Made by a program: the position numbers and the translations under genes
In this document: positions 1 through 25,893 of the stretch, one piece after another
Layout: every line of letters starts with the position of its first letter
Numbering within the stretch: position 1 is the first letter of the stretch
Notes under the pieces: model-generated
The model's database searches: none
What the model saw: only the letters and a program-made list of their open reading frames with translations
Told to the model about the DNA's origin: nothing
Source of the DNA: a virus
Direction: 5' to 3' (one strand)
UHGV virus genome: UHGV-1613375
Length of the DNA: 25,893 nt

Positions 1-759
1 GCTGGCGCATTGTCTGACTGGTTACTGCGCCATGTTAAATCCTGCCAGTGGCCACACGGCGATTATCACCACAGTGAAACCGTCATTCACCGTTATGGTG
101 CCGGCGCAATGGTGTTGTGCTGGCACTGCGATAACCAGCTGCGCGATCAGTTCACGGAACGGCTGGAATCAATGGCAACGGATAACTGTGCCCGCTGGGT
201 GTTGTCTGTTGTGCGTCGGGATCTCGGTTTTGATGATAGTCACGTTGTGACAATGCCGGAACTGTGCTGGTGGCTGATTCGTAATGACCTGGCGGATGCC
301 TTACCGGAAAGTGCAGCCCGTAAGGCACTGAGATTACCGAAGCCTGTTGTGCCATCTGTCACCCGGGAAAGTGACCTTGTGCCTTCAGTTCCTGCCACCA
401 GCATCATCCAGGATAAAGCGAAAAAGGTGCTGGTACTGAAAGTGGATCCGGAGTCGCCGGAGTCTTTTATGTTACGCCCAAAACGTCGCCGCTGGGTTAA
501 TGAAAAGTACACGCACTGGGTTAAGACGCAGCCGTGCGCATGTTGTGGAAAGCCTGCTGATGATGCCCACCACCTGATAGGTCACGGTCAGGGTGGAATG
601 GGTACAAAAGCGCATGACCTCTTTGTGTTGCCTTTGTGCAGAAAGCATCACGACGAGCTGCATGCGGATACCGTGGTATTTGAAGAGAAGTATGGCTCCC
701 AGTTGGAGCTGATATTTCGTTTTATTGATCGTGCGCTGGCAATTGGCGTGCTGGCGTAA
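1..759 (+). CDS. DUF968/YdfU-like prophage protein with C-terminal Cys/His (HNH-like) motif; 5' end truncated by the window
   Basis: Frame is open from nt 1 with no in-window ATG start; the track start at 10 is TTG. C-terminus has CACCGKP...HHLIGH...CRKHHDELH, a zinc-ribbon/HNH-like arrangement. Sits directly upstream of a Q-like gene, as ydfU does relative to quuQ in the Qin prophage (recalled, not searched). Confidence 0.5.
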   Translation, partial: AGALSDWLLRHVKSCQWPHGDYHHSETVIHRYGAGAMVLCWHCDNQLRDQFTERLESMATDNCARWVLSVVRRDLGFDDSHVVTMPELCWWLIRNDLADALPESAARKALRLPKPVVPSVTRESDLVPSVPATSIIQDKAKKVLVLKVDPESPESFMLRPKRRRWVNEKYTHWVKTQPCACCGKPADDAHHLIGHGQGGMGTKAHDLFVLPLCRKHHDELHADTVVFEEKYGSQLELIFRFIDRALAIGVLA

Positions 760-773
760 GTGGAGAACTCTAA

Positions 774-1352
774 ATGATTAATCCTTCTGAAATTGGCAAA
801 ACGGGTGAAATGGTTCGTCTTCGTACTCTGGAAAGTATCTGGGTTCAGGGGAAGCTCCGCATGTGGGGGCGTTGGTCTTATATCAGTGGAGGGACTAGCG
901 GTAACATGTTTAACCAACTGCTTGTATCCAGCAAAATTACCAAAACTGCAATCAACGATGCGCTGCGCCGTATGAAAAAGTCAGGCATTACGAAACCAGA
1001 GCTCGAAGCTTATTTGCGCGAAATACTCAACAGTAAAAACAAAAGTAGTCTGGCGTTTTGCTCGGACGATGAAGGCCTGAAGATTGACGGTGTGATCGCC
1101 TCGGTGCTGATGAATAATGATTACCGTTCTCTATACGGTGTGATTGTTGGCCGGTATTGTCTGCGTAAGAGCAAGTTGCAAATGGCCAATGAGCTTCATA
1201 TTAAACATCCTGACTGGGCGCTCATTACCTGTCGCCGCCGAGTTGACACATGGATAAGTTTGGCCGAATCGCTCCTGTACGCTCCACTATGTGATGCGTT
1301 TGGCACAAATAGCGACAGATTTAAATTGCAAAGTGAGCAAGAAAGTGCTTGA
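774..1352 (+). CDS. Putative late-gene antitermination protein Q
   Basis: 192-aa ORF with GGAG 8 nt upstream of the ATG. Lies between the nin-region protein and the lysis cassette and is followed by a terminator hairpin, the canonical Q / PR' / tR' position. Family assigned by position and general resemblance only. Confidence 0.5.
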   Translation: MINPSEIGKTGEMVRLRTLESIWVQGKLRMWGRWSYISGGTSGNMFNQLLVSSKITKTAINDALRRMKKSGITKPELEAYLREILNSKNKSSLAFCSDDEGLKIDGVIASVLMNNDYRSLYGVIVGRYCLRKSKLQMANELHIKHPDWALITCRRRVDTWISLAESLLYAPLCDAFGTNSDRFKLQSEQESA

Positions 1353-1402
1353 ATTGTGATAAGCTCGGGACGAAAAGCGAACTGAGCAACATAATAGTAA
1401 GA

Positions 1403-1430
1403 ACCCGCCATTGTGCGGGTTTTTGCGTTT
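1403..1430 (+). terminator. Rho-independent terminator (tR'-like) downstream of Q
   Basis: ACCCGC(1403-1408) / GCGGGT(1415-1420), 6-bp stem with 6-nt loop CATTGT, followed by TTTTGCGTTT. Confidence 0.6.
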
Positions 1431-1491
1431 AGGAAAGGCTTGCCAAAAAGAATGATGTTATAGTTTTCGAAAAAAATGCAGGAGAATAAAA

Positions 1492-2883
1492 ATGCTCTGT
1501 GGAGGTCTTTCTTTGCGAGACTTTATGCATAAACTGCATAAAGTTTTGCGACCAACGGGTCCAGTTGTTTCTATGGAACTGTTATTTGGACGTGAAAAAC
1601 ATGTAACCGATCTCGAATTGGCGCTTTATGCTACAGGTCGGCATGCTTTCATTTATGGTGATCGCGGAGTAGGAAAGACATCCTTAGCGCAAACTGTTGC
1701 TTTTAAGCTGCAGGAAGATGCTGAACCTATTTTGGTTGGCTGCGAGAAAGAATCCACTTTTTCAAGTGTCATGAATGACATTATTTTGCGAGGCACACCT
1801 CAGGATAAGAAAATCGATACACAGGGATGGAGCTTTGGCTTAAATGTGGCTGGAATTGGTGGTATCAATGCTGGTCAAAATCAAAAATATAATTATCCAG
1901 AACTGAAAATTGACTCAGTTTCTGCAGCCGTTCGGGCGTTGCAATTTTTAACTAAAGTTCACTCAAAGATTCCTTATATAGTTATCGATGAGTTTGACCA
2001 AATTGACTCTGATGAAGAACGACAAAAGTTTGGATCACTCATTAAACAACTTGGTGATCAGGCGTGTGAAGTAAAATTAATTTTTACGGGGATTGGTGAT
2101 TCTCTCGTTACTTTAATCGGAGGGCATAAATCAAGTGAGCGACAAATACATCAGGTACATCTCGATAGTTTACCATGGAATGGTCGTTTTCAAATAATTG
2201 ATAATGCTTTCGATGAGTTTGGCCTGACTGTCGATGATTCTGTCCGCTATAAAATTGCGGGTCTTAGTGACGGGTTCCCGAACTACATTCATCTTATTTG
2301 TGAAAAAATCCTTTTAACATGTCAAAGCTCAATACGTGAATACAGCTCTGTTGATTACAACCTTTTCATTAAAGGGTTAAATGATGCAATTGATTCAGTC
2401 TCGGAAACTTTAAGGCAAAGTTACACGGATGCAACAGAGGGACGTGATGAGTCATATAAGCATATTCTTTGGGCTATGTCCGATATGGCTGATTTGACCA
2501 GACATAAGACTCATATATCAGAATCGTACGTTAAAATTTGCAAATCGCTTGATGTAACACCTTTAGATAAATCCACGTTTGAGCGAAAGTTCAATGCATT
2601 GAAGAAACCGACATTTGGATGCATCATCATCCCTGCTTTAGGGAATCGTCCATCTTGGTTTCGATTTAGAGAAAACATGCTTCGTGGTTATATTCGAATG
2701 AGAGCGGAGCAGCATGGACTTGAGTTGGACTTCCAAAATTATCGTGTTGCTGGAGAGCATTCTGCTAGGGCTATAGGCAAATACTCTGCTTATAAACCGT
2801 TAACTAATGTTGAAGGACGAGTAGCCAAGCTAAGAGGTGATAACGACTGGCTTGACGACATAAAACCAAATCCTATTAAGTGA
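1492..2883 (+). CDS. Orc1/Cdc6-like (Arch_ATPase/AAA_16-type) P-loop NTPase with probable C-terminal winged-helix region; AT-rich cargo gene of unknown function
   Basis: SD CAGGAG at 1479-1484, 7 nt before the ATG. Walker A GDRGVGKTS (aa 56-64), Walker B YIVIDEFD (aa ~162-169), N-terminal LFGREKH motif and GLSDGFPNYIHL sensor-like motif, as in archaeal-type AAA+ ATPases (recalled family logo). Much more AT-rich than the flanking phage genes (by eye) and bracketed by terminators at 1403-1430 and 2907-2935. Confidence 0.8.
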   Translation: MLCGGLSLRDFMHKLHKVLRPTGPVVSMELLFGREKHVTDLELALYATGRHAFIYGDRGVGKTSLAQTVAFKLQEDAEPILVGCEKESTFSSVMNDIILRGTPQDKKIDTQGWSFGLNVAGIGGINAGQNQKYNYPELKIDSVSAAVRALQFLTKVHSKIPYIVIDEFDQIDSDEERQKFGSLIKQLGDQACEVKLIFTGIGDSLVTLIGGHKSSERQIHQVHLDSLPWNGRFQIIDNAFDEFGLTVDDSVRYKIAGLSDGFPNYIHLICEKILLTCQSSIREYSSVDYNLFIKGLNDAIDSVSETLRQSYTDATEGRDESYKHILWAMSDMADLTRHKTHISESYVKICKSLDVTPLDKSTFERKFNALKKPTFGCIIIPALGNRPSWFRFRENMLRGYIRMRAEQHGLELDFQNYRVAGEHSARAIGKYSAYKPLTNVEGRVAKLRGDNDWLDDIKPNPIK

Positions 2884-2906
2884 CGATTAATGTGAATAAT
2901 TAAATC

Positions 2907-2935
2907 AGGCTGCCTTCGGGTGGCCTTTTTATTTC
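2907..2935 (+). terminator. Rho-independent terminator after the NTPase gene
   Basis: AGGCTGCC(2907-2914) / GGTGGCCT(2919-2926), 8-bp stem including two G-U pairs, UUCG tetraloop, then TTTTTATTT. Confidence 0.7.
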
Positions 2936-2979
2936 CAACACAGCACCCGCAAATAATCGCAGGTGAGAGATAACTACAA

Positions 2980-3315
2980 ATGCCTCATAACCCAAATACT
3001 TGGCCGGACTGGCTGGAGTTGTTCCAGAGCTGGTGGCGTGGAGACACCCCGCTGGGGGCAGTGATTATGTCGATCGTTATGGCTGGTTTGCGTATCGCCT
3101 ATTTTGGCGGAGGTGGTGGCTGGAAGCGAAAAACGCTCGAGATTTTGCTCTGTGGTGCTCTGACGCTGACTTTTGCATCCGCGCTTGAGTATGTCGGATG
3201 GCCTAAATCGCTTTCTGTTGCCATTGGTGGTGGCGTTGGGCTGATCGGTGTTGATGCCATTCGTGGAGCTGCAATGCGAGTAATCGGTAATAAGTTTAGT
3301 GGCTCTAAGGAGTAA
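2980..3315 (+). CDS. Holin, divergent lambda S-like, three predicted transmembrane segments
   Basis: 111 aa immediately upstream of the endolysin. Three hydrophobic segments and a charged C-terminus; the LR..Y.GG....K pattern resembles lambda S (recalled). Confidence 0.65.
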   Translation: MPHNPNTWPDWLELFQSWWRGDTPLGAVIMSIVMAGLRIAYFGGGGGWKRKTLEILLCGALTLTFASALEYVGWPKSLSVAIGGGVGLIGVDAIRGAAMRVIGNKFSGSKE

Positions 3316-3318
3316 TTT

Positions 3319-3795
3319 ATGCAGATACTAAATTCCCAGCGTAAAGCTTTCCTCGATATGGTGGCATGGTCAGAAGGAACGGATAACGGACGGCAGAAAA
3401 CCAGAAATCATGGTTATGACGTCATTGTAGGCGGAGAGCTATTTACTGATTACTCCGATCACCCTCGCAAACTTGTCACGCTAAACCCCAAACTCAAATC
3501 AACAGCCGCCGGGCGTTATCAGCTTCTTTCACGCTGGTGGGATGCTTACCGTAAACAGCTTGGTTTGAAAGACTTCTCCCCCAAAAGCCAGGACGCAGTG
3601 GCATTGCAGCAGATTAAAGAGCGTGGCGCTTTACCGATGATTGATCGCGGTGATATTCGTCAGGCTATCGACCGTTGCAGCAATATCTGGGCTTCACTGC
3701 CGGGGGCTGGTTACGGTCAGTTCGAGCATAAGGCTGACAGCCTGATTGCAAAATTTAAAGAAGCTGGCGGAACGGTCAGAGAGATGGAGGCATGA
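3319..3795 (+). CDS. R: Endolysin, lambda R-type lytic transglycosylase
   Basis: 158 aa, near-identical over most of its length to lambda R as recalled ([47 protein letters not shown]...). Confidence 0.95.
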
Positions 3796-4259
3796 GCAGA
3801 GTCACCGCGATTATCTCCGCTCTGGTTATCTGCATCATCGTCTGCCTGTCATGGTCTGTTAATCATTACCGTGACAACGCCATCACCTATAAAGACCAGC
3901 GCGATAAAAAAGTTAGTGAGCTGCAGCTGGCGACCGCCACCATTACTGACATGCAGCAGCGCCAGCGTGATGCTGATGCACTTGATGCTAAATACACGAA
4001 GGAGTTAGCTGATGCGAAAGCTGAAAATGATGCTCTTCGGCGCAAGCTTGATAATGGTGGTAGGGTGCTCGTCAAAGGCAGATGTCCAGTGCCAGCCACA
4101 ACAAAAGCCTCCGGCACCGCCAGCGTGGGCAATGATGCCACCGTCGAACTCTCTCCAATTGCTGGACGAAACCTTCTCGGTATCAGATCCGGAATTATCA
4201 GAGATCAAGCATCATTGAGAGCGTTACAGGAATATATTGACACTCAGTGTCGGAAGTAA
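3792..4259 (+). CDS. Rz: Inner-membrane spanin Rz (i-spanin)
   Basis: ATGA overlap with the R stop. N-terminus [31 protein letters not shown] matches lambda Rz (recalled); N-terminal TM segment followed by a coiled-coil-like region. Confidence 0.9.
4012..4218 (+). CDS. Rz1: Outer-membrane lipoprotein spanin Rz1 (o-spanin), embedded in Rz in the +1 frame
   Basis: [19 protein letters not shown]: signal peptide with lipobox Cys, then a proline-rich segment ([13 protein letters not shown]), closely resembling lambda Rz1. Fully nested inside Rz. Confidence 0.85.
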
Positions 4260-4325
4260 ACTCTTTTGCTGGAATAAATAGTTATTGCGAATAGGTGCTG
4301 CTAAATGTTGGTTGCTTGTGTAAAA

Positions 4326-4359
4326 TATAGTGGTAAGGTGTCTTTTTTATAGTGGTAAG
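4326..4359 (+). repeat. Two perfect 12-bp direct repeats TATAGTGGTAAG, 22 bp apart, immediately upstream of the second cargo ORF
   Basis: Copies at 4326-4337 and 4348-4359, each containing a -10-like TATAGT; the second ends 5 nt before the ATG at 4365. Confidence 0.6.
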
Positions 4360-4364
4360 TACGC

Positions 4365-4973
4365 ATGGACTATTTTTACATAGCAACTAAATCGCAAAAT
4401 CCTTGGGTTAAGTATAGGCCTTTGGCAGTAGGAGATTTAGCTAGCACCTCATTCCCAAATCCCTTTTTTAATTATTTCTTAAGTTCAAACATCCCTCCAA
4501 TACCAGTAAATGTTAACGGGCATCTAACTGACTATACGAGAATGCAGTGGCTTTATGGCCTAAAGACAGGGTCACTTACTACTAAGTGTTCTGTACAGGA
4601 TATAGCGGCAGTTGGTCAAGAATTGGCTATGCATTTTTGTAAATATACTAGAGAACTGATTTGGGAAGCCGTTCGAGTTGAATATTACCCAAAAAAGCCT
4701 TCAAGACAGAAATGCTTATGGGTTTCACAAGGTGAAGAAAGTCTTTACTATTGGATTTCGCAGTTGGGATTGGGGGACAATCAGACTGTGTTCAGAGTTG
4801 AGTTGGATGGAGTTATACATGAGGCGAGTGATGAACATTTGATGAATGACGATATACCGTATGATATTGCCTTAGAAAAAGCTCATAAATATTGGAGTGG
4901 TGAAATAGTTGATCCGTTAAAAAAGGAAATACTTTTTGAAGGAAATATGCGGATTCTAGAGCACATTTTATAG
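4365..4973 (+). CDS. Hypothetical protein, AT-rich cargo gene between lysis cassette and HNH/terminase; no recognisable motif
   Basis: 202-aa ORF in an AT-rich island (by eye) with AT-rich flanks, followed by a weak hairpin plus T6. No signal peptide, TM segment or catalytic motif recognised. Confidence 0.6.
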   Translation: MDYFYIATKSQNPWVKYRPLAVGDLASTSFPNPFFNYFLSSNIPPIPVNVNGHLTDYTRMQWLYGLKTGSLTTKCSVQDIAAVGQELAMHFCKYTRELIWEAVRVEYYPKKPSRQKCLWVSQGEESLYYWISQLGLGDNQTVFRVELDGVIHEASDEHLMNDDIPYDIALEKAHKYWSGEIVDPLKKEILFEGNMRILEHIL

Positions 4974-4992
4974 CCGCCTTCTGGCGTTTTTT
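4973..4992 (+). terminator. Weak terminator-like hairpin plus T-run after the cargo ORF
   Basis: CGCC(4975-4978) / GGCG(4983-4986), 4-bp GC stem with TTCT loop, followed by TTTTTT (4987-4992). Confidence 0.3.
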
Positions 4993-5044
4993 GTTGCCAT
5001 CACCATGGACAAACATCATCGTGATGATTGCAGGAAAACTTTAA

Positions 5045-5395
5045 ATGCCACCACGAACCCCAAAAGCCTGCCGTGTTCGCGGCTGCCGCAATACCACGAC
5101 TGATCCGTCAGGCTACTGCGAAAGCCACAAAAGCGAAGGCTGGAAGCAATACAAGCCAGGACAATCCCGTCATCAGCGCGGTTATGGTTCGAAATGGGAT
5201 GTTATCCGTGAACGTGTGCTCAAGCGTGACAAAGGCCTGTGTCAGTTATGTCTGCGTGCTGGTGTGGTGCGTGAGGCGAAAACCGTTGATCACATCATCC
5301 CTAAAGCGCATGGCGGCACCGATGCAGACAGTAATCTGCAGAGCCTGTGCTGGCCGTGTCATAAGGCGAAGACGGCCCGTGAACGGCTGAAGTAA
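5045..5395 (+). CDS. HNH endonuclease, terminase-associated
   Basis: 116 aa with Cys/His pairs (CRVRGC...C..H, CQLC...H.IP..HGG....NLQSLCWPCH), a classic phage HNH fold, located directly upstream of terS/terL as in HK97-like cos phages. Confidence 0.85.
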   Translation: MPPRTPKACRVRGCRNTTTDPSGYCESHKSEGWKQYKPGQSRHQRGYGSKWDVIRERVLKRDKGLCQLCLRAGVVREAKTVDHIIPKAHGGTDADSNLQSLCWPCHKAKTARERLK

Positions 5396-5421
5396 GAACC
5401 AGTTCCCACTGCCAGAGGGGA

Positions 5422-5480
5422 GGGGCGGGTCAAATCCCTGTGACCTGACGTCTTCCGGACTGCCCGCCCCATCGTTTTTT
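5422..5480 (+). other. GC-rich inverted repeat GGGGCGGG / CCCGCCCC (33-nt loop) followed by T7; candidate cos/packaging region or terminator
   Basis: GGGGCGGG at 5422-5429 pairs with CCCGCCCC at 5463-5470, followed by ATCGTTTTTTT. Lies between the HNH gene and terS, where cos sits in HK97-like phages; GGGGCGGGTC loosely resembles the lambda cohesive end GGGCGGCGACCT (recalled). Confidence 0.35.
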
Positions 5481-5520
5481 TATACCCGCGAAAAATGAAA
5501 TTTAACCAGGAGTGCCGCAT

Positions 5521-6015
5521 ATGGCTGGAACGGCGGGGCGTTCCGGGCGTCGCCCCAAGCCAACGGCGCGCAAGGCGCTGGCCGGAAACCCCGGCAAGCG
5601 AGCCCTGAATAAAGATGAACCTGTTTTTACGCCCATCAAAGGTGTTGAGCCACCGGAGTGGTTCGCTGAAGAAGATCTCCCTCTCGCCACGATCATGTGG
5701 CAACTGACAACCAAAGAACTCTGTGGTCAGGGCCTGCTGTGCGTGACTGACCTCGCGGTGCTTGAGCGGTGGTGCGTGGCCTACGAGTTCTGGCGACGTG
5801 CCGTGAAAAATATTGCCAGACAGGGCAACACCATCATCGGTGCAATGGGCGGCAGGGTCAAAAATCCGGAGCTGACCGCCAAAAAAGAACAGGAGTCCGA
5901 GATGAACAGTACGGGGGCAATGCTCGGACTCGACCCCAGCAGCCGCCAGCGTCTGATTGGCCTGGCGGGGCAGAAGAAAGCCACTAACCCGTTTCTGAAA
6001 ATCATCGAATCATGA
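5521..6015 (+). CDS. Terminase small subunit (P27-family-like)
   Basis: SD AGGAG at 5508-5512 with ATG at 5521; the track's start at 5512 is GTG. Basic N-terminus; ATGA overlap with the large-subunit start. Confidence 0.7.
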
Positions 6016-7745
6016 GCCGGAAATCTTACCCCAACGTAAATGCTGCCAATCAGTATGCCCGTGATGTCGTGCGCGGAAAGATTGTGGCCTGCCAGTTTGT
6101 GATTCAGGCCTGCCAGCGCCATCTTGATGACCTGATGGAGGAAAAAAGTAAGTTGTTTCGTTACCGCTTCGACAAGGACCTGGCTGAACGGGCCGCGAAA
6201 TTTATTCAGCTGTTGCCGCACACCAAGGGTGAGTGGGCATTCAAGAGGATGCCCATCACGCTGGAGCCGTGGCAGCTCTTTGTGATCTGCTGTGCGTTTG
6301 GCTGGGTCAATAAAGGCTCCCGGCTGCGCCGCTTCAGGGAGGTGTATACCGAAATCCCTCGTAAGAACGGCAAATCGGCAATCTCTGCCGGTGTTGCCCT
6401 GTATTGTTTTGCCTGTGATAACGAGTTTGGCGCGGAAGTGTATTCCGGTGCCACGACAGAGAAACAGGCGTGGGAAGTCTTTCGCCCGGCTCGACTGATG
6501 TGTAAACGCACACCCATGCTGACGGAAGCGTTCGGGATTGAGGTTAACGCCTCAAACATGAACCGTCCGGAGGATGGCGCGCGGTTTGAACCGCTGATCG
6601 GTAACCCCGGTGATGGTTCATCACCCCACTGTGCGGTGGTGGATGAATATCACGAGCACGCCACCGATGCGCTTTATACCACGATGCTTACCGGGATGGG
6701 GGCGCGACGTCAGCCACTGATGTGGGCTATCACCACCGCCGGATACAACATTGAGGGGCCGTGCTACGACAAACGGCGGGAAGTCATCGAGATGCTCAAC
6801 GGTTCGGTACCCAACGATGAACTGTTCGGGATCATCTATACCGTTGATGAAGGTGATGACTGGACCGACCCGCAGGTGCTGGAAAAAGCCAATCCAAATA
6901 TTGGCGTGTCGGTTTATCGCGAATTTTTGTTAAGTCAGCAGCAGCGTGCGAAAAATAACGCCCGTCTGGCAAACGTCTTTAAAACAAAACACCTCAATAT
7001 CTGGGTGTCGGCGCGTTCGGCGTATTTCAACCTGGTGAGCTGGCAGAGCTGCGAGGATAAATCATTGACCCTTGAGCAGTTCGAGGGGCAGCCGTGCATT
7101 CTGGCCTTTGACCTGGCGCGTAAGCTGGATATGAACAGCATGGCGCGACTTTATACCCGCGAGATTGACGGTAAAACGCATTACTACAGTGTGGCCCCGC
7201 GTTTCTGGGTACCGTATGACACGGTGTACAGCGTCGAGAAAAATGAAGATCGACGGACAGCCGAACGCTTTCAGAAATGGGTGGAAATGGGCGTTCTGAC
7301 CGTTACCGATGGTGCGGAGGTGGATTATCGCTACATCCTCGAGGAGGCCAAAGCGGCGAACAAAATCAGCCCGGTCAGTGAGTCACCCATCGACCCCTTC
7401 GGGGCGACCGGGTTGTCACATGACCTTGCTGATGAAGACCTGAACCCCATCACTATCATTCAGAACTACACCAACATGTCCGATCCGATGAAAGAGCTGG
7501 AAGCGGCGATTGAATCGGGGCGCTTTCATCATGACGGCAATCCCATCATGACCTGGTGTATCGGCAACGTGGTCGGCAAAACCATTCCTGGTAACGATGA
7601 TGTGGTGAAGCCTGTCAAGGAGCAGGCGGAAAACAAAATCGATGGTGCGGTTGCACTGATTATGGCGATCGGTCGGGCAATGCTCAAAGAACCCGACGAT
7701 TTCCTCTCATCTCTTGATCCGGACGATGCTCTCTTAATTCTATGA
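6012..7745 (+). CDS. Terminase large subunit
   Basis: 577 aa in canonical position after TerS; ATPase plus nuclease-sized protein with acidic motifs ([16 protein letters not shown]) consistent with terminase. Confidence 0.85.
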
Positions 7746-7903
7746 AATCAATAATTGCTGATGTTATCGGGCTGGCTGGTTTTGGCCTGCTTACGTGCGG
7801 GTTTTACCTGCAGTTTGGTATGGCTCCGGCTCTGATGCTGTCCGGCGGTTTACTGCTGGTGGGCGCACTGGCTATGGCCAGAAGGGGGGCGCGTGCTGCT
7901 TGA
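7742..7903 (+). CDS. Small hydrophobic ORF (53 aa, two predicted TM helices) between terminase and portal
   Basis: ATG at 7742 overlaps the TerL stop (ATGA) and its TGA stop overlaps the portal start, suggesting translational coupling. Encodes [53 protein letters not shown]. Below the 60-aa cutoff of the ORF track. Confidence 0.35.
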
Positions 7904-9119
7904 TGCTCTGTTCAGAAGTAAATCACTGGAGAATCCTTCCACCCCGATAACCGGGGATGCCGTTGATACTGATGGGCTGTTCCGGGCAGACGTTTATGTC
8001 AGTCCTGAAACTGCGATGAAACTGGCTGCGGTGTATTCCTGTATCTATGTCCTGTCTTCCAGCCTTGCCCAGATGCCGTTGCATGTTATGCGCAGGCACA
8101 ATGGGAAGGTTGAGCCCGCACGCGATCATCCGGCGTTTTATCTGGTTCATGATGAGCCCAATACCTGGCAAACCAGTTACAAATGGCGCGAACTGAAGCA
8201 ACGTCACATCCTTGGCTGGGGAAATGGGTATACCTGGGTGAAACGTAATCGTCGCGGTGAAGTCATATCCCTGGATTGCTGTATGCCGTGGGAAACGACG
8301 CTGATGAATACTGGTGGCCGATACACCTACGGTTTGTACAACGAATATGGGGCGTTTGCGATCAGCCCCGACGATATGATCCACATCCGTGCGCTGGGTA
8401 ATAATCAGAAGATGGGGCTTAGTCCGATTATGCAACATGCCGAAACAATAGGCATGGGGATGAGCGGTCAGAAATACACAGAAAGCTTCTTCAGCGGTAA
8501 TGCCCGTCCGGCGGGGATAGTATCCGTTAAAAGCGGACTCAATAAGGACAGCTGGGGCTGGCTTAAAGATCAGTGGCAGAAGGCATCGCAGGCGTTACGC
8601 AGCCAGGAAAACAAAACCATGCTGCTGCCAGCCGATCTGGATTACAAGGCACTGACTGTGTCGCCAGTTGACGCTCAAATCATTGACATGATGAAACTGA
8701 ACCGTTCAATGATTGCCGGTATTTTCAATATTCCTGCGCACATGATTAATGACCTGGAAAAAGCCACATTTTCGAATATTACACAGCAGGCGATTCAGTT
8801 TGTTCGCTACACGATGATGCCCTGGGTTGCGAACTGGGAGCAGGAGCTTAACCGTCGCCTGTTTACCCGTACAGAACGGGCTGCCGGGTATTACGTTCGT
8901 TTCAACCTCACGGGGTTGCTCCGTGGGACCCCACAGGAGCGTGCGCAGTTCTATCACTTTGCCATTACAGATGGCTGGATGAGCCGGAATGAAGCGAGGG
9001 CATTTGAGGACATGAACCCGGTTGATGGTCTGGATGAAATGCTGGTCAGCGTAAATGCAGCAAATCCGTTGAATGATTTTAAAGATACGAAAGGCAAAGA
9101 GGAAAAGAACGATGAATGA
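7893..9119 (+). CDS. Portal protein (HK97 family)
   Basis: 408 aa after the terminase; N-terminal LLDALFRS...AMKLAAVYSCI...HVMRR resembles HK97-family portals. Start is probably GTG at 7893. Confidence 0.85.
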   Translation: MLLDALFRSKSLENPSTPITGDAVDTDGLFRADVYVSPETAMKLAAVYSCIYVLSSSLAQMPLHVMRRHNGKVEPARDHPAFYLVHDEPNTWQTSYKWRELKQRHILGWGNGYTWVKRNRRGEVISLDCCMPWETTLMNTGGRYTYGLYNEYGAFAISPDDMIHIRALGNNQKMGLSPIMQHAETIGMGMSGQKYTESFFSGNARPAGIVSVKSGLNKDSWGWLKDQWQKASQALRSQENKTMLLPADLDYKALTVSPVDAQIIDMMKLNRSMIAGIFNIPAHMINDLEKATFSNITQQAIQFVRYTMMPWVANWEQELNRRLFTRTERAAGYYVRFNLTGLLRGTPQERAQFYHFAITDGWMSRNEARAFEDMNPVDGLDEMLVSVNAANPLNDFKDTKGKEEKNDE

Positions 9120-9711
9120 CCGTGAGACGCGCTGTTACAGCGGGGAAGTGCGGGCAGAACAATATGATAATGCCCCGACCCACATTCTGGGGTATGGCTC
9201 GGTATTTAACAGTCGTTCAGAACCTCTGTGGGGATTTCGTGAAATCATCAAGCCGGGGGCTTTTGACGATGTACTGAATGATGATGTACGTGGCTTGTTT
9301 AATCATGATCCTAATTTCATTCTCGGACGAAGTTCTGCCGGCACGTTGTCATTGTCGGTGGATGAACGCGGTTTACGTTATGACATTGTTGCACCGGATA
9401 CTCCGACTATTTGTGACCTGGTGCTGTCTCCAATGTTGCGTGGTGACATTAATCAGTCCTCGTTCGCGTTTCGTGTCGCCCGTGACGGAGAGAGCTGGTA
9501 TGAAGACGACGAGGGGATTGTTATCCGGGAAATCACGCGCATTTCTCGTCTGTATGATGTCAGCCCGGTGACATATCCGGCCTATCAGGACGCAGACTCT
9601 GGTGTCCGCTCAATGAAAGCCTGGCAGGAAGCGCGGGCGAGTGGTGCGCTGAAGAAAGCTGTTAACGAACGAATGGCGCGTGAGCGCCTTTTGACCCTTC
9701 TTAATGCATAA
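9112..9711 (+). CDS. Prohead maturation protease (HK97 family)
   Basis: ATG at 9112 overlaps the portal stop. Size and position match the HK97 protease; motifs HILGYGS, FNHD. Confidence 0.8.
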   Translation: MNDRETRCYSGEVRAEQYDNAPTHILGYGSVFNSRSEPLWGFREIIKPGAFDDVLNDDVRGLFNHDPNFILGRSSAGTLSLSVDERGLRYDIVAPDTPTICDLVLSPMLRGDINQSSFAFRVARDGESWYEDDEGIVIREITRISRLYDVSPVTYPAYQDADSGVRSMKAWQEARASGALKKAVNERMARERLLTLLNA

Positions 9712-9725
9712 GGATACTACTGACG

Positions 9726-10943
9726 ATGAAACTTCATGAGATGAAGCAAAAACGAAACACCATTGCAAAGGATATGCGTGCACTGCATGAAAAAATTGGT
9801 GATAACGCATGGACTGATGAGCAGCGGGCAGAGTGGAACAGGGCGAAAGCTGAGCTGGATGCGCTGGATGAGCAAATCGCCCGTGAAGAAGAGTTGCGCC
9901 GTCAGGATCAGGAATATGTGGATGAGTCCGGGCCGGAAGAGCGCCAGAATAATGAGGCGGAGAACGGGAAAAAGGCGGTGGAAGAGAAGCGCGCTGCGGC
10001 ATTTAACCGTTTTCTGCGTGCCGGATTTGCAGAACTGAATGCTGAAGAGCGTAATCTGATGCGTGAACTGAGGGCTCAGAGTGTAACAACGGATTCTCAG
10101 GGCGGATATACGGTGCCCACGCAGATGCGTAACAAAATCATTGACACCATGAAGGCTTATGGCGGGATTGCCAGTGTGGCGCAACTTCTGACCACATCAA
10201 CCGGGCAGGATATCACCTGGTCAACGTCTGATGGCACGACTGAAGAGGGCGAACTGCTGGCGGAAAATACAGCCGCAACGGAACAGGATGTGACGTTCGG
10301 GACCGCTATTCTGGGGGCTAAAAAGCTGTCATCAAAAATAATTCGTGTGTCCAATGAGCTGCTCCAGGACAGTGGGGTGGATATTGAATCTTATCTGGCA
10401 AACCGTATTGCCCAGCGTATTGGTCGTGGAGAGGCGAAATATCTGGTTCAGGGGACCGGAACTGGATCACCGTTACAGCCAAAAGGGCTGGCAGCGTCGG
10501 TGACGGGAACCATCCAGACTGCAGCCTCTGCCGCTTTCACCTGGAAAGAAATGAATGCTCTGAAACATGCCATTGATCCGGCATATCGTGGTGGGCCGAA
10601 ATACCGCTGGGCATTCAATGATGCCACATTGCAAACTATTGAAGAGATGGAGGATGGACAGAAACGCCCGTTATGGCTGCCGGATATTGCAGGCGGTACG
10701 CCAGCTACTGTGCTGGGGATCCCTTATGTTATTGATCAGGCTATTGACGGGATTGGTACCGGAAAAAAATTCATTTTCCTGGGGGATTTCAACCGCTTTA
10801 TCATTCGCCGCGTTACTTATATGGAACTGAAACGTCTGGTTGAGCGTTATGCTGAGTTTGATCAGGTGGCATTTCTGGCTTTCCATCGTTTTGACTGTGT
10901 GCTGGAAGATGTGGCAGCCATCAAGGCGCTCACTGGAAAATAA
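9726..10943 (+). CDS. Major capsid protein (HK97 fold) with N-terminal coiled-coil delta domain
   Basis: 405 aa; charged, coiled-coil-like N-terminal ~100 aa followed by a capsid-like body; followed by a strong terminator. Confidence 0.85.
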   Translation: MKLHEMKQKRNTIAKDMRALHEKIGDNAWTDEQRAEWNRAKAELDALDEQIAREEELRRQDQEYVDESGPEERQNNEAENGKKAVEEKRAAAFNRFLRAGFAELNAEERNLMRELRAQSVTTDSQGGYTVPTQMRNKIIDTMKAYGGIASVAQLLTTSTGQDITWSTSDGTTEEGELLAENTAATEQDVTFGTAILGAKKLSSKIIRVSNELLQDSGVDIESYLANRIAQRIGRGEAKYLVQGTGTGSPLQPKGLAASVTGTIQTAASAAFTWKEMNALKHAIDPAYRGGPKYRWAFNDATLQTIEEMEDGQKRPLWLPDIAGGTPATVLGIPYVIDQAIDGIGTGKKFIFLGDFNRFIIRRVTYMELKRLVERYAEFDQVAFLAFHRFDCVLEDVAAIKALTGK

Positions 10944-10963
10944 CCACTCGTTGTTCAGTTACA

Positions 10964-10987
10964 GACCGCGCCGACGCGGTTTTTTTA
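10964..10987 (+). terminator. Rho-independent terminator after the major capsid gene
   Basis: ACCGCG(10965-10970) / CGCGGT(10975-10980), loop CCGA, then TTTTTT. A second 7-bp hairpin GCCCGCA / TGCGGGC (10989-11008) sits just before the SD AGGAGG of the next gene. Confidence 0.75.
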
Positions 10988-11020
10988 TGCCCGCACAGTG
11001 TTGCGGGCACAGGAGGTTTT

Positions 11021-11344
11021 ATGCTGTTAAAAATGGAAGAGATTAAGCTTCAGCTTCGTCTGGATGATGATTTCTCTGATGAAGATGAGTTGCTTGAACT
11101 ACTTGGGAAGGCCGCTCAGAGTCGGACGGAAAACTTCCTTAACCGTACGTTGTATGCAACCGCAGATGACAGGCCTGCGGATGATCCTGATGGGCTTGTG
11201 ATATCTGATGATGTGAAGCTGGCGCTCCTGCTACTTGTCAGCCATTTCTACGAAAACCGCTCAACGGTTACAGACGTTGAGAAAATGGAGTTGCCAATGA
11301 GCTTTAACTGGTTGGTTGCTCCTTATCGCCTTATACCACTATGA
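11021..11344 (+). CDS. Head-tail connector protein (gp6-like)
   Basis: 107-aa acidic protein directly after the capsid gene; SD AGGAGG at 11011-11016. Confidence 0.6.
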   Translation: MLLKMEEIKLQLRLDDDFSDEDELLELLGKAAQSRTENFLNRTLYATADDRPADDPDGLVISDDVKLALLLLVSHFYENRSTVTDVEKMELPMSFNWLVAPYRLIPL

Positions 11345-11751
11345 AAATTCGTCAGGCGCAGACCAGCGCAACCTACATTCTGCCTGACCCTGGCGAGCTG
11401 AATAAACGCGTCCTGATCCGCCAGCGGGTGGATATGCCCGCGGATAACTTTGGCGTGGAGCCTCAATACCCGGTTGCGTTCCGGGCATGGGCGAAGGTTA
11501 TCCAGACCAGTGCCACCACCTGGCAGGAAACCGCGCAGATCGGAGACGCCATCACCCATTACATCACCATTCGCTACCGCCGGGGGATCACTGCTGATTA
11601 TGAGGTGGTCTGTGATGACAGTGTGTACCGGGTGAAACGTCAGCGCGATCTGAACGGGGCGCGGCGCTTTCTGCTGCTGGAGTGTACGGAACTGGGCGAA
11701 TTTACGCAGAGTCACGGAGGCAGCAATGGCGACTCCCTTTTTTCACGTTGA
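11341..11751 (+). CDS. Head closure / head-tail adaptor protein
   Basis: ATGA overlap with the upstream gene; ~130 aa with an ITIRYRRGIT...YRV pattern reminiscent of the head-tail adaptor family (recalled). Confidence 0.6.
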   Translation: MKIRQAQTSATYILPDPGELNKRVLIRQRVDMPADNFGVEPQYPVAFRAWAKVIQTSATTWQETAQIGDAITHYITIRYRRGITADYEVVCDDSVYRVKRQRDLNGARRFLLLECTELGEFTQSHGGSNGDSLFSR

Positions 11752-12232
11752 TGTTCAGCAGCCCGCGGAGATGCGCTTTAACCGCGCCCGTGTCCGGCGG
11801 GCGTTTGTCACGATTGGGCAGCGTCATATGCGTGATGCCCGTCGGCTGGTGATGCGCCGTGCGCGGTCGGCACCGGGTGAAAACCCCGGTTATCAGACCG
11901 GACGCCTGGCTCGTTCGATTGGTTACATGGTGCCGAGAGCCAGTAAAAAGCGAGCCGGTTTTATGACACGCATTGCCCCTAACCAGCGCAACGGTAAGGG
12001 GAACCGGATGATCTCTGGTGACTTCTATCCGGCGTTTCTGTTTTTTGGTGTCCGGGGAGGAGCAAAACGTCGTCGTAGTCATCATCGTGGTGCATCCGGT
12101 GGCAGCGGCTGGCGGCTGGCTCCACGTAATAACTTTATGGTGGAAACGCTTGAAAAGAACCGCAGCTGGACACGCTATTTTCTGGCGCGGGAATTGCGTA
12201 AATCACTGAAGCCGGAGCGACGACACAGATGA
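11726..12232 (+). CDS. Tail completion protein (HK97 gp10-like)
   Basis: SD GGAGG at 11715-11719; 168-aa basic protein in the neck-gene position. Confidence 0.55.
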   Translation: MATPFFHVDVQQPAEMRFNRARVRRAFVTIGQRHMRDARRLVMRRARSAPGENPGYQTGRLARSIGYMVPRASKKRAGFMTRIAPNQRNGKGNRMISGDFYPAFLFFGVRGGAKRRRSHHRGASGGSGWRLAPRNNFMVETLEKNRSWTRYFLARELRKSLKPERRHR

Positions 12233-12789
12233 AACTGACGCCTGTTATTGCTGCGCTGCGTGTCCGCTGCCCGTATTTTGAAAACCGGGTGGCAGGCGCG
12301 GCCCAGTTCAAAAATCTGCCGGAGGTCGGAAAGCTGAAACTCCCGGCGGCGTATGTGGTACCGGGGGATGATTCTCCGGGAGAAAACAAAAGCCAGACCG
12401 ACTACTGGCAGGAGCTGAAAGAGGGCTTCTCCGTGGTTGTCATACTGAGTAACGGGCGTGATGAGCGCGGTCAGTTTGCCTCGTATGATGTGGTGGACGA
12501 TGTCCGGCAGATGCTCTTTAAGGCCCTGCTGGGCTGGAACCCGGAAGCGTGCGGTAACCCGATTACCTATGACGGCGGCACGCTGCTGGATCTGAATCGT
12601 CATGAGCTGATTTATCAGTTCGATTTTTCGGTCATCAGCGAGCTGACTGAAGACGATACCCGCCAGCTGGATGATCTGAACAGTCTGGATGAACTGCAAA
12701 CGCTGGCGATTGATGTTGATTATCTCGATCCCGGTAACGGGCCTGACGGCGATATCGAACATCACACCGAAATAACCCTTCCTTCCTGA
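12229..12789 (+). CDS. Putative tail terminator / neck protein
   Basis: ATGA overlap with the upstream gene; 186 aa, last neck-position gene before the sheath. Function inferred from position only. Confidence 0.4.
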   Translation: MKLTPVIAALRVRCPYFENRVAGAAQFKNLPEVGKLKLPAAYVVPGDDSPGENKSQTDYWQELKEGFSVVVILSNGRDERGQFASYDVVDDVRQMLFKALLGWNPEACGNPITYDGGTLLDLNRHELIYQFDFSVISELTEDDTRQLDDLNSLDELQTLAIDVDYLDPGNGPDGDIEHHTEITLPS

Positions 12790-12797
12790 GGATCCTC

Positions 12798-12968
12798 ATG
12801 TTTGTCAAACCTGTTAAAGGGCGGTCAGTGCCTGACCCTGCCCGCGGCGACCTTTTGCCCGCCGAAGGGCGAAATGTTGACGAGAACAACTACTGGCTGC
12901 GTCGTGAAGCAGCGGGTGATATCCGGCGCGTGAATAAAAAGGTGAACACCGATGACGATAAGCTTTAA
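12798..12968 (+). CDS. Small ORF (56 aa) immediately upstream of and overlapping the sheath gene
   Basis: SD GAGGA at 12788-12792, 5 nt before the ATG. Encodes MFVKPVKGRSVPDPARGDLLPAEGRNVDENNYWLRREAAGDIRRVNKKVNTDDDKL and overlaps the sheath start by 17 nt. Below the track's size cutoff. Confidence 0.4.
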   Translation: MFVKPVKGRSVPDPARGDLLPAEGRNVDENNYWLRREAAGDIRRVNKKVNTDDDKL

Positions 12969-14448
12969 CACCATTCCGTCGAATACGCTGGTTCCGCTGT
13001 TTTATGCGGAAATGGATAACCAGGCGGCGAATACTGCACAGGACAGCGGAGCATCGCTGCTGATTGGTCATGCCAATAACGGTGCAGAGATTGTTGCCAA
13101 CAGTCTGGTGCTGATGCCGTCGGCAGACTATGCACGCCAGATTTGTGGTGCGGGAAGTCAGCTGGCGCGTATGGTCGAGGCTTATCGCCAGACTGACCCG
13201 TTTGGCGAGCTGTATGTGATTGCCGTTCCGGAAGCCACAGGCGCGGCGGCAACGGTTACGCTGACGGTGACCGGGGAGGCAACCGAAACCGGCACGGTGA
13301 ATGTTTATGTGGGACGTACCCGCGTGCAGGCACCGGTGACCAACGGCGATAACGTCGCGACGATTGCCAGCAGTATCAAAGATGCCATCAATGCCGTTCC
13401 GACCCTGCCGTTTACTGCCTCATCTTCGGCAGGCGTGGTCACACTGACCGCGCGTCATAAGGGGCTTTGCGGGAATGAAATTCCTGTCAGCCTCAATTAC
13501 TACGGCTTTGGTGGGGGCGAAGTGCTGCCAGCGGGCGTACAGATTGCCGTGGCGACGGGGAACGCCGGAACGGGCGCTCCTGTTCTCACCGGCGCGGTGG
13601 CTGCAATGGCGGATGAGCCGTTTGATTATATCGGCCTGCCGTTCAACGACACGGCCTCCGTTAACACGCTGGTGACCGAGATGAACGATACCAGCGGTCG
13701 CTGGAGCTATGCGCGTCAGCTGTATGGTCATGTGTATACGGCAAAGATCGGCACGCTGTCAGAACTGGTGACCGCAGGTGACCAGTTTAACCAGCAGCAC
13801 ATTACCCTGGCGGGGTACGAAAAAGAGACCCAGACGCCTGCCGACGAGCTGGCGGCAAGCCGTACCGCCCGCGCAGCGGTGTTTATTCGCAACGATCCGG
13901 CACGTCCCACGCAGACCGGTGAGCTGGTGGGTATGCTGCCTGCGCCGAAGGGGAAACGGTTCACGATGACCGAACAACAGACCCTGCTGTCTCATGGCGT
14001 GGCAACGGCGTATGTCGAAAGCGGGGTGCTGCGCATTCAGCGTGATGTCACCACGTACAGGAAAAACGCTTACGGTGTTGCGGATAACAGCTACCTCGAC
14101 AGCGAGACGCTGCATACCAGCGCGTATGTGCTGCGCAAACTGAAATCCGTCATTACCAGTAAGTACGGGCGTCACAAGCTTGCCAGCGACGGTACCCGCT
14201 TTGGTCCCGGTCAGGCGATTGTCACCCCGGCGGTGATCAAAGGGGAACTGCTGGCAACCTACCGTCAGCTTGAGCGTGCGGGGATCGTGGAAAACTACGA
14301 ACTGTTTAAGCAGTACCTGGTTGTGGAGCGTGATGCCAGCGATCCGAACCGCCTGAACACGCTGTTCCCGCCTGACTATGTTAACCAGTTGCGTGTCTTT
14401 GCCGTGGTTAACCAGTTCCGTCTTCAGTATTCAGAGGAGTCTGCATAA
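12952..14448 (+). CDS. Tail sheath protein (Mu gpL-like)
   Basis: 498 aa, the size and position of a contractile-tail sheath, immediately followed by the tube gene with a TAATG overlap. Confidence 0.8.
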   Translation: MTISFNTIPSNTLVPLFYAEMDNQAANTAQDSGASLLIGHANNGAEIVANSLVLMPSADYARQICGAGSQLARMVEAYRQTDPFGELYVIAVPEATGAAATVTLTVTGEATETGTVNVYVGRTRVQAPVTNGDNVATIASSIKDAINAVPTLPFTASSSAGVVTLTARHKGLCGNEIPVSLNYYGFGGGEVLPAGVQIAVATGNAGTGAPVLTGAVAAMADEPFDYIGLPFNDTASVNTLVTEMNDTSGRWSYARQLYGHVYTAKIGTLSELVTAGDQFNQQHITLAGYEKETQTPADELAASRTARAAVFIRNDPARPTQTGELVGMLPAPKGKRFTMTEQQTLLSHGVATAYVESGVLRIQRDVTTYRKNAYGVADNSYLDSETLHTSAYVLRKLKSVITSKYGRHKLASDGTRFGPGQAIVTPAVIKGELLATYRQLERAGIVENYELFKQYLVVERDASDPNRLNTLFPPDYVNQLRVFAVVNQFRLQYSEESA

Positions 14449-14804
14449 TGGCCCGTATCGGGGGAACCTGTTATTTCAAAATTGACGGTCAGCAGCTATC
14501 GCTGACCGGCGGCATTGAGGTGCCCATGAACAGGACGGTAAATGATGACATCATCGGCCTGGACGGTTCAGTGGACCGCAAGGAAACTCACCGTGCACCT
14601 TATGTCAAAGGGACCTTCAAGGTGCCGAAGAATTTTCCGGTGAGCAAAATCACCTCGTCTGATGAGATGACCATCACTGCCGAGCTGGCGAACGGTCAGG
14701 TCTATGTATTGTCGTCTGCCTGGCTGCACGGTGAAGCGAACCATAATGCCGAAGAAGGCACGGTTGATCTTGAGTTCCACGGTGAAGAAGGGGATTACCA
14801 GTGA
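14448..14804 (+). CDS. Tail tube protein (Mu gpM-like)
   Basis: 118 aa directly after the sheath. Confidence 0.7.
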   Translation: MARIGGTCYFKIDGQQLSLTGGIEVPMNRTVNDDIIGLDGSVDRKETHRAPYVKGTFKVPKNFPVSKITSSDEMTITAELANGQVYVLSSAWLHGEANHNAEEGTVDLEFHGEEGDYQ

Positions 14805-15124
14805 TTGAGCTTGTACTTAAAAAACCGATCATCGCCCACAAAGAAACACTGCATGTGCTGGAAATACGTGAGCCTACGTATGACGAGATTGAGGCGCTGG
14901 GGTTCCCTTTCTCTGTTTCGCCTGATGGTGGTATGAAAATGGACAGTCAGGTGGCGCTGAAATATATCCCGCTTCTGGCCGGGATCCCGCGCTCGTCTGC
15001 AGCGCAGATGACGAAGCTGGATATTTTCAAGGCAGGCATGATTGTAATGCGTTTTTTTACCGGCTTGGAGACGGAAGAGACCTCCGGAAGCGATTCTACA
15101 ATGTCGCGTGGTTCTGGAAATTAA
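14801..15124 (+). CDS. Tail assembly chaperone (0-frame product); probable -1 frameshift extension to 15216
   Basis: GTG start overlapping the tube stop; 107 aa between tube and tape measure. A TTTTTTT run at 15052-15058 and an open -1 frame through 15216 give the classic chaperone G/GT arrangement. Confidence 0.65.
   Translation: MIELVLKKPIIAHKETLHVLEIREPTYDEIEALGFPFSVSPDGGMKMDSQVALKYIPLLAGIPRSSAAQMTKLDIFKAGMIVMRFFTGLETEETSGSDSTMSRGSGN
15052..15058 (+). other. Candidate -1 programmed ribosomal frameshift slippery heptamer T_TTT_TTT
   Basis: Zero-frame codons CGT TTT TTT ACC. The -1 frame is open from 14884 to the TGA at 15214-15216, giving the fusion tail ...FFYRLGDGRDLRKRFYNVAWFWKLNPLELRRTAISHFADLEAEAVRINEEMKHG. 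Confidence 0.5.
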
Positions 15125-15208
15125 ACCCCCTTGAACTTCGCAGGACGGCTATTTCCCACTTTGCTGATCTGGAGGCAGAGGCCGTCCGTATAAATGAGGA
15201 GATGAAGC

Positions 15209-17110
15209 ATGGCTGATAATTTTCAGCTGAAAGCCATCATCACCGCCGTTGACAGGCTGTCCGGCCCGCTTAAAGGTATGCAGCGTCAGCTTAAGGGGTT
15301 TCAGAAAGAAGTCTCCAGCCTTGCTCTGGGCGCTGCCGGGGCGGGTACTGCAATAATGGGGGCACTGGCACTCCCTGTAAAATCAGCCATCACCCTTGAA
15401 TCGAAGATGGCTGATGTCCGCAAAGTGGTGGACGGTCTGGATACGCCGGATGCGTTTAAGGCCATGACGGAGCAGGTACGCGCTTTGTCTACTGAGCTTC
15501 CCATGTCTGCAGACGGGATCGCGGAAATTGTGGCGGCTGGCGGTCAGGCCGGGATTGCACGTGATGAACTGATGCAGTTTGCCACTGATGCGGTGAAGAT
15601 GGGCGTGGCCTTTGATACCACGGCTGAAGAGTCCGGGCAGATGATGGCCCAGTGGCGTACTGCGTTTAATATGACGCAGGATGAAGTGGCTGGGCTGGCT
15701 GACAAAATCAACTACCTTGGTAATACCGGCCCGGCGAATGCGAAGAAAATCTCCGATATTGTTACGCGTATTGGTCCTTTAGGTGGTGTTGCAGGTGTGG
15801 CTTCCGGCGAAATCGCGGCAATGGGGGCAACCATTGCCGGGATGGGCGTGGAGTCAGAAATTGCCGCCACAGGGATCAAGAACTTCATGCTTTCCCTGAC
15901 CGCGGGAAATTCAGCGACAAAATCGCAGAAACAGGCATTACGTTTTCTGCGGATCAATCCGAAGAAATTAGCTGCTGATATGCAGAAAGATGCCCGGGGA
16001 ACCATGCTGTCTGTACTGGATGCGATGGCTAAAGTGCCTAAAGAAAAACAGGCAGCTGTGCTGAATGCCCTGTTCGGGAAAGAGTCTCTGGGCGCGATAG
16101 CACCTCTGCTGACTAACCTTGATTTGTTGCGTACCAACTTCAGGCGGGTTGCGGATTCCCAGCAGTATGGCAGTTCGATGCAGAAGGAATATGCTTCGAG
16201 GGCAGCGACGACGGAAAACCAGCTTTTACTTCTGCAAAATCAACTTGATGCCATTTCTTCCACTCTGGGGGAAACGTTTCTTCCTGAGGTTAATGATGGT
16301 CTTGAAGCGGTAAAACCGCTCCTTGAGGAAGTGAGAACGTTTGTCCGTGAAAACCCGGAGCTCGTTAAGACCATTGCTAAAATCGGTCTGGCTTTACTGA
16401 CAGTGGGGGCCGCTGCAGGCTCTTTGTCCAGAATCATGAAAGTTCTCGGCGGTGTGATGAATATGACGCCTGCTAAGGGTCTGATTGCTCTTCTGGTCGG
16501 TGCCGCTTACCTCATTATTGATAACTGGGAAACCGTAGGTCCTGTCATAAAAAAAGTCTGGCGCGTGGTGGATGAAACGGCGCAGGCGATGGGGGGATGG
16601 GAAACTGTTCTGAAAGCGATCGCCCTGTTTATGACAACCAAATGGGTTGCTGACGTTACCAAATCCATTACCGCAGTGACCAGAGAGATGCGTACGCTGG
16701 GGAAGGTGTCGGCAGAAACGGGATTGATGGGGAAAGGCCGCGGCTTTATCGGGAAGGCCGGGGTATATGGTTTTCTGGGAACCCTGATGTATGAGCCGGT
16801 TAAAGATACTCTGGAAAGTGTTGTTCCTGAAGATACAGTTAACTGGCTGGATAATAAAGGGCTGTTTCTGGCTTCAGACTGGACGCCTTTTTTTGATCGT
16901 AAAGAGTACGAGCAGTATCAGGCCAGCCTGAGTCAGTACAAACCCAATGTTCCGCTGTTGAATCCATCTTCTTCCATGACACAGCACAGCGAACTGAAAG
17001 TCACGTTCGAGAATGCTCCGCCAGGCATGAAGATAATTGATGTACCGGGCAAAGCCGATCCCCTGATGAAAATCACGCACGATGTGGGGTATTCTCCATT
17101 CAGGCGATAA
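15209..17110 (+). CDS. Tail tape measure protein
   Basis: 633 aa with Ala/Gly-rich helical and hydrophobic segments, located after the chaperone; SD GAGGAG upstream. Confidence 0.85.
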   Translation: MADNFQLKAIITAVDRLSGPLKGMQRQLKGFQKEVSSLALGAAGAGTAIMGALALPVKSAITLESKMADVRKVVDGLDTPDAFKAMTEQVRALSTELPMSADGIAEIVAAGGQAGIARDELMQFATDAVKMGVAFDTTAEESGQMMAQWRTAFNMTQDEVAGLADKINYLGNTGPANAKKISDIVTRIGPLGGVAGVASGEIAAMGATIAGMGVESEIAATGIKNFMLSLTAGNSATKSQKQALRFLRINPKKLAADMQKDARGTMLSVLDAMAKVPKEKQAAVLNALFGKESLGAIAPLLTNLDLLRTNFRRVADSQQYGSSMQKEYASRAATTENQLLLLQNQLDAISSTLGETFLPEVNDGLEAVKPLLEEVRTFVRENPELVKTIAKIGLALLTVGAAAGSLSRIMKVLGGVMNMTPAKGLIALLVGAAYLIIDNWETVGPVIKKVWRVVDETAQAMGGWETVLKAIALFMTTKWVADVTKSITAVTREMRTLGKVSAETGLMGKGRGFIGKAGVYGFLGTLMYEPVKDTLESVVPEDTVNWLDNKGLFLASDWTPFFDRKEYEQYQASLSQYKPNVPLLNPSSSMTQHSELKVTFENAPPGMKIIDVPGKADPLMKITHDVGYSPFRR

Positions 17111-17139
17111 TAACCCTACTTTAATCAAGTAGGGTTATT
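17109..17139 (+). other. Perfect 12-bp inverted repeat (hairpin) overlapping the tape-measure stop codon
   Basis: AATAACCCTACT(17109-17120) / AGTAGGGTTATT(17128-17139) with 7-nt loop TTAATCA; no clean T-run follows. Marks the upstream boundary of the third AT-rich insertion. Confidence 0.6.
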
Positions 17140-17174
17140 GAGTGGTAAAGTTTGTGCTGAATGTAGGAGAGAAT

Positions 17175-17663
17175 ATGAAGAAAATGTTTATATTGTTGTT
17201 GGCTGCAGGACTGCCATTAAACTCCTTTGCGAAGCCAGTAACGGAAAAGCAGCTTGCTACATACTTTATAGATAACGTTAAAACTTCAGCAGATAAGAAT
17301 ATAGATCTAGATGTAGGTGGAATAAATAGACTGTCTGTAATATGCCCAGCAAAGTCGGCAAGTGGAACTCTTTTAATAAAAAAAGCATCCTACGAGTTTA
17401 ATAAAGGTATTGGTGTTTTTGATTTTGAAAATAACTCACAATCTGCACCATTGGCTTTTATTGTACCAATTAGTGAGGATGAAAATAACTTTGACTCGGA
17501 AATTATTGGTTTCTCTTTTGCATTTAAAATGCCAAGAGGGCAATTCTTTGTTGATGTTACGAAATCAGGGAAGGTAAAGGCTGGCGTAAATATTAGTGGT
17601 GAAAGCGGAATTACTTATTCATCATGTAGAATAGATACTCATAATGTTGATTATGATCTTTAA
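17175..17663 (+). CDS. Predicted secreted/periplasmic protein of unknown function (AT-rich cargo gene inside the tail module)
   Basis: SD AGGAG at 17165-17169, 5 nt before the ATG; the track's upstream start at 17142 is less likely. N-terminal signal peptide MKKMFILLLAAGLPLNSFA with probable SPase I site after SFA; two Cys in the mature part. Strongly AT-rich (by eye); followed by a strong terminator. Confidence 0.7.
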   Translation: MKKMFILLLAAGLPLNSFAKPVTEKQLATYFIDNVKTSADKNIDLDVGGINRLSVICPAKSASGTLLIKKASYEFNKGIGVFDFENNSQSAPLAFIVPISEDENNFDSEIIGFSFAFKMPRGQFFVDVTKSGKVKAGVNISGESGITYSSCRIDTHNVDYDL

Positions 17664-17676
17664 TTTTATTACCTAA

Positions 17677-17708
17677 TAAAAAACCGCGTTTACACGCGGT
17701 TTTTATTT
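17677..17708 (+). terminator. Rho-independent (bidirectional-type) terminator after the secreted-protein gene
   Basis: AAAAAA, then ACCGCG(17683-17688) / CGCGGT(17695-17700) with loop TTTACA, then TTTTATTT. Confidence 0.8.
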
Positions 17709-17719
17709 GAGGTGACACC

Positions 17720-19093
17720 ATGGATTTTTCTCATATTTCTTCGTACCTATCCTCTAATTCTCGAAGTGGCTGGCGTGAAAAGCTACTTGAAGCATCATTT
17801 CGAGGTGTGCCGTTTAAGGTTGAAGAAGAAAGTGCGGGAACCGGTCGCCGTGTGGAAACACATGAATACCCGAACCGCGACAAGCCTTATACCGAAGATC
17901 TGGGAAAAGTCACTTTCCGCCCGTCCATCACAGCTTATGTGGTGGGAGATGACTGCTTTGACCAGCGCGATCGCCTGATTGACGCGCTGAATAAACCCGG
18001 TCCCGGCACGCTTGTCCATCCGACATACGGTGAGATGAAAGTCTGTGTTGACGGGGAAGTTCGGGTCAGCACATCGAAAAGTGAAGGGCGTATTGTCCGC
18101 TTTGACCTGAAGTTTGTCGAAGCGGGAGAACTCTCTTACCCCACATCAGGTGCGGCGACGGCGCAGACGCTGATGTCATCCTGTTCTGCACTGGATGACT
18201 GCATCAGTGACAGCTTCAGCGGTTTCAGTATCGATGGCGTGGCGGATTTCGTGCAGAACGACGTTATCGGTAATGCCAGCATAATGCTGGGGTATGTTTC
18301 TGATGCGATGAAAGTGGTGGATTCTACCGTATCGGATGCCGCCAGGCTGTTGCAGGGGGATATCTCGGTACTTCTGCCGCCGCCATCGTCAGGCAAAAAT
18401 TTCGTTGAGCAGGTGCAGAAAATGTGGCGTACCGGGAAACGCCTTTATGGTAACGCCAGCGACCTGGTCACCATGATCAAAACGCTTTCCGGTGTCAGCC
18501 TCGGCAGCGATCTGCAACCGCGCGGCGTCTGGAAAACGGACAGTAAAACCACCGCCACGGCTACGCAGCAGCGTAACGTGGTTGCCAGCACCCTTCGTAC
18601 GACCGCAATCAGCGAAGCGGCGTATGCCGTCACGCGATTGCCTGCGCCAACAACTTCCGCGGTGATGCAGAATTCCGCAGTGGGGCAGGCAACAACACCC
18701 GCGCAGAGCACTGGCTGGCCTGCCGTCACGCATCCGGCACTGAACAATGCACCGGCGGTGAAAAACACGGTTGACCTGCCGACGTGGGAAGAACTGACTG
18801 ACATTCGCGACACACTGAATACGGCAATTGATAAGGAGTTGTCCCGTACAACCAGTGATGCGCTGTTTCTGGCGCTGCGCCGGGTGAAAGCAGATCTGAA
18901 TGCGGATATCAACACGCGCCTTGAACAGTCTGCACGGATCATTCAGCGCACACCGGATGAGGTTTTACCCGCGCTGGTGCTGGCGGCGACCTGGTTTGAT
19001 AACGCGGCGCGTGACGCGGACATTATCCGGCGTAATGCCATTACGCATCCCGGCTTTGTGCCGGTGATCCCTCTGAAGGTGCCAGTGCAATGA
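17720..19093 (+). CDS. DNA circulation protein (Mu gpN-like)
   Basis: N-terminal W..KLLEASFRGVPF...GRRVETHEYPNRDKPYTEDLG matches the DNA-circulation N-terminal domain signature (recalled); 457 aa, right after the tape measure. Confidence 0.8.
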   Translation: MDFSHISSYLSSNSRSGWREKLLEASFRGVPFKVEEESAGTGRRVETHEYPNRDKPYTEDLGKVTFRPSITAYVVGDDCFDQRDRLIDALNKPGPGTLVHPTYGEMKVCVDGEVRVSTSKSEGRIVRFDLKFVEAGELSYPTSGAATAQTLMSSCSALDDCISDSFSGFSIDGVADFVQNDVIGNASIMLGYVSDAMKVVDSTVSDAARLLQGDISVLLPPPSSGKNFVEQVQKMWRTGKRLYGNASDLVTMIKTLSGVSLGSDLQPRGVWKTDSKTTATATQQRNVVASTLRTTAISEAAYAVTRLPAPTTSAVMQNSAVGQATTPAQSTGWPAVTHPALNNAPAVKNTVDLPTWEELTDIRDTLNTAIDKELSRTTSDALFLALRRVKADLNADINTRLEQSARIIQRTPDEVLPALVLAATWFDNAARDADIIRRNAITHPGFVPVIPLKVPVQ

Positions 19094-20169
19094 ACGACAA
19101 TGTCACGCTACGGGTAAATGGCCGGGAGTGGAATGGCTGGACATCGGTGCGCATCGGTGCCGGTATTGAACGGCTGGCGCGGGATTTCAGTGTGGAGATC
19201 ACCCGCCAGTGGCCGGGTGATGAGGGTATCACCACGCTTCAGCCGCGCATTAAAAACGGTTCAAAAGTGGAAGTGCTGATTGGTGATGAGCTGGTGATCA
19301 CCGGCTGGGTGGAGGCGACTCCCGTTCATTACGATGCCCGTTCGGTCAGCACCGGTATTGCCGGACGTAGTCTGACGGCTGACCTGATTGACTGTGCAGC
19401 CGAACCGACACAGTTTAACGGACGCTCGCTGGTGCAGATTGCGCAGGCGCTTGCTGCGCCTTTCGGCATTGAGGTGGTGAACAGCGGTGCGCCATCGGGT
19501 GTTATTCCTGATGTTCAGCCTGATCACGGTGAAACGGTGATTGAGGTAATCAACAAAATACTCGGTCAGCAGCAGGCACTGGCTTACGACGACCCGCACG
19601 GCAGGCTGGTGATTGGCGGTATTGGCTCAACGCGGGCACATACCGCGCTGGTACTTGGGGAAAATATCCTTTCCTGTGATACGGAGAAGAGTATCCGGGA
19701 GCGGTTTTCTGTTTACCAGGTGGCGGGGCAGCGTGCCGGAAACGACGATGATTTCGGTGAGGCCACCACCACCGCGCTGCGGGCCCGCACAGAGGACGCA
19801 TTTATTGCCCGTTACCGTCCGATGTATATCAGGCAGACAGGGCAGGCTACGGGGGCAGGCTGTATTGCGCGTGCTGACTTTGAAGCCCGACAACGGGCGG
19901 CGCGGACGGATGAAACCACCTATGTGGTGCAGGGCTGGCGACAGGGTAACGGTACGCTGTGGCAGCCCAACCAGCGGGTGATTGTCTTTGATCCGGTCTG
20001 TGGTTTTGACAATACCGAACTGCTTGTCTCGGAAGTCACGTTTACTCAGGACCAGAACGGCACCCTGACGGAAATCCGTGTCGGCCCGCCTGATGCTTAT
20101 CTGCCTGAACCCGAAGACCCCGGCGCGCGGAAAAAGAAAAAAGCCAGAGTACAGGAGGACCCGTTCTGA
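19090..20169 (+). CDS. Baseplate/tail protein (Mu gpP-like)
   Basis: 359 aa; ATGA overlap with the upstream gene; position in a Mu-type baseplate cluster. Confidence 0.7.
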   Translation: MNDNVTLRVNGREWNGWTSVRIGAGIERLARDFSVEITRQWPGDEGITTLQPRIKNGSKVEVLIGDELVITGWVEATPVHYDARSVSTGIAGRSLTADLIDCAAEPTQFNGRSLVQIAQALAAPFGIEVVNSGAPSGVIPDVQPDHGETVIEVINKILGQQQALAYDDPHGRLVIGGIGSTRAHTALVLGENILSCDTEKSIRERFSVYQVAGQRAGNDDDFGEATTTALRARTEDAFIARYRPMYIRQTGQATGAGCIARADFEARQRAARTDETTYVVQGWRQGNGTLWQPNQRVIVFDPVCGFDNTELLVSEVTFTQDQNGTLTEIRVGPPDAYLPEPEDPGARKKKKARVQEDPF

Positions 20170-20717
20170 TGAGGGCGATTGAAGCCATGCAGCGACAACT
20201 ACTCGGCCTGATTGGGCGGGCCGTGGTGAAAAGCATCAGTGCCGCCACGAAATGTCAGACCGTGGATGTGTCCCTGATTGCCGGTGAACCCAAAGCCGGG
20301 GTTGAACATCTTGAACCCTACGGTTTTACCGCAAGGGCAAACAGCGGTGCGGAAGCGGTGGTGTTGTTTCCGGATGGCGACCGTTCTCATGCGGTGGTTG
20401 TTACGGTGTCGGACCGGCGCTACCGCCTGAAAGGACTGCAGACGGGTGAGGTGGCTGTCTATGACGATCAGGGGCAGTCCGTGACGCTGACCCGGGAGGG
20501 GATCGTGGTGGACGGTGCAGGTAAAACGATCACGTTTCGCAATTCACCTAAAGCACGTTTTGAAATGGACCTGGAAGTGACAGGACAGGTGAAAGACCTG
20601 TGCGACTCCGGCGGCACCACCATGTCAGCGATGCGGCTTGCCTATAACGGGCATCGTCACAGAGAGAACGGTCAGGGCAGTAACACCGACAAACCGGATA
20701 AAGCGATGGAGGCATGA
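20169..20717 (+). CDS. Baseplate assembly protein V / spike (Mu gp45-like)
   Basis: 182 aa at the expected position in the Mu-type baseplate order (N, P, V, gp46, J, gp48, fibre). Confidence 0.7.
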   Translation: MRAIEAMQRQLLGLIGRAVVKSISAATKCQTVDVSLIAGEPKAGVEHLEPYGFTARANSGAEAVVLFPDGDRSHAVVVTVSDRRYRLKGLQTGEVAVYDDQGQSVTLTREGIVVDGAGKTITFRNSPKARFEMDLEVTGQVKDLCDSGGTTMSAMRLAYNGHRHRENGQGSNTDKPDKAMEA

Positions 20718-21142
20718 TGGAACTGTGGCTGACGGTGAACGGTAAACGCACCTGCGCCAGCGCACCGCTGGATCCGCTGACCCGCGCCGTGGTGATTTCC
20801 CTGTTTACCTGGCGGCGGGCGGAGCCTGATGACAACGCCGACGTCCCGATGGGATGGTGGGGGGATACCTGGCCTGCGGTACAGAATGACCGTTACGGCT
20901 CCCGGCTGTGGCTGCTTCAGCGCAGCAAACTGACCAATCAGCTGGTGCAGACGGTAAGGGGGTATATCCGCGAATGCCTGCAATGGATGATTGATGACGG
21001 CGTGGTGTCCCGTATTGATCTGGATATCCGCCGCACCGGGATTAATGAACTGGGTAACAGTATCACTCTCTGGCGTCGTGACGGACCGGTAATGATTTCT
21101 TTTGATGATCTGTGGAGTGCGATAACGCATGGCGGACAGTGA
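20714..21142 (+). CDS. Baseplate protein (Mu gp46 / gpW-like)
   Basis: 142 aa, overlapping start, position between the V-like and J-like genes. Confidence 0.65.
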   Translation: MMELWLTVNGKRTCASAPLDPLTRAVVISLFTWRRAEPDDNADVPMGWWGDTWPAVQNDRYGSRLWLLQRSKLTNQLVQTVRGYIRECLQWMIDDGVVSRIDLDIRRTGINELGNSITLWRRDGPVMISFDDLWSAITHGGQ

Positions 21143-22187
21143 ATTTCAGCGCCCGACGCTGGCAGAAAATATCAGTATGCTCCGTAACGATTTATTCGCC
21201 AGGCTGGACGTCAGCGACACGCTCCGGCGCATGGATGAAGACGTGCGGGCAAAGGTGTATGCGGCGGCGCTGCATACGGTTTATGGGTACATCGATTATC
21301 TGGCAATGAATATGCTGCCTGACCTGTGCGATGAGTCCTGGCTGGCACGACATGCTGCGATGAAACGGTGTCCGCGCAAGGGGGCCACGGCTGCCAGCGG
21401 GTATATGCGCTGGGAAGGTGTCAGCGATGGCCTGAAGGTGACTGCCGGGAGCGTGATTCAGCGCGATGACCTGGTTCAGTACACGGCAACTGCCGATGCA
21501 ACCAGCTCCGGTGGTGTCCTGCGTGCGCCGATCACTTGCTCAACTACAGGCGCGGTCGGTAACGCTGACGACGGTACGGCATTAATCCTGGTCACGCCGG
21601 TGAATGGTCTGCCGTCTTCCGGTGTTGCAGATACCCTGACTGGCGGATTCGATACTGAAGATCTGGAAACGTGGCGCGCCCGCGTCATTGAGCGGTATTA
21701 CTGGACGCCGCAGGGCGGGGCTGACGGGGACTATGTCGTCTGGGCTAAAGAAGTGCCCGGCATTACCCGCGCATGGACATACCGTCACTGGATGGGAACG
21801 GGAACTGTCGGTGTGATGATTGCCAGCAGTGACCTGATTAATCCCATTCCGGAAGAATCAACGGAAACGGCGGCAAGACAACATATCGGGCCACTGGCCC
21901 CGGTGGCAGGCTCTGATTTATATGTATTCAGGCCGGTGGCGCATAAAGTGGATTTTCATATCCGCGTGACGCCGGACACACCGGAAATACGGGCTGCCAT
22001 CACCGCCGAGTTGCGTTCGTTCCTGCTGCGTGATGGTTATCCGCAGGGAGAACTGAAGGTGTCGCGTATCAGTGAAGCGATTTCCGGTGCGAACGGGGAA
22101 TACAGCCATCAGTTGCTTGCACCGGCAGACAATATCTCCATTGCAAAAAATGAACTGGCGGTACTGGGGACGATTTCATGGACGTGA
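21129..22187 (+). CDS. Baseplate J-like protein (Mu gp47-like)
   Basis: 352 aa, the size and position of baseplate J. Confidence 0.75.
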
Positions 22188-22762
22188 CAAACGATGATTA
22201 CATCCGTCTGTTGTCGGCACTGTTGCCCCCCGGTCCGGCGTGGTCATCCAGCGATCCAGCGATTGCCGGTGCGGCACCGTCATTAACCCGCGTTCATCAG
22301 CGTGCGGATGCCCTGATGCGGGAGCTGGATCCGCGCACCACCACTGAACTGATAAACCGCTGGGAGCGTCTGTGCGGCCTGCCGGATGAATGTATTCCGG
22401 CGGGAACGCAGACCCTTCGCCAGCGTCAGCAACGGCTGGATGCGAAGGTTAATCTGGCGGGCGGCATCAATGAGGATTTTTACCTTGCACAGCTTGCTGC
22501 CCTGGGCAGACCAGACGCCACCATCACGCGATACGACAAAAGCACGTTCACCTGCTCATCGGCCTGTACTGACGCAGTGAATGCGACGGAATGGCGGTAT
22601 TACTGGCAGGTCAACATGCCAGCCGCCACCAACACCACCTGGATGACATGTGGCGATCCCTGTGATTCCGCACTGCGTATCTGGGGCGATACCGTTGTCG
22701 AGTGCGTGCTTAACAAACTCTGCCCTTCGCATACCTACGTAATTTTCAAATATCCGGAGTAA
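22178..22762 (+). CDS. Tail protein (Mu gp48 / YmfQ, DUF2313-like)
   Basis: 194 aa with several Cys near the C-terminus, immediately upstream of the tail fibre as in e14/Mu-type tails. Confidence 0.65.
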
Positions 22763-22765
22763 TCC

Positions 22766-25141
22766 ATGCATCGTATAGACACGAAAACCGCGCAGAAGGA
22801 TAAGTTCGGCGCGGGTAAGAACGGTTTTACCCGTGGTAACCCCCAGACCGGCACGCCTGCCACCGATCTGGATGATGACTACTTTGACATGTTGCAGGAA
22901 GAACTTTGCAGCGTGGTGGAGGCCTCCGGTGCCAGTCTGGAGAAGGCGCGGCACGACCAGCTGCTTACCGCGCTTCGTGCGCTGCTGTTAAGCCGCAAAA
23001 ATCCGTTTGGCGATATCAAATCGGATGGCACGGTAGAACGCGCTCTTGAAAATCTGGGGTTACAGGATGTAAAAGCTGGTTCATTGAACAATCTGTACAC
23101 TAACCATTCCCGTAGTGTCTTAATGGAATTGCCGTTATTATTCCCAGACTACGATACGGTGCTGGCTGCTCAGTCTGGTGCGGAATATATGTATCCACAG
23201 GGATTTGTGGTGACAGGAGAAAAAATCTATCTGAGTTATACCGTTGAGCCAAAGCAGACACGGAACGTTATAGTTCAGTACACAACATCCGGCGAATATG
23301 AGGGATATTATTATGTCGATAATGGAGGTCGTGGCGTTGTCAGCGAAGGCCTTGTGGTGACAACGGATTACGGTGGATTACGTTTGTTCATGTCAGGAGA
23401 AAATGGATTACTGAAACAGTTTTCGCTTGATGGGGCAATTTCTGGTTCAGTATTGCCGTTAATTGATGAACATGATGTCGGTGTTTACAACCAGTTCAGC
23501 TATCGTAAAAACCGCTGGGTGGTTGAACAGTCAGCGCCGGAAGTGGGAGGCCTGATCACCCGCACAGTATTTGCGGTGTATGATTTTCAGTTTCGTCGGA
23601 CAGGGACATTCACATTACCGTTGCATGATTCCGGATATATCACGGAAAGCACAGACAGCTATGCAAGACGCTTCACAAAACGTCAGGGAATTGCTGTGGG
23701 AGACGATTATATTGCCTGTTCTTATGGTGGCTATTTTAATACCGGGGCATCAGCCGGATTTAACCAGTTTCAGGGGGTTAAGGTCTTTTCTCCGGATGGA
23801 GTAAAGCAGCAGGAATCCATTCTTCATCCCCAAAAAATGATAGATGTGCTTACCAGGCAGGGTTTTACACCTTCGCGCATTGAGAACGAAGGAATTTGTA
23901 TTTCTGACGACGGCGGCAGTATATATTCGCTTTATATCTTTCTGGAGCGTGGGTTACCACAGGCTTATCAGAAAGGAATTGTTCTGATGAAAGAGTTCAG
24001 TACTGGCAGAGATGCTATTGATTTTCGTCAGGCAGCCTGGTTGTACACGGGGTTTGATGTGTCTCATGCCAGTATTGGAACATTTCCCCGTAGTGCCCAG
24101 GGGTTGGTAAACCCGGTGTTGGGGACGGTATTCACATCCCTGTCTGAAATTCTGGCATATATGCGTTCTGTGAGTCAGAAATGGTTTTGTCTGCATACAA
24201 CCACGACACCGATTAAAGATCTGAGTGGAAATGACATTCCTGCTGACAATTATGTGTTCATCAAGAATGCTAATAACCAGACATTCTATATAACGCAGGA
24301 GTCAGCTGAAGGTGGAATAAAATATAAAGCTGTCACTACAGACAGCGGAGAATATGGTTTTCAGCGACAAAGAGAGGCAATCTGGTCCAATGTTATCACC
24401 ATCGCACAAAAGAGCGATGGTGAGGATCAGTTTAATCGTATTATCGCTGCCTCGAAAAGTGGTTCAGGTAAAAATCAGGATAAAATACTGGTAGTTGACC
24501 AACAGGCATCAGAGGGGAATAACACGCTGGTAATTGGCGGTGGTTCATCTGTGTTCAGGTCAGCGACAGTGATTGATTTTGCAACGAATCAGGATGCAAA
24601 TGCCACAGGAGGAGAAAAGAGATGGCGCATAGATTCATCAGGAAATCTCCGCCCTTATACAGATAATACGTATTCGATCGGTTATGCCTCATGGCGACCC
24701 GCACAGGTTTATTCAGCTACGGGAAGTATCAGTACATCAGACCGGACTCATAAACAGGACGAAACAATTCTGTCGGATGCAGAAAAAAGGGTTGCCAGAA
24801 AGCTGCTCGGGTATATCTGTCGGTTCCGTTTCAGAGATGCAGTGTCCAGCAAAGGGAACGCAGCCAGATGGCATGTAGGAGTGATTGCTCAGGACGTACA
24901 GAAGGTCTTCTCTGAGGAAGGGCTGGACGCTTTTGATTACGGTATTTTGTGTCGTGATGAATATCCGGCGGAATATGAAGTGGTTTACGGGACTCGTATG
25001 GAGCTTGGTCCTGACGGACTCCTTACAATGGAAGAATACGATACCGGAGAGCGCAAGCTGGTCAGGGAGGCTGGTGAAATAATGTCTGTAAGGAATGATG
25101 AGCTGCATTATTTCATGCTGGCATCGCTGTCTGGCCAGTGA
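22766..25141 (+). CDS. Tail fibre with conserved N-terminal attachment region, AT-rich variable distal region and C-terminal intramolecular chaperone (peptidase S74-like) domain
   Basis: 791 aa, last structural gene. GC falls sharply after roughly aa 100 (by eye). C-terminal ~135 aa (nt ~24737-25138) carries SDRTHK...[16 protein letters not shown]...[10 protein letters not shown], which resembles the self-cleaving chaperone domain of endosialidase/T5 L-shaped fibres (recalled). Confidence 0.85.
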
Positions 25142-25152
25142 ATAATATTAAT

Positions 25153-25177
25153 GTAAGGAGCGATATAAGCTCCTTAC
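25153..25177 (+). terminator. Perfect 9-bp inverted repeat after the tail fibre gene (putative terminator or stabilising hairpin)
   Basis: GTAAGGAGC(25153-25161) / GCTCCTTAC(25169-25177) with 7-nt loop; only a scattered T-tract follows (CATTTTATG). Confidence 0.4.
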
Positions 25178-25834
25178 ATCATGCATTTTATGCTGCGATT
25201 ATGCGTTCTCCTGTTGTTTGTTGCTGAGAGTGAAACACCGGAAACATACTGGTGGATTGAAATGTTCTGTGTGGCAGCGTATGAATATGTCGTGGTAGGG
25301 TGGATAAAAAATGCCCGTGATGATCCGGGCAACATAGCAGTATGCATTTTTCTATTGTGAACTGATGCATTATACAAGTAATGCTGTTATTGAGGAAAGT
25401 TTAAAGAAGCGGCTCTTCTCCGCCTGTAAAGTTTGGTCATTATTGCTTTATATATAAGTTCCACCAGTAGGCGATCATCTATGATGTTGGCATATCGACT
25501 TTGTATAAGAGGTTTCCGGTCGGAGATAAATGAAACCGTAGCACGTCGTATGCAAGAACGTGCCACGGCTGGCTGGCGAACTTTCGATAGTGCGAGTATT
25601 GAATGATTTCCAGCTGTTACTGATTTTATATAACTGCAGTGGAATTATTCAACACACAGGCAAAACGGAATAAGCTGAGAAAAAAAAGCGTGCTTTCCCA
25701 ATCTGGGGTAAATCACATCTGAATGACACCTGAAAACAGGTGGTGGCCTCAAGAAGGCTTGGAATATTCTTCTTTAATGTTATGTAATTTATTGATTGAG
25801 CCTGTTCAGGATTCTGTGTAAATACCTTTTCTCA

Positions 25835-25893
25835 GAAGTGGCCGTCCAGGCGGTCACCGAACTCGATAATAAAGCGGCTCATTGCCATACGCC
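25835..25893 (-). CDS. 3' end of a minus-strand ORF entering from beyond the window
   Basis: Reverse complement of the last ~60 nt reads ...RMAMSRFIIEFGDRLDGHF then stop (TGA complementary to 25832-25834). Only ~19 codons are in the window; identity unknown. Confidence 0.2.

Follow-up and report, generated by a model that had tools for sequence, protein, structure and literature searches.

The Q cassettes of lambdoid phages and the accessory genes found beside them are the described systems closest to the locus analysed here. In lambda, 12 bp separate the -10 hexamer of the late promoter from a -10-like pause element. Extended -10 promoters carry a TG one base before the -10 hexamer, and in these promoters the -35 hexamer is dispensable. 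The genes bor and lom of lambda and gp15 of HK97 are examples of morons, a class reportedly defined for lambdoid phages by Juhala et al. in 2000 from a comparison of HK97 and HK022. For Q21 of phage 21, an RNA of 11 nt has been reported at pause capture (10.1101/651190). In Stx phages, transcription from PR' is constitutive and in lysogens ends at tR'; besides PR', stx1 is served by a promoter of its own, and a promoter is also present between tR' and stx2 (PMC7547250). The defence gene Tai of phi80 is apparently constitutive in the lysogen, and the late operon next to it needs Q (PMC11364771). In Gifsy-1, the order antQ-isrK-orf45-anrP-isrJ-lysis comprises a Q-like gene, a short terminated constitutive RNA, accessory genes and the lysis genes (PMC4825925).

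The DNA analysed in this study, called the window below, is the whole 25,893-nt stretch of virus genome UHGV-1613375. It was found to be the late region of a lambdoid, SfV-like Escherichia coli prophage. The 2.7 kb around the finding reported here occur at 100% identity in 56 complete genomes, many of which are ST131, and the source naming for the Q-like protein and the ATPase is E. coli O25b:H4-ST131. The Q-like gene has nin-type genes before it and the lysis cassette after it, all on one strand, the packaging and structural genes come after Rz, and the head and tail ORFs, which appear intact, fill the rest of the window. A minus-strand ORF at 1196-1411 was considered and found to have no support as a gene. 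The features are listed in Table 1, where T1 and T2 are the terminators before and after the ATPase cargo gene.

Table 1. Coordinates of the features of the window; candidate and presumed elements are marked as such.
Feature	Position	Strand	Sequence, basis or remark
DUF968/HNH gene	10-759	+	Pfam/PHROG matches
Q-like gene	774-1352	+	192 aa, DUF1133 type; stop TGA at 1350-1352
Constrained block: presumed late promoter, Q-binding region and pause element	1284-1366	+	Overlaps last ~20 Q codons
Alternative promoter candidate inside Q	1300-1327	+	TTGGCA-16-TAAATT; consensus scan, 11.3 bits, top score of this window
Candidate late -35	1326-1331	+	TTGCAA; TTGCAG, TTGAAA or TTGACT in relatives; TTG invariant; inferred
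Candidate late -10	1350-1355	+	TGAATT; TAAATT in most relatives; overlaps Q stop codon
Invariant -10-like element	1357-1365	+	TGaTAAGCT; TGnTAGGCT in relatives, n free
Late-transcript leader	1366-1397	+	CGGGACG..AAGCGAACTGAGCA, then variable spacer; conserved ~80-100% even at 64-72% Q identity
Intrinsic terminator T1 (tR'-like)	1398-1430	+	Hairpin and T-run, folding, conservation
Probable decayed copy of T2 5' arm	1431-1446	+	AGGAAAGGCTTGCCAA; contains TTGCCA
Extended -10 candidate	1456-1464	+	TGtTATAGT; TG 1456-1457, T 1458, TATAGT 1459-1464
Predicted ATPase mRNA start	1469-1472	+	5-8 nt past -10 hexamer; promoter geometry only
RBS; start codon of ATPase	1481-1484; 1492-1494	+	GGAG; ATG; GGAGA and ATGCT invariant in 7/7 aligned homologues
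ATPase cargo gene	1492-2883	+	463 aa
Intrinsic terminator T2	2907-2935	+	GGCTGCC-TTCG-GGTGGCC (2907-2926) + TTTTTATTT; -12.8 kcal/mol
Lysis cassette	holin 2980-3315; lysozyme 3319-3795; Rz 3792-4259	+	Pfam and PHROG matches; first downstream late genes

The Q-like protein matched Pfam DUF1133 with E = 2.9e-88, scored 35.5 bits against PF06530 (Phage_antitermQ; gathering cut-off 26) and matched PHROG 753, 'anti-termination protein Q-like'. Its relatives in isolated phages carry the annotation antitermination protein Q, and the pairwise match to the Q of 933W is weak (29% identity over 69 aa, E = 1e-5). On these matches the protein is a member of the Q family, distantly related to the Q21/933W family. 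DUF1133 found no mention in the literature searched. A sample of ~95 loci with Q relatives was collected from genomes and viral contigs, and yielded 70 distinct downstream sequences.

The end of the Q-like gene is unusually constrained at the DNA level. Synonymous-codon entropy is ~1.0-1.3 bits across most of Q and drops to 0.23-0.39 bits in codons 171-192, where the amino-acid entropy shows no fall; Leu185 is encoded by TTG in 78 of 78 sequences, despite six-fold degeneracy. The suppression of synonymous change in the last ~20 codons indicates that regulatory DNA is embedded in the end of the gene. Within this block, the candidate late -35 and -10 hexamers, separated by an 18-bp spacer, gave the best mean promoter score over 67 distinct relatives. 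A G occupies the critical -11 position in the window because the stop codon here is TGA and not TAA; despite this, the pair is the best candidate for the late promoter, with transcription predicted to start near 1361. The higher-scoring site inside Q was rejected as the late promoter, being not conserved in diverged relatives and lying 38 bp from the pause-like element. The latter, the invariant -10-like element of Table 1, sits 10-11 bp downstream of the candidate -10, an offset resembling that of other Q cassettes, and for this reason it is best read, at the level of sequence, as a sigma-dependent pause element where Q would load. It is less likely to be an extended -10 promoter itself, which is disfavoured by two observations: no pause-like element comes after it, and the window is devoid even of the weak TAAAGC found in the relatives.

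The same three-part pattern, consisting of a -35-like TTG hexamer, 16-18 bp, a -10-like hexamer, 4-5 bp and TA[AGT]G[CA]T, was recovered from close to distant relatives. In the distant DUF1133 relatives the block is shifted downstream by 23-30 nt with respect to the stop codon, and its promoter is stronger, as in TTGACT-16-TAAATT-4-TAAGCT and TTGATT-17-TATCTT-5-TAAGAT. The locus resembles the Q cassettes of lambda, 21 and 933W in having a Q-family protein just ahead of the lysis genes, a promoter-like block at the end of Q, a -10-like element ~10-11 bp past the candidate -10 and a terminator ~50 nt after the Q stop. It differs from them in that Q is of the distantly related DUF1133 type, the promoter block falls mostly inside the Q frame and tandem terminators, T1 and T2, would guard the late genes.

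The predicted late transcript begins with a well conserved leader (Table 1). An Rfam scan of the window gave no match at the gathering score. The best sub-threshold match was isrJ at 1349-1424 (19.7 bits, with 37 needed; E ~0.1), which is no stronger in the relatives and is for that reason treated as a lead only. The Gifsy-1 region offers a parallel in gene order, and two relatives with a DUF1133-type Q (L119 and L129) have isrK together with a C4-type RNA immediately behind Q, whereas the window has neither an isrK nor a C4 match and its isrJ match stays below threshold.

The original prediction had placed a tR'-like hairpin about 50 nt after the Q stop, and the first stem base of T1 does lie at 50 nt. 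Its core stem, in which AACCCGC (1402-1408) pairs with GCGGGTT (1415-1421) around the loop CATTGT, is GC-rich with 7 bp and can be extended to 11 pairs (1398-1425); it is followed by the interrupted T-run TTTTT GCG TTT (TTTTTGCGTTT), ending at 1430. The hairpin is predicted to fold at -14.7 kcal/mol (z = -3.9), a stability reached by none of 200 shuffled sequences. The hairpin was also considered as a reverse-strand terminator and rejected, the reverse tail being T-poor. Of the 70 distinct relatives, 67 have a hairpin with a T-run after the Q stop, nearly always at a distance of 46-58 nt, which is exceeded in a few distant relatives. AACCCGC/GCGGGTT forms the stem in almost every case and the loops vary in sequence and length; two of the remaining three relatives (L010 and L012) have unrelated stems at the position of T1. 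Since the stem hardly varies, counts of covarying pairs are uninformative, and position, variable loops and unrelated stems were used instead.

The boundary of homology coincides with this terminator. Among the relatives, homology ends at 1424-1430, directly after the T-run of T1; in E. coli with diverged Q genes (80-85% identity), DNA similarity spans the 72-nt intergenic region and stops at ~1424, and in one E. coli genome that shares Q and T1 with the window, the DNA becomes unrelated at 1425. In 933W, the annotated pR' overlaps the Q stop and the same stem is found 48-70 nt after the stop. Because the conservation of T1 goes with Q, not with the cargo, and in view of the parallel with 933W, the tR'-like reading of T1 is well supported. 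The interruption of its T-run may permit some Q-independent read-through.

T2 begins 23 nt after the ATPase gene and follows it in all close homologues; no promoter-like site was seen in the interval scanned between T2 and the holin gene. Both T2 and the TG at 1456-1457 had been overlooked in the original prediction. SfV has annotated terminators at the positions of T1 and T2, with two unknown ORFs between them. Among 67 relatives, 20 are free of cargo, with a T2-like hairpin no more than 60 nt past T1 and the holin gene behind it, and the other 47 have varied cargo after T1. As T2 is an element of the phage backbone, present also in the cargo-free relatives, the ATPase can be said to have its own terminator by position only. 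The GC content is 39.8% in the ATPase gene, 31% in the spacer between T1 and the ATG, and 50-53% in the backbone. A short stretch directly after T1 (1431-1446) aligns with GAGGGCTGCCAA of L054, a cargo-free relative in which T2 comes directly after T1; the match is short, and the stretch is probably a degenerate copy of the 5' arm of T2. The locus shares with morons an extra gene that is absent where its flanks adjoin, a lower GC content, a promoter-like site before the gene and a terminator after it, and expression from the repressed prophage would be expected. The difference is that the terminator here belongs to the backbone and is common to cargo-free relatives; of the two elements, only the putative promoter moves along with the gene.

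In the spacer between T1 and the ATPase, several elements were confirmed as first described: the ATG at 1492 lies 61 nt after the T-run (about 60 nt had been given), it is preceded by CAGGAG at 1479-1484 with GGAG 7 nt before the ATG, and TTGCCA (1440-1445) is separated by 13 nt from TATAGT (1459-1464). The short spacing had led to the conclusion that a clean sigma-70 promoter is missing from view, which does not hold, since the TG upstream turns TATAGT into an extended -10 that is invariant across homologues. TG at -15/-14, T at -12, A at -11 and T at -7 are all present in TGtTATAGT. Its weak points are the lack of a -35 element, with no hexamer resembling TTGACA at 16-18 bp upstream of TATAGT, and a G at the fifth position of the hexamer. 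TTGCCA is more likely a relic of the T2 arm than a -35 hexamer because of the alignment with L054 described above, a tentative assignment. Extended -10 sites of such quality number six on both strands of the 25.9-kb window, and one arises in 2.7% of shuffles of the 61-nt spacer, a frequency that applies to this AT-rich spacer alone. These numbers, together with the constant place of the hairpin in the relatives, indicate that the arrangement goes beyond chance. No transcript-start data for ST131 prophages were found in the literature.

Conservation was assessed in seven homologous loci, where the ATPase homologues have 84-95% protein identity and the closest ones are not independent lineages. 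TGnTAnAnT was found to be invariant in all seven, in two unrelated upstream contexts, at 27-28 nt before the ATG. In homologues behind a T1 of the same type (92-95% identity), the 31 columns from the T-run to the motif are 64% identical, the motif 96% and the leader 86%; between the two contexts, identity is 25% upstream of the motif, 67% in the motif and 55% after it, and homology starts exactly at the TG of the extended -10. Two homologues of 84-85% identity in another backbone have unrelated upstream DNA and yet carry TGATAGAAT 27 nt before the ATG; in one of these (L117), the Q position is taken by a different protein of 201 aa, and the holin downstream of the gene is a different one as well. 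A 76% identical homologue (L120) has no TGn motif and only -10-like hexamers, and in more distant homologues, hexamers close to the -10 consensus occur 33-49 nt before the ATG, a finding of little weight in AT-rich DNA. TGtTATAGT is, on this evidence, a candidate for the ATPase's own promoter.

Taken together, the locus is probably a Q-dependent late switch that holds a self-sufficient moron between two terminators, with the ATPase expressed both from its own promoter in the lysogen and by Q read-through. The analysis shows the sequence elements, their conservation, the boundaries of the cargo and its foreign base composition; promoter firing, the action of Q and the exact start sites are inferred. 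In the lysogen, transcripts from the late promoter would end at T1 as a short RNA of ~65-70 nt, and the ATPase would be transcribed from TGtTATAGT, with a leader of ~20 nt and a good RBS. A polymerase from this promoter, never having met Q, would stop at T2, and this stop is proposed to keep the lysis genes off in the lysogen, where the ATPase would be made. On induction, Q would load onto the polymerase paused just past the late promoter, and the Q-modified polymerase would ignore both T1 and T2, making the ATPase also the first gene of the late operon. Read-through by Q must transcribe the ATPase because no other route is visible by which the late promoter region could reach the lysis and structural genes. 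Dual control had already been put forward in the original prediction; it is the reading that the sequence favours, and its read-through path stands, but the lean towards mainly late, stx-like expression is not supported, in view of the conserved promoter-like element and of homologues in places without Q read-through.

The arrangement is best read as an ordinary moron under dual control in the Q-lysis slot, not as a late-only gene of the toxin type; its pattern of regulation is well known. The Stx1 and Stx2a phages (PMC7547250) likewise have cargo between the Q terminator and the lysis genes, with an antiterminated route and a local-promoter route to its expression. In contrast to them, the cargo here is an ATPase and not a toxin, and T2 isolates the lysis genes; Pstx1 is controlled by Fur, whereas for the ATPase the candidate promoter comprises nothing but an extended -10, for which no regulator is known.

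It is unlikely, though worth weighing, that the cargo is late-only as for stx2, with TGtTATAGT inactive and the ATPase made essentially by Q read-through during lytic growth, apart from a possible basal leak through T1. The ATPase does stand on the path of the late operon with no gene-free gap, the interrupted T-run of T1 fits such a leak, and stx2 shows Q-dependent cargo at the same position (PMC7547250). The motif, having no -35 partner, could also have arisen by chance in DNA of 31% GC, as the shuffles indicate. Against this reading, the motif is the sole invariant element of a diverged spacer both within and between contexts, its distance to the ATG is constant within 1 nt, and many other cargos of the slot have a similar motif right after T1. 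Homologues are moreover found in places where there is no upstream Q or late promoter. An stx2-like arrangement in this sense would have no promoter between tR' and the cargo, and here a conserved promoter-like element is present.

The opposite case, in which the ATPase is expressed autonomously only, the late switch being weak or dead through the G at -11 or the prophage defective, and Q and T1 being inherited scaffolding, is improbable. The TGAATT hexamer of the window, where most relatives have TAAATT, would agree with it, as would the facts that the element is known solely as an integrated prophage, identical in the 56 complete E. coli genomes, and that the ATPase occurs in no isolated phage. 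The TGA variant nevertheless recurs in many diverged relatives and is seemingly tolerated, the window contains an additional good promoter-like site at 1300-1327, and Q, the lysis genes and apparently intact head and tail ORFs are all present; once any Q-modified polymerase forms, co-transcription is guaranteed by geometry. Finally, the chance is slight that TGnTAnAnT is kept as a protein-binding site or for an RNA structure of the 5' leader and not for initiation. In its favour are a weak minimum-energy fold that can pair UUUUC (1464-1468) with GGAGA of the RBS and the palindrome TTTTCGAAAA at 1465-1474; against it, the pairing has 5 bp only, two of them G-U, the palindrome is not kept in L102, L106 and L108, and the invariant positions are the determinants of an extended -10 (TG, T-12, A-11, T-7), with variation at the n positions.

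The cargo protein itself was analysed by profile searches and structure prediction. It matched Pfam AAA_16 and AAA_22 above the cut-off, and ATPase_2 and nSTAND1 below it. The structure model (pLDDT 84, pTM 0.78) consists of an AAA+ base, a helical lid and a winged helix; by fold it is most similar to Cdc6/Orc1, PAB2304, Apaf-1 and plant NLRs, with E values of 1e-11 to 1e-8, and no close relative was found among solved structures. The Walker motifs, GxxGxGK[ST] and DE, are invariant in 64 homologues. On the predicted structure, the protein is an ORC/Cdc6-STAND-like AAA+ ATPase, in which no effector domain was recognised. PADLOC 2.0 and NCBIfam gave no full-length defence match, as mads_8, PDC-S01 and DS41_1 aligned over ~30 residues of the P-loop only. 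None of the isolated phages was found to carry the ATPase, the only matches there being actinophage ATPases of 25% identity.

Homologues of the ATPase are single genes encoding ~450 aa and are distributed over many Proteobacteria. Some occupy the Q-holin slot in phages whose Q or holin is of a different type, and others were found beside a prophage repressor (Edwardsiella) and beside integrases (Providencia and Erwinia) with no Q upstream. The positions adjacent to repressors and integrases are cargo positions expressed in lysogens, and the presence of homologues there, where Q read-through is lacking, argues that the ATPase does not depend on late transcription.

The promoter assignment decides when the ATPase can act. 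If the private promoter works, all lysogens of this prophage, which many E. coli ST131 genomes contain, would have the protein, a host-protecting or lysogen-benefiting role would fit and a role in lytic takeover would not, and uninduced lysogens would be the place to test the ATPase. Beyond the dual control, the points of more interest are the ATPase family and the DUF1133 branch of Q proteins. Only tentatively do we suggest a joint reading of both, which we hold to be possible but doubtful: the ATPase might have an undescribed single-gene anti-phage or prophage-protecting function and be spreading as a promoter-carrying cassette through prophages and satellites, whose cargo slots lie after Q, next to the integrase or next to the repressor, with low constant expression in the lysogen and, here, a Q-driven burst at induction, and DUF1133 might be a distinct branch of Q with the late promoter and loading site largely inside its own coding sequence. 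Tai of phi80 (PMC11364771) is comparable as an accessory gene that is apparently constitutive in the lysogen beside Q-dependent late genes; it differs in lying upstream of the packaging genes and overlapping a counter-defence gene, and the defence role of the ATPase is hypothetical.

The other occupants of the slot between T1 and T2 were also surveyed. Ten other cargo proteins gave no convincing PADLOC or Pfam match, and the cargo of the relatives is mostly without matches. An extended -10 motif was present within 70 nt after T1 in 17 of the 47 cargo-bearing relatives (4.0 expected; the lineages are not independent), and 15 of these 17 motifs overlap the T-run of T1 (TTTTTTG-T-TATGAT). The slot brackets dozens of different, mostly unannotated genes, many of them with a promoter-like motif in the end of the terminator, and may serve as a practical hunting ground for new accessory or defence genes of prophages. 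Phage Rac-SA53 has a pertussis-like toxin pair downstream of its Q.

The 5' arm of the terminator T2 (GGCTGCC), which precedes the holin gene, was similar to GGCTTGCC, a sequence located immediately 3' of the tR'-like terminator T1, and the ATPase cargo gene is therefore apparently bracketed by two copies of one hairpin arm. The copy behind T1 seems to be decayed and the copy in T2 intact. Cargo swapping may use T1 and T2 as short homologies. The positions of these and the other features described here are listed in the table below.

Positions of sequence features in the window and in related loci
Feature	Locus	Position
Q codons 81-95	window	1014-1058
isrJ model match	window	1349-1424
GGCTTGCC (arm copy 3' of T1)	window	1431-1446
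Palindrome TTTTCGAAAA	window	1465-1474
T2 5' arm	window	2907-2914
DUF2441 ORF	window	4365-4973
isrK and C4-type antisense RNA	L119	1703-1891
isrK and C4-type antisense RNA	L129	2075-2276
eplBA	L126	2492-3534
Acb2/Tad1-hairpin gene	L120	6498-6779

Phage Rac-SA53 (L126) carries the pertussis-like toxin genes eplBA behind a DUF1133-type Q (53% identical), a toxin cargo at the post-Q position that parallels stx. One cargo family recurs as the first ORF after T1 (e.g. in loci L049, L044, L025 and L072); its proteins, 190-237 aa long, share the N-terminus M-x-W-x-G-[IV]-P, had no match in Pfam or PADLOC and appear to contain a hydrophobic stretch, which is possibly membrane-spanning, and the T-run of T1 is fused to the extended -10 motif (TGTTATGAT) in this family. 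L120, a phage with an ATPase homologue in its Q-holin slot, encodes an anti-defence type protein (Acb2/Tad1-hairpin) 3' of the lysis genes. In the window, a second low-GC ORF (37.8% GC, 202 aa), matching DUF2441 and PHROG 9842 (annotated as function unknown), lies directly 3' of Rz and ahead of the packaging genes, and looks like a further cargo gene.

The Rfam model of isrJ, a small RNA of Salmonella Gifsy-1, was matched over its full length with a sub-threshold score of 19.7 bits (gathering score, 37). This match covers the predicted short late transcript, and isrJ may be the same type of promoter-to-terminator RNA. Two relatives with DUF1133-type Q genes, L119 and L129, carry isrK and a C4-type antisense RNA 3' of Q; in L119 these are followed by a KilA-N gene, the order also seen at the Gifsy-1 antQ-isrK-anrP locus, and a second leader-plus-T1 block is located further on, immediately 5' of an ATPase homologue. 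The T1 loop of the related locus L046 is enlarged by five CCCCG repeats (AAACCCGCCCCGCCCCGCCCCGCCCCGCCCCGCCTCGGAGCGGGTTTTTTT), about 48-99 nt past the Q stop.

TTTTCGAAAA is a perfect palindrome located where transcription of the ATPase gene is predicted to begin, and was only partially conserved among homologues. Within Q, synonymous-codon diversity fell to 0.56-0.70 bits at codons 81-95, versus about 1.0-1.2 in the surroundings, forming a second, milder dip.

Follow-up and report, generated by a model that had tools for sequence, protein, structure and literature searches.

Between the gene for the late antiterminator Q and that for the holin S of an SfV-like, lambdoid E. coli prophage lies a single open reading frame (ORF) of 463 amino acids, which starts with ATG and sits on the plus strand of the window analyzed here, a stretch of 25,893 nucleotides. 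Its product is WP_021562676.1, which carries the database label "ATP-binding protein." Pfam matches identify both neighboring genes, and Q additionally matches phrog_753, "anti-termination protein Q-like." These two genes are the left and right flanks of the slot and lie outside the cassette described below. The features of the region are as follows.

774-1352, plus strand: Q, late-gene antiterminator of the DUF1133 type (Pfam DUF1133, 294 bits; Phage_antitermQ, 35.5 bits)
1300-1327, plus strand: tentative candidate for a late promoter, pR'-like, TTGGCA-16-TAAATT (consensus scan, 9/12 matches)
1397-1428, plus strand: tR'-like intrinsic terminator just 3' of Q, hairpin and U-run (12-bp stem, -18.6 kcal/mol, z = -6.0)
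1456-1464, plus strand: promoter-like extended -10, TGtTATAGT; comparison of copies places the left end of the mobile cassette here
1480-1484, plus strand: Shine-Dalgarno sequence AGGAG, 7 nt 5' of the ATG, read from the sequence; GGAG is kept in all copies
1492-2883, plus strand: ORF for an AAA+ NTPase, ORC/Cdc6-ATPase_2-STAND-like, whose C-terminal part is a predicted winged helix
1657-1680, plus strand: Walker A (residues 56-63), GDRGVGKT, identical in all 40 family members aligned
1975-1992, plus strand: Walker B, YIVIDE, residues 162-167, with D166 and E167 invariant
2446-2721, plus strand: predicted winged-helix-type domain, residues ~319-410, H-E-H-H-E-E-H in the model
2907-2935, plus strand: intrinsic terminator at the right cassette edge, 8-bp stem, TTCG loop and T-run (-13.1 kcal/mol, z = -2.8)
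2980-3315, plus strand: holin S, lambda family (Phage_holin_3_1, 95.6 bits)

A preliminary description of this DNA had proposed that the Q-S slot holds a single cargo gene, foreign in composition and with a terminator on either side, and each element of that proposal is borne out. The ORF call and the flanking Pfam matches agree on one gene, the hairpins at 1397-1428 and 2907-2926 both fold, and the ORF has a G+C content of 39.8% vs 52.0% for the remaining window, with a GC3 of 31.3% against 48-56% in adjacent genes. The estimate by eye of 35-40% G+C had the right direction; the measured value lies at its top end, and 300-nt windows across the ORF range from 37% to 43%. Elsewhere in the prophage, replication genes (DnaT-like and P) are located 6-8 kb upstream of the ORF, and the genes for the small and large terminase subunits are found downstream. 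Structured RNA or tRNA cargo of the kind carried by Stx phages gave 0 Rfam or ARAGORN matches over the whole window.

The edges of the cassette are best defined by comparing copies of the gene. Copies that are 85-95% identical occur in four flanking contexts and have in common only the extended -10 element, the Shine-Dalgarno sequence, the ORF and the downstream terminator. In every one of them TGnTAnAnT stands at a constant distance from the ATG, including at locus L090, where the upstream DNA is otherwise unrelated and homology starts at the extended -10 element. This comparison was the sole source of the element: it was overlooked by a sigma-70 scan, in which promoter-like sites of the region were not commoner than in shuffles. 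The downstream terminator, a hairpin at 2907-2926 followed by a T-run up to 2935, shows compensatory changes in its stem between copies (GCTGCC/GGCGGC vs GCCACC/GGTGGC). The terminator at 1397-1428 is kept in loci that carry the same Q type and is missing from the shared cassette in L090, and thus belongs to the phage backbone. In front of that terminator lies the site at 1300-1327, overlapping the 3' end of Q, and it is this location that led us to assign it as a candidate late promoter.

In related phages whose Q is 81% identical, the slot is either empty or occupied by a different ORF of 198 aa, while SfV has an orphan DNA methylase (orf48) in the equivalent position. Since the slot can be empty, propagation does not require the gene. 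With a promoter-like element and a terminator at its edges, atypical G+C content, and presence or absence among related phages, the interval is a classic moron, acquired horizontally and complete in itself, with a putative promoter, a Shine-Dalgarno sequence, the ORF and a terminator. The stx genes of Stx phages occupy this same Q-S slot, and the present cassette resembles both stx and SfV orf48 in its location 3' of a Q-controlled terminator and 5' of S, and in being terminator-bracketed, foreign and dispensable. In contrast to both, its cargo encodes no toxin and no methylase, and whereas stx expression depends largely on pR', this cassette has its own promoter-like element.

The protein itself has the AAA+ core signatures, Walker A as GxxxxGK[TS] and Walker B as hhhhDE. 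All motifs previously quoted are present, namely LFGREK (residues 31-36), Walker A, Walker B and GLSDGFPNYIHL (residues 257-268), and the spacing of about 100 residues that had been given for the two Walker motifs was measured at ~104. Across a 40-sequence family alignment the invariant positions are R34, G56-K62, D166, E167, G261, P263 and H267, together with R217, which stands at the AAA+ finger position and is a candidate arginine finger. The putative sensor-1 region reads IFTG, polar and without arginine. In profile searches, which had been proposed with PF01637/AAA_16 as a check, AAA_16 (39.8 bits, cut-off 32.6) and AAA_22 (30.1 bits, cut-off 27) both passed; for ATPase_2 (PF01637) the ORF product falls short, at 24.7 bits against a cut-off of 33.2 that its homologs P0072 (41.1) and P0048 (34.6) pass.

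The C-terminal winged helix that had been surmised is backed by the secondary-structure pattern of the model, by full-length Foldseek alignments to Cdc6/Orc1 (402-427 columns vs 1fnn and 2qby), and by a weak match to the Cdc6_C profile (13.4 bits, E = 0.078). This region is the only positively charged part of the protein (net +6, family median +3), and it is from the charge of this predicted domain that we infer the label "nucleic-acid-sensing." Two further segments are disordered: a poorly conserved insert of 30-40 residues at positions 106-134 of the model, and a C-terminal tail within which a short motif, PLTxxE (residues ~440-447), is conserved only among gammaproteobacterial members. In agreement with the preliminary description, nuclease, TIR, SIR2 and toxin domains were found neither in the ORF product nor in the best 150 of ~950 family clusters. 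Fold matches include ZAR1, Apaf-1, CED-4, NRC and MalT, with resemblance also to TnsC and MuB. A PDB profile search for a solved homolog returned P-loop matches only (ArsA, Clp, Lon, Cdc6), and the viral structure library BFVD yielded nothing more specific than clamp loaders, RFC and AAA+ proteins of a generic kind. The ORF encodes an AAA+ switch of the ORC/Cdc6-archaeal ATPase_2-STAND type that lacks an effector; as modeled, its plan is a nucleotide-binding core, then a lid, then a winged helix of basic charge.

How this switch relates to known proteins can be narrowed further. Its best structural neighbors are the archaeal ATPase_2 proteins 2qen (Pyrococcus abyssi PABY2304) and 2fna (Sulfolobus Sso1545), although identity to 2qen is only 16% and the present family, unlike archaeal ATPase_2, is bacterial and borne by mobile elements. 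To our knowledge the function of PF01637 proteins is unknown, so that this match yields a fold and not a mechanism. Relative to Orc1/Cdc6 (TIGR02928/PRK00411; 1fnn, 2qby, 1w5s, 2v1u), the product scores 35.6 bits on TIGR02928, over residues 29-115 only, vs a cut-off of 181.3, and 15.6 bits vs 501 on NF001625. It has the disordered insert 106-134 where the initiator-specific motif would be, and its gene lies outside the replication module, in the late region. Position, the empty slot in relatives and these sub-threshold scores lead us to reject a replication initiator or helicase loader. A packaging ATPase is likewise rejected, both terminase subunits being encoded downstream, and so is a Tn7- or Mu-type transposition ATPase since, despite the TnsC/MuB-like fold, the window has no associated transposase and none is conserved at the other loci compared.

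Comparison with STAND proteins (Avs, bNACHT, nSTAND1/nSTAND6) gives a mixed picture. Shared with them is the predicted NBD-helical-WH core, along with LLFGREK at residues 30-36 (hhGRExE, R34 invariant) and a GxP-like SDGFP at 259-263 (G261 and P263 invariant). The hhGRExE motif is common to STAND and Orc1/Cdc6, and therefore cannot separate the two. Several relatives pass STAND profiles: nSTAND1 (cut-off 27.1) is passed by Kevin1 gp30 (41.8), P0109 (31.3) and P0048 (29.2), and nSTAND6 by P0109 (30.1 bits) and P0072 (29.2 bits). The ORF product itself stays below the cut-offs for nSTAND1 (22.4 vs 27.1), NACHT (18.5 vs 26.7) and nSTAND3 (17.7 vs 27.2). Unlike STAND proteins it lacks an effector domain and a repeat sensor; no histidine in residues 319-410 reaches 80% conservation, leaving no "MHD" equivalent; and its sensor-1 is without arginine. 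An invariant arginine stands at the AAA+ finger position. The family is also small, at ~450 aa, while STAND defense proteins are characteristically large (PMC12803255).

A search against named defense systems supports the earlier opinion that this is not the NTPase of any of them. In PADLOC-DB 2.0 the best matches are mad8 (18.9 bits), PDC-S01 and IetA, all over residues 46-79, and among the antiphage models of NCBIfam 20 the product reaches 15.8 bits vs a cut-off of 370 for DS41_1_antiphage. As these matches are at the P-loop level only, identity with a protein of any system in these two libraries is rejected, and neither resource gave homology to a validated defense protein. Our literature search found no paper that mentions WP_021562676 or ties AAA_16 or PF01637 to phage defense.

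The family is large, comprising ~950 clusters at 50% identity (E <= 1e-30), and spans Gamma-, Beta- and Alphaproteobacteria, Acidobacteriota and actinobacteriophages. Among the best 150 of these clusters nearly all members are 410-470 aa long or are shorter fragments; for the sole long relative, P0212 (576 aa), Pfam shows nothing beyond this, and no fused effector was found in the distant relatives within this set. Selection on the gene is strongly purifying, with dN/dS of 0.016-0.038 at saturated dS. In E. coli the gene is present in 56 of 5426 complete genomes, essentially in one prophage lineage.

Homologs, placed at 346 or more genomic loci, occupy variable positions in many kinds of mobile element. 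Down to 31% identity they stand directly 3' of Q genes from three PHROG families (753, 79 and 304). In an Edwardsiella prophage the homolog lies between cI/HipA_2-DUF3037 and int, and another sits at a prophage end, adjoining an integrase. Others are found in chromosomal islets and on plasmids, including Yersinia pestis pMT1, where the gene is directly 3' of parA-parB. In a Pseudomonas island the homolog adjoins Gabija, and at another locus it is near AbiJ. As raw counts without a background rate, the immediate neighbors at 67 dereplicated loci include Mrr/type IV restriction endonucleases (2), resolvases (5) and integrases (3); NsnA, PtuB (Septu), SoFic, PD-T4-2_A and type II restriction-modification genes also occur, and several neighbors are housekeeping genes (L4, GyrB, LepA, RNR). 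All-against-all clustering of four genes per side at 158 loci revealed no conserved partner gene, the largest neighbor families being phage backbone genes and resolvases. In cluster N mycobacteriophages, whose central defense locus offers a parallel, the central variable region holds a homolog, Kevin1 gp30, which aligns over its full length at 25% identity. The Kevin1 genome announcement connected the discovery of prophage-mediated defense genes with further work on new genomes of cluster N (PMC6544188).

From the context of its family, which occupies variable slots in phages, on plasmids and in islands and has some defense genes among its neighbors, the ORF product is best read as a superinfection-exclusion or anti-phage protein serving the resident mobile element, a reading that we put at a probability of roughly 45%. 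The ORF product is, in other words, a good candidate for a new anti-phage protein. Like STAND defense proteins, the family is carried by mobile elements and sometimes adjoins defense genes. A second parallel is BstA (PMC8585504), also a single-protein prophage accessory gene with a predicted DNA-binding module and no catalytic effector, although the two have no kinship in sequence or fold. The rate of evolution counts against a defense function: a dN/dS of ~0.02-0.04 is strongly conservative, whereas in many immune proteins the sensors diversify rapidly. That the gene recurs immediately after Q would also be in keeping with a lytic-cycle function.

Under this defense reading, low-level synthesis in the lysogen would come from the cassette's putative own promoter, and strong synthesis after induction from Q read-through. 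Foreign DNA, or a phage protein bound to DNA, might be recognized by the winged helix and the C-terminal tail, and ATP binding, through the invariant Walker A and B motifs, the polar sensor-1 and the candidate finger R217, may then drive oligomerization on the target. As the protein has no enzymatic domain, interference would proceed by occupancy or sequestration rather than by cleavage or NAD+ depletion; the invader might, for example, be blocked in its replication, transcription or packaging. Among defense proteins of the STAND/ORC-like kind, no effector-less NTPase acting by occupancy is known to us as a validated precedent. In its boldest form, which we regard as doubtful, this reading would make the family a novel immune class of NOD/ORC-like proteins, minimal and effector-less (~450 aa: NBD, lid and winged helix), that protect cells carrying the mobile element through ATP-driven assembly on a phage nucleoprotein complex or on the invader's DNA, with occupancy, and no killing by an enzyme, as the source of immunity.

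Of the alternatives, the one that fares best, though still unlikely, is that the protein serves element maintenance or regulation as a DNA-binding AAA+ switch, in the manner of ORC/Cdc6, DnaA-type regulators, TnsC/MuB/IstB or MalT. Possible roles include control of host or phage transcription (lysogenic conversion), control of replication or partition, and target choice or immunity in recombination. The basic charge of the predicted winged helix is in keeping with such a switch, as are the pMT1 homolog next to parA-parB and the fact that resolvases and integrases are the commonest annotated neighbors, and very strong purifying selection would suit a conserved cellular or DNA target. Against it, neither a transposase nor a recombinase, par or rep gene is ever a conserved partner at the 158 loci, the prophage encodes its replication module elsewhere, related phages occur with an empty slot, and the TIGR02928 score (35.6 vs 181) is far from that of an initiator. 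Moreover, phages, plasmids and chromosomal islets with unrelated maintenance systems all carry this same protein.

A split system is distinctly unlikely. Here the ORF product would be the sensor half, with its effector encoded elsewhere, and would activate, or draw in, a nuclease, protease or membrane protein with a housekeeping role, having recognized the trigger. The lack of any effector domain in the best 150 of ~950 clusters is as this model would have it, the PLTxxE tail motif could serve as a docking peptide, and Avs7, with EF-Tu, sets a precedent for the recruitment of a host factor (PMC12803255). Nevertheless, no partner co-occurs in the neighborhoods of the 158 loci, and the tail motif is confined to gammaproteobacterial members. 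A family that spans several phyla as well as actinobacteriophages would, in addition, need an effector partner that is universally conserved.

We see an outside chance that the protein acts in counter-defense, as a NOD-only decoy and first late product that co-assembles or competes with STAND/NLR-like host sensors of late phage proteins (Avs, bNACHT) and thereby poisons their oligomerization; in a variant of this idea it would sequester another host immune factor. The predicted architecture invites this idea, being the NBD-lid-WH core of STAND/ORC minus sensor and effector. So does the timing. In lambdoid late control, Q-modified polymerase reads through terminators, and would thus pass both of those that bracket the gene. 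As the first gene 3' of Q in three Q families, it would be expressed shortly before three known triggers of Avs are made, namely terminase, portal and capsid (PMC12803255). Yet the cassette has its own promoter-like element and terminator, as is typical of morons expressed in the lysogen, and a late anti-Avs role is implausible for the homologs in islets, in the Pseudomonas island with Gabija and on large plasmids. The invariance of the Walker B glutamate and of the candidate arginine finger argues for a working ATPase and against an inert decoy, and similarity to Avs/NACHT modules is at the P-loop level only.

AT-rich genes can undergo H-NS silencing, and that this AT-rich gene is a hitch-hiking or decaying passenger without benefit to host or phage, as such silencing and its restriction in E. 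coli essentially to one prophage lineage (the 56 of 5426 genomes) could suggest, is highly improbable given its low dN/dS (0.016-0.038, dS saturated), the invariance of all nucleotide-binding motifs in 40 sequences, an intact frame of uniform length (best 150 of ~950 clusters at 50% identity), and regulatory elements that move together with the ORF.

Should the defense reading prove correct, a widespread family, with its ~950 clusters in several phyla and in all types of mobile element, would join the anti-phage repertoire. It would be an unusual addition, consisting of the bare nucleotide-binding and oligomerization core of ORC/STAND with neither an effector nor a repeat sensor, and would raise the questions of how an ATP switch alone stops a phage and of what ancestral, pre-effector NLR-like immunity was like. 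If the protein instead proves to be a regulator or a counter-defense decoy, this would account for a gene that recurs, strongly conserved, at the head of the late operon. Resistance to therapeutic phages could be affected in such hosts as E. coli with this prophage (56 genomes), Y. pestis with pMT1 and the hosts of cluster N mycobacteriophages. The spread assigned to the putative NOD/ORC-like immune class takes in prophages of Proteobacteria and Actinobacteria as well as islands and plasmids, among the latter Y. pestis pMT1. Among the 56 E. coli carriers, at least one is labeled O25b:H4-ST131, and most of those listed are human-derived.

The ATPase, a 463-residue protein encoded between the Q antiterminator and holin S, is the product of an autonomous, mobile and dispensable cassette, and the window that holds it belongs to an E. 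coli prophage. Of 5426 complete E. coli genomes, 56 have the 1300-3000 stretch, with 100% identity in every one listed. In Ecol_AZ146, which carries this stretch, the prophage adjoins tRNA-Ser and mtfA, beside the yersiniabactin island; at least one genome with the window's Q allele is labeled O25b:H4-ST131. The local gene order is:

10-759, DUF968/HNH protein, first in the gene order
774-1352, Q antiterminator, DUF1133 type
1397-1428, terminator, stable hairpin with U-run (-18.6 kcal/mol, z = -6.0)
1456-1464, extended -10-like element TGnTAnAnT (here TGtTATAGT), 28-36 nt 5' of the ATG
1492-2883 (+), ATPase ORF, 463 aa, with the Shine-Dalgarno sequence AGGAG 7 nt 5' of the ATG
2907-2935, terminator, stable hairpin with U-run (-13.1 kcal/mol, z = -2.8)
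2980-3315, holin S, lambda-type
3319-3795, lysozyme
3792-4259 (+), Rz, with Rz1 embedded
4365-4973 (+), DUF2441 ORF, the second AT-rich one
3' of the DUF2441 ORF, HNH endonuclease, terminase, head and contractile-tail genes

The preliminary description, of a terminator-bracketed gene of foreign composition between Q and the holin, is accurate in each checkable detail. The ATPase gene has a G+C content of 39.8% (GC3 31%) against 52.0% for the remainder of the window, with GC3 at 48-56% in neighboring genes.

Alignment of the flanks of copies with 85-95% protein identity, drawn from different Enterobacteriaceae prophages, delimits the mobile unit. The Q-proximal terminator is common to loci with the same Q type, and in one locus with unrelated upstream DNA (L090) homology to the other copies starts exactly at the extended -10-like element. 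On the right, homology stops just past the downstream terminator, in whose stem compensatory changes distinguish copies (GCTGCC/GGCGGC vs GCCACC/GGTGGC); the lysis or late-gene contexts on its far side are of at least three kinds. Because homology spans just these parts, the mobile unit, a moron, comprises the promoter-like element, the Shine-Dalgarno sequence, one ORF and the terminator.

The slot itself is variable. In E. coli prophages whose Q is 81% identical it is either empty, as in strain 2017C-4173W12, or occupied, as in strain ET5, by an unrelated ORF of 198 aa that has no Pfam match. Phage SfV (Q-S interval, locus 943-2521) shares the terminator-cargo-terminator-S order, its cargo being a 64-aa ORF and an orphan N6/N4 DNA methylase; in Stx phages, stx occupies this slot. 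Since slot content varies among related phages, and may be absent, the ATPase gene is dispensable for phage propagation. This dispensability rules out both identities that the preliminary description gave as examples of a refutation, an initiator of replication and an ATPase for packaging; against them stand also the terminase and the DnaT-like and P replication genes that the prophage itself has.

The motifs quoted in that description were all located in the protein, and a confident AlphaFold2 model built on a 40-sequence alignment (pLDDT 83, pTM 0.77) gives its architecture:

N-terminal helix
residues 31-36, LFGREK motif
five-stranded AAA+ core
residues 56-63, Walker A, GDRGVGKT
residues 106-134, disordered, poorly conserved insert in the core (model and alignment)
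residues 162-167, Walker B, YIVIDE
residues 229-315, helical lid
residues 257-268, GLSDGFPNYIHL motif
residues 319-410, winged-helix-like domain
C-terminal tail, mostly disordered, with one helix

In descending order, the structural neighbors comprise archaeal Orc2 and Cdc6/Orc1 (15.6-16.3), TnsC (15.7), the group of RFC, MuB and ORC subunits (about 14), the trio of BrxC N-terminus, ZAR1 and CED-4 (13.1), and MalT (12.5). Profile search found no PDB chain related in sequence outside the P-loop. Invariant positions include R34 of the hGRExE motif, the entire Walker A, D166, E167, H212, S214 and R217. This last residue lies 18 residues beyond the polar sensor-1 position T199, where an AAA+ arginine finger is expected, and is a candidate finger. 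G261, P263 and H267, likewise invariant, open a lid helix, where Cdc6 has its sensor 2 ('GDAR') and STAND proteins their 'GxP' motif. Among winged-helix residues, W327, R337, Y346, R386, E394, R398 and G399 are invariant or nearly so; the net charge of the winged helix is +6 (family median +3), and positive charge is limited to this domain, the core and lid being acidic. Within the otherwise disordered and variable tail, gammaproteobacterial members conserve a short motif, (Y/F)xPLTxxE, with a basic stretch after it (residues about 438-450, window about 2803-2841), which may be a docking peptide.

Pfam assigns the window protein to AAA_16 (39.8 bits, above cut-off) and to AAA_22; with 24.7 bits for ATPase_2 and 22.4 bits for nSTAND1 it does not reach those cut-offs. 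The thresholds of ATPase_2, nSTAND1 and nSTAND6 are reached by other members of the family. Orc1/Cdc6 equivalog models fail widely (35.6 bits vs 181). The protein is best described as an ORC/Cdc6-ATPase_2-type AAA+ switch at the STAND border and a member of neither named family; we place it at that border, not within STAND, because the conserved winged-helix histidine and the sensor-1 arginine of STAND proteins have no counterpart.

Its uncharacterized status, as first described, also stood. Against PADLOC-DB 2.0 and NCBIfam 20 (June 2026) there was no match beyond the P-loop, the full-length match to PHROG 6841 is to a family without assigned function, and the RefSeq name is simply 'ATP-binding protein'. 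Full-text literature searches gave nothing relevant on the accession, on PF01637/AAA_16 with phage defense or on Cdc6-like anti-phage ATPases; outside that comparison stands the E. coli prophage defense screen of Brenes and Laub from 2025, which Lee et al. cite for 'prophage-encoded STANDs'. On present evidence the family is unnamed; prophage or mobile-element cargo encoding a STAND/ORC-like NTPase is of a kind already known, among which the ATPase is unusual in carrying no effector or sensor extension.

At a cut-off of E <= 1e-30 an exhaustive profile search recovered 951 clusters (50% identity), and at 1e-10 it recovered 2663. Nearly all of the best 150 of the 951 have representatives of 410-470 aa or are shorter fragments; a fused effector domain was absent from every one of these 150. 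Relatives occur at 346 loci in GTDB species representatives (Gamma-, Beta- and Alphaproteobacteria, Acidobacteriota) and on 88 IMG/VR viral contigs. Clustering of four genes either side across 158 loci yielded no conserved partner gene, the most frequent neighbors being phage backbone genes and resolvases. Purifying selection is strong: between copies that share 92-95% identity, dN/dS is 0.016-0.038, and most synonymous sites are saturated.

Members of the family occupy accessory slots in mobile elements of all kinds, in some cases amid defense genes. Recurrence in Q-S hotspots, a prospect raised at the outset, was seen for homologs down to 31% identity, directly 3' of Q-like antiterminators of three PHROG families (753, 79 and 304), with holins and endolysins downstream. 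In Vibrio parahaemolyticus prophages the homolog follows DUF968, ahead of a variable cargo block and lysis genes. Others lie at a prophage end adjoining the integrase, inside an integrative mobilizable element in Pectobacterium, next to Gabija (OLD-TOPRIM and UvrD) in a Pseudomonas island, near AbiJ and a resolvase, and in a resolvase islet 3' of glmM. Two cultured actinobacteriophages, both temperate, carry distant full-length homologs (25-26% identity) in their central variable region: Gordonia phage Cashline gp34, between tail genes and integrase, and Mycobacterium phage Kevin1 gp30 (locus 4932-6200), between lysis cassette and integrase with a HicB-like gene adjacent, which passes the nSTAND1 cut-off (41.8 bits). 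Kevin1 belongs to cluster N; its announcement calls gp30 an 'orpham' and looks to new genomes of that cluster for candidate prophage-mediated defense genes (PMC6544188).

In Edwardsiella ictaluri (prophage locus 5570-7122) the homolog sits between cI/HipA_2-DUF3037 and int; the HipA_2 kinase-like and DUF3037 genes, directly 3' of the cI-like repressor and 5' of the homolog, may be another two-gene accessory or defense module. Nitrogeniibacter aestuarii (locus 6735-9365) offers a context unlike the mobile-element settings of other homologs, its copy beginning 30 nt past rtcB in an RtcR-controlled RNA-repair locus. Of 80 plasmid records with homologs, 63 are from Yersinia; on Y. pestis CO92 pMT1/pFra (NC_003134.1, 66212-67603) a full-length, 44%-identical homolog (WP_002211751.1, 'AAA family ATPase') sits immediately 3' of parA-parB, near a RelE/Phd pair, a recombinase, a DNA methylase and ArdA.

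Among 130 immediate neighbors at 67 dereplicated loci, five resolvases, three integrases and two Mrr/type IV restriction enzymes were recognizable, along with NsnA, PtuB, SoFic, PD-T4-2_A and type II RM genes, and ordinary housekeeping genes likewise. In this raw count the defense-gene neighbors are suggestive, not a measured enrichment.

What the cassette encodes, then, is an ATP-binding protein, intact and under strong constraint, that joins an ORC/STAND-type core to a basic winged helix, with neither enzymatic effector nor partner gene. We tentatively favor a function in defense or exclusion (probability about 0.45); the defense role first proposed is plausible but unproven. In a lysogen, the gene would be expressed from the extended -10 element, and after induction Q read-through of both terminators would boost expression. 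The protein may oligomerize in an ATP-dependent manner, its winged helix recognizing a nucleic acid or nucleoprotein target, such that a superinfecting phage would be blocked by occupancy or sequestration.

An element-maintenance or regulatory DNA-binding ATPase is a rather unlikely alternative, to which the ORC/TnsC/MalT-like fold, the parAB neighborhood on pMT1 and the very low dN/dS lend weight. A sensor working through a host-encoded effector is distinctly unlikely, and a decoy role, with a NOD-only protein produced first among the late products to counter host STAND sensors, appears improbable. A passenger gene without function is contradicted by the selection data and can scarcely be entertained.

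Two further features of the prophage concern the genes after the lysozyme. Inside Rz, a +1-frame ORF of 68 aa (4012-4218, +) has a lipoprotein signal and lipobox, and is the expected Rz1 o-spanin nested within the Rz i-spanin gene. Between Rz and the HNH/terminase genes, the product of ORF 4365-4973 (202 aa; G+C 37.8%, GC3 32.5%) matches DUF2441 (PF10386) and phrog_9842, a PHROG without assigned function, with no match in PADLOC or NCBIfam; this ORF looks like another moron of the same prophage.

Follow-up and report, generated by a model that had tools for sequence, protein, structure and literature searches.

A perfect 12-bp direct repeat over the predicted promoter and leader of a moron-like DUF2441 cassette in a lambdoid Escherichia coli prophage

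Morons are autonomous promoter-gene-terminator units that lambdoid and HK97-like phages carry as insertions within their late operons, a concept associated with Hendrix and Juhala, with lambda bor and lom as the classic examples. Among sigma70 promoters, galP1 is the type of the extended -10 (TGn) class. In phage P2, the C repressor binds two 8-bp direct repeats that are spaced 22 bp centre to centre and span the -10 of the Pe promoter (PMC2995052). A near-duplicate of the -10 region, placed early in the transcribed DNA, causes sigma70-dependent promoter-proximal pausing; in lambda pR' this element occupies +1 to +6 with GGG after it, and in phage 82 pR' it includes an extended -10 and stands ~21 bp from the promoter -10 (PMC5001585). 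Here we compare with these systems a perfect 12-bp direct repeat that lies directly upstream of a cargo gene in a prophage. Throughout, the window means the whole stretch of DNA that was analysed (25,893 nt, virus genome UHGV-1613375); positions are counted from its first nucleotide, and the features discussed are collected in Table 1.

The window corresponds to the late region of a lambdoid E. coli prophage. Its GC content is 0.36-0.41 over positions 4200-4999, compared with 0.50-0.63 in the flanks, and backbone homology to the window breaks inside or at the end of Rz and picks up again at 5038-5045. Related prophages fill the slot between Rz and the HNH endonuclease gene otherwise, either with iss, a bor homologue (in O157:H7 FRIK2455), or with unrelated hypothetical genes in either orientation. 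Because homology breaks at Rz and resumes at 5038-5045, with other cargo in the slot of the relatives, the segment from ~4260 to 5037 is an exchangeable cargo cassette, foreign and modular. The cassette codes for the DUF2441 protein alone, and ATG 4365 is its true start, since the N-terminus MDYFYIATK is conserved in homologues. Like morons, the cassette is inserted between two backbone genes where related prophages have different cargo, deviates in GC content, and ends in its own conserved intrinsic terminator, and it has a predicted promoter that scores weakly in the window; unlike the classic morons, its cargo is an uncharacterised DUF2441 (ART-clan) protein, and a conserved 3' block follows the terminator. 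Most likely, it is a self-contained cargo (moron) unit in the variable Rz-HNH/terminase slot.

DUF2441 has been assigned to the Pfam ADP-ribosyltransferase clan (PMC7955679), and its sole solved relative is a structural-genomics entry, 2AUA. The cargo protein matched no PADLOC family and no NCBIfam family, and a literature search by its protein accession returned nothing. Of 5426 complete E. coli genomes, 50 carry the DUF2441 segment, none of them below 99% identity, and one of the 50 is labelled O25b:H4-ST131; the phage collection gave no match. Homologues of the protein at 45-80% identity were found in Escherichia, Citrobacter, Enterobacter, Scandinavium and metagenomic or viral contigs. Where their context is visible, they usually lie directly after the lysis cassette and ahead of the packaging genes, and the lysis cassettes that precede them in other prophages are of four different and unrelated kinds. 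Relatives at 80-99% identity were not found: the E. coli search of distant matches gave only cassettes at 99% or above, a metagenome scan for intermediate relatives gave only loci at 97% or above or at 58% or below, and a scan of genome contigs for relatives of the cassette gave one distant locus.

Table 1. Features of the window around the DUF2441 cassette; coordinates are window positions.
Feature	Coordinates	Strand	Remarks
Q-like gene	774-1352		
P-loop ATPase cargo gene	1492-2883		
Holin, GH24 lysozyme and Rz genes	Rz ends 4259		
Long hairpin, 5' arm	4308-4331	+	Predicted; covers the -35, the spacer and the TATAGT of copy 1; complementary to codons 2-9
Predicted -35, TTGCTT	4312-4317	+	TTGC block kept in relatives; 16 nt upstream of the -10
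Copy 1 of TATAGTGGTAAG	4326-4337	+	Spacer end (last 5 nt), TGg and first 4 nt (TAAG) of the predicted -10
Predicted extended -10, TGgTAAGGT	4331-4339	+	TG at 4331-4332; -10 TAAGGT at 4334-4339
Predicted start zone, T-run and conserved TA	4343-4349	+	6-10 nt after the -10; inferred from the position of the -10
Copy 2 of TATAGTGGTAAG	4348-4359	+	Predicted transcript start and weak Shine-Dalgarno GGTAAG
DUF2441 cargo gene	4365-4973	+	202 aa; GC ~38%; Pfam ADP-ribosyltransferase clan
Long hairpin, 3' arm	4369-4390	+	Predicted; codons 2-9 of the DUF2441 gene
Intrinsic terminator, CCGCC-TTCT-GGCG-TTTTTT	4974-4992	+	Directly after the stop codon
Conserved 3' block, TTGCCATCACCATGG...CATCGTGATGA	4994-5027	+	Only beside DUF2441 genes; 3' edge of the cassette
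HNH endonuclease gene	5045		Followed by P27-type small and large terminase, head and contractile-tail genes

The initial annotation of this DNA had reported an exact 12-bp direct repeat in a 22-bp register just upstream of ATG 4365, and we reproduced both its coordinates and its identity. The repeat TATAGTGGTAAG is a perfect 12-mer present in two plus-strand copies, 22 bp apart from start to start, in surroundings that read gtgtaaaa TATAGTGGTAAG gtgtcttttt TATAGTGGTAAG tacgc ATG, with copy 2 stopping 5 nt (tacgc) short of the start codon. The identity of the two copies ends at 12 nt (the flanking bases are a and t on the 5' side, g and t on the 3' side), and the 10-nt stretches that follow each copy match at 2/10 positions. 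A repeat search of the window returned the same pair (family D2). The possibility, raised at the outset, that the motif is dispersed more widely did not hold up: no third copy was found at two or fewer mismatches in the 25.9-kb window, nor any further copy, at the same threshold, in 40.8 kb of the same prophage from E. coli THO-003, a stretch that adds the integrase, early/immunity and replication regions to the window. Sub-words of the repeat outside the pair came to one 9-mer and one 8-mer, both within structural genes. Five of the viral contigs that contain the pair are matches to the same DUF2441 cassette; the pairs in two others (L031 and L036) are coincidental collagen-like GYSGKS coding repeats (GGA TAT AGT GGT AAG AGT) and were set aside as irrelevant. 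Iterons of a replication origin, which would call for three or more copies beside an initiator gene, were also rejected: the repeat has two copies, and these lie in the late region, with lysis genes on one side and packaging genes on the other.

The pair is the sole perfect direct repeat of at least 12 nt within 50 bp in the window. When the window was shuffled 1000 times with dinucleotide composition preserved, 6.2% of the shuffled windows held one or more such repeats, with a mean of 0.095 per window. Restricted to the 105-bp intergenic region, the expected number is ~4e-4, a figure that is post hoc. The repeat is thus unusual across the window (p ~0.06) but not compelling, and within reach of chance.

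To place the repeat in its family, the upstream regions of the window, of a near-identical variant (L012) and of five relatives at 61-80% protein identity were aligned. They align base for base without a 22-bp indel, and TTGC stands 53 nt from the ATG in the window compared with 52-55 nt in the relatives. The counterparts of copy 1 in the alignment are TAAAATGGTAGC (L008), (A)TATGGTATC (L006), AAAATGTTATT (L014) and TATAATGTTAGG (L029), and those of copy 2 in the relatives are TACAGGCGGAAG, TGCAATTGGAAG, TGTCAATGGAAG and TTTAAGGGAAAG; in L008, the closest relative, the two sites agree at 5/12 positions. Across these aligned regions, the perfect repeat is specific to the E. coli lineage of the window and absent from homologous cassettes. 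A 22-bp tandem duplication was rejected because the upstream length is equal in the relatives, with nothing added in the window, and the remaining 10-mers are unrelated (2/10), only 12 of the 22 nt being common. Compared with L008, the perfect repeat takes ~8 point differences distributed over the two copies, each of them towards the sequence of the other copy; counted per copy, the changes are ~3 in copy 1 and ~3-4 in copy 2. Selection for identity would also produce such mutual convergence. Among 12 near-identical cassettes, there is no substitution in either copy, but overall identity is at least 99%, so this comparison has almost no power. In L012, one T fewer in the intervening T-run gives a 21-bp register, and T4313C is present in both L012 and L069. 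Invariant columns of the upstream alignment include C4315, G4332, T4334, A4335, T4339, T4348, A4358 and G4359. No consensus RNA structure was found in the alignment by RNAalifold, and a small upstream open reading frame at 4305-4352 was dismissed, as it is not conserved in the relatives.

The same alignment points to a promoter beneath copy 1. G4332, T4334, A4335 and T4339 are invariant in 7/7 aligned upstream regions and T4331 is kept in most, and the four n positions of TGnTAnnnT all vary across the alignment; because the key positions are invariant and the n positions variable, we read TGnTAnnnT as an extended -10. Its register is held in 5/6 distinct sequences, and an in-register TGnTAnnnT in at least 5/6 sequences arose in 0.015% of 20,000 column shuffles. 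In a position weight matrix (PWM) scan, which used rough sigma70 base frequencies, the arrangement TTGCxx-16-TGnTAnnnT was the top hit in L008, L006 and L014, the second best in L029 and the fourth best in the window, and its positions are homologous. Taken by itself, the window promoter is weak, with 3/6 matches in the -35 and 3/6 in the -10 plus the TG, and its PWM score of 6.2 is about the background mean (6.3, averaged over the best hit in each 150 nt of the window); the window-alone score being unremarkable, the case for the promoter rests on conservation. TAAGGT is the weakest -10 of the cassette family. The conserved TA at 4348-4349, at which transcription would begin in the relatives, lies ~9-10 nt after the -10 in the window compared with 6-7 nt in the relatives, and the distance from the -10 to the conserved A is 2-3 nt longer in the window than in the relatives, through the T-run. 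The promoter that scores highest on the window sequence alone, CTGCTA-17-TAAAAT (9.1, ~90th percentile of background), was discarded, as it is not conserved in the relatives. Like promoters of the galP1 type, the candidate has a TG one base upstream of a poor -10 with T-12, A-11 and T-7, together with a weak -35. The comparison supports a sigma70 promoter of the extended -10 type over copy 1, with both its activity and its start being predicted.

We also considered that the cassette has no promoter of its own and is transcribed only by read-through from the Q-antiterminated late promoter, in which case the repeat would be pure chance and the upstream conservation would come from common descent or from constraints at the RNA level. 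The DUF2441 gene has the orientation of the late operon, a consensus-based scan called no plus-strand promoter in the spacer upstream of it, and a repeat of this kind turns up in 6% of shuffled windows; in addition, AT-rich upstream blocks are complementary to the first codons and could account for part of the conservation. However, invariance coincides precisely with the positions that define an extended -10 (T/G/T/A/T) and those in between vary, four relatives have a -35-like TTGC with the correct spacing of 16 nt, more distant homologues show other TAnnnT hexamers (TATGAT, TATACT, TATGCT, TAAAAT) 27-38 nt upstream of their ATG, and the cassette has its own conserved terminator. On balance, we think it unlikely that a cassette promoter is absent.

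The extended -10 beneath copy 1 is not the promoter that had been proposed at first, namely TATAGT as a -10 hexamer in each copy, the two together forming a duplicated promoter. TATAGT matches TATAAT at 5/6 positions, including A2 and T6, but neither hexamer has a -35 or a TGn, and even when each is paired with its best available -35 the PWM total is only 2.0 and 0.4, respectively, compared with the background mean of 6.3. A second start at ~4360 would leave a leader of ~5 nt without a ribosome-binding site, the region has no 22-bp duplication and the same total length as in the relatives, and the hexamer is unconserved in the relatives at both sites. In copy 2, the hexamer equivalent to the conserved -10 is TAAGTA, which is without a T at -7 and without a -35, and from which transcription would begin within the coding region. 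Duplicated or tandem promoters built on the two TATAGT hexamers are therefore very improbable in our estimation. What stands of the proposed control of the cargo gene is that the repeat lies in its control region, with copy 1 over a promoter that has comparative support.

Another reading is sigma70-dependent pausing. Like the pause elements of lambda and 82 pR', copy 2 would be a near-repeat of the -10 region within the first ~20 bases of the predicted transcript, with a G-rich discriminator after it; unlike at lambda and 82 pR', the cassette promoter is not a late pR', the in-register hexamer of copy 2 has no T-7, and the feature is not conserved in the relatives. On this reading, the repeat would be kept since the TATAGT of copy 2 (4348-4353) and the GG after it recapture sigma70 at the moron promoter, stalling RNA polymerase ~10-12 nt further on (~4363-4372), at the start codon. 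The 22-bp period of the repeat (21 bp in L012) is near the ~21-bp spacing of phage 82, both key bases, A at position 2 and T at position 6, are present in TATAGT (-10 score 4.6), and this hexamer would occupy ~+1 to +8 of the predicted transcript and be followed by GGT, which fits if transcription starts at 4338-4349. The register, however, pairs TATAGT with TATAGT, yet the conserved -10 is TAAGGT, and for that reason the identity of the 12-mers is not what a pause needs; the hexamer of copy 2 that is in register with the -10, TAAGTA, is the one that has no T at -7. Moreover, the leaders of the relatives contain no TAnnnT, the purpose of a pause at a moron promoter is not evident, and the start site is itself predicted. 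We consider it unlikely that the repeat is kept for pausing.

The initial annotation had also suggested a pair of binding sites for a regulator. The two copies would then be half-sites of a host or prophage regulator that recognises direct repeats two helical turns apart and, when bound, occludes or activates the cargo promoter. The geometry has a precedent in the P2 C operator O1/O2, to which the locus is similar in having non-palindromic direct repeats with a 22-bp period across a predicted core promoter; the copies stand on either side of the predicted -10 and start site, a perfect match over 12 nt would seldom arise by chance in a spacer of this length, and both copies are intact in 12/12 near-identical cassettes. 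The repeats here, however, are 12 bp and not 8 bp and are unconserved in related cassettes. The spacing changes to 21 bp in L012, the prophage has no other site at two or fewer mismatches, and the pairs in viral contigs are confined to the same cassette, bar the coincidental collagen-like repeats. The cassette has only the DUF2441 gene from which to supply a regulator, and the annotation of the prophage region examined lists CI/Cro-type helix-turn-helix proteins as the immunity genes but nothing of the P2 C repressor type. With the homologous cassettes free of the repeat and one variant in a 21-bp register, the suggested site pair finds no comparative support, and we hold a tandem operator to be distinctly unlikely. 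Overall, the initial interpretation is partly supported: a promoter is present but a different one, and the duplicated promoter and the site pair are without evidence.

At the other end of the repeat, copy 2 coincides with a weak ribosome-binding site. Its GGTAAG aligns with the sites GGAAG, AAGGGAAAG or AAGGAGG of the relatives, and the position of the Shine-Dalgarno-like pairing in copy 2 is the same as in the relatives. The best anti-Shine-Dalgarno pairing in the window lies at -11 to -8 and amounts to -2.9 kcal/mol, compared with -3.3 to -5.8 kcal/mol in the closest relatives. Downstream of the gene, the terminator hairpin (CCGCC/GGCGG) is kept in homologous cassettes, with one compensatory variant (CCACC/GGTGG); in the window its stem is short (4-5 bp) and falls under the threshold of the scan. 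No Rfam families were found in 4150-4500, in 4900-5600 or in the whole window.

A separate observation concerns the folding of the RNA over this region. For RNA 4300-4400 of the window a long hairpin is predicted (z = -3.0), with an inner stem (4338-4344 with 4357-4364) that spans the spacer between the Shine-Dalgarno and the AUG. The duplex is stronger than those formed with shuffled upstream sequences, p being ~0.002 for the window and 0.004 for L008, with weaker values elsewhere, and also stronger than with other real sequence; against real 50-nt segments of the window, the fractions were ~0.001-0.003 and 0.005-0.007. Owing to the duplex, opening of the translation initiation region is predicted to cost 16.7 kcal/mol in read-through RNA, compared with 4.3 kcal/mol in RNA that begins at the predicted start, an effect on accessibility that is limited to the lineage of the window. 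Two natural polymorphisms in the hairpin arms weaken the stem without compensation. In the folding model, the hairpin could gate translation by the origin of the transcript, but it is lineage-specific and not conserved.

The explanation we prefer, which in our estimation has an even chance of being correct, is that the repeat is a lineage-specific coincidence over two ordinary elements and not a functional unit. RNA polymerase would bind the extended -10 promoter beneath copy 1 and the transcript would start near 4345-4349, so that copy 2 would make up the very 5' end of the mRNA, where the ribosome would bind through the weak GGTAAG, 5 nt ahead of ATG 4365, and the transcript would end at the cassette's own terminator. 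The identity of the two copies is probably a lineage-specific accident or the result of a local mutational event, and we infer that the copies have no joint function. What speaks against coincidence is the low prior expectation of a 12/12 match within a 105-bp spacer (~4e-4, the same post hoc figure).

The repeat would carry greater weight if it turned out to act as an operator or in sigma70 pausing, as would the locus if the lineage-specific hairpin silenced translation of the cargo in late read-through transcripts. Were the pause real, it could keep transcription in step with translation of an ADP-ribosyltransferase-like protein that is potentially toxic, or could instead be a loading point for the Q-like antiterminator of the prophage. 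Most likely, though, the repeat lies in the ordinary control region of a moron cassette that is uncharacterised. If this coincidence of ordinary elements is what the repeat amounts to, little would be new beyond a comparative annotation of the cassette (promoter, leader, terminator and boundaries), along with the caution that a perfect short repeat beside a gene can be two unrelated signals overlapping. That annotation shows where reporter fusions belong and which bases to mutate, in a DUF2441 / ADP-ribosyltransferase-clan cassette that several unrelated enterobacterial prophages carry immediately downstream of their lysis genes.

At the cassette's 5' end lies a 22-bp hairpin (the long hairpin in the table below), in which the -35 element and spacer of the predicted cargo promoter are paired to codons 2–9 of the DUF2441 gene. 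Opening the translation start was calculated to cost 16.7 kcal/mol in read-through RNA, the late-operon transcript running into the cargo gene from upstream, versus 4.3 kcal/mol in RNA made from the predicted start. In this folding model, the hairpin in late transcripts could silence translation of the cargo gene. The strength of the long hairpin is limited to the lineage of the window and, in part, to L008 (the closest divergent relative), and it is reduced, with no compensating change, by two naturally occurring variants, T4313C and G4383A.

Features of the cargo cassette and of the first cargo gene
Feature	Coordinates	Location or basis	Details
Long hairpin	4308-4331 with 4369-4390	window	22 bp, z = -3.0
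Inner stem of long hairpin	4338-4344 with 4357-4364	window	
First cargo gene	1492-2883	between Q-like gene and holin	P-loop/STAND-like ATPase, 463 aa
Upstream ORF	4305-4352	seen in the sequence	15 codons (MLVACVKYSGKVSFL)
Terminator hairpin	within 4974-5027	directly 3' of DUF2441 stop codon	CCGCC-N4-GGCGG-T6

The same region holds an upstream ORF with a good ribosome-binding site (AGGTG, 4293-4297), whose frame crosses the first of the two identical 12-mers (copy 1) and stops within the second (copy 2), 13 nt 5' of the main ATG; this ORF was not conserved in the upstream regions of relatives. Copy 1 and the GTG that follows it form a Shine-Dalgarno-like TAAGGTG (4334-4340), which pairs with the anti-Shine-Dalgarno sequence at -7.4 kcal/mol, compared with the weaker -2.9 of the genuine ribosome-binding site within copy 2. 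No start codon lies at a usable distance 3' of TAAGGTG.

Between the copies, the T6 run at 4343-4348 is a slippage-prone tract inside the predicted promoter. It is T5 in one natural variant (L012 2897-3030, IMGVR_UViG_2711768053_000020), giving a repeat register of 21 bp and a shorter -10-to-start distance. Two viral contigs from the environment (L036 1-1500, minus strand, and L031 12900-13100) also contain numerous copies of the 12-mer, where it belongs to collagen-like Gly-Tyr-Ser-Gly-Lys-Ser coding repeats; the match is coincidental and has no relation to the prophage.

The terminator hairpin and the block 3' of it (TTGCCATCACNATGG...CATCGTRATG) occupy 4974-5027 and recur at L009, L021-L023, L028 and L047-L048, with the hairpin of L028 in the compensatory form CCACC/GGTGG. 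The block is present only beside DUF2441 genes and is more conserved than the DUF2441 protein itself (44% amino-acid identity for the L021 protein); it could serve as a second RNA element or mark a recombination boundary.

The first cargo gene, itself in low-GC DNA, was assigned to AAA_16 and phrog_6841, and matched candidate defence families only weakly (mad8 and DS41_1). DUF2441, the family of the second cargo protein (4365-4973), belongs to the Pfam ADP-ribosyltransferase clan (PMC7955679). The only solved relative of this protein is the unannotated PDB entry 2AUA, and searches of PADLOC and NCBIfam matched no family. Its closest divergent homologue, at 80% identity (L008 3929-3970, E. coli GCA_012700625.1), carries an in-frame TAG at codon 14, with the annotation beginning at a later start (177 aa), and is probably a decaying copy. 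The DUF2441 gene was found repeatedly, directly 3' of the lysis genes, in several unrelated prophage types. This recurrence suggests that the protein acts as a toxin, in defence or by modifying the host.

Follow-up and report, generated by a model that had tools for sequence, protein, structure and literature searches.

The cos site of SfV-like phages is already in the literature, both in a publication on SfV and as a mapped end of SfI. When SfI virion DNA was read by run-off sequencing, comparison with the prophage revealed a 10-nt gap, 5'-TGCCCGCCCC-3', which its authors concluded to be cos (PMC3636060), and an identical cos is common to SfI, SfII, SfIV and SfV (PMC3851460). The ends of HK97 are 10-nt 3' overhangs, with gp74 stimulating cos cleavage (PMC9410871; PMC11331095), and the Burkholderia phages phi644-2 and phiE125 carry a 10-base 3' extension, 5'-CGCCCGCTTC-3' (PMC2920897). 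We infer that the SfI end has 3' polarity as well, because the 10 nt reported as a gap are missing from both run-off reads, which agrees with the explicit statements of a 3' overhang for HK97 and phi644-2.

Here, we analysed a 25,893-nt stretch of viral DNA (UHGV-1613375; the window), in which a 125-bp gap separates an HNH endonuclease gene from terS (5396–5520; HNH stop codon at 5393–5395, terS ATG at 5521). Very probably, this gap is the cos of a temperate SfV/SfI-type phage present as an integrated prophage, possibly a defective one, and as such it is not a new element. A megablast search with 5300–5620 returned SfV, SfI, SfII, SfIV, ST64B and other enterobacterial phages at 88–100% identity, and the best matches of the whole window fall in the same SfV/SfI group. 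SfI differs from the window at two positions within the 125-bp gap (5437 and 5471; 98% identity). SfV is 100% identical to the window from 5454 onwards, and between these two phages it is the SfI type that the window follows at 5396–5415, just after the HNH stop codon. The cos sites of SfI, SfV, SfII and SfIV occupy the same position between HNH and terS, with an identical TGCCCGCCCC and the same terminase genes; nothing of substance distinguishes them from the window, which represents a prophage copy known from sequence, with ends mapped in SfI.

The gap contains two G/C-only arms, GGGGCGGG at 5422–5429 and its exact complement CCCGCCCC at 5463–5470, separated by 33 nt, and a run of seven T at 5475–5481. 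A sequence-only reading of this locus had noted the arms, their complementarity, the T run and the 125-bp gap, all of which we found again at the same coordinates, and had offered as one candidate a cos site like those flanked by HNH, TerS and TerL genes in HK97-like phages. That proposal stood as to the site and the kind of phage, but the cohesive end is found in the right arm and not in the left one, which had been loosely compared with that of lambda. The 10-nt cohesive end, TGCCCGCCCC, lies at 5461–5470 on the plus strand and includes the whole right arm; it is identical to the SfI run-off gap, occurs as a single exact copy in the window, and would form a 3' single-stranded extension. The SfI record ends at window position 5470 and restarts at 5471. 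In this prophage, the top-strand nick would fall between 5470 and 5471 and the bottom-strand nick between 5460 and 5461, positions that we infer for the present copy.

Comparison with HK97 and the Burkholderia phages points to the same arm. In an ungapped alignment anchored on the cut, at the overhang end, TGCCCGCCCC of the window and SfI, CGCCGCCAAA of HK97 and CGCCCGCTTC of phi644-2 and phiE125 occupy the same ten columns, with GAC to the left of the overhangs and a T-rich run to the right. We take the right arm to be the cut site because the SfI-mapped end is identical to it and because it shares these columns with the HK97 and phi644-2 overhangs. Just left of the predicted bottom-strand nick lies GGAC (5457–5460), in which A5459 and C5460 are invariant among the relatives described below and G5457 and G5458 are present in at least 90% of sequences. 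GAC before the overhang is also found in HK97 and in Burkholderia, Pseudomonas and Psychrobacter phages.

The genes around the gap belong to a packaging module. The HNH endonuclease gene (5045–5395, plus strand; Pfam PF01844, E=2.3e-16) encodes an accessory nuclease of this module that is 38% identical to HK97 gp74 over 65 aa (BLASTP, E=2e-10) and matches the HNH endonuclease of PDB entry 5H0M (3e-12). On the other side, terS (5521–6015, plus strand) encodes a small terminase of the P27/PF05119 family (Pfam PF05119, 1.1e-20; PHROG 83, 4e-59), 97.6–98.8% identical to the TerS of SfIV and vB_EcoM-720R4; its ribosome-binding site, read from the letters as AGGAG (5508–5512, plus strand), lies 8 nt before the ATG at 5521 and is kept in relatives. 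The large terminase gene terL (6012–7745, plus strand; Pfam TerL_ATPase and TerL_nuclease) follows, encoding the ATPase and the nuclease that cuts cos, and its product matches the crystal structure of HK97 TerL (6Z6D; phmmer against PDB, E=6.1e-25, residues 112–556). The Pfam matches thus uphold the earlier HNH–TerS–TerL gene calls. Downstream of terL are portal, S78 protease and HK97-fold capsid genes (Pfam). Upstream, on the same strand, are a Q-like antiterminator (774–1349), a 463-aa ATPase, a holin, Rz and a DUF2441 gene, together with an ORF at 3319–3792, between holin and Rz, that had no Pfam match. The gap sits between HNH and terS, where the lysis and head modules meet.

For a wider sample of relatives, viral contigs were scanned with the 21-mer at 5481–5501, yielding 120 loci whose 62 distinct 96-nt cores make up an alignment (A1). 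Invariance of the right-hand block at 5481–5501 is by construction, because most of the relatives in A1 were fetched with a 21-mer from it; outside this search pattern, the invariant bases are 5423–5425, 5433–5434, 5459–5460, 5462–5463, 5467 and 5477–5480. The spacer that separates the upstream element from the cut site (5438–5456) varies freely in A1 while its length is kept, with one extra base in 3 of 63 rows and one base fewer in a single row. Read at the level of sequence, the interval owes its non-randomness to this conservation and to its homology to mapped cos sites, not to symmetry. Across families, the ungapped cut-anchored alignment shows that three parts, held at fixed spacing, are common to HNH-dependent cos sites: a top-strand G-tract with TCAAATC or an A-rich variant behind it, then (G)GAC with a C-rich decamer, then a T-rich run with AC(N)CCGCG and an A-tract.

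HK97 shows this layout in a phage with a different TerS. As in the window, the HNH gene lies on one side of its cos and terS followed by terL on the other, and TerL and HNH are homologous to those of the window. Its G-tract/TCAAATC element ends at -35, GAC occupies -13 to -11, a C-rich 10-mer follows, and ACCCG with an A/T tract lies downstream. Unlike the window, HK97 has the overhang CGCCGCCAAA, no inverted repeat between G-tract and overhang, a non-coding stretch of ~320 bp after HNH, an ACCCG located 4 nt further from the cut, and a TerS, gp1, without detectable sequence similarity to PF05119 TerS. Judged from these features, the gap would work like the HK97 cos in its TerL, its HNH partner and its cut site, with the TerS family as the point of difference. 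The Burkholderia phages phiE125 and phi644-2 have a TerS of the same family as the window (50.6% identity). Two related phages that contain the phi644-2 overhang sequence, vB_E174 and phiBtTUL1a, have the same three modules at the same spacing as the window; their GGAC is joined to a 10-mer with 3 positions that differ from the window's 10-mer, and TCG, a T-run and CCCGCGAAA come next. The Burkholderia phages differ from the window in their beta-proteobacterial host, in GAAAAAG rather than TCAAATC after the G-tract, and in an overhang that ends in TTC rather than CCC.

The module downstream of the cut (5472–5503) comprises the T-run (5475–5481), ATACCCGCGAAAAAT (5482–5496, +12 to +26) and an A/T-rich tail, with T5477–5480 invariant outside the search pattern. 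The part from T-run through ACCCGCG to A-run (+5 to +26) is probably the TerS binding site, equivalent by analogy to lambda cosB. Burkholderia and Pseudomonas phages preserve CCCGCGAAA after the T-run, and Moraxella phages CCGCGAAA; the TerS of these phages is 46–50% identical. The minimal TerS site of HK97 spans +15 to +29, CTAACCCGATTTTTT, and includes an A-tract as well as a C:G pair, at position 21, that is essential (PMC11331095). A BLASTP comparison of the window's TerS with HK97 gp1 gave no significant match; the two belong to different PHROGs (83 and 5601), and gp1 has no PF05119 match. Since similarity to gp1 was undetected, the assignment of the predicted TerS site rests on its position, on the resemblance in ACCCG and the A/T tract, and on its co-conservation with PF05119-type TerS.

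Upstream of the cut, a conserved element at 5417–5436 consists of the G-tract GGGGAGGGGCGGG (5417–5429), inside which the left arm sits, and TCAAATC (5430–5436); G5423–5425 and A5433–5434 are invariant in the 62 relatives. In the window as in HK97, exactly 34 nt separate the end of TCAAATC from the top-strand cut, and the G-tract element is found at the same ungapped position in HK97 and in Klebsiella, Burkholderia, Pseudomonas, Moraxella and Psychrobacter phages. At five distant loci of 1.2–2.3 kb, top-strand 10-mers with at least 8 G occur at -58 to -49 from the overhang end, with one exception at -425 in Burkholderia, making the location of the G-tract essentially unique within these loci. 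A local match of the G-tract to HK97 cos scored 14, a value that 5 of 300 shuffles reached. The element accompanies the homologous TerL/HNH pair even where the TerS family differs, and a role with TerL and HNH is suggested for it because it is shared with HK97, whose TerL and HNH are homologues of those in the window while its TerS is not. We tentatively propose, as a reading that is possible rather than likely, that the G-tract and TCAAATC form a distinct cos sub-site, acting either in docking or activation of TerL/HNH or as a cosQ-like termination signal, and that together with the TerS site they would make up a compact, portable cos of ~90 bp, which certain satellite-like elements (L097 and L137, below) appear to have as well. 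In the papers that could be searched, nothing specific was found on a G-rich element of cos upstream of the cut in phages like HK97, and the definition of the upstream G-tract as a cos sub-site is the only point here that may be new. It gives the HK97 packaging field a concrete element to test.

Taken together, these features suggest how the site could be used. During lytic growth, terminase would recognise the gap site on concatemeric DNA, with TerS predicted, by analogy with HK97, to bind the downstream block at 5472–5503. TerL, aided by the HNH protein encoded just upstream, would then nick the bottom strand at 5460/5461 and the top strand at 5470/5471, producing 10-nt 3' cohesive ends with TGCCCGCCCC on the top strand. 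Packaging would proceed rightwards from terS and stop at the next cos. The least certain step concerns the G-tract/TCAAATC element 34 bp upstream, which may position or activate TerL/HNH or may signal termination in the manner of lambda cosQ. The cosQ–cosN–cosB arrangement of lambda appears to follow a similar logic, in that the cut is flanked by an upstream element and a downstream small-terminase region beside the terminase genes; the likeness is one of analogy only.

The complementarity of the two arms invites other readings. Taken alone, the 8-bp repeat is within chance expectation: a perfect 8-bp inverted repeat with a loop of 3–60 nt arises in 1575 of 20,000 (7.9%) dinucleotide-preserving shuffles of the gap, and 30 such repeats are present in the 25.9-kb window, or ~0.14 per 125 bp, of which the gap repeat is the only one made entirely of G/C. 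That the repeat is perfect and all G/C, and that a G-rich upstream tract with a C-rich cut site is a family-wide pattern, would suit a functional dyad, with the arms either bound, one half-site each, by a dimeric protein such as HNH, TerL or a host factor, or extruded as a cruciform that marks the cut; we nevertheless regard such a dyad as quite improbable. In A1, the stem together with the inner pairs of the MFE fold is paired in 83.7% of cells, compared with 82.6% after shuffling of partners (reached by 17 of 500 shuffles), the covariation score is 0.137 against 0.131 (reached by 83 of 500), and 27 of the 62 sequences break the central C:G pair and 18 the outer one, so that pair counts match shuffle expectation. 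Left and right arms from the same sequence are slightly more complementary than permuted ones (duplex energy -19.7 compared with -19.1 kcal/mol for cross pairs; 27 of 5000 permutations reach it), but this effect of 0.56 kcal/mol can be explained by linkage of sites 40 bp apart. Moreover, the overhang TGCCCGCCCC is found with the left arms GGGGCGGG, GGGGGAGG, GGGGGTAG and GGGGCGAG, the left arm GGGGCGGG is found with three overhangs, including CGCCGCCTTA and TGCCCGCCTC, and HK97 combines G9 on the left with CGCCGCCAAA on the right and has no repeat. Because the arms assort freely, show no covariation and form no repeat in HK97, the perfect repeat is a by-product in this lineage; and because both nicks flank the right arm only, the cuts are asymmetric about the dyad centre (~5446). 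The symmetric element of the sequence-only reading is hence not a kept feature, its arms varying independently among relatives: it is two unrelated cos modules, the cohesive end and the G-tract element, that are complementary by chance in this lineage. The same lack of covariation and the same broken central pair weigh against an intrinsic terminator, made of the GGGGCGGG/CCCGCCCC stem and the T7 run and insulating the packaging operon from the lysis genes instead of, or besides, serving as cos. Seven T do follow the stem, an RNA fold of -56 to +12 reaches -28.4 kcal/mol with the arms paired (z = -2.5 relative to mononucleotide shuffles), and pairing of G-tract and C-tract is predicted in several distant relatives too; we still consider a terminator improbable. 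Intrinsic terminators need a U-tract directly after a compact hairpin, and here the eight G:C pairs of the stem enclose a loop of 33 nt, with four nucleotides, ATCG (5471–5474), between the stem and the T run. A consensus terminator scan covering loops of 3–8 nt found none in the gap, and the RNA fold of the whole gap is no better than that of shuffles (z = -0.78). The T-run is reduced to T4–T6 in ST64B, Klebsiella and Burkholderia relatives while its distance to the cut is kept, as expected of an element acting at the DNA level, and the site lies within a same-strand late operon headed by a Q-like antiterminator, where a Q-modified polymerase would read through. A weak terminator may act in the lysogen, with nothing to favour it.

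Two further identities can be set against the SfV/SfI-type cos. Lambda ends are 12-nt 5' overhangs, made by terminases of different families that have no HNH partner. The left-arm region GAGGGGAGGGGCGGGTC had been likened to the lambda cohesive end, and a lambda-type cos would have it form a 5' cohesive end of 12 nt, akin to GGGCGGCGACCT, with which it has the hexamer GGGCGG in common. This likeness did not survive alignment on both strands: the best local alignment scores 12, compared with 10.3 ± 1.5 for shuffles, 51 of 300 of which reach it, and it lies outside the cohesive end. The gap shows no significant sequence similarity to lambda, whether to cosN with GGGCGGCGACCT or to the cosB region, and no Nu1/gpA-type terminase was found in place of the present one, whose TerS matches PF05119 and, at E ≤ 0.001, no further Pfam family, and whose TerL resembles that of HK97. 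With the SfI-mapped end located in the opposite arm as well, we consider a lambda-type cos extremely unlikely. Equally hard to credit is a tRNA fragment, attachment site or structured RNA around the T-loop-like GGGTCAAATCC; by sequence alone, GGTCAAATCC does resemble a tRNA T-arm, but ARAGORN detected no tRNA or tmRNA in the window, Rfam at E ≤ 10 returned nothing in 5396–5520, and the SfI paper places attP of this group downstream of int, in the interval up to gtrA (PMC3636060). These two negative searches and the location of attP elsewhere speak against this candidate.

As a discovery, the cos site in the gap matters little; its practical value lies in annotation. Of 5426 complete E. coli genomes, 1162, or about one fifth, carry the interval without annotation, and marking 5461–5470 as the cohesive end would settle where the genomes of these very common prophages truly end. 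Deposited records are a poor guide in this respect. The SfV and SfIV GenBank records start at window position 5454, 7 nt left of the SfI-mapped overhang, and the SfII record starts directly after the HNH stop codon; because the starts of the SfV, SfIV, SfI and SfII records differ, such deposited ends are non-uniform and are not to be taken as physical termini.

Some further observations concern the window itself. A 12-nt inverted repeat, 83% complementary, pairs 5465–5476 in the overhang region (CGCCCCATCGTT) with 5529–5540 in terS codons 3–7 (AACGGCGGGGCG), and is probably a by-product of Gly/Arg codons. Far upstream, the 463-aa AAA/STAND-like ATPase ORF (1492–2880, plus strand) lies between the Q-like antiterminator and the holin (2980–3312). 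The slot between antiterminator and holin in lambdoid phages often holds accessory cargo genes (morons), and this ORF may be an accessory or defence gene; its sole match in PADLOC was a weak P-loop match.

Among the relatives, several loci depart from the common arrangement. In a scaffold of Salmonella phage As1 (PQ793804, ~430–520), the 5' part of the HNH coding sequence is fused directly to CTCGAATTTTTATACCC. It lacks the 3' half of HNH, the G-tract, GGAC and the 10-nt overhang but has an intact downstream block and terS; either the cos cleavage site has been deleted, leaving a defective element, or the scaffold is an assembly artefact. In Vibrio phage H2 (~594–601), whose TerS is 47% identical, HNH abuts terS with no intergenic gap, and because this gap is absent, its cos must be elsewhere or within coding sequence. 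Two IMG/VR contigs, L097 (~2190–2290) and L137 (~745–845), contain a full cos core, from the G-tract through AAAAATGAAAT and with the overhang TGCCCGCCCC, adjoining a gene for a PerC-family activator (PF06069, 3.7e-30) and a PRiA4_ORF3-like gene. Neither terS nor terL was found within 2 kb downstream in L097 or within 1.5 kb, up to the end of the locus, in L137, and these contigs may represent a satellite carrying the cos of a helper phage. Elsewhere, three small ORFs follow cos and precede HNH and terS (cos core at ~4040–4136 of L107), or a KilA-N domain gene stands between cos and terS (cos core at ~250–346 of L092); because these orders differ, cos has no fixed place among the genes. Finally, one contig carries two HNH–cos–terS units 2.9 kb apart (3476–3571 and 6347–6442), and in the first unit terL is broken up by two opposite-strand ORFs (278 and 99 aa), a putative IS-type transposase.

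Follow-up and report, generated by a model that had tools for sequence, protein, structure and literature searches.

A conserved U_UUU_UUU heptamer and an open −1 frame point to a frameshifted tail assembly chaperone in SfIV/phiP27/ST64B-type prophages

The DNA analyzed here is a 25,893-nucleotide (nt) stretch of the virus genome UHGV-1613375, below referred to as the window. The element is an Escherichia coli prophage of the SfIV/phiP27/ST64B type with a Mu-like contractile tail, and the tail genes considered below lie on its plus strand. The tail sheath gene (12952–14448; Pfam Phage_sheath_1, Phage_sheath_1C, and Phage_sheath_domII, E = 1e-33) is followed by the tail tube gene (14448–14804; Pfam Tail_tube PF10618, E = 2e-33), whose stop codon overlaps, in the sequence GTGA, the GTG start codon of a gene for a 107–amino acid (aa) protein (14801–15124, stop codon at 15122–15124). 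The next gene encodes the tape measure protein (15209–17110; Pfam PhageMin_Tail, E = 2e-42). It begins with an ATG at 15209, 7 nt downstream of the sequence GAGGAG (15196–15201), its putative Shine-Dalgarno (SD) sequence. The order of tube gene, 107-aa gene, and tape measure gene is the placement found for G/GT-type tail assembly chaperones.

The 107-aa protein matches Pfam family PF10109 (Phage_TAC_7), to which P2 gpE and Mu gp41 belong, scoring 32.1 bits where the curated gathering cutoff is 25 (E = 1.2e-7); the match covers residues 5 to 86 of the protein and positions 3 to 78 of the 79-position profile. The protein also matches phrog_166, “tail protein” (E = 4e-22), and RefSeq contains the same 14801–15124 coding sequence (CDS) under the name “phage tail assembly protein.” No matching model was found in NCBIfam, and neither a sequence match nor a fold match was found among solved structures. 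In an AF2 model, the N-domain has pLDDT values of 82 to 95, and the viral folds closest to it are tape-measure/tail assembly chaperones, with Mu FS-gp41 among the structural neighbors. Judged by its position and the PF10109 match, the gene encodes a tail assembly chaperone, the G-like or P2 gpE-like product of the zero frame.

Codons 84 to 86 of this gene contain a run of seven Ts (15052–15058). As the earlier note had proposed, it is read as TTT TTT in the zero frame: the codons CGT (15050–15052), TTT (15053–15055), and TTT (15056–15058), followed by ACC, place the run in the X_XXY_YYZ register of a slippery heptamer, U_UUU_UUU. In the −1 frame, no stop codon interrupts the sequence between 14926 and a TGA at 15214–15216. 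The note had located this stop correctly, 92 nt past the zero-frame stop and within the first codons of the tape measure gene (8 nt past the start of its ATG), but had placed the beginning of the open frame at 14884, missing a TGA at 14923–14925. The −1 open reading frame (ORF) spans the zero-frame stop, with 65 codons upstream and 31 downstream of it; no other of the window's 28 genes has so long an upstream overlap, and those that rank next have 43 and 22 codons. The last nucleotides of the −1 ORF are shared with the tape measure gene, whose first 8 nt are ATGGCTGA, and the putative SD sequence lies inside its final codons.

A −1 shift at the heptamer would re-read T15058 and add an extension of 52 codons and a TGA (15058–15216), T-like or E′-like, with the translation YRLGDGRDLRKRFYNVAWFWKLNPLELRRTAISHFADLEAEAVRINEEMKHG. 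The predicted GT-like fusion, join(14801..15058,15058..15216), is a protein of 15.9 kDa with a pI of 8.9; translation gives a length of 138 aa, not the 139 aa expected before, and reproduces the junction peptide MRFFYRLGDG suggested for detection. Peptides obtained by translation of the fusion are AGMIVMRFFYRLGDGRDLRK and, within the extension, FYNVAWFWK and LNPLELR; the tryptic junction piece, FFYR, is short. The extension is basic (pI 9.4), and the short chaperone, with an expected mass of ~11.7 kDa, has a pI of 5.3 and ends, beyond the shift site, in an unconstrained acidic tail of 21 residues. The AF2 prediction for the extension is of low confidence (pLDDT <50); the extension is probably helical.

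The heptamer by itself is not significant, since 32% of shuffled versions of the chaperone gene contain an in-register X_XXY_YYZ heptamer and nine A/T runs of at least 7 nt occur in the window. The significance of the site comes from its conservation and from the coding signature of the −1 frame. Among 5,426 complete genomes of E. coli, ~212 have this exact variant. The exact T7 allele was found in 148 complete-genome records and exact T6 or T8 alleles in none; a sequencing error behind the two frames was rejected on the strength of the 148 exact T7 records against zero exact T8.

To assess conservation, we used a set of 174 related loci (70 distinct sequences) from three chaperone lineages, the SfIV/phiP27/ST64B-type, the SfV-type, and the Yersinia YeP1-type, whose chaperones share 25 to 47% identity with each other. 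A search of genome contigs for related chaperone loci yielded only six loci. The earlier note would have counted a lack of conservation in related prophages against its proposal; an in-register T_TTT_TTY (T_TTT_TTT or T_TTT_TTC) is present in 171 of the 174 loci, whose −1 ORFs end 5 to 10 nt within the tape measure gene, and the −1 ORF is open in all 174. Three SfV-type loci have a weaker G_TTT_TTY. The base preceding the two Phe codons is a wobble T that is retained while the codon it belongs to specifies Arg, Asn, or Gly. Fixation of this T while the encoded amino acid changes indicates that selection acts on the heptamer at the nucleotide level.

The region downstream of the heptamer carries a frame-specific signature of selection. 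In the 84-nt “intergenic” gap between the chaperone and tape measure genes, the −1 frame has a pN/pS of 0.195 and the two others have values of 1.39 and 2.90; for the whole extension, the corresponding values are 0.26 compared to 1.1 and 1.8. Where the zero and −1 frames overlap, pN/pS is 0.35 in the −1 frame and 0.92 in the zero frame. Variable columns in the nonoverlapping part are distributed 9/4/24 over the three codon positions of the −1 frame. By these substitution patterns, the 84-nt gap evolves as coding sequence in the −1 frame only. At the protein level, residues L9, A17, W20, N23, P24, A42, R44, I45, and E48 of the extension are invariant over the three lineages, and this peptide motif is shared by lineages whose DNA no longer aligns. 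The anatomy of the sequence, its conservation, and its coding signature are direct observations, as is the missing independent start described below.

The earlier note had also suggested a search for a downstream stimulatory structure. None that is stable or conserved was found: the minimum free energy of region 15059–15140 is no better than that of shuffled sequences (z = +0.75), and in an RNAalifold consensus computed from six diverged relatives downstream of the heptamer, the covariation term is 0. On these grounds, we rejected a structured RNA stimulator. No SD-like stimulator located 6 to 17 nt upstream of the heptamer is conserved across the relatives. The absence of a downstream stimulator is normal for this class of frameshift and has likewise been reported for P2. 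According to reporter data in the supplement of PMC4066793, U_UUU_UUU directs −1 shifting in E. coli at 0.33% when unstimulated and at 10% with a pseudoknot; the P2-type U_UUU_UUG gives 0.12%, which is below the value for U_UUU_UUU. Since no stimulator is conserved, reporter data alone predict only ~0.3% shifting at the site. In a literature list, H_HH.U_UU.Y ranks among the most efficient shift motifs of E. coli.

Such a low rate would fit an arrangement without recoding, where the −1 ORF is conserved yet untranslated, either as a gene relic or because of constraint from the ribosome-binding site (RBS) of the tape measure gene, and only the 107-aa protein is made. The final ~20 nt of the −1 ORF do hold the tape measure SD sequence and start codon, and none of the public records that we examined annotates a joined or fusion CDS. 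However, an RBS cannot explain third-position–dominated variation with a pN/pS of 0.20 over the full 84-nt gap. The persistence of the peptide motif where the DNA no longer aligns, the retention of the heptamer at the nucleotide level, and the −1 ORF being open in 174 of 174 loci also argue against an untranslated frame, which we consider very unlikely. The extension could instead be a separate small protein initiated at a noncanonical start, as annotations of phage small ORFs imply. Its match to phrog_32181 (63 positions, unknown function; E = 4.5e-6) indicates that some annotators called it as a stand-alone ORF. However, the −1 frame contains no ATG, GTG, or TTG between 14926 and 15202, where the first such codon appears only 4 codons before the stop; the only other candidates, ATA, ATT, and CTG, all lack an upstream SD sequence; and the conserved peptide begins directly at the heptamer in all lineages. 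On the evidence of its codons, the −1 ORF is not able to initiate independently, and a stand-alone extension is extremely unlikely.

The fusion could also arise during transcription, if RNA polymerase (RNAP) added one U on the T7 run. According to Sharma et al., UUUUUUU is underrepresented in all three frames of E. coli genes, possibly as a result of RNAP slippage. Translation of a U8 mRNA would give the identical MRFFYRLG, so the ribosomal and transcriptional routes are inseparable at the protein level. A/T homopolymers are known to cause RNAP slippage, which is substantial at runs of ~9 or more A/T; runs of 5 to 6 are too short for slippage to be appreciable. In contrast to sites of this kind, where the homopolymer is typically at least 9 nt long and independent of register, the run has 7 Ts here, and the same system is kept with only six (T_TTT_TTC) in SfV-type, Pantoea, and Edwardsiella relatives and five (G_TTT_TTC) in some. 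The codon register, which matters to ribosomes but not to RNAP, is fixed, being the same in the three lineages and in P2. Transcriptional slippage as the main route is therefore quite unlikely.

An experimentally based precedent is E/E+E′ of P2, where a −1 shift takes place at ggT_TTT_TTG, yielding products of 91 and 142 aa; gene T is overlapped by 8 nt, and a downstream hairpin is missing (Christie et al. 2002, as cited in PMC3091744; annotated in NC_001895). Both phages have contractile tails and the gene order sheath, tube, chaperone, and tape measure, and the chaperone N-domains belong to the same Pfam family, PF10109. [quoted passage not shown] The final base of the heptamer is G in P2, T here, and C in SfV-type relatives. 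The proteins differ more: their pairwise similarity is not significant (BLASTP E = 0.13), the extension is acidic in P2 (pI 4.9) in contrast to the basic one here, and the short form continues for 6 residues past the shift site in P2 compared to 21 here. The extension had no match in Pfam, including PF06528 (Phage_P2_GpE), even at E ≤ 10, and an hhalign comparison with P2 E′ gave a probability of 1.6%, although aromatic-W...P-x-E-L motifs align. A scan of viral contigs for diverse relatives of P2 E′ returned only copies 99 to 100% identical to P2 gpE. None of the comparisons of the extension with P2 E′, the Mu extension, or PF06528 reached significance, and homology to them was rejected.

With lambda, which makes gpG and gpGT by −1 frameshifting at G_GGA_AAG (Levin et al. 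1993; Xu et al. 2004, 2013, 2014, as summarized in PMC5009743), the likeness lies in strategy and inferred function. As that account describes lambda, two chaperones with a common N terminus are made in a fixed ratio from a gene between the major tail protein and tape measure genes, and a stimulatory structure is not required. However, the lambda tail is noncontractile, the heptamer and the protein families differ (no Pfam overlap was found), and T is a full downstream ORF rather than a short extension ending in the tape measure start. Mu has the closest tail module overall, sharing Mu-like sheath, tube, DUF2635, DNA-circulation, and gp44/P hub genes; its gp41 belongs to the same Pfam family, and a frameshift product, FS-gp41, is catalogued (UniProt P0DJY4). 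In contrast to the situation here, the Mu extension is read in the −2/+1 frame with respect to gp41 (Xu et al., cited in PMC2628397, give the shift as “−2”), and Mu has no T-run heptamer; gp41, at 144 aa, contains insertions and is 25% identical to the chaperone described here. A Mu-type −2 (+1) shift does not fit this locus, where it is the −1 frame that holds the conserved ORF and the +1 frame runs only as far as 15134.

Together, the PF10109 match and gene position, conservation, frame-specific selection, lack of a start codon, and P2-like layout support the G/GT-type reading with which the analysis began, and we consider it highly likely that −1 ribosomal frameshifting produces both a G-like and a GT-like chaperone from this gene. 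Each computational test capable of refuting this reading came out in its favor. The slippage event, its efficiency, and the division of labor between the two parts of the long protein are what we infer. The majority of ribosomes would stop at 15122–15124 and release the short G-like protein. A minority would slip on U_UUU_UUU (15052–15058), where the two tRNA-Phe on UUU UUU would re-pair one base back, and would then read UAC CGG and the following codons in the −1 frame. These ribosomes would end at the UGA at 15214–15216, giving the 138-aa GT-like protein, composed of residues 1 to 86, common to the short form, and the basic 52-residue extension. If the roles parallel those in lambda G/GT and P2 E/E+E′, the domain common to both forms would coat the tape measure protein and the extension would recruit the tube protein; the frameshift rate would set the ratio of short to long form, and virions would be expected to contain neither.

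This is an ordinary, well-supported, and unsurprising case of a known chaperone frameshift of long-tailed phages, left unannotated by database records in this E. coli prophage group, whose members include SfIV, SfV, SfI, SfII, phiP27, and ST64B. Nothing on this gene was found in the literature on SfIV, SfV, and ST64B and frameshifting that we covered, a set that did not extend to the Xu et al. 2004 survey and the SfV genome paper. The known “frameshift mutation” of ST64B is a different event, lying in SB21, another tail gene. The main value of the result is for annotation: RefSeq and GenBank records of this widespread prophage group lack the 138-aa product and label 84 coding nt as intergenic, which a ribosomal_slippage CDS would mend. 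Mu-like-tail phages use at least two recoding solutions in one chaperone family, the −1 T-run described here and the −2 shift of Mu; the two-product outcome is conserved and the mechanism is not, which raises no new question.

From P2 through this group, the −1 ORF ends inside the tape measure start and contains the SD sequence of the tape measure gene. Through this overlap, ribosomes that have shifted frame might terminate and then re-initiate on the tape measure gene in a coupled manner, as a cis-acting stoichiometry device beyond compact packing; if this unlikely proposal were true, the rare long chaperone would be made beside, and in step with, the nascent tape measure protein. In rare natural alleles, the fusion is hard-wired as a single uninterrupted ORF, either by a T5 run, as in the DNA of the P0001 allele, or by a 1-nt insertion further downstream; a T6 run would lead into the +1 frame. 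For the natural fusion-only allele of Shigella flexneri, a prophage with defective tails would be predicted. Given the T5 and insertion alleles, the T-run may possibly also serve as an on/off switch by which mutation controls tail production.

The stretch carries a prophage morphogenesis region, with gene identities taken from the annotation of its ORFs: small terminase (5512-6015), large terminase (6012-7745), portal (7893-9119), S78 prohead protease (9073-9711), HK97-type capsid (9726-10943), tail terminator (12229-12789), sheath (12952-14448, + strand), tube (14448-14804, +), a 107-amino acid (aa) chaperone gene (14801-15124, +), and tape measure (15209-17110, +), together with a Mu-like DNA-circulation gene, gp44/P hub, baseplate J, and a tail fibre with an S74 chaperone domain. 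A 1.1-kb segment containing the heptamer is 100% identical to many E. coli chromosomes, 99% identical to Shigella phage SfIV, and 74-78% identical to phiP27 and ST64B. In SfV, SfI, and SfII, similarity does not extend into the chaperone gene, where these phages have a diverged allele. The proposed identity as a tail assembly chaperone is supported: the 107-aa protein lies above the gathering score of Pfam Phage_TAC_7 (PF10109, “tail assembly chaperone proteins E, or 41 or 14”), matches phrog_166, and is named “phage tail assembly protein” in RefSeq.

The earlier note proposed −1 frameshifting at a T7 run. The run is present at 15052-15058, and its zero-frame codons (CGT TTT TTT ACC) place it as U_UUU_UUU in the X_XXY_YYZ register that tandem −1 slippage needs. 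The −1 frame ends at the TGA at 15214-15216, as claimed, but is open from 14926 rather than 14884, since a TGA at 14923-14925 had been overlooked. Translation of join(14801..15058,15058..15216) reproduces the predicted junction ...MRFFYRLGDG... and gives 138 aa instead of about 139, and the extension does end within the tape-measure start, its stop lying 8 nt into that gene (ATGGCTGA). By itself the heptamer is unremarkable; an in-register X_XXY_YYZ occurs in 32% of shuffles of the chaperone gene, and A/T runs of at least 7 nt occur nine times in the window. The other runs are T7 at 5475-5481, 10980-10986, and 16888-16894; A7 at 1470-1476, 10763-10769, 16549-16555, and 17378-17384; and A8 at 25680-25687. 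The −1 ORF spanning the chaperone stop has the longest upstream overlap among the window’s 28 genes.

Conservation of the site was assessed in annotated relatives (phiP27, ST64B, SfV, Pantoea AH07, Edwardsiella EPP-1, and Yersinia YeP1) and in 166 loci drawn from collections of genome and viral contigs. T_TTT_TTT or T_TTT_TTC is found in register at Phe-Phe codons in 171 of 174 loci (70 distinct sequences), and the −1 ORFs of these loci end 5 to 10 nt into the tape-measure gene. The pattern spans three chaperone lineages with just 25-47% protein identity. The preceding codon encodes Arg, Asn, or Gly depending on the lineage, and its third base is T throughout; selection here is on the nucleotide and not the residue. 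Extension peptides align without gaps between lineages, with invariant L9, A17, W20, N23, P24, A42, R44, I45, and E48 and the motif Y-[ND]-x-A-x-[FY]-W-[KR]-x-N-P. The remaining three loci have G_TTT_TTY: in L035, L066, and L072 (SfV-type), a synonymous GGT to GGG change converts T_TTT_TTY to this form, which should weaken P-site re-pairing, and these may be low-frameshift or decaying prophages. In the SfV-type viral contig L033, the −1 ORF diverges past “...NPFELLN”, about 90 nt after the heptamer, and continues for >1 kb into unrelated coding sequence, indicating a probable rearrangement or insertion breakpoint within the extension.

Among ten diverged SfIV/phiP27/ST64B-type sequences, pN/pS in the 84-nt “intergenic” stretch was 0.195 in the −1 frame compared to 1.39 and 2.90 in the other two, with 9, 4, and 24 variable columns at the three codon positions. 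From the heptamer to the zero-frame stop, constraint was stronger in the −1 frame (0.35) than in the zero frame (0.92). The short form’s 21-residue C-terminal tail, which shows no purifying selection in its own frame, is thus essentially free to vary, and its sequence is dictated by the overlapping −1 frame. In the window, this tail (15059-15124, +) is TGLETEETSGSDSTMSRGSGN, with a pI of 4.05. The short-form-specific tail shrinks to 3 to 7 residues in SfV- and YeP1-type genes (3 in SfV-type).

The best explanation, and a very probable one, is ribosomal −1 frameshifting at the heptamer: tandem −1 slippage on U_UUU_UUU (15052-15058) would yield the 138-aa fusion. Transcriptional slippage to a U8 mRNA would encode an identical protein, but relatives with five- and six-T versions and the fixed codon register speak against it, and we consider it improbable. 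The first ATG, GTG, or TTG of the −1 frame is at 15202, four codons ahead of its stop, so the conserved extension peptide can be reached only from the chaperone frame. That the −1 ORF is a non-translated relic is very unlikely, and independent initiation of the extension slightly more so; both readings conflict with the pN/pS signature and the lack of a start codon.

The search for a downstream stimulatory structure that the earlier note suggested found none: nothing stable or conserved was detected (z = +0.75 versus shuffles, covariation term 0), nor was any Shine-Dalgarno (SD)-like element conserved upstream of the heptamer among related loci. P2 and its relatives are reported to lack stimulators likewise (PMC3091744). 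Reporter assays in E. coli put shifting on U_UUU_UUU at 0.33% without a stimulator and at 10% when a pseudoknot is present; for both U_UUU_UUC and P2’s U_UUU_UUG the unstimulated value is 0.12% (PMC4066793 supplement). Since frameshift efficiency in P2 and related phages is nevertheless 2- to 3-fold above that of lambda (PMC5009743, review), native context evidently matters.

The likeness to the G/GT strategy holds for P2, where an annotated −1 shift at ggT_TTT_TTG yields E and E+E′ (91 and 142 aa) and the E+E′ ORF likewise ends 8 nt into gene T, the same geometry as in the window. The tail genes of Mu are closest overall, and its extension is in the −2/+1 frame, given as “−2 in Mu” in PMC2628397, citing Xu et al. 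The extension is basic in the window (pI 9.4) but acidic in P2, and has no significant similarity to P2 E′, the Mu extension, or Pfam PF06528; its function is therefore assigned by analogy, as a putative counterpart of lambda gpT. An AlphaFold model built with 49 homologues is confident for N-domain residues 1-88 (pLDDT 82-95) and predicts a helical extension at low confidence. In fold, the closest viral proteins are tape-measure and tail assembly chaperones, Mu FS-gp41 among them; a PDB fold search gave no match.

This kind of frameshift is textbook. None of the records and papers searched describes or annotates it for SfIV/SfV/phiP27/ST64B-type phages; the survey of Xu et al. 2004 may well include SfV, P27, or ST64B. 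The main value is an annotation fix for the chaperone fusion of this phage group.

Among 5,426 complete E. coli genomes, 212 contain an 81-nt probe sequence, in 213 records altogether; 148 of these records carry the exact T7 allele and none an exact T6 or T8 allele. In two kinds of allele, the fusion is encoded by a single uninterrupted ORF. T5 alleles (L257-L261, protein P0001), with two T’s fewer, hard-wire it with a single Phe; they occur on a few contigs, and split or truncated tube genes in three of the five suggest that they are probably homopolymer sequencing errors rather than real alleles. A Shigella flexneri phiP27-like allele (L262-L264; proteins P0003-P0007) keeps T7 and carries one extra G 30 nt downstream (CCGGAAAC to CCGGGAAAC), permanently joining the short form to the extension (142 aa). 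Present in hundreds of samples (754 indexed collection blocks), among them the complete genome LR861788.1, this allele predicts a prophage that makes only the fusion and is probably tail-defective.

Two other ORFs deserve mention. A 173-aa ORF (17142-17663, +), flanked by the tape-measure gene and the DNA-circulation-like gene, lies in an AT-rich island (GC 33-36% versus about 52% in the flanks). Its N terminus, MKKMFILLLAAGLPLNSFAKP, resembles a Sec signal peptide. The ORF matches phrog_5586 (“unknown function”, E = 3e-82) and no Pfam family, and resembles a moron (cargo gene) inserted into the tail operon. The second, a 463-aa ORF (1492-2883, +), lies upstream of the terminase genes; it matches AAA_16, AAA_22, and, weakly, nSTAND1 (E from 8e-10 to 1e-4), and could be a STAND-type NTPase or defence gene carried by the prophage.

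Follow-up and report, generated by a model that had tools for sequence, protein, structure and literature searches.

The single receptor-binding protein of an SfV/e14-like E. coli prophage, the product of its last gene, is, we conclude with high confidence, a chimera in which a resident baseplate anchor carries an imported, self-chaperoning propeller cassette that replaced an invertible fibre segment. The prophage is a temperate myovirus of the SfV/e14 type with an HK97-type head and a Mu-type contractile tail, inserted in tRNA-Ser (serU), and by the window we mean the whole stretch of 25,893 nucleotides that was analysed. Upstream of the fibre lie Mu-type baseplate genes with Pfam matches to Gp44, Gp45, Gp46, Gp47 (J) and Gp48. 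The ymfQ/gp48 stop codon is at 22762 with the fibre ATG 3 nt further on, and the fibre is therefore read as the final gene of the baseplate operon. The coordinates and strand given for this ORF in a preliminary description of the DNA were exact (Table 1). Its predicted products are an 87.6-kDa precursor that yields a 72.3-kDa mature chain (aa 1-657) and a 15.3-kDa chaperone (aa 658-791).

Table 1. Features of the fibre gene and its surroundings, in window coordinates.
Feature	Position	Strand	Basis or remark
Ribosome-binding site GGAG	22756..22759	+	6 nt before fibre ATG
Chimeric tail-fibre/tail-spike gene, complete	22766..25141	+	ATG start, 791 aa, continuous ORF
Resident baseplate anchor, aa 1-67, SfV orf21 / e14 StfP type	22766..22965	+	~96-97% nucleotide identity to SfV and e14-like prophage
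Conserved linker, aa 68-99, left crossover zone	22966..23061	+	Alignment of window, Ec55, FDAARGOS_1289, e14-like prophage and SfV
Five-bladed beta-propeller 'platform', aa 115-415	23108..24010	+	Putative receptor-binding, perhaps catalytic, domain
Second globular alpha/beta domain, aa 416-535	24011..24370	+	pLDDT mostly above 90
Beta-rich distal stalk, aa 536-657, to predicted cleavage site	24371..24736	+	pLDDT 66-87
Peptidase_S74 intramolecular chaperone, aa 658-791 + stop codon	24737..25141	+	Pfam, PDB sequence matches
GC-rich hairpin, 11-bp stem	25151..25179	+	10 nt after fibre stop, then CATGCATTTT
pinE invertase relic, last 20 codons + stop, in-frame stop before	25471..25533	+	tblastn, DNA alignment
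IS1414 (IS256-family) end	25798..25893	.	Not part of fibre system

The N-terminus had been taken for a baseplate-attachment region, and comparison with relatives agrees: amino acid identity is 93% to the e14-like Stf over residues 1-104 and 71% to SfV orf21 over the longer span of residues 1-139. Identity to the SfV/e14 side-tail-fibre N-terminus is 93-97% across residues 1 to ~99, and PHROG 1396/2617 'tail fiber' spans aa 1-104. Pfam gave no match in aa 1-67, and in the structure model the anchor is of low confidence (pLDDT 40-76), as are aa 1-110 (anchor and neck) overall. The linker that follows, which includes ALENLGL, is common to all anchors and all distal modules in the five-sequence alignment; the block shared with the window begins at position 22955 for Ec55 and 22991 for FDAARGOS_1289. 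Of 5426 complete E. coli genomes, 1452 contain these same 96 nt, in fibre genes that are annotated in various ways. There is published precedent for receptor-binding domains flanked by conserved recombination motifs (PMC10408124).

Base composition changes where this homology ends. GC is 0.573-0.581 (GC3 0.61-0.66) in the five baseplate genes and 0.565 in the fibre N-module (22766-23034), which the preliminary description had judged GC-typical of the prophage; it is 0.449 (GC3 0.41) in the fibre body (23062-24736), 0.494 in the chaperone part (24737-25141) and 0.386 in the 3′ flank (25142-25460). Nucleotide identity to SfV/e14-like relatives is lost at 23034-23061, coinciding with the abrupt fall in GC (0.57 to 0.45, from nt ~23035-23062), and no similarity to the gp53-like distal tip of these relatives was found beyond nt 23061. 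Other low-GC islands exist in the window (1-3 kb, 4-5 kb and 17-18 kb, at 0.39-0.43), so low GC alone is not unique there, and the drop in the fibre is significant because it coincides with the homology breakpoints. A horizontally exchanged middle had been proposed, and this held: the break in GC and identity at 23034-23061 points to an imported segment, and by its type this would be receptor-binding. Of the GC drop proposed at ~23100-24700, the sharp onset stood and the end at 24700 did not, as GC rises only slightly there and remains low after the stop codon, as far as ~25460 and further. The proposed division into three modules with a separate chaperone gives way to two, the low-GC cassette comprising both the middle and the S74 domain. 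In T7-like and P22-like phages the homologues are colinear from aa 108 to 786, which places the chaperone domain in one cassette with the middle; a separate origin is rejected on this colinearity together with the GC, which remains low.

The expectation that only AT-rich non-coding DNA follows the gene had to be abandoned, since a hairpin and a pinE relic lie in the flank, with IS1414 at the end of the window. The hairpin, which lies inside the cassette in all three backbones that carry it (below), is likely the operon terminator. The relic matches pinE aa 165-184 at 90% identity (tblastn, E=7e-8), and its DNA was aligned to the e14-like prophage L005; the right breakpoint is at ~25461-25470. 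IS1414 sits in the prophage right arm ~100 bp before attR and 656 bp downstream of the gene, and identity to the IS-free Ecol_AZ146 stops at 25797. In Ecol_AZ146 the prophage ends 760 bp after the fibre stop at a 31-bp exact tRNA-Ser repeat (attR), followed by zinT. A tRNA scan of the window and of L001 found no complete tRNA, and Rfam returned only sub-threshold matches in the 3′ region (CssrB, 29.6 bits against 76; AgvB, 22.9 against 56).

The fibre has no assembly gene of its own, as had been proposed. A tblastn search of the whole window with SfV orf22 and two e14-type Tfa proteins detected no Tfa homologue (best E-value 0.33), and in the IS-free relative there is no ORF of more than 70 aa between the fibre stop and the host gene zinT. 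The counter-argument named in the preliminary description, a tfa gene immediately outside the window, likewise fails, given where the AZ146 prophage ends. Relatives with the same baseplate do carry separate tfa genes, also as described: SfV has orf22, and the e14-like prophage has tfaE, a second, inverted tfa and pinE, in the segment order stf-tfaE-tfa′-stf′-pinE. The locus thus resembles SfV orf21/orf22 and the e14 StfP-TfaP/TfaE-StfE-PinE segment (Mu S/U-Gin type) in its identical baseplate context, its anchor and its upstream genes (~96% DNA identity), but lacks their distal fibre, both tfa, the alternative tip and the invertase, of which 20 pinE codons are left. With the e14-type invertible segment lost, host range is fixed rather than switchable and the chaperone is in cis rather than in trans. 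There is a published precedent of a single phage genus in which a cis chaperone domain and a separate Mu-like Tfa alternate (PMC11990801).

The C-terminal ~135 aa had been likened to an S74-type chaperone, and a Pfam search detected Peptidase_S74 (PF13884) at aa 658-720 (E=1.3e-9; 38.6 bits, cut-off 22), the match spanning all 58 positions of the profile. Sequence matches in the PDB include T5 pb1 (4uw8, 1e-16), phi29 gp12 (3gud, 1.8e-14) and EndoNF (3gw6, 1.1e-13). The fibre's SDRTHK aligns to SDERHK of phi29 gp12, and its second, 13-residue motif to HFGVIAQQIVKVF. The Ser of SDRTHK, suggested earlier as the cleavage site, is Ser658, and it aligns with residue 1 of the released phi29 gp12 chaperone in 3gud; the same position is an Ala of T5 pb1 in 4uw8, which we take to be an S-to-A mutant. 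From these alignments Ser658 (24737-24739) is predicted to be the nucleophile and the new N-terminus, and Lys663 (24752-24754) the general base. Every S74-bearing homologue in our alignment retains both the Ser and the Lys(+5), and EndoNF reportedly uses a Ser911/Lys916 dyad. In the monomer model the S74 domain is C-terminal, behind the beta-rich stalk, whose last ~55-70 residues are homologous to the pre-chaperone segments of EndoNF and T5 pb1: 3gw6 aligns to fibre residues 590-782 (aa 590-657 corresponding to the EndoNF stalk end) and 4uw8 to 605-748, and Pfam End_tail_spike matches weakly at 621-657. The fibre therefore shares with EndoNF (phage K1F), phi29 gp12 and T5 pb1 a C-terminal S74 domain of ~135 aa with Ser at its start, Lys at +5 and a beta-rich stalk before it. 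In those proteins the cargo is a six-bladed GH58 sialidase, a pectin-lyase beta-helix and a thin fibre tip; here it is a five-bladed propeller, and the S74 domain, with its predicted cleavage, rides on an SfV/e14-type contractile-tail prophage virion.

The cassette recurs elsewhere. Three E. coli prophage backbones have it at 98.8-99.7% identity, each with a different anchor fused in frame, and 58 genomes carry it. No donor was found at the nucleotide level among 50,697 phage records. In protein sequence the same module stands behind T7-type, P22-type and P2-type anchors: spikes of T7-like Kayfunavirus (EcoIv39_Milel, HC6, ZCEC02, U8 and others) and of P22-like and P2-like elements are colinear with aa 108-786 at 37-63% identity, through propeller, second domain, stalk and S74, whereas their anchors differ (T7 gp17-N, P22 head-binding or Tail_spike_N, and P2 tail-collar N). 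None of them is similar enough to have been the donor. Several of these homologues are annotated 'endo-N-acetylneuraminidase'; Pfam detected no endosialidase catalytic-domain family in the window protein, and the label probably reflects the S74 domain alone. The FDAARGOS_1289 backbone has the pinE relic too, and the replacement may therefore date to an ancestral e14-like prophage rather than to the exact lineage of the window. It is tempting, if doubtful, to see in the ~2.3-kb block a self-sufficient host-range cartridge spreading among unrelated E. coli contractile-tail prophages, notably in ST131, with a propeller that perhaps founds an undescribed depolymerase family common to phages of Gram-negative and Gram-positive hosts. 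The block comprises linker, propeller, stalk, S74 domain and terminator; such a cartridge would need no partner chaperone gene and would be bounded by a ubiquitous recombination linker.

The fibre has the five-bladed beta-propeller platform that characterises receptor-binding proteins of the phi11 Gp45 type. An alignment of 102 homologues at ~25-30% identity, from phages of Gram-negative and Gram-positive hosts, shows an invariant cluster of Q307, E373 and E375, with K305 in 101 and E194 in 98 of the 102; judging from strand positions in the monomer model, these five residues would line the central funnel of the propeller. The second domain accompanies the propeller in most homologues (match to aa 115-511, query positions 8-404 of 493) and sits where the phi11 'tower' sits, an equivalence suggested by domain order only. 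Solved Staphylococcus receptor-binding proteins (phi11 Gp45, 5EFV; 80alpha, 6V8I; P68 fibre, 6IAB; NF5, 9M7X) are 11-15% identical to the fibre in structural alignments, and a profile of the 102 homologues retrieved no Gp45, 80alpha or P68 chain from the PDB even at E<=10, whereas aa 84-510 are homologous at the sequence level to another Staphylococcus phage protein (E=2e-47). The link to phi11 Gp45 is thus one of fold only, and the family-level link is to another group of Staphylococcus phages. As described (PMC4901313), Gp45 itself finishes at residue 636 with its two tower domains and is not said to have a chaperone domain, unlike the S74-bearing fibre, and with a Gram-negative host the ligand here cannot be wall teichoic acid. 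The propeller domain is without a Pfam family and without a characterised member in Gram-negative phages. Pfam was scanned with ten representatives of the 102-sequence alignment, an NCBIfam search gave no family match, and a literature search found no characterised coliphage member of this propeller family. Two other affiliations were considered and rejected, an endosialidase middle (GH58 Pfam domains End_beta_propel and End_N_terminal are absent, and there are five blades, not six) and a link to the ST131-specific phages LM33_P1 and ES17, whose fibres are pectinesterase/K5-lyase-like and of another fold (PMC7885116).

These comparisons bear on several other accounts of the gene. Were the GC drop merely a product of codon and amino acid composition in a receptor-binding region that evolved fast in place, no replacement would be needed; such fast evolution does occur, and the window has low-GC islands elsewhere, but at the left end identity passes from ~96% to undetectable within ~30 bp and comes back at the pinE relic, the distal part and the relatives' gp53-like tip come from different fold families, and nearly identical copies of the block stand behind unrelated anchors. 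The breakpoint data already refute in-place divergence, to which we attach practically no probability. RefSeq/PGAP instead divides the gene into an 'stfP pseudogene' and a 672-aa CDS, as if the first ~100 codons were a dead stfP fragment and the functional product a separate, anchor-less protein beginning at Met120. That annotation is applied in every RefSeq genome inspected (four strains, all three backbones), yet codons 1-791 run without a stop or frameshift, NCBI also holds the 791-aa form (365 member sequences), and in-frame fusion of one cassette to three independent anchors is very unlikely to arise by chance. Met120, moreover, has no preceding Shine-Dalgarno sequence and falls within the first (closing) strand of the modelled propeller, aa 115-123, and homology to complete spikes from other phages already starts at aa 108, before this codon. 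We consider the split gene highly improbable.

Two further readings concern function within the chimeric architecture. The propeller might be an enzyme of a new capsule or O-antigen depolymerase family, making the protein a genuine tailspike that would reach the outer membrane by digestion. The invariance of Q307/E373/E375 and near-invariance of K305 and E194 resemble a catalytic site more than a variable receptor pocket, the module occurs in T7-like and P22-like podoviruses, which as a rule have enzymatic spikes (PMC11990801), and stand-alone homologues of ~340 aa exist whose N-termini look signal-peptide-like by eye. However, the closest structures (phi11 Gp45, 80alpha, P68 and NF5) are described as binders with no activity reported (PMC4901313), the role of the invariant carboxylates could instead be to coordinate a structural cation on the axis of the propeller, no glycoside-hydrolase or lyase family of Pfam matches, and the homologue P0043 has a separate GDSL/SGNH esterase domain after the propeller, suggesting that the propeller there is the binding part; an enzymatic propeller is possible but on balance unlikely. 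It is also rather unlikely, in our estimation, that the prophage is cryptic and decaying and the gene a passenger without function, its present architecture serving no biological role. Several observations favour this reading: the integrase is frameshifted in AZ146, IS1414 lies downstream of the gene in the window, ISEc52 is inside the gene in S4, S12 and FCI29, the CDS is shortened in FP4 and HSP425 has a large prophage deletion, so the prophage may be decaying in several strains. Against this, the window and most of the 58 cassette genomes have an intact ORF, although at >=99% identity the copies are too young to judge purifying selection, and the ORFs of the window's late operon are all full-length. 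The passenger reading concerns present activity only and is compatible with the architectural explanation.

Under the preferred reading of a resident anchor joined to an imported cassette, the first ~67-99 residues would plug into the Mu-gp47/gp48-type baseplate wedge, and everything past the conserved linker would be the acquired low-GC cassette of ~2.3 kb. The left crossover would be a homologous recombination within the linker, and the right end lies inside pinE, with the relic as the right-hand scar. A right end within pinE implies that the original fibre tip, both tfa, the inverted alternative tip and ~89% of the Pin invertase were deleted. A phase-variable fibre of two specificities with trans chaperones would thereby have become one of a single fixed specificity with a cis chaperone. 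Three chains are expected to trimerise, nucleated by the C-terminal S74 domain, which would template folding of the beta-rich stalk. Ser658, with Lys663, would then cut the Thr657-Ser658 bond and release the 15-kDa chaperone. The mature 72-kDa trimer would show three five-bladed propellers of the Staphylococcus phage phi11 Gp45 'platform' type, and by analogy their central funnel (Q307/E373/E375, E194/K305) may bind a cell-surface saccharide.

The chimeric fibre is a textbook case of swapped host-range modules rather than a new type of system. The locus offers a clean natural example of a temperate phage changing host range through a single linker recombination, with the scar of replacement, the pinE relic, still visible and the cartridge already copied into two other prophage backbones. 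Its mistaken automatic annotation as a pseudogene plus a shortened CDS conceals an intact receptor-binding protein in part of the pandemic ST131 lineage. The propeller is a reasonable target for work on receptor specificity and for engineering phages or tailocins that can do without an accessory chaperone.

The fibre gene is a single open frame of 791 codons beginning with ATG (ORF listing), with a GGAG 6 nt upstream and the stop of the preceding gene 3 nt before its start. The five genes before it form a Mu-type baseplate set, with Gp44/GpP, Phage_Mu_Gp45, GP46, Baseplate_J and Phage_Mu_Gp48 domains (Pfam, E 1e-23 to 8e-53), and the terminase, portal, protease, capsid, sheath, tube and tape-measure ORFs farther upstream are all full-length. 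The complete genome of strain Ecol_AZ146 is 100% identical to the window over 22000-25797, and there the matching DNA forms the right-hand end of a prophage of ~37 kb, which has a lambdoid early region and an integrase adjoining tRNA-Ser (serU)/mtfA. Its attR, which repeats 31 bp of the tRNA 3′ end exactly, lies 760 bp past the fibre stop and is followed by the host gene zinT, so the fibre is the prophage’s last gene. The window carries the end of an IS1414 element (IS256 family) in the right arm of the prophage, ~100 bp short of the attR position, where IS-free relatives run on to the 31-bp tRNA-Ser 3′ repeat.

To the left, the window shares ~96–97% DNA identity with SfV and with L005, the e14-like prophage of strain MEI2B-1023, from upstream of the fibre gene to 23034; in DNA alignment the likeness is partial to 23061 and absent past it. 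SfV continues with orf21 (a 216-aa fibre), orf22 (‘tail fibre assembly protein’) and a terminator, and L005 holds the full e14-type invertible segment, comprising ymfQ, stf (251 aa), tfaE, an inverted tfa, an inverted gp53-like fibre tip and pinE; both relatives thus encode a separate chaperone. To the right, likeness to L005 returns with the last 20 codons of pinE and the DNA 3′ of it, and an in-frame stop codon lies directly upstream of this relic. Searches by tblastn with Tfa proteins and the alternative fibre tip gave no match anywhere in the 25.9-kb window (lowest E 0.33), and no ORF longer than 70 aa lies between fibre and zinT in the IS-free strain. The absence of a separate tfa gene, proposed in the preliminary description, therefore extends through the window and on to zinT, and the refuting condition named there, a tfa immediately past the window's edge, does not hold. 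The alignments indicate that a ~2.4-kb block (23035/23062 to ~25460) took the place of the fibre tip, both tfa genes, the alternative tip and ~89% of pinE. The relic and the sequence that follows it (25470-25797) belong to a ‘prophage-end’ sequence also present at the ends of lambdoid prophages, adjoining NleG-like genes; the ‘capsid protein’ label that PGAP at times gives to a portion of it is apparently an annotation artefact. Of 5426 E. coli genomes, 3164 contain matches to parts of the 3′ flank (25142-25797).

The drop in GC within the fibre gene, noted by eye in the preliminary description, is confirmed, although it continues past the ~24700 boundary proposed there: the chaperone-encoding part remains below the prophage level throughout. 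Since the window holds other islands at 0.39-0.43 GC, composition alone is not decisive, and the shift is significant through its coincidence with the homology breakpoints. Among these islands, the ORF directly upstream of the holin gene, a classic moron/defence slot, has an AAA_16/STAND-like P-loop NTPase N-terminus (Pfam E=8e-10) and a weak PADLOC match (mad8, 2e-4). A DUF2441 ORF separates the lysis genes from the HNH/terminase genes. A third ORF, between the tape-measure and DNA-circularisation genes, has no family in Pfam or PADLOC and looks like an accessory gene inserted within the tail operon.

Coordinates and composition of the fibre gene, its flanks and other low-GC islands
Feature	Position (strand)	GC	GC3	Remarks
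Low-GC ORF upstream of holin	1492-2883 (+)	0.39-0.43		463 aa
DUF2441 ORF	4365-4973 (+)	0.41		
Low-GC ORF in tail operon	17142-17663 (+)	0.40		173 aa
Baseplate genes	upstream of fibre	0.573-0.581	0.61-0.66	
Fibre gene	22766-25141 (+)			791 aa
Fibre codons 1-90	22766-23034	0.565	0.66	
Start of fibre affected by PGAP split	22766-23122			encodes anchor
Fibre aa 100-657	23062-24736	0.449	0.41	
Fibre aa 658-791	24737-25141	0.494	0.49	
3′ flank	25142-25460	0.386		
GC-rich hairpin	25151-25179			
Hydrophobic ORF	25181-25360 (+)			59 aa
AgvB-like match	25306-25359 (-)			22.9 bits vs 56, E=0.087
Terminator-like hairpin with T-run	25312-25331 (-)			
Return of likeness to L005	25470-25632			91%
pinE aa 165-184	25471-25530			tblastn, 90% identity, E=7e-8
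IS1414 end	25798-25893			

The block 23062-25460 is present in 58 of 5426 complete E. coli genomes, each time at ≥99% identity and in several cases in strains named O25b:H4-ST131; a search of 50,697 phage records gave no nucleotide match to it. Beyond the serU prophage it occurs in two other backbones. In strain Ec55 it follows a different Mu-like baseplate set in a prophage adjoining ypdE, where a fused ORF of 792 aa has a different N-terminus (MQNLMPPINTPDQ…) and the DNA in common with the window spans 22955-25248 (99.7%). In FDAARGOS_1289 (and FP4) it lies in a DUF2612/baseplate-J myovirus adjoining pphA, in a fused ORF of 813 aa with a third N-terminus (MGSITLMAKNDF…), and the common DNA, 22991-25652 (98.8%), includes the pinE relic. 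All three chimeras are in frame and, by alignment, join at the same linker. This 96-nt linker is found in 1452 of the 5426 genomes, in fibre genes labelled stfP, gp53-like, glycine-rich or ‘phage tail protein’, making it an obvious substrate for homologous recombination. In lytic coliphages, conserved motifs flanking receptor-binding domains, one of them a terminator-like sequence downstream, have been proposed as recombination hotspots (PMC10408124); here, a GC-rich hairpin falls within the shared block. As e14-like prophages are the native setting of the pinE relic and its downstream DNA, we infer that the substitution most likely arose in a window-type backbone and that the pphA prophage received the block secondarily. 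The hydrophobic ORF directly after the fibre terminator, which has no family, is cut by the cassette boundary in Ec55 and so is probably not a gene. On the opposite strand lie a sub-threshold Rfam match to the prophage anti-sRNA AgvB, which may be due to chance, and a terminator-like hairpin.

RefSeq/PGAP presents the gene differently, with codons 1-100 as an ‘stfP pseudogene, missing C-terminus’ and a 672-aa ‘tail fiber domain-containing protein’ beginning at Met120. The same split, with the pseudogene labelled stfP or ‘gp53-like’, recurs in all three backbones (loci L001, L002, L008 and L009), though frames of 791–813 aa are intact. The 791-aa reading, a form also in NCBI, is far more likely, because the frame runs without interruption, all three independent fusions preserve it, Met120 has no ribosome-binding site upstream and, in the predicted structure, this residue would sit within the closing strand of the propeller.

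The C-terminal chaperone domain foreseen in the preliminary description was recovered by Pfam as Peptidase_S74 at aa 658-720, covering all 58 profile positions (38.6 bits, cut-off 22). In EndoNF, phi29 gp12 and T5 pb1, this domain serves to nucleate the trimer of the beta-stalk ahead of it and, once trimerisation has occurred, removes itself via a Ser-Lys dyad. By phmmer, the domain matches PDB sequences of T5 pb1 with its chaperone (4uw8, 1e-16), the phi29 gp12 chaperone (3gud, 1.8e-14) and EndoNF (3gw6, 1.1e-13), together with a phage tail fibre (7y5s) and two tailspikes. The 3gud chain is the released chaperone; it starts SDERHK, its residue 1 aligns with S658 of S658-DRTHK, and its HFGVIAQQIVKVF aligns with the 13-residue core of the window domain. 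The Ser and the Lys at +5 are kept in every S74-bearing homologue, and the predicted cleavage products are 72.3 kDa and 15.3 kDa.

Residues 100-657 have no family in Pfam or NCBIfam, and PHROGs places them in a ‘tail spike protein’ group (phrog_1171, E=3e-133). An exhaustive HMMER search found 281 cluster representatives, mostly matching aa ~115-511 (positions 8-404 of the 493-aa query). In closer homologues the propeller-to-S74 block stands behind T7 gp17-N in Kayfunavirus phages (37–46% identity, aa 108-786), behind P22 head-binding and Tail_spike_N domains, and, in homologue P0015, behind a P2 tail-collar N domain (63% identity). A protein from a Staphylococcus phage is 30% identical over aa 84-510 (E=2e-47). 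An AlphaFold2 model from 102 homologues (mean pLDDT 84, >90 at aa 110-530) has 20 strands between residues 115 and 410, which fits five blades of four strands. Its top Foldseek matches in the PDB are Staphylococcus phage receptor-binding proteins, NF5 (9m7x), 80alpha (6v8i), phi11 Gp45 (5efv) and P68 (6iab), at E~1e-13 to 1e-9, and the top BFVD match is the tail fibre of a Staphylococcus myophage. The ‘endo-N-acetylneuraminidase’ labels on phage homologues probably rest on the S74 domain alone; we rejected an endosialidase identity for the window protein, which has no detected endosialidase catalytic-domain family and a predicted five-bladed fold.

Phi11 Gp45 is described as having a stem, a five-bladed propeller ‘platform’ and a ‘tower’; Q165, T211 and Q330 line its proposed GlcNAc cavity, and its best non-phage match, too, is glutaminyl cyclase (PMC4901313). 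Across the family of the window protein, every blade bears an x-(Q/E)-(G/F)-hydrophobic motif, positioned either at its first strand, presumably the inner one, or immediately ahead of that strand (in order, P-Q145-G-F, S-E194-G-L, N-Q243-F-S, R-Q307-G-I and N-E375-G-I). Q307, E373 and E375 are conserved in all 102 sequences, K305 in 101 and E194 in 98. The spacing of Q145/E194/Q307 mirrors that of Q165/T211/Q330, and this spacing, rather than a superposition, suggests that the two propellers share the same central pocket. The family profile does not detect phi11 Gp45 by sequence, so the window protein is better said to work like a Gp45-type receptor-binding protein than to belong to its sequence family. 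The putative pocket may cleave its ligand as well as bind it: its residues are strictly invariant across hosts as unlike as Staphylococcus and E. coli, and the module occurs in podoviruses, which normally use enzymatic spikes. However, the solved relatives of the propeller are described as binders, the invariant carboxylates could instead hold a structural cation, and one homologue has a separate GDSL esterase domain. That homologue, P0043 (1395 aa), has the GDSL/SGNH domain following the propeller, as a different enzymatic addition that substitutes for the S74 stalk.

The exchange of receptor-binding domains as modules behind genus-specific anchors is already well documented, as is the alternation of cis-acting intramolecular chaperones with separate Mu-like Tfa proteins, both solutions being found, for instance, within Teseptimavirus (PMC11990801). 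Claims on the present function of the fibre are tempered by signs of prophage decay, with ISEc52 inside the fibre gene in S4, S12 and FCI29, IS1414 beside it in the window, a truncated fibre CDS in FP4, a large internal deletion in the HSP425 prophage and a frameshifted integrase in Ecol_AZ146. Of some interest are the systematic mis-annotation of the fibre gene, a Gp45-like propeller family in enterobacterial phages that has neither a Pfam model nor a characterised member, and the presence of one cartridge in three unrelated prophage backbones at 98.8–99.7% identity. So is the visible pinE scar, which marks the exchange of a Pin-invertible, two-specificity system for a fixed one.
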